Source: a virus (taxonomy: Duplodnaviria; Caudoviricetes). Taken from it: 40,419 nt of DNA. The stretch spans positions 1 through 40,419 of the IMG/VR virus record IMGVR_UViG_3300005077_000041. One strand, written 5' to 3'. Each line of letters begins with the position of its first letter. Positions within the stretch are counted from its first letter, which is position 1. The notes below the pieces were generated by a model that saw nothing but the letters and a program-made list of their open reading frames with translations, was not told where the DNA came from and made no database searches. The translations under genes and the position numbers were made by a program. Shown one piece after another: positions 1-40,419 of the stretch.

Positions 1-520
1 TTGTCTTTGCAAATCCAGCTATTGCCTTACCAATGCCAGTCTTACCCAACAATTCACCAAACAATTTACTAAATATACCTCCTATCGGTTTTGCCATCTT
101 AATAATAGCACCATCAAATGCTTTCACAAGATATTTTAATGGTGACCATTTCATCAATCCTTTTACAACTGAATTAAGAAACTCACCTTTACCAGTAAAT
201 AAGTAACCAGCAAGACCCCCAACAGTTAATAATCCGCCAAGACCACCTAATAAACCCTTACCAGTTTGTTTGAGCAAATTTTGATTAGTTTTTAGTATAC
301 TCTTTAAAACATGATGACTTTTTGAAAGAAGTGTGTCAGTTTGTGACACACCTTCTTTACTTTTAAAAAAATCACCAGCATTACTAATTGTACCTTGAGT
401 AGGAGTAGTTTTTTTTCTATCACTTTTAATTTCTTTCACGAGATTAACAATGCTTGTGATTAACTTTGTTTGTTCACGAGCATTTTCACGTTCTTGCGCT
501 CCTTTTACATCTACAGGCAT
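1..520 (-). CDS. N-terminal part of a tape-measure-like / baseplate-hub (gp29-position) protein; 3' end lies outside the window
   Basis: Not in the ORF track. ATG at 520 with GAGGA upstream, frame open to base 1: MPVDVKGAQERENAREQTKL...GLLGGLGGLLTVGGLAGYLF...GKAIAGFAKT. Gly/Ala/Leu/Lys-rich amphipathic sequence located directly after tube and gp26/gp51-like genes. Confidence 0.55.
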   Translation of the reverse strand, partial: MPVDVKGAQERENAREQTKLITSIVNLVKEIKSDRKKTTPTQGTISNAGDFFKSKEGVSQTDTLLSKSHHVLKSILKTNQNLLKQTGKGLLGGLGGLLTVGGLAGYLFTGKGEFLNSVVKGLMKWSPLKYLVKAFDGAIIKMAKPIGGIFSKLFGELLGKTGIGKAIAGFAKT

Positions 521-521
521 T

Positions 522-662
522 TTATCCTCGTTTTGTTTGAATTAGTGAATCTAATCCTATCATACCTTTTTGTTTTGCTTGTTCGTTTGTTTCATTTTCT
601 AATTCAAATTTCAACCGTTCATGTTGATAAATGAATTCAAAAAAATCAACCTCATCAAACAT
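522..662 (-). CDS. Small gp51-like / tail-assembly-chaperone 'T' ORF, possibly reached by frameshift from the upstream gene
   Basis: Not in the ORF track. MFDEVDFFEFIYQHERLKFELENETNEQAKQKGMIGLDSLIQTKRG*. The frame stays open upstream (FPAIKLKQILEISFNLGYYFKCSPF) into the 3' end of 706..1542; no clear SD before the ATG at 662. Confidence 0.55.
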   Translation of the reverse strand: MFDEVDFFEFIYQHERLKFELENETNEQAKQKGMIGLDSLIQTKRG

Positions 663-705
663 AAATGGACTACACTTGAAATAGTAACCCAAGTTAAAAC
701 TAATT

Positions 706-1542
706 TCAAGAATTTGCTTCAGCTTTATAGCGGGGAAGAAAAAACTCGTCCCGAAACGTTACCGCCACTGGCGCTGTACCTCCACATTTTTTACATGTAA
801 CATTGAGAATTGGCTTAATACCACATTCAAATTTTTCCATTTCTGTTAAAAGAATAGAATAATGTGTTGTTTTTAAATTGATAAGCCAATTATACTTTTC
901 TAATAAATCTACATCTTTACCATTAATTGTATCAATGTTTACTGCCTGAGCAAGAATTTCATCATCAATTTCAGGAAGAAGTGTTTCAAACGATGTATGA
1001 AATTTAGTTTTTTGTCGTTCATCTCTTACACGTGGAAGCGACCATACAATTTCCGTTCCATCCGGTAAAAGTACCTGAAGAGAATTTTTATTAGCATTTT
1101 CTGGTAGATATTTCACATCTAAATTATTAAGTGAAAATTCATACGATGAATCTTGTTCACATCTTGAACATTTAAATTCTATTGTATAACCAGCTTCATT
1201 ATATGTATTTGCTCTCAACCAAAAAACAATATATAACTTATCTGCCACCAATAAATCATCAACCGCAATTCCTGTTGTTGCACGACGAACAATATCATTA
1301 ATAATATGATCTGCATTAGTTTCATTTAACGTAGAAAGTTTTTTTACTTCAATAACTTTCAATGGTCGTGCTTTAATTACTGTACCGTTTGGATAAAATA
1401 TGCCACGGCTTGGTAACCCCTCAACAACCATCATATTTGGTTCACTTGGTTCAACCGGTTTCTGCATTTTTTGTGTTTCTTGTGTTGTTGCTGTTTTTTC
1501 AACAATTTGCTCTTGTTCTCCACCTACAATTTTTCCTGCCAT
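706..1542 (-). CDS. T4 gp26-like baseplate hub assembly / tail assembly chaperone
   Basis: LPSRG.FYP start, DKLYIVFWLRA, CxxC pairs (CSRC, CKKC) and an FF motif near the C-terminus, as in gp26-like proteins. GGAGG RBS; lies after tail tube genes. Confidence 0.7.
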   Translation of the reverse strand: MAGKIVGGEQEQIVEKTATTQETQKMQKPVEPSEPNMMVVEGLPSRGIFYPNGTVIKARPLKVIEVKKLSTLNETNADHIINDIVRRATTGIAVDDLLVADKLYIVFWLRANTYNEAGYTIEFKCSRCEQDSSYEFSLNNLDVKYLPENANKNSLQVLLPDGTEIVWSLPRVRDERQKTKFHTSFETLLPEIDDEILAQAVNIDTINGKDVDLLEKYNWLINLKTTHYSILLTEMEKFECGIKPILNVTCKKCGGTAPVAVTFRDEFFLPRYKAEANS

Positions 1543-1575
1543 ATTAAACCTCCTTCAGTTCAATAAATAAAATTA

Positions 1576-1986
1576 TTATATTAAAGATTGTAAATACTCA
1601 ACATGTGCTGGCAACACTTTTTTAGGACCAGCTGTTTTTGAATTTCCAAATTTCATCTTCATCTGAATTGTTTTTGCTTTATTTTTAGCAATCATGATTT
1701 TACGTTCCTTTTCTTCTTGTTCTTTTTCTTTTTTCTTCTGTTCTGTTTCTCGAGCTCTCTGTTCCTTTTCACGTTCCTCTTCTCTTTCTTTTTGTTCTCT
1801 TTCCCTTGTTGTCTGTTCTTGTTCTCTTTCTTTTTTATCCTTTTCACGTTCCTCTTCTCTTTCCCTTGCTTCCTTTTCACGTTCCCGTTTTTGTTTAACT
1901 TTATCAGCAATTGATTTTATACTTGATGCTGTATCAGAAACATGACGATCAATAATTCCTTCTTGCATATATTTTTGCCAAGTCAT
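1576..1986 (-). CDS. Highly charged E/R/K helical protein, putative head-internal protein
   Basis: Begins MTWQKYMQEG, followed by a long ER/K-rich low-complexity helix. GGAGG lies upstream at the end of the preceding gene. Confidence 0.6.
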   Translation of the reverse strand: MTWQKYMQEGIIDRHVSDTASSIKSIADKVKQKREREKEAREREEEREKDKKEREQEQTTREREQKEREEEREKEQRARETEQKKKEKEQEEKERKIMIAKNKAKTIQMKMKFGNSKTAGPKKVLPAHVEYLQSLI

Positions 1987-1988
1987 TT

Positions 1989-2696
1989 TTACCCTCCTAA
2001 AGATGTTGCTAAACCTACTAATAAAGCATTAACACCACCAATACCACTTGATGCACGAAACGCATCAATTAATTTAGCTTCTGCTAATGCTTTAATTGGA
2101 AGTATTCGCATCCAATCTGCTGCAAAACCAAGCGTGTATTTAATATTTTCATTTGTCGAATAATCAAAGGTTGTTTCATTAACTTCACTTAAAAAAATAT
2201 TTTTAAACCAATAAATTTGAATTGGAAAACCTGAATCATCTTCTGTTTCAACAATTAAATCAGTAATACGATTTAATTTTTGAGAACGATGAACACCACC
2301 ATTATTTTTATCTATAATTCGTCTATGCATCCAATTGATAAAATATGCAATTGTACCTTGTTCGTCTTCGTCCATTGTAACAGTTATTTTTAACGGTTCT
2401 TTGTCCATTACAGGAAAAGACTTTGTTAATGGACCATAATTTTGTGCCTCTGCATGAAATTTATATTGTGGAATTGTAATATTTGAAACATGCCATTGTT
2501 TAATAACTGGTTGTGGTCCTATTTCTTGAAGCAGTGCATTATATTTTTTAGCAAGATTAGGATTAGATGGATCAATATATGCTCCTGGCGAATCATAAAA
2601 AGTAACTAAAAAACGCCATGGTTTTTGAATTGATTTTAATGCGTCAATTCCACTATAAAAACCAGCCAGCTCAAGTTGATTAATTCCTAATGGCAC
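1989..2696 (-). CDS. Divergent tail-tube-fold protein (gp48/gp54-like tube initiator or cap)
   Basis: Shares the tube pattern (ITIP...FP...ITVTMDEDEQ...F..W...F.NIF....E..FDYS...IKYT..F..D) with the two upstream genes. GTG start with AGGAG. Confidence 0.6.
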   Translation of the reverse strand: MPLGINQLELAGFYSGIDALKSIQKPWRFLVTFYDSPGAYIDPSNPNLAKKYNALLQEIGPQPVIKQWHVSNITIPQYKFHAEAQNYGPLTKSFPVMDKEPLKITVTMDEDEQGTIAYFINWMHRRIIDKNNGGVHRSQKLNRITDLIVETEDDSGFPIQIYWFKNIFLSEVNETTFDYSTNENIKYTLGFAADWMRILPIKALAEAKLIDAFRASSGIGGVNALLVGLATSLGG

Positions 2697-2739
2697 AATA
2701 TTACTCCTTCATGTATTATGTGATATATTTATCTTATTA

Positions 2740-3303
2740 TTAAACAGCACTAATTCTCCATAAATCATAACTAAATGTAACTGTATATTTTACAGATTCA
2801 TTACTTTCATAAGATAGCGACACATCTGTTATAGTTGACGGAAACACATTAATAAAATGTATTTTCTGACTCATTAAACTTCCATCATATTTAAACATGC
2901 GAAGATGCATAGGCACTGCAATTTCTTGTTTTGTAAGATATGTTCCAACGCCAGCCGTACCAAAAATTGAATATGCATCAATATTATGAATAGTTTCCAT
3001 CCACAAATTAAAAAATCGAAACATTTGTTGGTCTTCAGTTTCTTCAAAAGTTGCTTCTACCTGATTTGAAAAAACTTGTCTACCTGGAAAAATTTGTTTT
3101 TGACCTAAAAAATAAGTTTCAGTACTCTCAATTGTACGACCAGGTATATTAATAGATCGACATTGTAATGTTAATTCTTCGTTGATGAATCCGCCTAAAA
3201 TACTCTGAACAAATGATGGTACACGTGGAAAAAAAATTTCCCACAACCAATTACGCTGTATGTCAGAACGTTGTTGACGACCTTCTATTGTAAAATTAGC
3301 CAT
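2740..3303 (-). CDS. Tail tube protein paralogue (gp19/gp54-like)
   Basis: Starts MANFTIEGR like 3450..4007 and shares DIQR.W, PGRT.E..E.YF.G.KQ.FPG, MFKYDGSL and ESVKYTVTFSYDLW. Confidence 0.8.
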   Translation of the reverse strand: MANFTIEGRQQRSDIQRNWLWEIFFPRVPSFVQSILGGFINEELTLQCRSINIPGRTIESTETYFLGQKQIFPGRQVFSNQVEATFEETEDQQMFRFFNLWMETIHNIDAYSIFGTAGVGTYLTKQEIAVPMHLRMFKYDGSLMSQKIHFINVFPSTITDVSLSYESNESVKYTVTFSYDLWRISAV

Positions 3304-3324
3304 AAATATTACTCCTCTTATGAG

Positions 3325-3332
3325 TATTTATA
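3325..3332 (-). promoter_or_regulatory. T4-type late promoter box TATAAATA
   Basis: Exact TATAAATA on the minus strand, about 20 nt upstream of the ATG at 3303. Confidence 0.7.
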
Positions 3333-3384
3333 TTCGAATAAAATAAAACACAAATATGAAAGGAGAGTTAAAAAGAAAGAGGTG

Positions 3385-3412
3385 AAAAGGTTCTATATGT
3401 AGAACCTTTTTT
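3385..3412 (-). terminator. Intrinsic terminator after the major tail tube gene
   Basis: AAAAGGTTCTA-CATA-TAGAACCTTTT inverted repeat followed by a pyrimidine-rich tract on the minus strand. Confidence 0.7.
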
Positions 3413-3449
3413 AATTATCACAAATATTCATGTAGCATGTTTAACTATA

Positions 3450-4007
3450 TTAAGCAATCTTAATTAAAGTCCACAAATCATATTGGAAAGTAACAGAATA
3501 TTTAATTGACTCATTACCAGTATAATCTAATGTTACATCTGCTACAACAGCTGGCCATGCATTAAAAAAGCGAATTGCTTGTGGCAGCAACGATCCATCA
3601 TATTTATACATTTTAAGAAAAATATCAGTTGTCATTCCTTGTCGTTTTGCAGGAGCCTGTGAAGCACCTGCTGGGTCACCATCAGGATCAACTGTAAAAA
3701 TTCGTTCTTTCCAAGCATATAACCACTTTGTAACAAATTGATCTTCAGATTCTTCATATGTTGTTTCAAAAGTATGAGTAAAAGTTTCTTTACCTGGAAA
3801 CCATTGTTTTGTGCCCATGAAATACGATTCTATTGGTTCATTTGTACGTCCTGGAAGAACTGCAGTACGACTATGAATAATTAATGGTTCTTCATCATTA
3901 TAATCGCTTAAAATATTTCCAATATTTGGAATTGAAAGTTCAAACATCCAAGCACGTTGTATATCACCAATTGCTTTTGCTCGTCCCTCAATGGTAAAAT
4001 TTGCCAT
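3450..4007 (-). CDS. gp19: Major tail tube protein (T4 gp19-like)
   Basis: 185 aa with AVLPGRT, FPG.ETF, NAWP..V.DV.LDY and YSVTFQYD motifs. Follows the sheath gene, has AAGGAGG RBS, a late promoter and a terminator. Confidence 0.85.
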   Translation of the reverse strand: MANFTIEGRAKAIGDIQRAWMFELSIPNIGNILSDYNDEEPLIIHSRTAVLPGRTNEPIESYFMGTKQWFPGKETFTHTFETTYEESEDQFVTKWLYAWKERIFTVDPDGDPAGASQAPAKRQGMTTDIFLKMYKYDGSLLPQAIRFFNAWPAVVADVTLDYTGNESIKYSVTFQYDLWTLIKIA

Positions 4008-4028
4008 CTATATCCTCCTTTTAAGTAT

Positions 4029-4653
4029 TTAACAATATTTATATTTTATATGACCACAATCATACACTCTAAATATATTTCGTTGTTTTAAAATTTCTTG
4101 TTCTGACAATTTATTATCAGAACCCTGTTTGACCAGTCTACTTTTACGAAAAGCAAATCTATGCTTTCGTTTATTATTTATAATATAACTGTAGTTTGGT
4201 ATGGTGTATGAATCGAACACAAAACCTAACGTATCATACACAGTCTTGGAGATAGTGGTTGACCACGTTCTATCAGCGTAACTAATAATCGATTGTGGTT
4301 CATATTTTCTTAGAAAATATTTAAATAATTTGTCAGCACCACCAACAACCGTATAACCATTTTTATTACAAAATCTGATCAATTCCCATTGATAATAAGG
4401 ATTATTTCGGGGACGGCCAAACGTCATCACAGCAACTATTTCATTTTCGTTTTGAAGTATTATGACAACATTTTGGGCAGCCGGTTTGTTGTGCTAAGTG
4501 TGCTGTTGGAGTTTGAAGAAATTCACCATGTATTGGACAAATAATTTTAATTTTTGTTTTTGCATTAACATATTGAACTTTTGAATAATCATATTTATTA
4601 TGATGTATTTTTTGAGCTCTTTCAATAATATCTTTAGTAGTCAAGCGTCTCAT
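4029..4653 (-). pseudogene. Decayed Hef-like free-standing endonuclease: DUF723-type Zn domain (4441..4653) plus C-terminal domain (4029..4430) in another frame; nuclease core apparently deleted
   Basis: ORF1 has KYDYSKVQYVNAKTKIKIICPIHGEF...GCPKC. The ORF2 frame reads ENEIVAVMTFGRPR...ELIRFC...VVGGADKL...ISYADR.WS...RVYDCG and overlaps the end of ORF1. No catalytic domain lies between them. Confidence 0.65.
4036..4043 (-). promoter_or_regulatory. Late promoter box TATAAATA for gp19
   Basis: Exact match about 30 nt upstream of the gp19 ATG, embedded in the last codons of ORF 4029..4430. Confidence 0.65.
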
Positions 4654-4737
4654 AACAACCTCCTATAGTTGTTGTCCTAATATAATAATGGGGAAGGTGG
4701 TTAGGATTCCACTTTTCGGGAGCTGCCCTATCCCCAT
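4654..4737 (-). ncRNA. Structured 5' leader (three-way junction plus RBS hairpin) upstream of the endonuclease gene
   Basis: ATGGGGA/TCCCCAT closing stem, GGG-CAGCT-CCC hairpin, GAAAA linker, GTGG-AATCCTAA-CCAC hairpin, then AACAAC/GTTGTT stem around the SD. GC-rich relative to its AT-rich surroundings. Confidence 0.55.
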
Positions 4738-4749
4738 AATATTTTATAA

Positions 4750-6594
4750 TTAACGCACCCTAACTTCGTTGAAAGTAACACCAGTTTTCGTCACAATAGT
4801 TTGTACATCGATAAATTCAACTGTCTTAGGTGGCTGAACATACATGTCAACATTCAATATATTTTGATCAATTACAATTGGTGGGTTGTTTGATTCATCA
4901 CAAACAACCTCATAAGCAATTAAACCTTCTTGAGACTTAACTGTAGCAAAAAAACTATCAATATTACTCCAAACACGCAAACGTGTTTTATCAGTATTGT
5001 TGACATCAAGAACATATGGTTGAAGAAGTTTTTCAACAGTTTTTTCGAGGAAAAGGAGCAAACGACGTACATTGATGCGGTCAAGAGCTGAACTTTTCAT
5101 TTGTGAAGTCTTTTGACCCCACATTACATGACCGGTACCACGAATAATCCGTGATGTGTTAATATTTCGTTCGTATAACAATCCAATTTCAGAAAAAGTC
5201 CAAATTTTATTTTGATCAATTGATGGAATAATACCTCGACTCATACCAGCTGGCGCCATCCATACATTTGAAACATTATCTGTACGAGCCATAATGACAG
5301 CACCAAAAATACACTTTGGTAAAAATACTTTACGATCATTATACTTATCATAATATAAATCCCATCCAGCATATAGTGCATTATAAGAAGGTGCTACATA
5401 ACCATACTCTTCTTTTTGTGTACCATTAAGAATATCATCAACTGTAACGTCATAGCGACAACCAACTTGCGAAACCATAATGCAATCTTTACGAAAACCT
5501 ACAACATCTGAATTAACACCCTGTTTAACAACTGTCGCCCAGTCAGGAACGATGAGAATGCTCACATCGATATTTTCACGATCTTTAAAAAATGACCAAC
5601 CAGCAACTGAACCAAGACCTGTACCTTGAGTAACAACACCACCACTAAGTTCACCTACTACAAGTGAAACTGTACGTGTGATACCACCAGCACTAACAAC
5701 AGTATCTTGACCAGTGATAGTTTTATCAGAAGTGTTATTTACACGAACATAGATGTATTTTGAAACACCATTAATTTGCTCAATGATATTTGTTTGACGA
5801 CCATTATTGTCAATTTGGTTTGTTAATGTTCCAATATAAGATTCAAGTGGAACTTGATTTTCAAACCACCAACGGCGATCAGCTTCAGTTGAATAAGCAT
5901 GCCATGTTTCAGCTGTCTTTTTTTCAAAAACACTGACTTTAATAGCTTTTGGTGCAATTGCTGTTGAATCTGGATTTGTGTCAGATGAAACAAGTGAAAA
6001 ATCGTCATATGCAAATCGCCACTCACACGCTGAAGAATAACTTTCTACCATAATAGCAATATTATTTCCTTCAGTGCCTGGTCCAAGAGCAGCTACCATA
6101 AGCACACCTGGATTAGCAGTAATACTTGTAAATGATTTATTATCAATATCTGCAATCGATGTTGCAGTATCAAGTTGTGTTGGAGTTATATCAGCAGTAA
6201 TTGTTTCTGCAGTTACTGATCCACCAGATGTTTGAAATACAACATTAGCAAAAGAGTCTCCGTCATTTGCTACACGCAAAACATAAAGATCATCAGACTC
6301 TTTAAGAAACTCAAGTGAAGCATAAGCACCATAACCATATTCTGGAATAGTTTCTTGTTTTGCAGCATCAGTACTAATACCAGCAATTGTTGTTTCATCA
6401 GTACCGCTTGTAAAAACTGGTTCACCAAATGTTTCAATAAAACTTTTATCGTCAGTCACTCTTTTTAGTCTATTAATAGGACCTTTTGGAGCTCGAATAA
6501 CAATTCCGCCCGTTGATGTACCAGCTGGAACAGCAATTTCTGAGATATCAATTTCTCGCATGTATACACCTGGTGTTTTGTATACTTTTGGCAT
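4750..6594 (-). CDS. gp18: Contractile tail sheath protein (T4 gp18-like)
   Basis: TPGVYMREID N-terminus, KGPIN, FG.P, WMAPAGMSRG, WGQKT, SALDRINVRRLLLFLEK, VVCDESNN. Confidence 0.97.
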   Translation of the reverse strand: MPKVYKTPGVYMREIDISEIAVPAGTSTGGIVIRAPKGPINRLKRVTDDKSFIETFGEPVFTSGTDETTIAGISTDAAKQETIPEYGYGAYASLEFLKESDDLYVLRVANDGDSFANVVFQTSGGSVTAETITADITPTQLDTATSIADIDNKSFTSITANPGVLMVAALGPGTEGNNIAIMVESYSSACEWRFAYDDFSLVSSDTNPDSTAIAPKAIKVSVFEKKTAETWHAYSTEADRRWWFENQVPLESYIGTLTNQIDNNGRQTNIIEQINGVSKYIYVRVNNTSDKTITGQDTVVSAGGITRTVSLVVGELSGGVVTQGTGLGSVAGWSFFKDRENIDVSILIVPDWATVVKQGVNSDVVGFRKDCIMVSQVGCRYDVTVDDILNGTQKEEYGYVAPSYNALYAGWDLYYDKYNDRKVFLPKCIFGAVIMARTDNVSNVWMAPAGMSRGIIPSIDQNKIWTFSEIGLLYERNINTSRIIRGTGHVMWGQKTSQMKSSALDRINVRRLLLFLEKTVEKLLQPYVLDVNNTDKTRLRVWSNIDSFFATVKSQEGLIAYEVVCDESNNPPIVIDQNILNVDMYVQPPKTVEFIDVQTIVTKTGVTFNEVRVR

Positions 6595-6633
6595 CCTAAC
6601 CTCCTATAGATGATATTCTTCTATTATCATCAT

Positions 6634-6641
6634 TATTTATA
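6634..6641 (-). promoter_or_regulatory. Late promoter box TATAAATA for gp18
   Basis: Exact match 40 nt upstream of the sheath ATG. Confidence 0.7.
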
Positions 6642-6675
6642 TTTTTAGCACATTTATATCTGAGGTCAGTAGATT

Positions 6676-7272
6676 TTAAATTCCATCTACAAACCTTCTA
6701 AAATAACCTGCTTGACCATTCAATGGTAAAATTTCTCTTTGCCCTGTTTTTGAACAAAAAGTTAATTCTGTGACCCATAATTCACGACCAGTTAAACTAA
6801 ATTTATCAAATTCAAAAGGATATTGTTCTTTCGCCCCTTTTTGTAGGTAGGCAATAGTACAATGCGGTTTATACTTTAAATATTTATTTGTATAATCTAA
6901 TTCTTGTCTCATTAAATTATTTATTTTATACAAATATGGTGATTCAATATCAATTTTCATCACATCATAGTCTGTTTGTTCAAAATAATTTATACTACCA
7001 AAACAAAGATTAAATGGTCGTAAACGATATTTTTCAATTACATTTATTATTTGTTCTGCAGTGAGTACATGAATACCATACAGTACAGTACAATGAATTT
7101 CATTTTCAATTCCATAACCTTTTTCATTCAACGGTTCATATAACATTGATTTTGGAATTGTTCGTGAATAATCCATTACATCTTTAGCAATATATAGTGG
7201 TATATCAACTTGCAAAGATGAATAAGAATAAGTTACTCCTAATTTTTCACACATGTTAATAAATTTACCCAT
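6676..7272 (-). CDS. 2H phosphoesterase, Acb1 / T4 gp57B-like (candidate anti-CBASS nuclease)
   Basis: Two HxT motifs (IHCTVLYG and YKPHCTIAY) with the intervening IDIESPYL...DY segment typical of this family. Start reassigned to ATG 7272 (MGKFINMCE), which has AAGGA upstream and avoids the overlap with terminase. Confidence 0.75.
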   Translation of the reverse strand: MGKFINMCEKLGVTYSYSSLQVDIPLYIAKDVMDYSRTIPKSMLYEPLNEKGYGIENEIHCTVLYGIHVLTAEQIINVIEKYRLRPFNLCFGSINYFEQTDYDVMKIDIESPYLYKINNLMRQELDYTNKYLKYKPHCTIAYLQKGAKEQYPFEFDKFSLTGRELWVTELTFCSKTGQREILPLNGQAGYFRRFVDGI

Positions 7273-7273
7273 A

Positions 7274-8401
7274 TTAATATCCTTCGCCTCTCCAAAACAA
7301 TGGATCATTGTTTTCTTCTTCTTCATTTACAATTGCTGCAGGCAATGATTCCATTTCTTCATTAGTAAGTTTAAATTTGTCTTCAATTTGTAATTTTTTC
7401 ACTGTTCGCTTTCCTGTATAATTTGAAGTTCTTGGATACCAAAGACCCCAATTTAATGATGTTACAGTATCATCATGACCATCTTTTGTCTCACAAGCAA
7501 ACACATTAAGTTTATGCTCAATAAAACGACTAAGCTCATATACGGTAGTTTGATCGTGAATTTTACACCAACCTTCTTCTATATATCTTTTAGTATTTAG
7601 GTTTGCTGCCAGCTTTGATTTTTTATTAGCATTAACACCCAATCCCTTTTTTTCACAATTAACTACACGATCACATTCATATTCATACCAAATTGTATTA
7701 AGTAATCCTTCACCACAACCATTATTTTCAATCATCATTTCTGCTTTATTAAAAAAATCAGATACAGAGATACAAACTTGTGCAAAAACATGTGTATCAA
7801 CTTCGTTATTTCTATAAATAGCTACTTGCTCAATATTTTTTTCACTGAAAATACGAAGTATTTGTATAACTGAGTAATCTCGACGAGTGCCTTTTCCAGG
7901 ATCAATACCAAGTATATATTCTGCACCAGCTTCTGGAGGAAAAAATATTTGCAATGAACCATTCCATTTTAACATTTTTGGAGACATTACATCAATACGT
8001 TCAAGAACATCAGGATCAATAAGTGTATTAGAACTACCAAGAAAACGGCAATTGTGGTTCACAATTTCATTTGCTATATATGTATGTTTCAAATTGTGAA
8101 TCTCAAGTATATCATATACCGTGGATTTGGGCTTTAAACCAATACCCAAAACTTTTTGTAGACCACTTTTTGTTTCAATTTCCATACCTTCAACTAATTC
8201 TTTAGCAAAAATAGTTTCATCTTCAAAAACAAACTCATGTTCAGGAGAGACAAAAATATCATCGTTCTCCAAAATAATGTGTAAAATAGGTTGTGGATTG
8301 TCAATCTTTGCTACACCATCAAAGTCAACAAAACCTTGAGGAGTTTCAATCTTGAAACGACCGTTGTTTTTAACTACTGAAAATTCATCACTTGCTATCA
8401 T
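7274..8401 (-). CDS. gp17: Large terminase C-terminal fragment: split-intein IntC plus RNase H-like nuclease domain
   Basis: After ...IANEIVNHN the sequence reads CRFLGSSNTLI, then YILGIDPGKG..RDYS, IENNG.G and GHDDTVTSL, which are gp17 nuclease motifs. Confidence 0.93.
   Translation of the reverse strand: MIASDEFSVVKNNGRFKIETPQGFVDFDGVAKIDNPQPILHIILENDDIFVSPEHEFVFEDETIFAKELVEGMEIETKSGLQKVLGIGLKPKSTVYDILEIHNLKHTYIANEIVNHNCRFLGSSNTLIDPDVLERIDVMSPKMLKWNGSLQIFFPPEAGAEYILGIDPGKGTRRDYSVIQILRIFSEKNIEQVAIYRNNEVDTHVFAQVCISVSDFFNKAEMMIENNGCGEGLLNTIWYEYECDRVVNCEKKGLGVNANKKSKLAANLNTKRYIEEGWCKIHDQTTVYELSRFIEHKLNVFACETKDGHDDTVTSLNWGLWYPRTSNYTGKRTVKKLQIEDKFKLTNEEMESLPAAIVNEEEENNDPLFWRGEGY
8051..8401 (-). 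mobile_element. IntC half (117 aa) of an atypically split intein
   Basis: KIETPQGFVDFDGV, block B VSPEHEF, block F VYDILE, block G NEIVNHN followed by Cys+1. Confidence 0.92.
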
Positions 8402-9366
8402 TATAACTCCAAAATTTCTCTAAACTCTTGTTCAGTCATTCGACTCTTTTTACTATTAGTTCGACGGCTACACACACAAAGATTGTCAATGTGTGCAATT
8501 TCTTCAGGTGGAATGTTGTTTTGAAATCCGTAAAAAACACTAATTTTGTGATCGATGGTTGGTTCAAGAGCCTTATTATGACACTTTATCATTTTTTCTC
8601 CGGTATAATAATCATACTCATTTTCTTCAATCAACTTCTTTGTGTTGTATCGGTTTCTTGTTATCCAATCCACTCGCACTCTATATTTCATATATCTTGT
8701 ACGGATTCTACCAACTAACCATTTACCACTCTGTTCATGTTTTTCTTTGATTTTTTCAACAACAAAAGGTATTTGAAAAACATTATCAACACCATACTTT
8801 TCTTGCAAACTTTTTACTCGATTCACATTTACCTGTTCTACATTTTCTTCAGTCCAAAAAGCACTACGTTTTTGATTGATTTCTTCTTTATTTTCTTGTA
8901 AAGTTTTTTGCCGAGATTTTACACATGTTTGCATTTGAAAATTGTGCTCAACACCATAACGCTCAATCATTGTCTGTTTTTTCTTATGAGCCCATTCCTC
9001 TGTTTGTGTATATCCATTAGCACCATAACGCTCTTGACACGTTTGATTAAACTTCTTTTTTATTTGTGTATAGTCGCGGGAAGCACACGATTCTTTAAGT
9101 TTCGTTACTTTCTCATCCGAAGCATTCCAACATTTTTGACTACAGTAAGGTTTATATCCAAATTTAATGATGTTGCGTTCTGGCTTTGAAGGACCATGAC
9201 AATGTTTACAAAAACCTTCACCTTCTTGTTTCATGTATATGTCATAATATTCTTTAGTGGTCATTCCTTTGTGGCGTTTTTTAAGGTGCCATTGAAATTG
9301 GTTACTTTTATATGTGGTTTGTTCTCCGCAAATTAAACATTTGATGGGTTCTTCAACATGATTCAT
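8401..9366 (-). CDS. Free-standing HNH homing endonuclease between the two terminase halves
   Basis: N-terminal C2H2 finger (CLIC...HLKKRH), CKHC...YCSQKC, three K..T..E[RK]YG repeats, C-terminal TIDHKIS...DNLCVCSRRTNSKK. ATGA and TAATG overlaps with both neighbours. Confidence 0.85.
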   Translation of the reverse strand: MNHVEEPIKCLICGEQTTYKSNQFQWHLKKRHKGMTTKEYYDIYMKQEGEGFCKHCHGPSKPERNIIKFGYKPYCSQKCWNASDEKVTKLKESCASRDYTQIKKKFNQTCQERYGANGYTQTEEWAHKKKQTMIERYGVEHNFQMQTCVKSRQKTLQENKEEINQKRSAFWTEENVEQVNVNRVKSLQEKYGVDNVFQIPFVVEKIKEKHEQSGKWLVGRIRTRYMKYRVRVDWITRNRYNTKKLIEENEYDYYTGEKMIKCHNKALEPTIDHKISVFYGFQNNIPPEEIAHIDNLCVCSRRTNSKKSRMTEQEFREILEL

Positions 9367-11621
9367 TTTTGTAGTTCCTTATAGAGTTGTTCGATGGTGA
9401 TGTTACGTTTTTCACCAGTTCTTTGATCTTCTATAAGTATATAGCTTTTATCCCCTTGTGCACATCCGTACTCTTGGTTCCATTCTATAATTCCCCCTTG
9501 TAAATTAGCTATTGTTTCTTGCTTGAAATTTTCATCTCTTCCTGGCACCTCCCACCAATTAATCTTGATAGGATAATAACCACTATCTCCTCGTGCGGCC
9601 TTTTGCCACATGCGATAGAAGTGATTCATACCATTTGGCGTCTGGGTCCCTATAACTTGATTATATAATACAGAATGACACCACTCATCTCCATCAATAT
9701 CCGGCAATGATAAATCAAAAACTTGGTTGTGAGAATTTTCAATCCTTGTTATAACACTCCACAATAAATCCTCACGGCACATTTCCAACACTTCTTGAAC
9801 TATAGGATGATCAATAACACTTAATTGTTCTCTAAACTTCTCAATAGTTTGTCTATTAAAATGATTGCTTTCATGGTAGTTGCCCTTAAAAATACCAGTT
9901 TGTTGCACTTGTTTATAATGATTTATGCTAACTTCTCGTAAACTCCTCAATTTCTTTTTAGAGAAGGGAATTATATCATTCTTATCACGTGAATACTTTT
10001 GGTTGACAAACTGTTCATTTAATTGTTTTCGTTTGAATCTAAATCCAACTTCCCTAAAAAACTTTTTAGCTTGTTGACCTGTTATTTGTAATCTATAGCT
10101 GTGTGAATGTACTTTGACTAACTTTGTCGGTTTCACATGAATATAATTGAAGGCACCATGTATTCCAAGATTCAATAAAAGAACTTTTATTTGTTTCAGC
10201 AAAGTATTACTTGATAAGTTTATGCCAACACGTCCCTCATACTTGCAACTATAGCCATCTCCATCAAATATTCCTTGTAATAACGCAATTATATTTCTCC
10301 GAGATAGCTGAAGAAGTCTATCTGGAATACATTTTTCTGGTGCCTTTTTTTGAAGATCAAATCCTACAAATTGTAACAATTGAATAAGATTTTTAGATGA
10401 TATTATATGTCTCAATCCATCCTTACAGTTATAAGATAAATTGAGCTTCTGTAGAAGTTCACAAACATCAGCAGTATCACCACAAGTAATATAAACTTGT
10501 CCTCCAATCAAATTTGATTGTTTGTTATAAATTGGTCTTGCACATCCTTCAGCAATAAATAATCCAAAAAAATAAGCCCAATCTTCAGTTATTCTTTCAA
10601 CATTTAAATTACGTGTGCTTTTTTTATTATTTGAGATAAAATTAATTTGATCATCATTACCCCATACATTTGTACCCGTTCGAATTGCAAAAAAATCACC
10701 TTTTTTTATATCTTTTGTTTCCCTAAGTTTATTTACCCCATCACGACAACAATACCATTTATGAATTAATGTGCTTTCAACATCCATAATAGTTGTAAAT
10801 ATACGACGAGTGTGTTGTTCACCATTATTAACAACTATATTTCCAACATGCGGATGTTTATAACCATAAACATTATATGGAATATTTTCATAAATGCCAG
10901 GTTGATCTGGTATGAATGAACCAATTGTTTGAGGTCCATTTTCAGTTAACAACAATGTATCTTTTGGCACACATGAAACTATAACAACCTTCGATTTCTT
11001 ACCACTTGAAATAGTAGGGTAAACAGAGCTAAAAAAATCAGAAGCAATATTATCAGGTACAAAAGCAAATTCATCCAACATCAATAATGAAATAGAATAT
11101 GAACGAATAGCATTTGAAGAGGTACTACTTGCAACAACACACATGCCATTTTCAAAGTTTACTTCACCTTTATTCCATCCACCTTCAACAACACCTTGTT
11201 GTAACCACAATGGTAATTGCATATAAGCTTCTTTAAATTCTTTCATTAATTTATGTGCTGTTTTTTCTTTGTTTGCAAGAATAGCGGCCGTTTTATCTTT
11301 ATTAAATAAAACAAAGTGTAGTAAAAGTATACGACACACAACTGATTTACCAATTTGTCGAGAGCTTAAAACAATACAATGTTGTTTATTTGGAATAGCA
11401 TCATTAGGTTTAGTGGGTGGATTAGCCATCGCTGCCAACATTTTCTTTTGATAGTCTCGTAAAGTAACAATGTGTTTTCCTTTATCAATTTCAACAATAA
11501 AGAAATATTTTTCTGCAAAATAGAAAATATCTTCAGCACAGTGAAGCCATTCTTTTTTCATTTCATCGGTATATTCAATTGTTTCTGATGCTGATCGAAG
11601 TAATGGATTATTTTGATACAT
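9363..11621 (-). CDS. gp17: Large terminase N-terminal fragment (ATPase) containing a cis intein and ending in split-intein IntN
   Basis: LRDYQKKM, Walker A SRQIGKS, Walker B LMLDEFAFV, YPTISSGK, motif III S|TPNG.NHFY, WWEVPGRD, QEYG|C. Confidence 0.95.
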   Translation of the reverse strand: MYQNNPLLRSASETIEYTDEMKKEWLHCAEDIFYFAEKYFFIVEIDKGKHIVTLRDYQKKMLAAMANPPTKPNDAIPNKQHCIVLSSRQIGKSVVCRILLLHFVLFNKDKTAAILANKEKTAHKLMKEFKEAYMQLPLWLQQGVVEGGWNKGEVNFENGMCVVASSTSSNAIRSYSISLLMLDEFAFVPDNIASDFFSSVYPTISSGKKSKVVIVSCVPKDTLLLTENGPQTIGSFIPDQPGIYENIPYNVYGYKHPHVGNIVVNNGEQHTRRIFTTIMDVESTLIHKWYCCRDGVNKLRETKDIKKGDFFAIRTGTNVWGNDDQINFISNNKKSTRNLNVERITEDWAYFFGLFIAEGCARPIYNKQSNLIGGQVYITCGDTADVCELLQKLNLSYNCKDGLRHIISSKNLIQLLQFVGFDLQKKAPEKCIPDRLLQLSRRNIIALLQGIFDGDGYSCKYEGRVGINLSSNTLLKQIKVLLLNLGIHGAFNYIHVKPTKLVKVHSHSYRLQITGQQAKKFFREVGFRFKRKQLNEQFVNQKYSRDKNDIIPFSKKKLRSLREVSINHYKQVQQTGIFKGNYHESNHFNRQTIEKFREQLSVIDHPIVQEVLEMCREDLLWSVITRIENSHNQVFDLSLPDIDGDEWCHSVLYNQVIGTQTPNGMNHFYRMWQKAARGDSGYYPIKINWWEVPGRDENFKQETIANLQGGIIEWNQEYGCAQGDKSYILIEDQRTGEKRNITIEQLYKELQK
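9366..9464 (-). mobile_element. IntN half (33 aa) of the atypically split intein
   Basis: CAQGDKSYILIEDQRTGEKRNITIEQLYKELQK*: Cys1, block A and an I.IE.LY motif, followed by a stop. Confidence 0.9.
9642..10973 (-). mobile_element. 444-aa cis intein with LAGLIDADG homing endonuclease and C-terminal Gln
   Basis: CVPKDTLLLTENG start, STLIHKW block B, YFFGLFIAEG and LLQGIFDGDG LAGLIDADG helices, VFDLSL block F, ends VIGTQ|T. Removal restores VVIVSTPNG. Confidence 0.93.
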
Positions 11622-11645
11622 TTAATCTCCAGTTGGTTTATAAAC

Positions 11646-12161
11646 TTAATTATAATCAGGTGGATCATCAACACTAACATTAAATGTAGGATCTATTCTA
11701 TCAATTTCTCTCTCACTACGAACTTTATCAAGCCAATCAAGTAAGTCTCTTCCATTCATTTCAACATTAATTTGTGTTTTAGACTTATTATTATCTGGAT
11801 CTTTAAAAATTTCAATATCAGCAATCATTTTATTTAATTCACGAAGTTCTTTAAGTTGAGCAGTGATAGAATTAGTTAATGCAGCAAAAACTTCATATTT
11901 TCTCGCTTCAGTTCCTATTTTAATATCTTGATCCAAACGAGTGAGCACACTCAATGTTGTTTGAATAAGACCTTTAATTTCCATCAATAAATATTCTTGA
12001 TCTTTTAGTACTAATTCACCTTTTCTTGTTGCTTGTTGAATTTCGAGTTTTCTATCTTCTATCGTTTGCAATTGTGTTTCTGCTGCACTTACACTTTGTT
12101 CAAATGTTGTTCCAAGCCTTTGACTTATTTTTTCAAACGATGGATTACTATTTCCACCCAT
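11646..12161 (-). CDS. Probable small terminase subunit (gp16-like)
   Basis: Directly upstream of gp17; helical; ARKYEVFA.L.....L.EL..LNK and INVEMNGRDLLDWL resemble gp16 (P/A-R.YEV...QNN) motifs. Confidence 0.7.
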   Translation of the reverse strand: MGGNSNPSFEKISQRLGTTFEQSVSAAETQLQTIEDRKLEIQQATRKGELVLKDQEYLLMEIKGLIQTTLSVLTRLDQDIKIGTEARKYEVFAALTNSITAQLKELRELNKMIADIEIFKDPDNNKSKTQINVEMNGRDLLDWLDKVRSEREIDRIDPTFNVSVDDPPDYN

Positions 12162-12175
12162 ATTAACTCCTTTGT

Positions 12176-12430
12176 TTACATGTCTTCAAGAGCCATGTTT
12201 AAATTATCTTGTGCATCTTGAATATTATCGTAAAGACCATCAATCTTTTTAACCAAATTTACGAACCATTTACCGACAACATCTTGAACATTTTTATTAT
12301 CACTTTTTGTCAACTGTTTTTTCATAGTGATAAGAAAATCCTTAGACATCTCTAATGCACCAATAGCATTTTCAATATCATGTTTTTCATTTTCTACTAT
12401 AAATTGTTTTAATCCTGTTTCTTTTGTCAT
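12176..12430 (-). CDS. Hypothetical protein (84 aa), possible head-internal protein
   Basis: Start reassigned to MTKETGLKQFIVENE at 12430, preceded by AGGAG and directly after the gp15 stop. Confidence 0.55.
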   Translation of the reverse strand: MTKETGLKQFIVENEKHDIENAIGALEMSKDFLITMKKQLTKSDNKNVQDVVGKWFVNLVKKIDGLYDNIQDAQDNLNMALEDM

Positions 12431-12431
12431 A

Positions 12432-13388
12432 TTAGCTATCTCCTGTAAGTGTTTTAGTTCTTGTCCAAAAAACATTTGTTTCATTATTATATCCACTAAC
12501 ATCCCACCCACTTGTAGGTATTGTATCTGTTGCAGAAAAACCTTCTGTAGTATACATTGATTGTACTACATTTAAAGGACCTGTTGCTGATAAATCATTT
12601 GAACCAGCACTTGTACTAATGTTTGCAATATATTGATATTGTTGTGTGAAGTACCGTGAATTAATACGTTGTACAAGTTTGCCAATTGTAACGGGTTTAT
12701 ATGTCCAACCTTCCACTCGTAAATCAATAGTGGCATTAATTGTTCGCATTTGTTCTTCGCCAAGTTCAGTTGGAAAATCAAAATTCACACTTTCGAGACT
12801 TACTGGCAAATCACGTTCTACGTTAAGGAAATTAAATTCCTTTACTCGTAAATAATTTTTAGGTGTAAAGTAAGGTAATATGTTTTGCAGTATTTGAGAT
12901 AAGTCTTCCATTGATTCTGTACGAATATTTAACATAAACTGATAATCATATGGTGCAGGTTCAAAATCTGTTTTAAGAGATTCTGCATCAGTTAGATTCA
13001 ATGCATCATCAAGCCAAAAACGCTCATCATTGAGAGATTTTGCACGATCTGGGGCAAACGTCATTCCTATCATGTTCATGCCCATTCGAGGCATCGTCAT
13101 ATAATAAATATAAAGAGGATCATTTTCAGCTTGTAATTTTTCTAAAACTGTATGTTGTGGTTTATCTACTAAACCAAACAAAAGTGGCACATGTATAACT
13201 TTACGAATATCCGCACTATAATTAGCTAACCATTCTTGTGTAGCACTGGTGGTTTGATATCTATCATAACTTCCAAGTGGATTATAAAAATCAGGATTAA
13301 TATAACGCTCTACATACATGTCATTAAACATGTCAAGTAATGCTACTGTTACTCCCCAAATTGTTCTTGGATTATAAAAATTTTTCAT
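12432..13388 (-). CDS. gp15: Tail terminator / sheath stabiliser (T4 gp15-like)
   Basis: FY...I......LDMFNDM.V.R, HVPL.FG, MPRM, PAPYDYQF.L.I.T...EDLSQILQNILPYFTP. Confidence 0.88.
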   Translation of the reverse strand: MKNFYNPRTIWGVTVALLDMFNDMYVERYINPDFYNPLGSYDRYQTTSATQEWLANYSADIRKVIHVPLLFGLVDKPQHTVLEKLQAENDPLYIYYMTMPRMGMNMIGMTFAPDRAKSLNDERFWLDDALNLTDAESLKTDFEPAPYDYQFMLNIRTESMEDLSQILQNILPYFTPKNYLRVKEFNFLNVERDLPVSLESVNFDFPTELGEEQMRTINATIDLRVEGWTYKPVTIGKLVQRINSRYFTQQYQYIANISTSAGSNDLSATGPLNVVQSMYTTEGFSATDTIPTSGWDVSGYNNETNVFWTRTKTLTGDS

Positions 13389-13406
13389 GAATTATCCTGT
13401 TACCTA

Positions 13407-13748
13407 TTAAATTAATTTAATTTCACGCATCACTTGTATTACTGCTGTAATTGGACATTTGTTGTTTCGTATAGTATTTCCAGGACCTTGAGCTTGATAT
13501 ATTTCTGTACCTATTTCATTAGACATTTTTCTAAGAATAACATTTGTTTTTTCACCGTCTATATAAATATAAAATATGTCTTTATCACTATGATCAACTT
13601 CAAAGGTTATACTATAATCATCTACTTCATAATATTTCATTTTTTTAAGTTCTACAACATTGAAATTATCCATCGAATGTTCACCAGAACGTAATGAAAA
13701 TTTTTGTGATTCTTTAAGATACTGTTCAATGTATTGGTTAATTGCCAT
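13407..13748 (-). CDS. Hypothetical protein, putative head-internal protein
   Basis: AGGAGG RBS; N-terminus MAINQYIEQYLKE|S. Confidence 0.65.
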   Translation of the reverse strand: MAINQYIEQYLKESQKFSLRSGEHSMDNFNVVELKKMKYYEVDDYSITFEVDHSDKDIFYIYIDGEKTNVILRKMSNEIGTEIYQAQGPGNTIRNNKCPITAVIQVMREIKLI

Positions 13749-13761
13749 GATTATTTCCTCC

Positions 13762-13769
13762 TATTTATA
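13762..13769 (-). promoter_or_regulatory. TATAAATA box upstream of 13748
   Basis: Exact intergenic match, but it abuts the SD so the spacing is unusually short. Confidence 0.4.
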
Positions 13770-13815
13770 ACACTCATTTTTTTGTTCTATACAAATATCG
13801 AGCACTTTTGTTTCC

Positions 13816-14646
13816 TCACCCAACCATAAAGTCAATTGGTTCACTTTGTCCACGAATCTCTAACATTGCTCGTTCTTCCTCTTCTTTACCTTCTTGAATA
13901 AGTCGCTCACCAGTAGCTGTTCCACCACCAGGCATTGTAATATTATATTTAGCTACATGTTCGCCCCATTGAATTTTTGTTCGAGCAACTGCAAGATTCT
14001 GCACAAGATCACAATTATAAAGATATAATTCATTTTCTTTTCTATAAAGTGCTAATATTCCCGTCATCTGTGATTTAGGAGTTGGCACAATGTGTAATTC
14101 TTCACGCCAAGGTAACCAATCTGTTACATATTGTGCACCAAACATTTCTTTTACAAGTTCAAGATATTGTGAAGCAATTGTCCAATCCGTAAGTTCTAAA
14201 CCAAATGATGGAACCCCTCCACCCATAGATGGAGAAGCACCTGGTCGAGGACCTGCGTATCCACCAAATCCCATACTACCTGCTTGAAATGCTGGATTAT
14301 TACCAAGTTCTTGTAAAAGAATGTGTGTGGGTGAAAAAAGTGAATTGATTCCATTAAAATTATCATTTAAACTAATACTTGGTATATCAAGAATATTAAG
14401 ACCACTAAGATTATATGAACTCACGCCAGCCGATGTCGTAAATATTGCATAATCAAGAAATGAACCCTCACCATAATTATATCGCCAAAAATCTTTAATT
14501 GCTTTATCAATAATAAGTTCAATTTGACGATTTGCAACTTCAATGTTGATAACTGGAGCACCTAATTGTGTTTTGATAAAATTGACAAAATTATAGTTAC
14601 CACTGTCTGGATTGTCAGCACTATTTTTACTGGTAATTGAAAACAT
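13816..14646 (-). CDS. gp13: Neck protein (T4 gp13-like)
   Basis: IKTQLGAPVINIEVA..QIE..I..AI, K.QWG....KY....PGG....GE.L.QEG.EE, ends PIDFMVG. Confidence 0.92.
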   Translation of the reverse strand: MFSITSKNSADNPDSGNYNFVNFIKTQLGAPVINIEVANRQIELIIDKAIKDFWRYNYGEGSFLDYAIFTTSAGVSSYNLSGLNILDIPSISLNDNFNGINSLFSPTHILLQELGNNPAFQAGSMGFGGYAGPRPGASPSMGGGVPSFGLELTDWTIASQYLELVKEMFGAQYVTDWLPWREELHIVPTPKSQMTGILALYRKENELYLYNCDLVQNLAVARTKIQWGEHVAKYNITMPGGGTATGERLIQEGKEEEERAMLEIRGQSEPIDFMVG

Positions 14647-14658
14647 ATTTCTCTCCGA

Positions 14659-15093
14659 TTATTTTTTTGATTTTGCTTGTTCTCGAATAGCCCTTGAAAT
14701 TTTTTTTCCGGCAAGTGGCTTTTTTTCTTTTTGTTTAGACGGAACTATTATATCTTTGATAGTATTTTTTGTAGAATCAATTTCTTCAATATCTAAAAGT
14801 TTGAGGTCAGATTCAGTTGATTCTTCAACATTTATTTCTTCTACTTCTATAGTATTTATAATTATTTCTGGCACACTTTCTTTTTTTAAATCTTCAACGG
14901 TTGTTTGTTTTTGATTATTTTCGTTTTTTGTTGGTTGTGGAATTATTTCATCACTTAGCTGTACTGGAGTTAAGTATCCTTTGTATTTGATAGCAACTTC
15001 ATACGGAAGTATATATGGTTTGCCGTCTGATGGAACAATCTTACGAAGTTCTGGTATTTGTAAATTTATCCCGCTTTTATTGATCACAACCAT
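14659..15093 (-). CDS. Hypothetical protein
   Basis: AAGGAG RBS; short N-terminal domain, acidic linker and basic tail. Confidence 0.6.
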   Translation of the reverse strand: MVVINKSGINLQIPELRKIVPSDGKPYILPYEVAIKYKGYLTPVQLSDEIIPQPTKNENNQKQTTVEDLKKESVPEIIINTIEVEEINVEESTESDLKLLDIEEIDSTKNTIKDIIVPSKQKEKKPLAGKKISRAIREQAKSKK

Positions 15094-15177
15094 ATACTTT
15101 ACTCCTTGATAATAAAAAGTTATAATTAAAATATTTCCCTATAAGTATATAGTATTAAACCATTTGATTACTACAAT

Positions 15178-15206
15178 AAAAAAGGGGTAGTTAACTACCC
15201 CTTTTT
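15178..15206 (-). terminator. Intrinsic terminator after the major capsid gene
   Basis: AAAAAGGGGTAG-TTAA-CTACCCCTTTTTT perfect inverted repeat about 25 nt after the gp23 stop. Confidence 0.88.
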
Positions 15207-15229
15207 AATATTTGTAACTAAATTACAGT

Positions 15230-16528
15230 TTAGCTAATGGTTTCACCTGCACCAGCGATGATTGAGTTCATGTTAGTGTAGTTGATGAGACGATAGTAAC
15301 GGCCTGCACCAAGCAACGAATCAGTGATTGCATAACGGCTCATTACTCCGATACGTGAAGCAAAGTTTTCCTGTGCAGTTGCACGATTCATAACACCCAT
15401 AATATATGGGCTATAAATAACACCAGCATCACTTGAACTTGGACCCTTATAACCAATAAGAGCGTAATCACTTGTTGCATATTGGTCAAGATAAACAGTG
15501 ATTCTGTTATTGAGTGTACCAATCATTGAAACGCCTGGCATTTGGTCAGCAACGTTAGTTGAAAGACCAGTAAAAGCTGGACGTGCAGCCTGGAGAGCAG
15601 TTGCTACAGCTGGTGAAACAACAGCAAAGTTACCTGCGCCGCGACGAGTCTTCCAGCTGATAACATTTGACTGGTGAACAATACTTGTAACAACAGATGC
15701 AATTTTTTCCTGACTCCAACGACCATCAACTGATGAAGTTGCCAAATTAAGAGTAGCAGCTGCATAACCACCTTTTGTGGTATCGACAGCAACTTGTTTC
15801 AATTTGTAAATCAATTCACGGTCAAGTTCTGCAATAACTTCATACTGAAGTATGTTTACAATTTCGCGATCAAGGTCAAGATTATGCATTGCACGAAGAT
15901 CTTGAGCTGATTCAATTGAAAAACTTGCTGCCAGTTTACGAGTTTTTGCTTCGATTGTTGTTTGATCGATATTTATCGTAAGTTGTGGCATACTGTTATT
16001 GCCGCATGCACTTGCACAGCCCTGAATTTCCCAACCTTCTGCACTACCAACTGCTGCTCCAACACCGGCATCAGCGGTTCCTGAACTACCCGAAGTAGAA
16101 CCGGTGTAACCACTATATGCTGGAACTTTATCCCACGCAGCTTCATGACCATTACCATCATTGTACAATACACGAAGAGCGTAAGCAAGACCAACTGGTG
16201 TAGCCATTGCCTGAACACCAACACACTTGTTAGCAAAAATAGCTGGAAAAGTACGACGAACAAGAGCTAAAGAAATTGATCTGAATTTATAAGCATCTGA
16301 GTTTGGTGTACCATCAATGCTACCACCAAGAGTGCTAAGGCCAGTACTGAATGTTGCTTCATTTAAAATATCTTGTCCAGTAAAATCTTTTGTTTCCTGG
16401 TTTTCCAAAAGCTGAGCAAGATTCTGACGAATTACATCATCTGAAATTTCTTTGATAGCAAGACTACCATATTCATCAGTATCGCTCCATTTTGTTACTA
16501 ATTCTTCAATAATTTGTTTCTTCATCAT
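15230..16528 (-). CDS. gp23: Major capsid protein (T4 gp23-like)
   Basis: AQLLENQ, LVRRTFP....CVGVQAM..PVGL.YALR, AKTRKL.A.FSIE.AQDLRAMH.LD, IAELDRE, GYKG....DAG..YSPY, SRY. Start set to ATG 16528 after AAAGGAGG. Probable maturation site ILNE|A. Confidence 0.97.
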   Translation of the reverse strand: MMKKQIIEELVTKWSDTDEYGSLAIKEISDDVIRQNLAQLLENQETKDFTGQDILNEATFSTGLSTLGGSIDGTPNSDAYKFRSISLALVRRTFPAIFANKCVGVQAMATPVGLAYALRVLYNDGNGHEAAWDKVPAYSGYTGSTSGSSGTADAGVGAAVGSAEGWEIQGCASACGNNSMPQLTINIDQTTIEAKTRKLAASFSIESAQDLRAMHNLDLDREIVNILQYEVIAELDRELIYKLKQVAVDTTKGGYAAATLNLATSSVDGRWSQEKIASVVTSIVHQSNVISWKTRRGAGNFAVVSPAVATALQAARPAFTGLSTNVADQMPGVSMIGTLNNRITVYLDQYATSDYALIGYKGPSSSDAGVIYSPYIMGVMNRATAQENFASRIGVMSRYAITDSLLGAGRYYRLINYTNMNSIIAGAGETIS

Positions 16529-16606
16529 ATATTGTATCCTCCTTTCTATTGACAAACTTGAATCAAGTTCGTCTTTACTTATGTTTTATACAGTTCCTAT
16601 AGTTAA

Positions 16607-17386
16607 TTACATAAAACGCTGAGCGGCCTTTGCTAATGATGGTTTATCATCTTTAATAACCGGTTTAATACGTGGGGTGATATCATTTTCTGGTGTAATT
16701 GTAACATCTTCAGTGATATTTTCACCACCTACTGACTTATTTTCTTCTTCAACAATAAGATTAATCATACTATCAATATCATTCTGTACTGTTATGAAAT
16801 CCTTACCTTCAAAATAAGTCTCTACACGATTTTTTTGATCCTCTTTAAGACCATCAACTTTTTCAGCAATCAAGCGAGATTTTGCAACAGATTCAAGAAG
16901 TTCTGCCTGTTCCATTTTCTCAGCTATGAGTTTTGAATTTTCAGTTTTAAGTTGTTCAATATTTTCTTGCATTGATTTCAAAATTAATGAACCTTCTGAA
17001 TCAAGCTCAACATGAGATTCTTCAAAAAGTTTTTTGATACCAGTAACAATTGGAAGAAGTGTTTCATTGATAGCAACCTTTTCAAGCATTTCATCAGAAA
17101 TATTCTGATTGATCTCTTCCTCGAGGAAAGAATCCAACTGACCAATAAGTCTATCTTCCATTTCTTCAAGAGCTTTTTGGTTATTTTCTTCAATTTTCGC
17201 CTTTTCTTCTGCCAATCTTTCATTAACATACTTTTCAGCCATCATATCAAGTTTTTTTGTACGCTCTTCAACAAGAATTGCTACACGTTTAGCAACTTCT
17301 TCTTCAACCATATTTTTTACATGATCATTAAGTTTCTGTAAATCTTCTTGTGAAAGAGCATCACTAATTTTTTCCATAATTGTCAT
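16607..17386 (-). CDS. gp22: Prohead core scaffold (T4 gp22-like)
   Basis: Acidic coiled coil with several [IL]xE sites, between protease and capsid genes; AAGGAGG RBS. Confidence 0.85.
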   Translation of the reverse strand: MTIMEKISDALSQEDLQKLNDHVKNMVEEEVAKRVAILVEERTKKLDMMAEKYVNERLAEEKAKIEENNQKALEEMEDRLIGQLDSFLEEEINQNISDEMLEKVAINETLLPIVTGIKKLFEESHVELDSEGSLILKSMQENIEQLKTENSKLIAEKMEQAELLESVAKSRLIAEKVDGLKEDQKNRVETYFEGKDFITVQNDIDSMINLIVEEENKSVGGENITEDVTITPENDITPRIKPVIKDDKPSLAKAAQRFM

Positions 17387-17422
17387 ATGTCGTCCTCCTT
17401 AATCTATTGGAACGTTTATAGT

Positions 17423-17430
17423 TATTTATA
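17423..17430 (-). promoter_or_regulatory. Late promoter box TATAAATA for gp22
   Basis: Exact intergenic match about 37 nt upstream of the ATG. Confidence 0.7.
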
Positions 17431-17441
17431 TTTTCACCGTA

Positions 17442-18092
17442 TTAAGAGTTCCAACCACTTCTAACATCATTAAGAAAATCAGTCAGTGCACAAAGTACTG
17501 CTGAAGAATTAGCTTTCTTAGCAACATTTTTTTGAAGTTGTTCGATAGCAACCTCAATAATTTGGTCGTTTTCTATGATGAATTCTTTATTTTCTAATAT
17601 ACCATCCACAAATGCATTTGGTGCTGATGGGTCAGCAACAATATCAATTGTGATCATTTTATAATCTTGATTTACACGTTCACCATCAAGTGAACCAACA
17701 CCACGAGTTGAAACTCCTAAAAGAATTCCCTCTTTAACAAGTGATTGAGCTATACGGCCAGTAGGAGTATCAAGTAATTTTGCTACACCAATACCATTAT
17801 TTCCTTCCATAACAAGTGATTCAATACGATGTGAAACTTCTTTGAGATTAACAGTTGGTGTTGGTGGATGATCAAGTTCACCTAAAGCACGATTCTTTTG
17901 AATTTTTTCTTCATTAAACATTCTAACTTCACGGGCTAAAATTTGTCCAGAATAAATACGACCATTTCTATTTTTAACTTCAGCTTGAAGAAATGGACCT
18001 TTAATACGATAAATTTTTGCATGAGATTCTTCGTTGCTTTCAATAAGCACTTCAAGGTTACTGAAATCAGTAAATTCTGTAAGTAACTTCAT
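17442..18092 (-). CDS. gp21: Prohead protease (T4 gp21-like)
   Basis: IKGPFLQAEVKNRNGRIY, ALGELDHP, VSHRI, LDTP.G, GVSTRGVGSL, DIVADPSAPNAFV. Start MKLLTE at 18092 after AAGGAG. Confidence 0.96.
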   Translation of the reverse strand: MKLLTEFTDFSNLEVLIESNEESHAKIYRIKGPFLQAEVKNRNGRIYSGQILAREVRMFNEEKIQKNRALGELDHPPTPTVNLKEVSHRIESLVMEGNNGIGVAKLLDTPTGRIAQSLVKEGILLGVSTRGVGSLDGERVNQDYKMITIDIVADPSAPNAFVDGILENKEFIIENDQIIEVAIEQLQKNVAKKANSSAVLCALTDFLNDVRSGWNS

Positions 18093-18105
18093 GTTAATTT
18101 TCTCC

Positions 18106-18267
18106 TTACTTATTTGGTTCAACAACAATACCATTTAATTTATTAAGAACAGTATTATGTTTTGCCACTATACGTTCAGTAACTTTTCTTGCAATAACTT
18201 GTTCAACATTATCCTTAAGCTCTGAAAATTCTTTATTTTGCAATGTTTTAATGAGTGTATCTGCCAT
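18106..18267 (-). CDS. Small prohead core protein (gp67-position), 53 aa
   Basis: Not in the ORF track. AAGGAGG RBS and late promoter; MADTLIKTLQNKEFSELKDNVEQVIARKVTERIVAKHNTVLNKLNGIVVEPNK*; lies between portal and protease. Confidence 0.75.
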   Translation of the reverse strand: MADTLIKTLQNKEFSELKDNVEQVIARKVTERIVAKHNTVLNKLNGIVVEPNK

Positions 18268-18302
18268 AACGAACCTCCTTTTTATCCTTTTAACAGTACT
18301 TA

Positions 18303-18310
18303 TATTTATA
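18303..18310 (-). promoter_or_regulatory. Late promoter box TATAAATA
   Basis: Exact intergenic match about 36 nt upstream of ATG 18267. Confidence 0.7.
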
Positions 18311-18347
18311 CCTTAACCCACCGTGTTTACTTTTCATCGATTTATAT

Positions 18348-19964
18348 TTATTCACCATTTTCTGGTTCTACATTTGGTTCTACATTTGGTTCTACATCTG
18401 GTTCTACAGAATTCATTTTCTTTTCCTGTTCCAATAACTTCTGATTTTCATTATATTCTTCATCATTCATACGGAAAAAATTACGTAGTGCATACTCACG
18501 TGAAAAATAACCGGTCGGATTTGTTTCTGCATTATAAATATATGAATCTGCATTACCAAACATACCAAATCGAGCTTCAAAAATTTCAAGTTCTTTAAAC
18601 TCTTTCCATAAATTTGACTCATTAAATTCAACATCAACCACACCACGTTTAAGATACGTTTCATCAATACCTCGCATTCGACAAAGTTGTATAAATGGAC
18701 TAAGTATTAAATATTTAAAACGTTTTCTTAAATTTTGAATGAAACGTGAAAATTTAATTTCTTCGCGTGTGATTTCACCTGAACGACCAGAATTCCAAGT
18801 ATTCTCACCAGGATTTAACCATCGTGATGAAGGTAATTTCAATGTTTTATAAAATTTTTGTAAAAAATAATTAAGATCTTCAATCTCTCCAAGATTCATA
18901 CCACCACCAATACTATCGACGGTAGTACCGTTTCCGGATTCATCTTTGCTAAACCAAAAATCTTCTGTAACTGCTTGTACATTTTGTTGTGAATCAATCA
19001 TACCAGTGGCAGGATCATAAATATTCTTTTTCTTATATCTGCGAATAAGACCTTTAATATATTCTTCTGCTTTACCTTTTGTCAAACGACCAGTATATAT
19101 ATTCCACACACGACGTTCTGGAGCACGAACAAGACGATAAACAATAATTGCGTCTTCAAGATTACGAAGTTGATTATATATACGTATTGCTGCTTCAAGA
19201 TAACCACGAACATCGAGAAGTGAGTTACCATATAAACCATAATTGATATATATAATTTGATTTTTTTCAAAACGACGAATATCATTTGGATTTTTAATTT
19301 TACCACTTAATACATGTTCAATAGCAATATCTGTTGTAAGCATTTGATAAAAATAACTAATTTTGCCATTTTCATATACAGGTATCATTGTCCAAGCTGG
19401 AAGCACACGCATTCCTACAATATTTTTTTCATCTTTACTTGGAACTATTTCTAAAAATAATTCAGCTTCAACAATCCATTTACGAAAATATTCTTCACCT
19501 TTTTCATTAAATCGTAAAATTTCTTCTTGAATATATTGAAAAGCAGCACGCATTCTTTTTTCAACAGCCTCAGGTATTTTTTGACCTGGTAATTTTTCTT
19601 TATTAATTTTAAGAGTTAAAATTTCACCTTTAGCATCTTCAACAATTGCATCATTTGTGATTACATCAATAGCATCAGCAACCTCAGCATACAGTGACAT
19701 TTCACGATACTTACCAATTTTTTCTCTTTTATTATATAAGTATGGTTCAAAGTCAATAAAATTAGCATATATATCTGAGGCCACACCCATACGTGAAGCA
19801 AGAAGAGTTGTTTCAATATCTTCTTCAGAAATACCTTGACTGTTAGCAATTTCTTCAACATTACGTTTTATCTCTTCTTTATCATCTGTTTTTTTAAACA
19901 ATTTTGAAAAAATATTATTTTCAAAATTAAAGGATTTAAAAAGATTAAACTGTGTTTGTGCCAT
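18348..19964 (-). CDS. gp20: Portal vertex protein (T4 gp20-like)
   Basis: YREMS...EV.DAID.I.N.AIV, NQLR.LEDA.IVYRLVRAPERRV, EDFW......G.GT.V..I.GG.NLGEIED..YF, EITREEIKFSRFI. Confidence 0.97.
   Translation of the reverse strand: MAQTQFNLFKSFNFENNIFSKLFKKTDDKEEIKRNVEEIANSQGISEEDIETTLLASRMGVASDIYANFIDFEPYLYNKREKIGKYREMSLYAEVADAIDVITNDAIVEDAKGEILTLKINKEKLPGQKIPEAVEKRMRAAFQYIQEEILRFNEKGEEYFRKWIVEAELFLEIVPSKDEKNIVGMRVLPAWTMIPVYENGKISYFYQMLTTDIAIEHVLSGKIKNPNDIRRFEKNQIIYINYGLYGNSLLDVRGYLEAAIRIYNQLRNLEDAIIVYRLVRAPERRVWNIYTGRLTKGKAEEYIKGLIRRYKKKNIYDPATGMIDSQQNVQAVTEDFWFSKDESGNGTTVDSIGGGMNLGEIEDLNYFLQKFYKTLKLPSSRWLNPGENTWNSGRSGEITREEIKFSRFIQNLRKRFKYLILSPFIQLCRMRGIDETYLKRGVVDVEFNESNLWKEFKELEIFEARFGMFGNADSYIYNAETNPTGYFSREYALRNFFRMNDEEYNENQKLLEQEKKMNSVEPDVEPNVEPNVEPENGE
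18363..18408 (-). repeat. 12-nt tandem repeat (about 4 copies) encoding VEPD-VEPN-VEPN-VEPE at the portal C-terminus
   Basis: tggttctacat(t/c) repeated on the plus strand. Confidence 0.9.
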
Positions 19965-19967
19965 ATA

Positions 19968-20495
19968 TTACCTACTTTTTTGTTGTTTGAACTGTGTAAC
20001 TACTTGTGAATATGAAGCACCATAATATGTTCGTGCATAATAATTTATCAGATTATCAATTTGATCTAATGGGATTTGTCTAACTTCCTTAATATTATCT
20101 ATCTTATAATTACGAACTGCATATTTTGAATCTCGAAAAATCATCACCATTCGTTGATAATTAAGCCACGAAACTCTATCTATTTTTTTACCCATCTGCA
20201 ATAACCGTCCAATATGAATAACAAACATGATTCGTTTGTACCACACTTCTCTTATTTCAAGAGGCATGTGGTGTAAATTAATTCCTTGTAACATATTATG
20301 TTTTATTATAATTTGTGTAATAAAAGTAAGAGGCATGTGGTCAAAATATTTTAAGATATCAAGCGAATATTGTTCTACATCAAAATCATAGTAATAAGCA
20401 TACATACTTCCTGTACGCATAGCACCCACTGAAATTTTTGGGTATTGTAATAATTTTCTTCTATATTCTGATAAATCTGCATAACTCATAAACAT
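19968..20495 (-). CDS. DNA end protector protein (T4 gp2-like)
   Basis: G.MY.Y.YD......LKYFD..PL, GINLHHMP...R and AVRNY motifs. Confidence 0.7.
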   Translation of the reverse strand: MFMSYADLSEYRRKLLQYPKISVGAMRTGSMYAYYYDFDVEQYSLDILKYFDHMPLTFITQIIIKHNMLQGINLHHMPLEIREVWYKRIMFVIHIGRLLQMGKKIDRVSWLNYQRMVMIFRDSKYAVRNYKIDNIKEVRQIPLDQIDNLINYYARTYYGASYSQVVTQFKQQKSR

Positions 20496-20894
20496 TTAAC
20501 CATTAAGACATCTTTGTAAATATTCTTTTACACTTTCAATTTTTACTTTCTTTTTCTTCTCACCAATTTTTGTTTGATGGATATAAGAAGAGGAGTCTGG
20601 AACACCATTTGTTGTACCACCAACACTACCTAAAGTTGTTGATGCTGTATCTTCTGTGGTGGTTGCAGGTTCAAAATGAATGGGTTTAAAATCATGATCG
20701 TTTAGCCACTTCTTAGCAGCAGGGACTGTCCATTTTTCTTTTGCAAAACGAATAGCTTGAATTTCAGTTTTTCCATTTTTAATTCCGTATATTACATCAA
20801 TGCCTTTGGCAAATTCGTCATTTTTCCGACGAATTTGATCACCATATTGTTCAGGTTCTCTTATACGAGCTGAATGTTCGTTTGGATAAGGCAT
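20496..20894 (-). CDS. Hypothetical head-associated protein
   Basis: Start reassigned to MPYPNEHSARI at 20894 after AAGGAG. Compact domain ...QAIRFAKEKWTVPAAKKWL.DH followed by a low-complexity tail. Confidence 0.6.
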   Translation of the reverse strand: MPYPNEHSARIREPEQYGDQIRRKNDEFAKGIDVIYGIKNGKTEIQAIRFAKEKWTVPAAKKWLNDHDFKPIHFEPATTTEDTASTTLGSVGGTTNGVPDSSSYIHQTKIGEKKKKVKIESVKEYLQRCLNG

Positions 20895-20904
20895 AATATC
20901 TCCT

Positions 20905-21333
20905 TCAATAACTTGAAATTTCACTATTTTTAAGCAATTCGTTTGCAAGTCTCATTAAAAATGTTTCTAAGGGCATATTGTATTTTTCTTGAAGCTTTTC
21001 CATATCTGATTGTATGCGAAGTATTTCTGCTCTACTTTGAACAGAACCTCTGACAATAAGTTTATTATAAAAATCATTGTTCATCGTTTGAATATATAAA
21101 AATTTATGTAAGACTCCAATTTTTGCACCCAATAATCTTTTTAGTTTAAATATAAATTTATCAAATATTGTTAAAGCGGCAATTTCTTCATCAGTTTCTG
21201 GCAGTCTAATTACATGGCCAGCTGTATCAACTAAACCATGGCGATAAGCCTGCGTATTTGTAATTGGTGTCATTAATTTTTTAATTAATATATAAGTTAG
21301 AATACTATCGATATTCGAACGTTCTTCATTCAT
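20905..21333 (-). CDS. Conserved hypothetical protein of T4-like phages
   Basis: ID....Y..IKKL.TP.....AY..G.VD..G...R and FDK..FKLKRLL pattern, recalled from T4-like head regions. GAGGTG SD favours ATG 21333. Confidence 0.6.
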   Translation of the reverse strand: MNEERSNIDSILTYILIKKLMTPITNTQAYRHGLVDTAGHVIRLPETDEEIAALTIFDKFIFKLKRLLGAKIGVLHKFLYIQTMNNDFYNKLIVRGSVQSRAEILRIQSDMEKLQEKYNMPLETFLMRLANELLKNSEISSY

Positions 21334-21342
21334 ATACACCTC

Positions 21343-22743
21343 TTATAGACCAAACATAGTACTTGCTACTAATTGTAATAATTCAACACGTGTATCTATA
21401 TTCATCACGCCCTTCTTAAATTCAAGTAATTTAAAACCGCCAATACGAAGAGCTCGAATAATATCATCCTGTTTTACATTTGAACTATCCATAAGAATTT
21501 TATCATGTTCTTTTTGTAATTTTTCAAAAGCTGTATTGATACTTTGTATAATTTTTTGTTTATTTATTTTTTCGTTGACATTGACTCCATTTTTGTATTC
21601 TTTTTTATTTTTTAACATAAGAAATTTAACTGGATCACAATCAATGTCCGGACTTATCCATGTTCGCTTCATTATTTGTGTGATATTTGGTATTTTTAAT
21701 TGATTGGCAAATACTTCAACCATTACATCATTGATAATTTTATCCAAACCATCACGAAGAGGACCCCACAATCTTTGGTTGAGCTCAGCAAAATCACCGG
21801 TGATTTTTATAAGTGAATCTTTATACTTAGTTACAAGTCCTTCAATTTTTGGGTGAGATGAACCAGTTTTACGTTCACCAGAAAATAATTGTGATGATAG
21901 GTTGATAAGAATTTCAGCACCAACTTTTGCAGCTAAAGATTTCATTGTGTTATGAAGTTCATCATCATTCATATCTGCTCTATTCTTAAGCCGTTTAAAT
22001 TCTGGAAAATGCTTAAATTTTAAAGCAACAGCCTCTAAATCACTTTTAATACGTGATTGTGGTATATCAATCTGTCCATAAAATATCCAATTTGAATTTG
22101 CTTTTTGTACATTTTTTTTCACATTATTTATTGGACCAATATAGCTAACTACTTCTGAATTAACTGTAATTTTTCCAATTTTATTAGCAATATCTTTAAG
22201 TGTTTTTGCTTTAAAATCGAGAGGTGGGTATCCTTGATCTTCTGTTCCATGAAGTGAATGAAACACAATAAAATTATCTGTGTTTGAATATTGAATAAGA
22301 TTTGGAATTTCACCATATATAATTTCAAGATTAATAAATGCACGTGGTGAACCATCAGGAAAAATCAAACCAAATTCTACACGTTCTGATGGTTTGAGAG
22401 ATTCTAAACCTTTTCGTAAAGCTTCAAAACCGGCACGAAATGCATCTCCGCCCGGGTGAGTAATTGGAAATTTCTTAGATATGTCAGTATCTGGAGTTTC
22501 AGTGCGATTGCGAGCGAATACAAGTTTGCCTGCTTTGTTGAAACCAACGAATAAATTTACTCCATCGACTTTTTCTGTTGTGTCTAATTTACCAGTTAAA
22601 AGTCTGTCAAAAAAATCAATAAAGTCTTCTGGTGTCAGTACATCGTAGGGATGATTCATGTGTCCGCCGAGACCACCCTCTAACAAGTTGATTTTTGCAG
22701 AATTAGAAAAATGGCTTTCGAAAAATTTTCTAAATTTTCCCAT
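21343..22743 (-). CDS. Ligase/nucleotidyltransferase-fold protein (DUF6267-like), putative head-internal
   Basis: LLE|GG..GHM.HPYD, motif I TEKVDG, FARN, INLEII, IEGLV (motif IV-like), IKITGDF (motif V-like). Confidence 0.55.
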   Translation of the reverse strand: MGKFRKFFESHFSNSAKINLLEGGLGGHMNHPYDVLTPEDFIDFFDRLLTGKLDTTEKVDGVNLFVGFNKAGKLVFARNRTETPDTDISKKFPITHPGGDAFRAGFEALRKGLESLKPSERVEFGLIFPDGSPRAFINLEIIYGEIPNLIQYSNTDNFIVFHSLHGTEDQGYPPLDFKAKTLKDIANKIGKITVNSEVVSYIGPINNVKKNVQKANSNWIFYGQIDIPQSRIKSDLEAVALKFKHFPEFKRLKNRADMNDDELHNTMKSLAAKVGAEILINLSSQLFSGERKTGSSHPKIEGLVTKYKDSLIKITGDFAELNQRLWGPLRDGLDKIINDVMVEVFANQLKIPNITQIMKRTWISPDIDCDPVKFLMLKNKKEYKNGVNVNEKINKQKIIQSINTAFEKLQKEHDKILMDSSNVKQDDIIRALRIGGFKLLEFKKGVMNIDTRVELLQLVASTMFGL

Positions 22744-23446
22744 GAAATAACTCCTGAATCAGTTTACCGAGATTACGTTTTTGTTTATAATTAAATCTAA
22801 CTAATTTCATTTTCTTTTCACCACACCATTCTGTTTTCCGTTGATCGTTAATTTGTCTTTGTTTCAGCGCTGGCAGTCCACCAAACCTCTTTACCGCTCT
22901 GAAATGTTGTGTACCGTCATATTCAATACACATTTGTTGTTCTGGAAAATAAAAATCAAACCTTAAAGGATGATTAGTTTTTCCTATCAACTCATCAAAA
23001 GTTTTTTCACGAATAAAATTGATAGATCTTTCTTTTAATTCTTTTGCTATTATTTGCTCACCTTGAGAAGCAGTACAAAACTTACAACCACAACCATTTT
23101 CCTTTAACTTCGCCCAAGTCTTCCAATTTTCTCTACCACAACTACACATATAGTGTAATTTAGTGGCATTATTTTTATATTCCGAACTCAACAAAATACA
23201 ATCTTGTTCTTTTAAATATTGTCGAACAACATCAATGCCTATATGTAATTTATTTTGATTACACTTATGACAATGACTTGCACCTCTATGTCTTAATACA
23301 TCCCAAAATCGGGTAGTTGTTTTATGACCTTGAGTACATTCAATTTTAATTATCTGATGAGCGTTCTTATATTCGCTACTCAATAAAGTGCATCCATCTT
23401 CCTTCAAAATATTGCACACTTCATCAATTGTATATGGTTTTCTCAC
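22730..23446 (-). CDS. Free-standing endonuclease: tandem Zn-finger repeats plus DUF559/Vsr-like PD-(D/E)xK domain
   Basis: Two LLSSEYKN...C..GH/CSCG...CxxC repeats, SQGEQII, LRFDFY, IEYDGTQHF, ND.RK..WC. GTG start with AAGGAGG. Confidence 0.85.
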   Translation of the reverse strand: MRKPYTIDEVCNILKEDGCTLLSSEYKNAHQIIKIECTQGHKTTTRFWDVLRHRGASHCHKCNQNKLHIGIDVVRQYLKEQDCILLSSEYKNNATKLHYMCSCGRENWKTWAKLKENGCGCKFCTASQGEQIIAKELKERSINFIREKTFDELIGKTNHPLRFDFYFPEQQMCIEYDGTQHFRAVKRFGGLPALKQRQINDQRKTEWCGEKKMKLVRFNYKQKRNLGKLIQELFHGKI

Positions 23447-23533
23447 ACTAACCTCCTTTACAGGTTTTAATTTTTGAGAAGTAATCCTTACTTGTAAAGG
23501 TTTCAGGAAACGGTGGCCGCCGCTGTCCTTCTC
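23447..23533 (-). ncRNA. Structured 5' leader (three-way junction plus RBS hairpin) upstream of the endonuclease gene
   Basis: GAGAAG/CTTCTC closing stem, AGCGG-CGGCCA-CCGTT hairpin, TGAAA linker, CCTT-TACAAGT-AAGG hairpin, then AACCT/AGGTT stem over the SD. Confidence 0.55.
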
Positions 23534-23534
23534 T

Positions 23535-23542
23535 TATTTATA
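23535..23542 (-). promoter_or_regulatory. Late promoter box TATAAATA
   Basis: Exact match directly 5' of the structured leader. Confidence 0.7.
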
Positions 23543-23974
23543 TCACTTAAATAAAGCTTTTGATGTATTATATATCCATTCAGCTTGTTTTGGAGCAAAA
23601 CTCTTATTCTTTTCATAATAGTCAAGAATACCTTTACCCATCTTCAACATATCAGCTGAATCACCTTTTTGATCACCTTTTTCAAGAGCACCAATAATTG
23701 CTTTCAGTGATGCAAGTGCATCTTCAGTTGAATTTTCTTCAATAGTAATAAATTGTGGATTAAATTGTGTAAACTGCTGCCACGGTGTTAATTTTTCATC
23801 ATCATCCATCATTATTTCCTTTTTTTCTGCAAAAGAAGCACCACATTGCGGACATTCAGTTGGATATGGACCTGGATAAACAGGTATTTCCATACCACAC
23901 TGTGTGCATTCCTTTTTTACTCGCATCATTTTAACACGTTTTTTAAGTGCTTCACTAATTTTTTCTGTTAACAT
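23543..23974 (-). CDS. Zn-ribbon hypothetical protein
   Basis: CTQCG...CPQCG followed by a small helical domain; AGGAG RBS. Confidence 0.7.
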   Translation of the reverse strand: MLTEKISEALKKRVKMMRVKKECTQCGMEIPVYPGPYPTECPQCGASFAEKKEIMMDDDEKLTPWQQFTQFNPQFITIEENSTEDALASLKAIIGALEKGDQKGDSADMLKMGKGILDYYEKNKSFAPKQAEWIYNTSKALFK

Positions 23975-24070
23975 ATTATCTCTCCTATAAAATTGTTGAT
24001 GTAATTATATATATTTTTATTGTGCATATTTTTATTTGACAGCATGAATATTACCTTTATTTGAGTATTT

Positions 24071-24400
24071 TTATAACAACTCTCTAAATGTCAAACTTGC
24101 ATGAATATCAGCTCCGTTTGTTAATGGAGTTACACACAATACAATTTCATCCATTACTCCACCAATAGTACTTCCCATTCTAAGAGATGTAACAAATTTT
24201 CTGTCAGTTGCTCCAGCTCCTCCAGTTGCAACTGCAAATCCACTATCAATTACTAAACCTCTATTAGATACAACATTCGCTGTTGCTCCTTTTGCATATT
24301 CAATTGAACTATTATCAACACCAGAATATGTAAATGTTCCTGCTATTGTAGGATTTAAACAAAGACTCCATTTAAAATCATCACCCACTTCATTCATCAT
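24071..24400 (-). CDS. C-terminal segment of the virion structural protein begun in 24397..25767
   Basis: ATGA overlap with the upstream stop, no separate SD, and sequence reads as a continuation (DDFKWSLCLNPT...ASLTFREL). Confidence 0.55.
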   Translation of the reverse strand: MMNEVGDDFKWSLCLNPTIAGTFTYSGVDNSSIEYAKGATANVVSNRGLVIDSGFAVATGGAGATDRKFVTSLRMGSTIGGVMDEIVLCVTPLTNGADIHASLTFRELL

Positions 24401-25767
24401 ACTAAAAACTCTGGTGTAACTGTAATATCTTTGTATAAATTTTTTAATTTTATACCTAAAATAGCATAGGTTGTATCAGCAACATCTGCATCGACGTGTG
24501 CTGTTCCAGTATCTACACTTCTAAGAATACCAGTTTCTTCAATACCACCCTCACTTATTACAGTTGAACAAATATGATCTAAACTACCACTTGTAGTTCC
24601 ATCTGTTTGTATAGAATATCTTAAAGGTAAATTTGGTGTTGACATATAAACTGTTTGAAACGGTGAAGTATTAGCATGATTAAAGTAATGACAATATCTA
24701 ATTATACCATCAACAACAAAACCAACTCTTACACGACCAACACCTAACCACTCATAGTCAATAATAGCAATTTGTGGATAATCAAAATTTAAAGTTAAAA
24801 GAGAAGAACCAGTTCCATCTAATTTATCAACATTCCAAGCACTTTGAGGAACTGTTTCTGTTATTGTTCCATTTTTTGCAATATTCCATGAACGATTATT
24901 ATTTAATTCAAAAAAGATACCATTGTTAGGATCAAAATAATTAACACCAGTGCCATCAAAACATCCAACTCTTTTTGTAAGACCAGCACTTTCATTACCA
25001 TGAAAAGTCATAAAAATCAACATTCCTTTTCCTGGTTGGTAATTAAATCTTTGTTTTGTTTGACGAATTACATAATCAGCAGAATTTGCCGAAACTGTCA
25101 TTCTCACACAAGCATCAGCTGAAAGATGAACACTTGTTGCATTGCCACCCGATGTTTCTGACCAAAATAAAGGTTGTTTATCATGTAATTGTTTTGAATC
25201 AAAAAGTGTATATGGTTCTGATATTCTCAACCTATCAAAAGCATCAATTGCTGGTGTATCTCCATATTCATTTACAGCAACTTTAAAGTTGCCTTGTTTT
25301 GTAGCCGCAAAATTAACAAAATCACCATTTTCTTTAATGCCTGTTATAACTGCTTTTACTAATTCAGCATCATCATCGGTTGAAATTTCATCTTGTATTC
25401 TATGACTGGATGGTTTTGAATTTCCCTTTAATAAAGTTTGAAGTCTGAAATAAGATTGATTAGAACTTCCATTAACATATTTAACCCTAATATATTTAGC
25501 ATAAGGATTTATTGAATAATTCTTTCCTACCCCTGCTGGAACCGTATAAACATCATCATGATCCCAATTAACACCATCAGAACTTTGTTCTATGATTAAA
25601 CCGTCTGTATCACTTGCAACATCACTTTTCACATTTATAAAAATAATTCCATATTTAAGAACTTCAGTTGCTGATCCAGTAAATGTTGCACCAGATGTTA
25701 ATGTTGCTGATGTAGAATTATTATCATCTACTTTTCCTTCTAAATAAAATTCTCTGATTAAACTCAT
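24397..25767 (-). CDS. Beta-rich virion structural protein
   Basis: DAFDRLRISEP.TLFDS, RQTK.RF.YQPGK, Q..WNVDKLDGTG.S, IDYEWLGVGRVR.GF and YMSTPNLPLRY motifs, recalled from phage structural genes. Confidence 0.7.
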   Translation of the reverse strand: MSLIREFYLEGKVDDNNSTSATLTSGATFTGSATEVLKYGIIFINVKSDVASDTDGLIIEQSSDGVNWDHDDVYTVPAGVGKNYSINPYAKYIRVKYVNGSSNQSYFRLQTLLKGNSKPSSHRIQDEISTDDDAELVKAVITGIKENGDFVNFAATKQGNFKVAVNEYGDTPAIDAFDRLRISEPYTLFDSKQLHDKQPLFWSETSGGNATSVHLSADACVRMTVSANSADYVIRQTKQRFNYQPGKGMLIFMTFHGNESAGLTKRVGCFDGTGVNYFDPNNGIFFELNNNRSWNIAKNGTITETVPQSAWNVDKLDGTGSSLLTLNFDYPQIAIIDYEWLGVGRVRVGFVVDGIIRYCHYFNHANTSPFQTVYMSTPNLPLRYSIQTDGTTSGSLDHICSTVISEGGIEETGILRSVDTGTAHVDADVADTTYAILGIKLKNLYKDITVTPEFLV

Positions 25768-25770
25768 TGA

Positions 25771-26586
25771 TTACCACCATCCTTCTAAATTATTATAAGA
25801 AATATCTATCGTTTCAGCTCTATTTAATGTAAAAGCAACATTTTCTCCAAACAAATTTTCTAAACCATTAGGAATAATAGATACTGTGTTTGAATTACTT
25901 CCAGTATTACTTATTCTAATTTTTCTGCCTTCTACACCAACTGGAAGATTGATTTGGACATTTCCATCAGTTGTATTTACAAATACAACTATATTTATAT
26001 CACTTAAATCATAGGGTGAGTTAGCACTTGTAAGCCTTACAGTATTAGTTACACCAATTGCAGAGGTGTCTGCTTTTGCTGAAAGTAAATTATTTACTTG
26101 ATCGCTATTATAATATTCTGCTGAAACTGAAGTCCAAGAATCTGAATCATTTGCACTAATAGAGTCTATATGTGCTTTGTTATAAGTATAATCGGAAATT
26201 TCAGCACGAACAGCATGTACACCAAGACCACCACCACCAGTTCCTTGAATTTGATATGGAATCATAGACGCAACAATCTTTTCAATTGTTGCATGCATTT
26301 CCTGACTTATTTCTTCCTTAAGTGAATGAATTGTTGAAGGTTCATTTGGAAGATAGTGCTGAGCTTTTTGAGCTATTGAAGATTTTGGTGCTAATATAGG
26401 TTCTTCTATAATACCATTATTTTCTTCATTGATGACAGGTTCATGATAATCTTTATTTTCTGATACTTCTTCAAGTTGAAAGAAGTTATTATTAAAAATA
26501 GCTTTTTCATCAGTTGCTTTTCCCTCAAGCAACCTACGAAGTTCATCTCGCTCATTCTGTTTGTTTACAAATTTATCAAAACTCAT
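25771..26586 (-). CDS. Virion protein with charged N-terminus and a fibre/baseplate-type beta C-terminal domain
   Basis: GGAGG RBS; GTGGGGLG linker; C-terminal VFVNTTDGNVQINLP...GRKIRI...N.VSI.P.G.E domain. Confidence 0.65.
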   Translation of the reverse strand: MSFDKFVNKQNERDELRRLLEGKATDEKAIFNNNFFQLEEVSENKDYHEPVINEENNGIIEEPILAPKSSIAQKAQHYLPNEPSTIHSLKEEISQEMHATIEKIVASMIPYQIQGTGGGGLGVHAVRAEISDYTYNKAHIDSISANDSDSWTSVSAEYYNSDQVNNLLSAKADTSAIGVTNTVRLTSANSPYDLSDINIVVFVNTTDGNVQINLPVGVEGRKIRISNTGSNSNTVSIIPNGLENLFGENVAFTLNRAETIDISYNNLEGWW

Positions 26587-26633
26587 CTAATCCTCCAAAA
26601 TAATAGTATATCATAGTATCTATAATATTTAAT

Positions 26634-27323
26634 TTACCACCATCCAGACATGTTTGGTTCATTGGAGCGTTGATTAATAGGTGGATTATACTTAATAGGT
26701 TCTTTCTTTTCATCTACTATCTCAGCAATATTAAAAATTTCTTCAGTGTTGACTTGATTTGTTAAGATTGTACCCATGTTAGCAGACGTTGCAGCTGATA
26801 ATGACATATGATCATTTACCCAAGGTATTACAGATAAATCCCATGTATGTTTTGTTTGCAAAAACATATCTCTTGATTCAAAACTCACATCTACAATTTC
26901 CCAAAATCGATGATTATATTTACTTTGTATAATATCACCAACATTTGGTGTAGCATCATCATAAAATTGCGAACAAATACCATTTGTTCGTAGTGCTGCT
27001 GAAAAATGTTTTTGTGTTGTGTACATATGAAAAGTTTCTTGTAAATTAAAACCTTGAACACTATGAACACCAATTTCGGTTGGTAACTCAAACATAGCCA
27101 TAAAATCAAATGATCTTACAAAAAAACTATCATTATCTTCACCCCATATTCTATTATAATTTGGATTATATGTAGTAATATAATAAACACAGCAAACACC
27201 ATGCTGATTGATATACTCTGTTATTTGTAATTCAAACAACTCTTTTTCACGATTGTATTCTGAACCTTCTTGATGATGAAAAAATTCATTTTTACCACGT
27301 GGCAAACTATCAAAATTGCCCAT
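26634..27323 (-). CDS. Neck / head-closure protein, gp14-like copy 2
   Basis: E.ELFE..I.E.I..HGV..VYY, IWGEDNDSF, PNVGDII, FWEI..V, W.L. Start MGN at 27323 (TGATG overlap, AGGAGG upstream). Confidence 0.72.
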   Translation of the reverse strand: MGNFDSLPRGKNEFFHHQEGSEYNREKELFELQITEYINQHGVCCVYYITTYNPNYNRIWGEDNDSFFVRSFDFMAMFELPTEIGVHSVQGFNLQETFHMYTTQKHFSAALRTNGICSQFYDDATPNVGDIIQSKYNHRFWEIVDVSFESRDMFLQTKHTWDLSVIPWVNDHMSLSAATSANMGTILTNQVNTEEIFNIAEIVDEKKEPIKYNPPINQRSNEPNMSGWW

Positions 27324-28228
27324 CACCAACCTCCTACTTGATCGATTCTTTTAACACGTTCCATAAGTGAATTATCGGGATAAATAACACCACTTTTCTT
27401 TTCGTTAACAACATCATTAACTTTGAAAACGTCATCTTGCTCTTTTACATGACTAATTTCACTTCCTGATAGAGAAGCACTTAAATTTCGACGTTCATCA
27501 ACCATAGTAATACAATGTACCTCCCACACATGTTGATCTTGTTGAAATTGATCTACTTTATCTTTCACATATGTAATTTCATAGTAAGATAAGGTATAAT
27601 GAGGACGTATTATATCTCCAACTTTTGGTTGATAACCACTTGTTGCATATTCAAAATGTTCTTTTGAAATATATAAAACAAATTCATCTAACGATCTGTA
27701 GCCAAGTACTGTGTTTGCACGATCTTCATCCGGAAGTTCATAATACACCATTACATCATATCGTTGTAATACACCTTCAAAAGGACCATTAATTCCTGAC
27801 GTCCATGTATTGCCAAATGCAGAAGCTATAAAAGAATCATTATCTTCACCCCATATTTTATTATATGTTGTATTAAATGTATTGGCATAATAAATCACCG
27901 GGACGCCCCACATATTATACATTTCCATCACAAGCATTTTATAGAGTTCTCGTTCCGGATCATATTCCGTATTTTCAGGACATTTTCGTAACCAACCATT
28001 TGGTAGGTTGCTTACTTCGTTATACTCAGGAAATAAAATAACACCAACAACGCAATCAAGTCCATAAGCAGATAAAATCATGCTGCCAGGGCCAGCTGTT
28101 ATTTCATTATTTATTCTAAATTCATACCAACCGTTAGTCCAAAGATCTGCTGCACCATTTATATCACCAGCCCATCCATTGAACATGCGGCCACGAATGT
28201 CGCTTATATGAAATTCGCGAGTTAACAT
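27323..28228 (-). CDS. Neck / head-closure protein, gp14-like copy 1 with N-terminal extension
   Basis: ERELY..LV.E..NMWGVPVIYY, IWGEDNDSF, PKVGDII, YYEITYV, VWEV.C; GGAGG RBS. Confidence 0.72.
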   Translation of the reverse strand: MLTREFHISDIRGRMFNGWAGDINGAADLWTNGWYEFRINNEITAGPGSMILSAYGLDCVVGVILFPEYNEVSNLPNGWLRKCPENTEYDPERELYKMLVMEMYNMWGVPVIYYANTFNTTYNKIWGEDNDSFIASAFGNTWTSGINGPFEGVLQRYDVMVYYELPDEDRANTVLGYRSLDEFVLYISKEHFEYATSGYQPKVGDIIRPHYTLSYYEITYVKDKVDQFQQDQHVWEVHCITMVDERRNLSASLSGSEISHVKEQDDVFKVNDVVNEKKSGVIYPDNSLMERVKRIDQVGGW

Positions 28229-28240
28229 GTGGCCTCCCTA

Positions 28241-31081
28241 TTAAATACGAATTCGACCTGTATTATTTCCACTTAAAGCAAACGCTGAAGTACTACTGTT
28301 TTGATAAAAATATCGAAGTACTTCTCCATCAACCTCAATTTTTCCAATACAGAATGAAAGCAATTTTTCCATAGCATCTTGAAGCGTTGTATTGTCTATT
28401 CCCCCGCTCAAAATTTGTGCTACTGTTATATCATTAAAATTTGTTTTATCAGCAACATAAACATTAACATTATTACCACTAAAAGAGAATTGATCTCTAA
28501 TAGCAAGAACGCAACCAGCTGATGTCTCATCTATTGATGCAGAAGCAGCCCAATATTCATTACCATGATCTCGTAAAGCTGCTGATGCATTTTGTACATC
28601 AGTTTCAGTTGCAATATTATTATTTGATAAACTATATTCAACTGCTGACAACGAATTTACATAAATTTCACTATTAGTATTTTTAAACTCTTCAAGTGTA
28701 ACATTTACACCTTGCACCTCAACAATATTTGCGCTTAACGAATTATTCATCAAGTAATTTACATCTGCAGTAATTTCATCTACCTTTGTTTCAATGTTAT
28801 CGACAGTTGTTTGTATATCAAAAACATCACCAGAAATAGAATCAATCTTTGTTTCATTAGTATTTAATTCGGCAATAATTTCATTTTTATTAGATGTAGC
28901 TGATATTTCTTTTGCTACACCATAATTTATTAAAGCGGTTTCAGCATCTGCAATAACATCAATAGCAATAACTTCAGCACTTACGCCAACAACAGCAGCA
29001 CTAACCTGTGCAAGTTGTGTTGTAGTTGCAAGTGTATCAATAATATATGTATCTGCACTAATTTGATTAACAGTTGTTTGTATATTATCAATCTTTGTTT
29101 CATTAGCATTGATTTCACTTTCTAAATTAGTTTCTACAGAATTAATTGTGTTAATAATATTATTCGAACTTGTCAACAGTTGTGTTGTGGTTGCAAGATT
29201 ACTTACATCTGCAGTTATCCATCCTTCATTACCTGATGTTAAAATATCATCACGAGCAGCGTTTATAACATCATTGAGACTATCTTCAATTGATCCCCCC
29301 ACAACAGAACCAATATTGCTATCTGCATCATATGAACGAATTGCTTTTGCAATAACATTCTTATTAAATTCTGAATCAGCAAGCTGTGCAGCACCAGGTT
29401 CCTCATCAAAAAGTGTTGTAGTACGTCCATAATGTAATTCTACTGTATTTTCTTTTAATGCAAAATCAAAAAGAATTTGATCTGGAAGAACAAACGCTGA
29501 AGTAACAAATTTATAATTAATTTCATATACACCAACACCCAAACGAGTCATCAGATAATAATCGCCACCAAATGTTGAAGAAGAAGTAGCAGGTGTTGTT
29601 GCTGAAATATCATCAAAAAATTCACGAAGCACAGATACTTGTCTAACTGAATTAGCTTCAATGGCCAATTCATTTGAATCAGGATCCTCCATAGTACCGC
29701 TTGTATTATAGAAAAATGCTTTAATGCGATATACTTGACTGCCTGAAACAGGAACAATTACAATTGTTGGAACGGCTGCAGCAAAACGAGTATTTTGTAA
29801 AATAGAAGCAATATCATTTTCACCAGCAATGTTTCCACCATCCAAAGGAAGTTTATTCTGAATTTCATTGGTGTCAATAATAATTGTATTAACATCTGCA
29901 GTAATTTCATCTACTTTTGTTTCAATATCATCAATAGTTGTTTGTATATTATCAATCTTTGTTTCATTAGCATTGATCTCAACAACAATGTCAGCACTAA
30001 CCTGTGCAAGCTGTAATGTGGTTGCAAGTGTATCAATAATAGACGTATCTGCTGTTAACACATCTACTTTTGTTTCAATATCATCAACAGTTGTTTGTAT
30101 ATTATCAATTTTTGTTTCGTTAACATTGATTTCTGTTGCAATATCAGCACTAACCTGTGCAAGCTGTAATGTGGTTGCAAGTGTAGGTATCAACGATGTA
30201 TTAGCTGAAACAGCATTGATCTTTGTTTCGTTAGCATTTAATTCGGCAATAATTTCATTTTTATCTGATGTTAATTCTGTACGTGTTGGTGGATCATATG
30301 TATTTAAAGCTGAAGTTGCCATATTAAAAATTTCAGTATTGGTATTTTTAAAATCTTCAATATTAACATTGTTACCATCTACTTGAACAATATTTGCAGA
30401 AATAGGTTGTATATTATTAATTGCTGTTTGTACGTCTGTTATACCAGCAGCATTAAGTTCAACACCATTAGTTTTTATATCGTTTATATCAGCTGTTAAC
30501 ACATCTACCTTTGTTTCGGTACTATCAACAGTTGTTTGTATATTATCGATTTTTGTTTCATTAACATTGATTTCCGTCACAATATCAGCACTAACCTGTG
30601 CAAGTTGTGTGGTATTTATAACATTTTCACTTTCAATTGCTGAAACAGCTGCATTATAAACAGTTGCACTGGTAATATCAGTTAGATCATCAAAAGTATT
30701 TTTTGTACCTGCAATACCATTAATATAATTATTATTATCAAAAACAGCACGCAACTGATAACCAATTAAATGTATTAATATGGTTTGTTCCTGTATTTCA
30801 TCTGCATTAAATTTAAGTAACACATAATCATCATTGCCTGAATTTGGATTCATTTCTCCTGAAGTACAAGTAATGAACCACTCACCAGTGTTTGCAATTT
30901 CTATAGGTGTATTAGAAAGAGTAGCCGATGTTACGTCTTGAGAATCACTCCAAGATATAATAAGTGCAGTAGCATTTGTTAATGAACCCCAAGCTGTACC
31001 TGTAAAATAATCTGAACCAGCTGAGGTAATAAGCGGAAACGCTATTCTTGTTTCTTTTGCTTTCTGTCGAATAATTTCCAT
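28241..31081 (-). CDS. Long coiled-coil fibre protein with internal repeats (fibritin/whisker-like by position)
   Basis: Repeated LATT.QLAQVSADI..EIN.NETKIDNIQTTVD.IETKVD..TAD units separated by globular segments. Confidence 0.7.
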   Translation of the reverse strand: MEIIRQKAKETRIAFPLITSAGSDYFTGTAWGSLTNATALIISWSDSQDVTSATLSNTPIEIANTGEWFITCTSGEMNPNSGNDDYVLLKFNADEIQEQTILIHLIGYQLRAVFDNNNYINGIAGTKNTFDDLTDITSATVYNAAVSAIESENVINTTQLAQVSADIVTEINVNETKIDNIQTTVDSTETKVDVLTADINDIKTNGVELNAAGITDVQTAINNIQPISANIVQVDGNNVNIEDFKNTNTEIFNMATSALNTYDPPTRTELTSDKNEIIAELNANETKINAVSANTSLIPTLATTLQLAQVSADIATEINVNETKIDNIQTTVDDIETKVDVLTADTSIIDTLATTLQLAQVSADIVVEINANETKIDNIQTTIDDIETKVDEITADVNTIIIDTNEIQNKLPLDGGNIAGENDIASILQNTRFAAAVPTIVIVPVSGSQVYRIKAFFYNTSGTMEDPDSNELAIEANSVRQVSVLREFFDDISATTPATSSSTFGGDYYLMTRLGVGVYEINYKFVTSAFVLPDQILFDFALKENTVELHYGRTTTLFDEEPGAAQLADSEFNKNVIAKAIRSYDADSNIGSVVGGSIEDSLNDVINAARDDILTSGNEGWITADVSNLATTTQLLTSSNNIINTINSVETNLESEINANETKIDNIQTTVNQISADTYIIDTLATTTQLAQVSAAVVGVSAEVIAIDVIADAETALINYGVAKEISATSNKNEIIAELNTNETKIDSISGDVFDIQTTVDNIETKVDEITADVNYLMNNSLSANIVEVQGVNVTLEEFKNTNSEIYVNSLSAVEYSLSNNNIATETDVQNASAALRDHGNEYWAASASIDETSAGCVLAIRDQFSFSGNNVNVYVADKTNFNDITVAQILSGGIDNTTLQDAMEKLLSFCIGKIEVDGEVLRYFYQNSSTSAFALSGNNTGRIRI
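28760..30620 (-). repeat. Dispersed and tandem ~153-nt (51-aa) intragenic repeats
   Basis: Near-identical DNA such as tcagcactaacctgtgcaagctgtaatgtggttgcaagtgta near 29990 and 30143; related copies near 28990 and 30585. Confidence 0.85.
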
Positions 31082-34000
31082 TTATAAAACTCCTCTTAAA
31101 ATACCTCTTGCAACTCCACGCAATACATCTCTAAGTATTTTTATATCTATGGACGCAATATTTAGAGTTATTTGTGCTATTACTTGTCCACAACAATTTG
31201 ACACTATTAAATAATATGTTGTTGCTGATGTTGGTGAAACAACTATAGAACCAGTCAATAAATTTAATTCTGGTGTACCTATTGTCCATATTCTACTATT
31301 ATTTATATTTAAGTTGTTAGTCGTCTTTACCCAATTTTCACTTCTCATTATATTTGAATATCTTACTTCGGCAACTCCATAAGTTTCAGAAAACCAATTT
31401 GCACCAATAAATAAGTCAGCTGTTCCACCAGATATTTCTGTAACACCAATATTAGTTCCTATCAAATTAGTATCAACGTGTAAAGTTGCTGAAGAACCTT
31501 CTTGACCTCTTCCAGCATAACTATACCAATTACCGTTATTATTAGCTGAAACTGAATTTTCAATTGACCAACCACCAAGACTGGAACCATACCATGCTAA
31601 ACCACCACTTATAATTGAAGCATAAAATGCTCTATCACTAATAGAATTTTGTTGCATTATTATTGATGGATAATTTGTACTATATTCACTTGTTTTAACT
31701 AAAAATTCTATAGTTACAGCACTTGTATTGAATTCTAAATCATTTGGAACATTTATATAAGTAGAAGAAAAACCAATAAAAAGTCCTCTACCAACTGGTG
31801 TATTTGTACTTGACAACGTTCCTGTTATATTACCATTATTATCATATTGTGTGCTATCGTATATTGTTGTTCCAGAAGTTTCATCTAAATGCCAAACACC
31901 AACATAATTGTCATCCCAAACACTCTCACTACCATAAACAGATGAAGTTACTGGTTGTGTTGTCGTTCCACTTATTGTTCCCCAATAAAGATAAAATTCA
32001 TTATCTAAAGAATCAGATGAAATATTTAATGCATTAATACTCTTAAAGTAAATTGTACCTTTTTTATTAGCAGTATCAATGTATCCAATTTCAAGTGGTA
32101 ATTGATTACCACTTATATCAGAAACAATTAAATCTCCACCATCAGATTGAATATTTTCCCAAAATGGACTTAGTAAACTACTACTCGTTGTTGCACCTGA
32201 AAGATTAGCAAGATTAAAAGTTAGTGGAAAACCTACCTCATTGGTAAATACTTCATTTTTATCAAGAATTATTTTTAATCTATACAATCTATCGAAATCA
32301 TATTCAACAGCTGAGACAATAATTTCATCATTAGCTGAAATTATTATTGATGAAGATTTACAAGCTGATACATATGATGTGTATGTTTGTGTATCTGTAG
32401 TTTTTTCTTCAATAAAACCAGAGTTCCAAAATACATTATTCGCACTAAACATTTTTTCCTGAATAGTTGTCCAACTTTCTGAAACAGTTGCTGACATTAA
32501 ACGAACTTCATCAATATATCCTTTAAAAAATCTATTATAAGTAGGATCATCACCAATTCTCCAAACAACTGCTGGTGTACAAGTAATAGCATTATGAGTA
32601 ACTGCATTTGTAGTATCTGTTCCACTTACTCTACATATTGCAGACGTTGAATTTATTCTCCAAGAATAATAAAAAAATCTATCAGTTGGTACAACTTTAT
32701 TAGGATCATAAGTGTATGTATTTCCTTGATCTTTCCAATGATATTCAATTTCATTGCTTGTACGAATACCTGGACCTGTTGCTGGAATTCCTTCTCCATT
32801 ATTTCTTGCTCTTACAACAATACCATAAGGATTATTACCAGTATTATCAACTTTAATAAAACTTTCAAACGTCATATTTTGTAAACTGGTAAATGAAACT
32901 CCACTAAATGACATATAATCACTCGTTCCATCAAAATCATAATAAGATGATGATGTTTGAGTTGCTCCATTATTTGTCAAAATAGAAGCCTTACCAGTCG
33001 ATTCACTTGTATTATGTAAATGATAAACTGCTAAATAATTATTACTCCATACATCGTTTCTTCCATAAGTAGCAGAAACGTCTGGTTGTGTTGCTCCTGC
33101 TTTACCAAAATAAATATAGTAAATATTACTTGCTGAAGTTTTTAGTGGGCCAGGGTCTTTAAAATATATTTCTCCTGTTTTATTTGAACCACTCAAATAA
33201 ACAATTTCAAGAGGAACTCTTGTTGTTCCATCTGAAAGAGTAATTAATAAATCTCCACCATTAGTTTCAATATTTGACCAAAAATCATTATTAGCTGAAA
33301 TATTTGCCAAATTATAATACATTGGAATATTTGTTTCCGCTGATGTAATAAAATTACCAGCTGAAATAGGAAGACGATATAATCTATCAATTTCCCAAGA
33401 ACTTGTTGGTACTACAGAAGCAGAACACCAACAATCTGGTTTTTCAATTTCCCAATTAAGTGTAGCACTTTGTCCGATATCAATTGTTGTTAAATTTGAT
33501 TCAAAAGTATTCACAATAGGAATTTGATTTACCCAAACAACTACTGATGATTCTGTTATCGGTATTATTTCATCATCATCGTATACTGATAAAATATATT
33601 CTGTTGTTGCTGATGGTGTTACTGATGATGTTCCAGAAAGAATATTATTATCTAATGATTCAAAAGTAAAAGCTATTGATGCATTTCTTACTGAAGCTGA
33701 AGTTGAACTTGCTGATAAATTATATAAATTATTTGCTGAGGCAACTAAATAACCATTAAGAGTTAAAGCTGCTACATTGGTTGTTCCTGATATAACTGCA
33801 CTATTAATATATTGTTGATTGTTATTAAAATCAAATTCATAACCAGCAGTACCATATCCGTTAATAAATGATTGAATTATTACATCACCTTGATCTGCTG
33901 AAATTGAATTTGCAATTGAATTTGCGGAAACAATAGAAGCTGAATTTGTAAATTTTGGAGCTATTTGTTCAACATTATGAATTGTAAAAGAAGCAATACC

Positions 34001-35596
34001 AAAACCAGTATTTGTTACAGAAGTAGCATATGGTCCACTAAAAGTTATAACAATGTTTTCAGCTGAACCTGCTATTGGTATTTCTTCATCTTCACATAAT
34101 AAATACCAAGCAGCTAATGTATTATTATAAGATGAAGAGGTACCAACATTTGCTGATACAGCAAAATTCATATTTTTAGTACCCCATTTACAAGAAATTG
34201 GTTGAGCACTACTACCAGTAGCATCATTATCATTTTCACCAGCAAATATTACAACAAAAATTCTATTTTCACCTTCGTCAATTGAATGTCCTGAAAAAGT
34301 TGCTGAAGTTAAATTGTTATAAGTATAATTAGCTGAAATTTCACCAATTGTAGGTGAAATTGGAAATAATTCTGATTGAGCAGAATACCCTAAAGGTGTG
34401 ATAGTAGCTATGAAATTATTTGTTCCACTTATATCCCAATTCAATACAGCAGACGTTCCACTACAAATAATATTTTCAGAAACATTAAACGTTTTGATTG
34501 TAAATAAACCAGATGGTGTTGGTGTTGCTGAGGTAAAATACTCAATAACTTCAAAATACGAAACAATGTCATCGTTGTTTGTTCCAACCCTATATGCACT
34601 AACTGTAGTTGAATCAACTAATTCTGTTATTGTTTTGCATCTTGATGGTATTTTGTTACTGGTACCTGCACTAGCACTTGTTTGAATATTAAAACCACCA
34701 AGAGCTCCAGGAGAAAGAAAAGATGCACTCATTTCAACAGAAGTAGAGATGGTTGCAGAATTTCCTGTTTCTGCTCCTATTGATACATGTCCTCTTTGTA
34801 CTCTTAGGTTGTTAGCTTCAATTACATAAAATTGATATTTCCATTCAACTCCACTATCAGCAGTGTCTCTGAATAAATTAATATTTGAACCATCGTCAGC
34901 GAGTTGATAATTCCACAAAGATGATGCTGACATAATTGCATCATTGGTGTTAATATAATATCTTCCATATACCCAAGATTTTGAAGCATCTACTGCAGTT
35001 GGAATAGCAATTGTTGCTGATGTTGTTGCTGATGTAAACGTACCAGAAATAGATTGAACTGTCCAATTAGGATTTTCAACAACTTGGTAACTTATTTTTT
35101 CACTAAAGACCAAACCAACTTTAGCTACATTTACAGTTGATGAATCAGACAAATAAACGTAAAGAGCTTCATTAGAAGTATTATTACCACCAGCATCTCC
35201 ACCAAAATTAGTTAATACAAAAGTATTATCTACATTTACTGCTGATATTGTGATAGGAAAGTTTCCATAATTTGTTTCAAATCCATGTTGACCAGTACAT
35301 CCATAATCTGTTTCAAATCCATGTTGAACAGTACACTCATCATCTTCAATAATGTATAGTTTGTAGATATTAGTATTACCTGAATCATCCACTGGAACTG
35401 TTATAGCAACAGCTTCACCGTTAGCAGAAAGTTGAACAGACGCCATAGTACGACGCCATTCATCAAGACCAGAAGCACGGGTCATACCAGCCAAAATGAT
35501 AAAGGTATTTTCCGGATTTACAGCACTGATAGCAGACACAACAGGTGTTGAGGTGGACACCTCAACATATAATTCTTGTATGGAAACTAAAGCCAT
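31082..35596 (-). CDS. Large modular virion fibre/adhesin with two DUF2341-like plus LamG/concanavalin-like modules
   Basis: Two copies of DRLYRL...FW.NI...GGDL.......PLEI.Y.....K.G.IYFK...Y.Y.G....QP.....YG...VW...Y..V.HL...EVR; FFKGYIDEVRL; Ig-like SA.LNW.I spacers. Confidence 0.78.
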   Translation of the reverse strand: MALVSIQELYVEVSTSTPVVSAISAVNPENTFIILAGMTRASGLDEWRRTMASVQLSANGEAVAITVPVDDSGNTNIYKLYIIEDDECTVQHGFETDYGCTGQHGFETNYGNFPITISAVNVDNTFVLTNFGGDAGGNNTSNEALYVYLSDSSTVNVAKVGLVFSEKISYQVVENPNWTVQSISGTFTSATTSATIAIPTAVDASKSWVYGRYYINTNDAIMSASSLWNYQLADDGSNINLFRDTADSGVEWKYQFYVIEANNLRVQRGHVSIGAETGNSATISTSVEMSASFLSPGALGGFNIQTSASAGTSNKIPSRCKTITELVDSTTVSAYRVGTNNDDIVSYFEVIEYFTSATPTPSGLFTIKTFNVSENIICSGTSAVLNWDISGTNNFIATITPLGYSAQSELFPISPTIGEISANYTYNNLTSATFSGHSIDEGENRIFVVIFAGENDNDATGSSAQPISCKWGTKNMNFAVSANVGTSSSYNNTLAAWYLLCEDEEIPIAGSAENIVITFSGPYATSVTNTGFGIASFTIHNVEQIAPKFTNSASIVSANSIANSISADQGDVIIQSFINGYGTAGYEFDFNNNQQYINSAVISGTTNVAALTLNGYLVASANNLYNLSASSTSASVRNASIAFTFESLDNNILSGTSSVTPSATTEYILSVYDDDEIIPITESSVVVWVNQIPIVNTFESNLTTIDIGQSATLNWEIEKPDCWCSASVVPTSSWEIDRLYRLPISAGNFITSAETNIPMYYNLANISANNDFWSNIETNGGDLLITLSDGTTRVPLEIVYLSGSNKTGEIYFKDPGPLKTSASNIYYIYFGKAGATQPDVSATYGRNDVWSNNYLAVYHLHNTSESTGKASILTNNGATQTSSSYYDFDGTSDYMSFSGVSFTSLQNMTFESFIKVDNTGNNPYGIVVRARNNGEGIPATGPGIRTSNEIEYHWKDQGNTYTYDPNKVVPTDRFFYYSWRINSTSAICRVSGTDTTNAVTHNAITCTPAVVWRIGDDPTYNRFFKGYIDEVRLMSATVSESWTTIQEKMFSANNVFWNSGFIEEKTTDTQTYTSYVSACKSSSIIISANDEIIVSAVEYDFDRLYRLKIILDKNEVFTNEVGFPLTFNLANLSGATTSSSLLSPFWENIQSDGGDLIVSDISGNQLPLEIGYIDTANKKGTIYFKSINALNISSDSLDNEFYLYWGTISGTTTQPVTSSVYGSESVWDDNYVGVWHLDETSGTTIYDSTQYDNNGNITGTLSSTNTPVGRGLFIGFSSTYINVPNDLEFNTSAVTIEFLVKTSEYSTNYPSIIMQQNSISDRAFYASIISGGLAWYGSSLGGWSIENSVSANNNGNWYSYAGRGQEGSSATLHVDTNLIGTNIGVTEISGGTADLFIGANWFSETYGVAEVRYSNIMRSENWVKTTNNLNINNSRIWTIGTPELNLLTGSIVVSPTSATTYYLIVSNCCGQVIAQITLNIASIDIKILRDVLRGVARGILRGVL
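35265..35335 (-). repeat. 36-nt in-frame tandem duplication (CTVQHGFETDYG / CTGQHGFETNYG)
   Basis: ccataatttgtttcaaatccatgttgaccagtacat followed by ccataatctgtttcaaatccatgttgaacagtaca; two mismatches over 35 nt. Confidence 0.9.
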
Positions 35597-35641
35597 TTAT
35601 AAACCCTTTATTGATGTGTCAAATACTGATTATATTTGACA

Positions 35642-36088
35642 TTATGTGAGTGCTACAATACCGTAGGTACTATTCCAAACTAATGTAAAGCTACCATTTT
35701 CAGCTTTTTTTTCTTCCCCAAAGGATAAATAACAAACTACCAAACTATCTATTAATCGATAAATAACACATCCATATGATGTTAATGTTACTGCTGGCCA
35801 AACAATATTATCAGCAGAAAGATGTTGTTGAAACCCTATTGGTGAACCGGCTGAAACAATAACTGTTCCAGAAAGACCTATACCGCCCGATGTATAATTT
35901 GTACCAACAATTTCATATCCTGCTGCTTGAATATCACCAGAAAATGTTACCCAACTGCGTTTTATATTATCTGTAACTGCATCACATGCTGATGTGGTAA
36001 GAGCAACGTAGAAAACATCATCATCGAAATCAACAAGACCCTGTATAAATTGATTTTTCAATTCATTTGGTACAATATTATTAGCCAT
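35642..36088 (-). CDS. Small virion structural protein
   Basis: MAN.......K.....G.VDFDDD.FYVAL.TS...EI.GTNYT.GG..L...AD..WP..T.....VIY...NG.FTL.WN pattern common in phage structural genes; GAGGAGG RBS. Confidence 0.7.
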   Translation of the reverse strand: MANNIVPNELKNQFIQGLVDFDDDVFYVALTTSACDAVTDNIKRSWVTFSGDIQAAGYEIVGTNYTSGGIGLSGTVIVSAGSPIGFQQHLSADNIVWPAVTLTSYGCVIYRLIDSLVVCYLSFGEEKKAENGSFTLVWNSTYGIVALT

Positions 36089-36107
36089 TGTTTATCCTCC
36101 TCTTGTT

Positions 36108-36410
36108 TTAAACAAGATCCTTTGCACGAGAAGCACATGATGATATATTTGATTTTTGTTGAATTGTGCCACCAACATTAATTTTATTTTTTGGTGGTTT
36201 TAAATCACCCAAACCTTCACATATTTGTGCAGCTCTCTTGCTCCATTCACGTGGATTAAAAATTGGTGAATTTATTTCACTTTTTTCTTTACTATGTTCA
36301 ATAACCTCAGTCTTTACTTGTTCATTAACCTTTGTTTTTACTTTTGGTGGTAATTTAGGGGTAGATTCAACTGTTGATAAATACTCCATGAAAGATAGTT
36401 TATCAATCAT
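36108..36410 (-). CDS. Hypothetical protein
   Basis: ATGA-coupled with GGAGG upstream; N-terminus MIDKLSFMEYLSTVE. Confidence 0.6.
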   Translation of the reverse strand: MIDKLSFMEYLSTVESTPKLPPKVKTKVNEQVKTEVIEHSKEKSEINSPIFNPREWSKRAAQICEGLGDLKPPKNKINVGGTIQQKSNISSCASRAKDLV

Positions 36411-37159
36411 ATTATTTTTCCTCCACTAATATGATTATCAATGTTAACATGAAATTGTTTAACAAGATCATTAATTTGTTTTGTTGCATTATTAAAAATA
36501 GTTTTTGCATTAATATATACTTCAAAAACTAAATCTTCAATTTGTCGTTCATCTAATTTTTGAAATCGATGTTTAAGAGGAACTATCATACCTTCCTGTG
36601 GATAACTATTCAACATATATTGTTGTGCAATTCTAATTAAATCTTTAGTTTTATTTTTTACGTATGAAGCAAAACGTTCTGTATCTAATTCATGAAAACC
36701 ATTTTCTTTACACGAACGATAAATTTCTTTTGCAACCAATCGAAAAGCATTATGAATAGCTTCTTGATAAATAACATATTCTTTAAATTCCACCATTAGT
36801 CGTTCTGTTTCAATAACCATATTTTTTGGTCTAAAACTTACTTGATCATCTTTATAATCTTGTAAAAGCCATAATTCATATTCCTCAAGTTTTTGTTCAG
36901 CAAAACGTTTTTGAATTTCAAAAATATTATCACGAATATTATCTACTTCAGCATCGTGTTTAAGCCAAATACCATATGCAATCATCATACAATCTGAACA
37001 CGAACGCTTATTGTTGATTTTTTTTGATCTTATTTTTGGAAGTAAACTTTTTATTGAATCAATTTTCCACAGTGCCACAATCATCAATACCAATAACAAT
37101 ATGATAATTAATATTGGGGCTGGAATTGCAATTAACCAAGTTGCTATTACATTCCACAT
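36407..37159 (-). CDS. Membrane-anchored protein (single N-terminal TM helix), holin candidate
   Basis: IAIPAPILIIILLLVLMIVALW hydrophobic stretch followed by a basic patch and a helical domain; AAGGAG RBS. Confidence 0.55.
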   Translation of the reverse strand: MWNVIATWLIAIPAPILIIILLLVLMIVALWKIDSIKSLLPKIRSKKINNKRSCSDCMMIAYGIWLKHDAEVDNIRDNIFEIQKRFAEQKLEEYELWLLQDYKDDQVSFRPKNMVIETERLMVEFKEYVIYQEAIHNAFRLVAKEIYRSCKENGFHELDTERFASYVKNKTKDLIRIAQQYMLNSYPQEGMIVPLKHRFQKLDERQIEDLVFEVYINAKTIFNNATKQINDLVKQFHVNIDNHISGGKII

Positions 37160-37186
37160 TTGTTTCTCCTTTGTGTTATATGTTGT

Positions 37187-39070
37187 TTATTCATACCGAC
37201 TAATCATACGACTATACGGTAAAGTTGTTGTACCTTCAAGCACAAAAGCAAAGTTAGCAGATCCTTGATTTGTTCCCATACGTATTTCATTATACTCCCA
37301 TTCACCTTCTTCATTGATACCATTTAAAAGATGTGACACAAAAATATAATAACCCTTAGTGCTGGAATCAACTTTTGCACGAAATGCAACTGCTATTTCT
37401 TTATTTTTCACTAATTCATTAGTTTTCTGTGAAACAAAATCTTTTGATGTACCATAATATTCATATGTATCTTTATCATTTTCATTATCAGCACCATAAA
37501 CTTTGTACAAAGGTAAACTTGTTTTACCAAAATAAATTTCTCGTTGAATATCTATCAATGAATTTATCATTTGTTTAGAATTTTTAGCATGATTGATAAT
37601 CATTTTATCATAAATAATCACAGCTGTGAAGTTAGCAAAAAGTTTTAATATTGCTTCTAATGATAATGATTTATTTATTTTTTCCACATAATCATTTATA
37701 CGAATTAATATTGTTGTTACTGAATTAGCATTCTTAGAAAAATTTTCTAAACGTGTTTTTACTGATTGTGCAAGTTTATTTTGTTGTTGTAAAGTTAAAC
37801 CTTTTAAACGATCAGTAAGAGTTTCACTTTTTTCCAATATAAGTTGATTATTTTCAATAAGCAAGTTACCATTTTCATCATGTTTAAAACATTCAGTAAA
37901 ATAACCACTTGGAACTTCAAGTTCTTTTTCTAAAAATTTAAAATCTTTAGATTGTTGTGAAGCAATCAAATTATTCATTTTTTGTACAGTATCTATAACC
38001 ATACTCATTATTTTAGACACAATAATTTTCATAGTTTGAAAAACTTTTGCACCAACATTTTGTAGTGCTTGAAGAATATCACCCATCACACCTTCATTAA
38101 AAAAAGTATAATTATACTGTTCATTTAATGAAATGTTTAGTAAATCAACAAAACGTGGAATATCATATTTTTGTTGTATTGATGATAAAAACTTACCTAA
38201 TTGTGCTTTACCTTTACCTTTTTTTAATGACATCTGTACAAATTGAATTTTAGTACCCTTTATTGTACAAATACCTTTATCATTAAAATCAATTTTGTTA
38301 TTTTTCATTGCATCAATTAACTGTGCAGCTGGTACATTAGTTAAAATTGCATCTGCAGTATTTTCTTTTACACCCCGTGATGTTAAAAATGGATTCTGTT
38401 CTTCCGCATTATAATAATTAACAATATTTTTATGTACAATATGATTCATGTGAGGTGCAATTTTTGACTTAAAAATTGTTGTTCCTGCAGCTAATAAGGC
38501 AATTTGAATAAAATCGCCTAAACTAATATTATCAATATGTTTTAATATCATTGATGAACCTTGTGGATTCCAATCAGTGCTAATAGCAAGTGCACGGTTA
38601 ACTTCAGTTTTCCAAAATGTAATGTTTTTTTCAGATGAAATATCTTTTAACATTGCCACTCCATCTAAAAAAATACCTAAACATTGGGCAGTTTCTAAAG
38701 TAGGAATGTTGTGCCAATTTATACCACCTTCATCTTTTACATGATTAAATTTCGTACTAATATTTGCATTTGAACCAGTGATGTAAAATATGCGTTTTGT
38801 TTTTTCATGCTGTAAATAAACTTCTGCTCCAGAACCACCAAACGATACCATCTCTACATTTTTATTTGTAGGGGCCACTTTAATAAAAATTCCATTTTCA
38901 ATTGATGGATTAATTTTTTTATTAAATGTATCAACAGCAGATGATTTTAAAACAACTTTATGTCCGAAAGGATATTTTGGTTCATAAATACTGGCTTCAT
39001 TAATTTGTTCAGCAACATTTAACCAAAATTCTTTTTGTTGTTTATTGAGATAAGAATAAAAACGACCCAT
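37187..39070 (-). CDS. Large hypothetical protein, putative head-internal; possible PD-(D/E)xK-like domain
   Basis: MGRFYSYL...INE|AS N-terminus, internal LNE/FNE/ILE sites, KENTADAIL...VQMSLKK motif; GGGAG RBS. Confidence 0.6.
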   Translation of the reverse strand: MGRFYSYLNKQQKEFWLNVAEQINEASIYEPKYPFGHKVVLKSSAVDTFNKKINPSIENGIFIKVAPTNKNVEMVSFGGSGAEVYLQHEKTKRIFYITGSNANISTKFNHVKDEGGINWHNIPTLETAQCLGIFLDGVAMLKDISSEKNITFWKTEVNRALAISTDWNPQGSSMILKHIDNISLGDFIQIALLAAGTTIFKSKIAPHMNHIVHKNIVNYYNAEEQNPFLTSRGVKENTADAILTNVPAAQLIDAMKNNKIDFNDKGICTIKGTKIQFVQMSLKKGKGKAQLGKFLSSIQQKYDIPRFVDLLNISLNEQYNYTFFNEGVMGDILQALQNVGAKVFQTMKIIVSKIMSMVIDTVQKMNNLIASQQSKDFKFLEKELEVPSGYFTECFKHDENGNLLIENNQLILEKSETLTDRLKGLTLQQQNKLAQSVKTRLENFSKNANSVTTILIRINDYVEKINKSLSLEAILKLFANFTAVIIYDKMIINHAKNSKQMINSLIDIQREIYFGKTSLPLYKVYGADNENDKDTYEYYGTSKDFVSQKTNELVKNKEIAVAFRAKVDSSTKGYYIFVSHLLNGINEEGEWEYNEIRMGTNQGSANFAFVLEGTTTLPYSRMISRYE

Positions 39071-39114
39071 ATTTTTTCTCCCATGTAATGTGTTTTAAAT
39101 AGGTTTTGTTATTT

Positions 39115-40419
39115 TTACACGTGTTTTAAATTATTTATCTTTTGAAGATCTAACCTCTTGTTAAAATATTCAAAACCTTGTTCTTTATAAAACTTAATAC
39201 GTTGTTCAAAATGTTTCAGTACGTGATTTTTATGCAATCCATCACGTGGTCCTTTCCATGAAAAATCATCAATAATATCCCATAAAATAAGATGGTCTTT
39301 TGATTTATGAATTCTTAATCCACGACCTATACTCTGCAACACCTTTATTTTACTTTTATAACTTGAAGCTAAAATAATATGATGAAGATTTTTGATATTT
39401 ATACCAGTTGACATGGTTGCATAGGTACCTATAATGATTGTATTTCCTCTGTGCTCCATACTATTACGAATTTCTTCACGTTCTTTTGCTTTTATATCTT
39501 TAAAAATTGTAAATAGATCATAATTTGGGAAATGTTGTCTAATATACTCTTCAATTTTTGTAATGTGTTTAATGCGTTGACAAAGAATTAATGTATTTTC
39601 ACCATCTTCCAACGAGTTTAAAATAAAATTAAATACATTATTTCGTAAAGCACATTCTACAATAAAACGTGTTTCATGAGAATATGATGCATCCTGTAAT
39701 TCTGTCACTATATTTGATGGATATTTAAGTATAATATTACCTATTGTAATTTGTGATAATATTCCTTTATCCATTAATTTTTTTGTACCAATGTCAAATA
39801 TCTTAGGGCCAAGATAACCAAAAATATTATATTGATCTGCTTTAACTGTAGGTAGAGTACCAGTAAACCCTATACGATATTCAGCATTGATACACATTTT
39901 TGCAATTTGATTTACAGAGTGGGCTTTTGCAATATGACACTCATCAATCATCAAAGCTCCAAACATCCAAAAGAAACTTGGTTTACGTTTATGAACACTT
40001 TGCCAAGTTGAAATAAGCACAGGTTTCTCTAAATTGATATCCTTTCCAGCATAAAGGATTCCTACATATTTATCAATATCAATCCAACCATACTCACGAA
40101 AGTCTGAGAACATCTGTTCAACCAACGAAACATTAGGTACAATGAGTAAAATTGAATTATTTTTTTTGTAGGTACTTTGAGCCACCAATATGAGTCGAAT
40201 GAGTGTGTAAATGATAAGACTCTTTCCACTACCTGTAGGTGAAATTATTGCACCACGTTTGTGTGTAAAAGCACTCATAATTGCTTCATGTTGATAATCA
40301 CGTGGTTCAAATTTTGAACCCTCAAATATTTTTTTATAGGCATTTTTAATTTCATCTTCATTAATTTTATTGAAAAGACTGTCTATATCAAAATTTAATT
40401 CACAATTATAATTATATTT
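39115..40419 (-). CDS. uvsW: UvsW-like SF2 helicase (5' end outside the window)
   Basis: Frame is open to base 40419 and includes the Q-motif PRDYQ upstream of the track's Met; SPTGSGKS, ISTWQS, DECH, GFTGT, STGINI.NLH, LQSIGRGLR, WDIIDD. Confidence 0.93.
   Translation of the reverse strand, partial: KYNYNCELNFDIDSLFNKINEDEIKNAYKKIFEGSKFEPRDYQHEAIMSAFTHKRGAIISPTGSGKSLIIYTLIRLILVAQSTYKKNNSILLIVPNVSLVEQMFSDFREYGWIDIDKYVGILYAGKDINLEKPVLISTWQSVHKRKPSFFWMFGALMIDECHIAKAHSVNQIAKMCINAEYRIGFTGTLPTVKADQYNIFGYLGPKIFDIGTKKLMDKGILSQITIGNIILKYPSNIVTELQDASYSHETRFIVECALRNNVFNFILNSLEDGENTLILCQRIKHITKIEEYIRQHFPNYDLFTIFKDIKAKEREEIRNSMEHRGNTIIIGTYATMSTGINIKNLHHIILASSYKSKIKVLQSIGRGLRIHKSKDHLILWDIIDDFSWKGPRDGLHKNHVLKHFEQRIKFYKEQGFEYFNKRLDLQKINNLKHV

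Follow-up and report, generated by a model that had tools for sequence, protein, structure and literature searches.

The RNA leader that stands before a homing-endonuclease-like gene in the phage studied here belongs to a catalogued family, int-alpA (Rfam RF02996), which lacks a described function in the searchable papers, and it very probably controls the initiation of translation. Comparison with its relatives shows a unit composed of a three-way junction, a loop (L3) with two downstream targets, a hairpin that carries the Shine-Dalgarno (SD) sequence, an overlap of the second target with that SD, and a second loop (L2) that is complementary to itself. The same comparison places such leaders inside operons and directly ahead of a start codon. 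These features allow us to propose, tentatively and with less than even confidence, that the leader is a concentration-sensing brake on translation, which would be on in the monomer and off in the dimer.

The window, which is the whole stretch of DNA analysed, corresponds to an entire linear virus record of 40,419 bases with an estimated completeness of 18%. T4-like head and tail genes lie on its minus strand, and the coordinates of the leader and its neighbours are collected in Table 1. The stop codon of the sheath gene is 12 nt ahead of helix P1. The nuclease gene behind the leader is internally deleted: its middle is missing and its halves are out of frame. (The label Hef-like in Table 1 is presumably the name for the phrog_559 endonuclease profile.) In a relative whose sheath protein is 85% identical (L002), the tube gene directly follows the sheath gene, and neither leader nor endonuclease is present between them, which suggests that the two are gained or lost as one cassette. 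Since the gene that it would regulate is a deleted remnant, the leader may no longer matter in the window. The broken endonuclease gene and the self-complementary P2 loop are both points absent from the original prediction for this locus.

Some other features of the genome were observed in passing. The large terminase gene (window 7274-11621, minus strand) occupies two ORFs, one with Terminase_6N and a LAGLIDADG domain and the other with Terminase_6C, and a 321-residue endonuclease-like ORF lies between them. By eye, the ends resemble a split intein, as in the "fractured genes" arrangement in the accessible portion of PMC2677866. The split layout is also found in relative L003; L002 has a single terminase ORF. 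The labels "portal" and "prohead protease" were rejected for genes of another relative (L004), as they have no Pfam support. A hairpin at window 15178-15207, with an A run before it and a T run after it, is a likely two-way terminator behind the major capsid-like gene.

Table 1. Features of the two leaders and of the neighbouring genes (window coordinates)
Feature	Position	Strand	Match or basis
Tail sheath gene (gp18-like), upstream of first leader	4750..6594	-	Phage_sheath_1C
Three-way junction P1-UA-P2-GAAAA-P3-CU-P1 (int-alpA core)	4688..4737	-	Rfam match, P1 and P3 covariation
P1, 7 bp	4737-4731 with 4694-4688	-	
P2, around loop CAGCU	4728-4726 with 4720-4718	-	
Loop L2, CAGCU; palindrome AGCU half a base off the hairpin axis; predicted self-kissing	4721..4725	-	
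P3, around 8-nt loop AAUCCUAA	4712-4709 with 4700-4697	-	
Loop L3, AAUCCUAA, complementary to sites 1 and 2	4701..4708	-	sequence; swap controls
Site 1 (decoy), TTAGGA, 6 bp with L3, 7 nt past P1; predicted cis pseudoknot stacked on P3	4675..4680	-	
Hairpin P4, AACAAC/GTTGTT, 6 bp, 8-nt loop with site 2 and most of the SD	4654..4673	-	sequence; arm pairing in relatives
Site 2, TAGGA (4665-4661), 5 bp with L3, overlapping SD AGGAGG (4664-4659)	4659..4665	-	
Start codon ATG	4653	-	
70-residue ORF behind leader, N-terminal Zn-finger repeat of Hef-like homing endonuclease, ends at a stop	4441..4653	-	DUF723; phrog_559 positions 121-182; phrog_681
C-terminal piece, same endonuclease family, other frame	4029..4463	-	phrog_559 positions 459-599; phrog_3339
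Tail tube gene (gp19-like), downstream	3450..4007	-	
Second leader, family B, without Rfam match	23447..23533	-	
Family B leader, P1	23533-23528 with 23481-23476	-	
Family B leader, P2 loop CGGCCA	23519-23514	-	
Family B leader, predicted P3	23508-23505 with 23488-23485	-	
Family B leader, anti-SD stretch, complementary to 23462-23455 in SD hairpin	23500-23493	-	
238-residue Zn-finger endonuclease-like ORF behind second leader	22730..23446	-	phrog_559 positions 193-404; phrog_9084
Family B members named: L361, L363-L365, L371, L374, L377, L380-L382, L389, L390, L392, L393, L396, L407-L409			

The element at 4675-4738 (minus strand) matches the int-alpA model over positions 1-71 of 71, with 47.4 bits against a cut-off of 35.8 (E 6.8e-7), and in the alignment the consensus junction strands UAG, CGAAAAG and CU are all present. 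Three further matches in the window are below their Rfam cut-offs and fall on the terminator-like hairpin near 15200 (weak sraA, STnc40). The original prediction had presented the fold as a possibly undescribed RNA, a novelty that a hit to a known Rfam family was to remove; the match above the cut-off does so, and the fold was already catalogued. The Rfam consensus also has a loop and a tail that are complementary in the manner of L3 and site 1, and ACGU occurs in its P2 loop. The model ends with site 1 and covers neither the SD hairpin nor site 2.

The int-alpA motif is reportedly one of the 224 motifs in the 2017 survey by Weinberg et al. The word "alpA" is absent from the main text of PMC5737381, whose supplement lay outside the search, and in the literature so covered no paper was found on the function of int-alpA, the SD hairpin, the second target or the palindromic loop. 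PMC12370729, in its accessible text, names int-alpA as a genomic annotation without follow-up; in the available part of PMC13612085 the letters "int-alpA" denote a gene order.

The sequence motifs listed in the original prediction are all found at their positions on the minus strand. However, a lone sequence is insufficient as proof of the fold, which rests on comparison, that is, on the Rfam match and the covariation of P1. Single-sequence folding is not significant (z -0.91 for the 56-nt stretch; other z values -0.54 and +0.31), and the minimum-energy fold differs from the junction, with -22.1 kcal/mol against -20.3 kcal/mol for junction plus SD hairpin. A scan limited to sigma-70-type promoters gave 10 sites against a chance level of 7.0 +/- 2.3, i.e. 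none above chance.

Relatives were collected with sequence-structure patterns. A tight pattern returned two copies in unrelated phages, each with its own L3 and two matching downstream sites, and a looser core pattern returned at least 120 viral and at least 120 genome loci. The 244 pattern matches listed, including the window and the first two copies, were passed through an independent P1 test, which retained 209 and dropped 35. A few of the 35 look real, and a few chance matches remain among those retained; L279 was left out as a chance match. Among the 209 retained matches listed, 192 elements and 145 L3 loops are distinct. With a second pattern, 70 loci were found, which hold 59 distinct elements and 44 distinct L3 loops. 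One strict pattern alone corresponds to about 430 viral and 360 genome stretches, both figures being estimates and the latter including chance matches; at least nine phylum-level groups are represented in the record titles of the genome matches that were retained. In the swap and shuffle controls kinship was handled by taking one element per distinct loop, without a tree.

The covariation check on relatives that the original prediction called for supports the fold. In 75 aligned relatives, 276 cells of P1 are changed on both sides, compared with 98.7 on shuffling (0/500). Most of P2 and P3 is fixed by the search patterns, so invariant pairs in these helices carry no evidential weight; P3 changes on both sides in copies found by the model R1 (100 records and genomes; 41 matches aligned). 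Conservation of the junction bases is strong in these model-found copies as well, and of 20 relatives tested, 18 score at or above the Rfam cut-off.

That a loop of the leader is complementary to the translation-initiation region, as had been noticed in the window, proved to be a property of the family far above chance and covarying across relatives. Among the matches listed, at least one downstream L3 site of at least five Watson-Crick pairs is present for 131 of the 145 distinct loops (37.0 after swapping, maximum 50), and two separate sites of this kind for 99/145 (swap mean 9.4, maximum 17 in 200 swaps). Swapping loops among elements preserves their anti-SD bias. The second-pattern set agrees, with two L3 sites in 26/44 against 2.0 swapped. 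In the matches listed, site 1 lies about 15 nt past the junction (median 16) and site 2 about 30 nt past it, and the same L3 bases are common to both sites in 132/142, which makes the two pairings mutually exclusive. The stronger partner of L3 is site 1 in 88 of the matches listed and site 2 in 36, with 18 ties. An alternative count of 140 against 29 was set aside, because it is biased by requiring five pairs of site 1 and just four of site 2. In the window the two sites are about equal, with -5.0 and -4.0, or -5.3 and -5.6 when the flanks are included.

The helix with site 1 extends to the last or next-to-last base of L3 in 183/193 cases. Its distance from the junction does not increase with the length of P2 (rho 0.07, with L329 and L352 left out) and is 15 nt in seven members with a long P2, in agreement with a cis pseudoknot. 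The sequence around site 2 is also conserved in layout. Among the matches listed, the arms of the SD hairpin, one between the sites and one after site 2, pair in 90/136 (swap 40.8, maximum 53), and a start codon is located 0-17 nt past site 2 in 120/136, mostly at 5-10 nt (background 167/706). Again among the matches listed, site 2 overlaps an SD-like stretch in 107/120 and covers at least three SD bases in 67 of the 95 elements with a clear SD. From the counts of targets, arm pairing, start codons and SD overlap, the conserved unit is the junction together with a decoy and an SD in a hairpin loop.

Position directly past a stop codon, and entry with a mobile cassette that is absent from L002, could also be expected of a terminator of the sheath gene, of a self-cleaving ribozyme, or of a DNA-level element such as a mobility end or an operator. 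We consider these highly improbable. A scan for a GC-rich hairpin followed by a U run found no terminator-like site in 3900-5200, TTTT follows P1 in just 19/136 relatives (matches listed), and the intrinsic terminator class was rejected on these counts; the possibility that the element behaves only as the gp18 terminator, raised with the original prediction, finds no such site at the locus. No ribozyme family matches the window in the Rfam scan at E up to 1. The strict one-strand orientation, the narrow spacing of the start codon and the G-U pairs in the stems argue against a DNA element and point to an RNA that acts on translation.

Such an RNA could act in trans. If the leader were released as a small RNA, or had a stable 3' end, through cleavage of the linker or trimming to P1, its free L3 could repress other messages through L2-L2 and L3-site 2 contacts; the P1 C4 and P4 CI RNAs are models for this kind of small-RNA repression. 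The linker is poor in G (52 G in 957 nt), Rfam gives the type of int-alpA as "Gene; sRNA", and release would account for a molecule with a free L3. On the other hand, the scarcity of U-runs after P1 in the matches listed and the lack of a terminator-like site at the window locus make this explanation improbable.

The second loop shows a pattern of a different kind. A palindrome of at least 4 nt is found in 45/68 distinct L2 loops among the matches listed (shuffled 18.6, maximum 34 in 2000 shuffles), and in the curated sets, which leave out loops longer than 10 nt, in 44/66 (shuffled 17.1, maximum 30 in 5000 shuffles). The L3 loops are not enriched in palindromes, with 17/145 against 44. As the axis of the palindrome is off the hairpin axis in 38/44, mostly by half a base, it is not an extension of the stem. 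In the 9-nt class of L2 the palindrome is at the identical place in 24/25 loops and is of ten kinds, all filling the same four positions, and in the 7-nt class the central two bases are GC or AU, at the same place, in 26/27. Self-complementarity is thus kept through sequence change, as expected of a kissing-loop homodimer. The remaining 22/66 loops have no 4-nt palindrome, and many of them are GACG or similar. GACG, which is the commonest L2 loop in the second-pattern set, is the retroviral two-base-pair kissing loop in the available part of PMC7357161. A cis partner for L2 was not found in the flanks, where complementarity occurs downstream in 65/192 (expected 72.8) and upstream in 78 (73.5) among the matches listed. 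The comparison indicates selection on L2 for self-pairing, and contact between the RNAs of two leader copies is probably part of the function.

Copies within one genome are also of interest. Paralogues in G069 and G057 keep L3 and have changed palindromes; most pairs of co-resident copies differ in the palindrome and some are identical (G080, G094), but random pairs differ too. The genome bin G069, from Brocadiia, has eight int-alpA-type copies (L328-L334), several of them with a common L3 and different palindromes, and two tandem copies at the end of one of its contigs (L329) are without the normal layout of site 1, hairpin and site 2. At L169 (1190-1659) two copies 411 nt apart have a similar L3 and different 6-nt palindromes. 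An alphaproteobacterial repeat (L126, L145, L150, L199, L200, L218) has a CCGAAAAG-YGG core and a palindromic third loop without such a P1.

The genes behind these leaders are varied. From 136 elements, the window excluded, 118 downstream ORFs with a start codon and at least 40 codons were scanned, many of them incomplete at the end of the locus. Among the matches listed, 21/118 are endonuclease-like, 23 are otherwise annotated, 6 belong to unknown families and 68 have no match. The other annotations comprise 11 replication initiators or primosomal proteins, 5 integrases or recombinases, 4 DNA methyltransferases, 2 tail assembly chaperones and 1 glycosyltransferase. This range goes far beyond integrase and AlpA genes, and the neighbourhood implied by the family name is not that of the window, where the leader precedes an endonuclease remnant; gene context gave the family its name but is no part of what defines the model. 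The idea that the fold travels with these endonucleases is therefore too narrow, since just 21/118 scanned genes among the matches listed are endonuclease-like and none of four relatives of the C-terminal piece (46-49% identical) carries an int-alpA leader.

It could be argued that the switch works in cis, through a protein or through a ribosome on the upstream gene, and that L2 binds a protein or folds otherwise, with no RNA dimer. An upstream ORF on the same strand ends within 300 nt in 123/136 elements among the matches listed, many at 11-36 nt from the core, the sheath gene being one such neighbour, and the strong conservation of the junction bases would be in keeping with a bound protein. 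However, a protein site would keep its sequence, yet ten palindromes fill the same four positions of L2; the downstream proteins are unrelated; and the distance to the upstream stop varies from -3 to 292 nt. We find this reading quite unlikely.

The second leader of the window (Table 1) had been described as having the same layout as the first. It is a real conserved fold, but it represents a different family with the same logic, here called family B. The second site gives no match to int-alpA at E up to 10, nor to model R1, and the model built for family B (R2) does not match the first element in the window. No Rfam family matches the family B element in 10 loci, and int-alpA is found in 0/10 relatives. 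A strict pattern for the second site had 0 matches, and a search with its ORF found one partial relative without a leader. That locus (L246, 770-1250) has lost the second leader together with the N-terminal portion of its endonuclease, and the C-terminal third is fused behind the upstream gene.

Family B was reached through L358 alone, which is one of the four relatives of the C-terminal piece and where an ORF is 56% identical over 62 residues to the 70-residue ORF of the window. At L358 (861-950), beside a tail tube-like gene, a family B leader replaces int-alpA before this close relative of the endonuclease N-terminus. From the leader of this relative, the int-alpA and family B leaders look interchangeable.

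Pattern scans for family B gave 22 viral and 14 metagenome loci; in 11 of the 22 viral ones the match is due to chance, the remainder of the fold being absent. Counting that of the window, there are 16 distinct elements. P1 and P2 covary: two-sided changes occur in 47 cells, compared with 12.4 (0/500; 15 aligned). The stretch after GAAA pairs with the SD region over at least seven pairs in 14/16 elements (swap 2.8, maximum 8 in 1000 swaps), the third loop of the family pairing 7-9 bases there. The P2 loops are palindromic in 9 of 12 distinct cases (expected 3.6, p 0.0002), and the remaining three, GACG, GGCA and UCGCA, all occur in int-alpA too. RNAalifold predicts a third helix, UCCU/AGGA, whose loop encloses GAAA and the anti-SD stretch, and at the second site GAAA is likelier to be inside this third loop than in the junction. 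Model R2 found three more copies in 28 records; in these the third helix is changed on both sides, and GAAA and a decoy are both missing. Downstream of family B, 8/14 scanned proteins are endonuclease-like and two are initiators, and one model-found copy precedes a TnpB-like gene.

The brake that we propose would operate as follows. In a single transcript L3 would be held on the decoy in cis, the SD would be open and the message would be translated. When transcripts are abundant, L2-L2 kissing between two molecules would lead each L3 to site 2 of its partner, hiding both SDs and reducing 30S binding, so that the outcome would be negative feedback on the concentration of the message. We infer that the pairing of L3 with site 1 is intramolecular because it is made first, is usually the stronger, is stacked on P3 and has a constant distance despite changes in P2 length. 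The kiss itself is weak, only 2-4 bp and about -3 kcal/mol for the window loop, and would need extra intermolecular contacts. The tether of site 2, about 13 nt plus the hairpin, might reach the L3 of the partner, and a stable dimer would have to use site 2, since the tether of site 1 is probably too short.

The weakness of the kiss counts against the brake, as does the fact that site 2 is also reachable within one molecule. Moreover, a dimer through site 2 forfeits two usually stronger site-1 helices, so that the opposite polarity fits at least as well energetically. Under that polarity the monomer would be shut, with L3 on site 2 in cis, and L2-L2 dimers would shift L3 to site 1, or off the SD. 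The leader would then be a threshold switch, with translation reserved for abundant transcripts and leaky ones kept silent. A site-1 dimer would be more stable, site 1 being the stronger partner in 88 against 36 of the matches listed, and the model-found family B members, with one SD-directed site, suggest an "off" default; in the accessible part of PMC4825925, IsrK offers a precedent of a same-locus RNA that turns the long form on in trans. Nevertheless, pairing across the L2-L2 interface needs a site 1 distance that grows with the length of P2, which it does not, and site 1 emerges earlier in transcription and stacks on P3 as a cis pseudoknot would. A switch opened by dimers is unlikely. Returning to the brake, its "on by default" state needs a geometric argument, as a decoy is missing from the three family B members found by model R2, and it is favoured by family B as a whole, where palindromic loops of the same set occur together with an anti-SD loop on a differently built scaffold.

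It is useful to compare these leaders with known systems. C4 of P1/P7 and CI of P4 are phage RNAs on the transcript of their own locus that pair near a translation start. A remote loop beside or over the SD is known from the repZ pseudoknot of IncI-type plasmids and from the loop-loop contact of the cobalamin riboswitch; the former activates and is blocked by an antisense RNA, and the latter needs a ligand. To our knowledge, a variable palindromic loop and a pair of targets are absent from both. In the Rfam scan the window has no match to repZ or the cobalamin riboswitch, and none to the IsrK, C4 and CI families at E up to 1. IsrK of Gifsy-1 is likewise a phage RNA on an own-locus transcript that pairs near a translation start, but it arises by termination and activates (PMC4825925, accessible part), while no terminator is found at the leader.

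The homing endonuclease genes I-TevI, I-TevII, I-TevIII, segB and mobE of T-even phages have single hairpins that sequester the RBS and are bypassed by a late promoter (PMC2988022, available text). The leader resembles them as an RNA structure at the RBS of an endonuclease gene that is free-standing and part of a long transcript. It differs in that its SD is mostly in the P4 loop, not buried in one stem, and is the target of a distant loop that has another target as well; the T-even hairpin class was rejected for this reason. Palindromic kissing loops are found in MoMuLV and MoMuSV (GACG loops) and in oskar, where they serve packaging or transport in eukaryotes (PMC7357161, accessible portion). 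The leaders share with these the self-complementary loops of 2-6 bases, with GACG common in L2, but the loop of the leaders is linked to a bacterial SD, and the dimer is a predicted one.

A brake of the proposed type would suit cassettes of endonucleases, initiators, integrases and methyltransferases, which enter transcription units of unknown strength, in this case a late tail operon. The comparison supplies natural compensatory changes for an orphan motif, and two separately built scaffolds with the same loop repertoire are present in this one phage. We give an even chance to the broader proposal that int-alpA and family B are protein-free sensors of mRNA concentration, in which kissing-loop homodimers would count copies and open or close the SD, and the palindrome would be a private address for each gene. 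If the dimer model is true, in either polarity, it would represent control of a bacterial gene by self-association of its mRNA, which was not found described in the literature searched. It would also provide a compact, orthogonal feedback part made of RNA only, and would explain how the dose of selfish nucleases, initiators and integrases is set in the absence of a promoter or repressor of their own.
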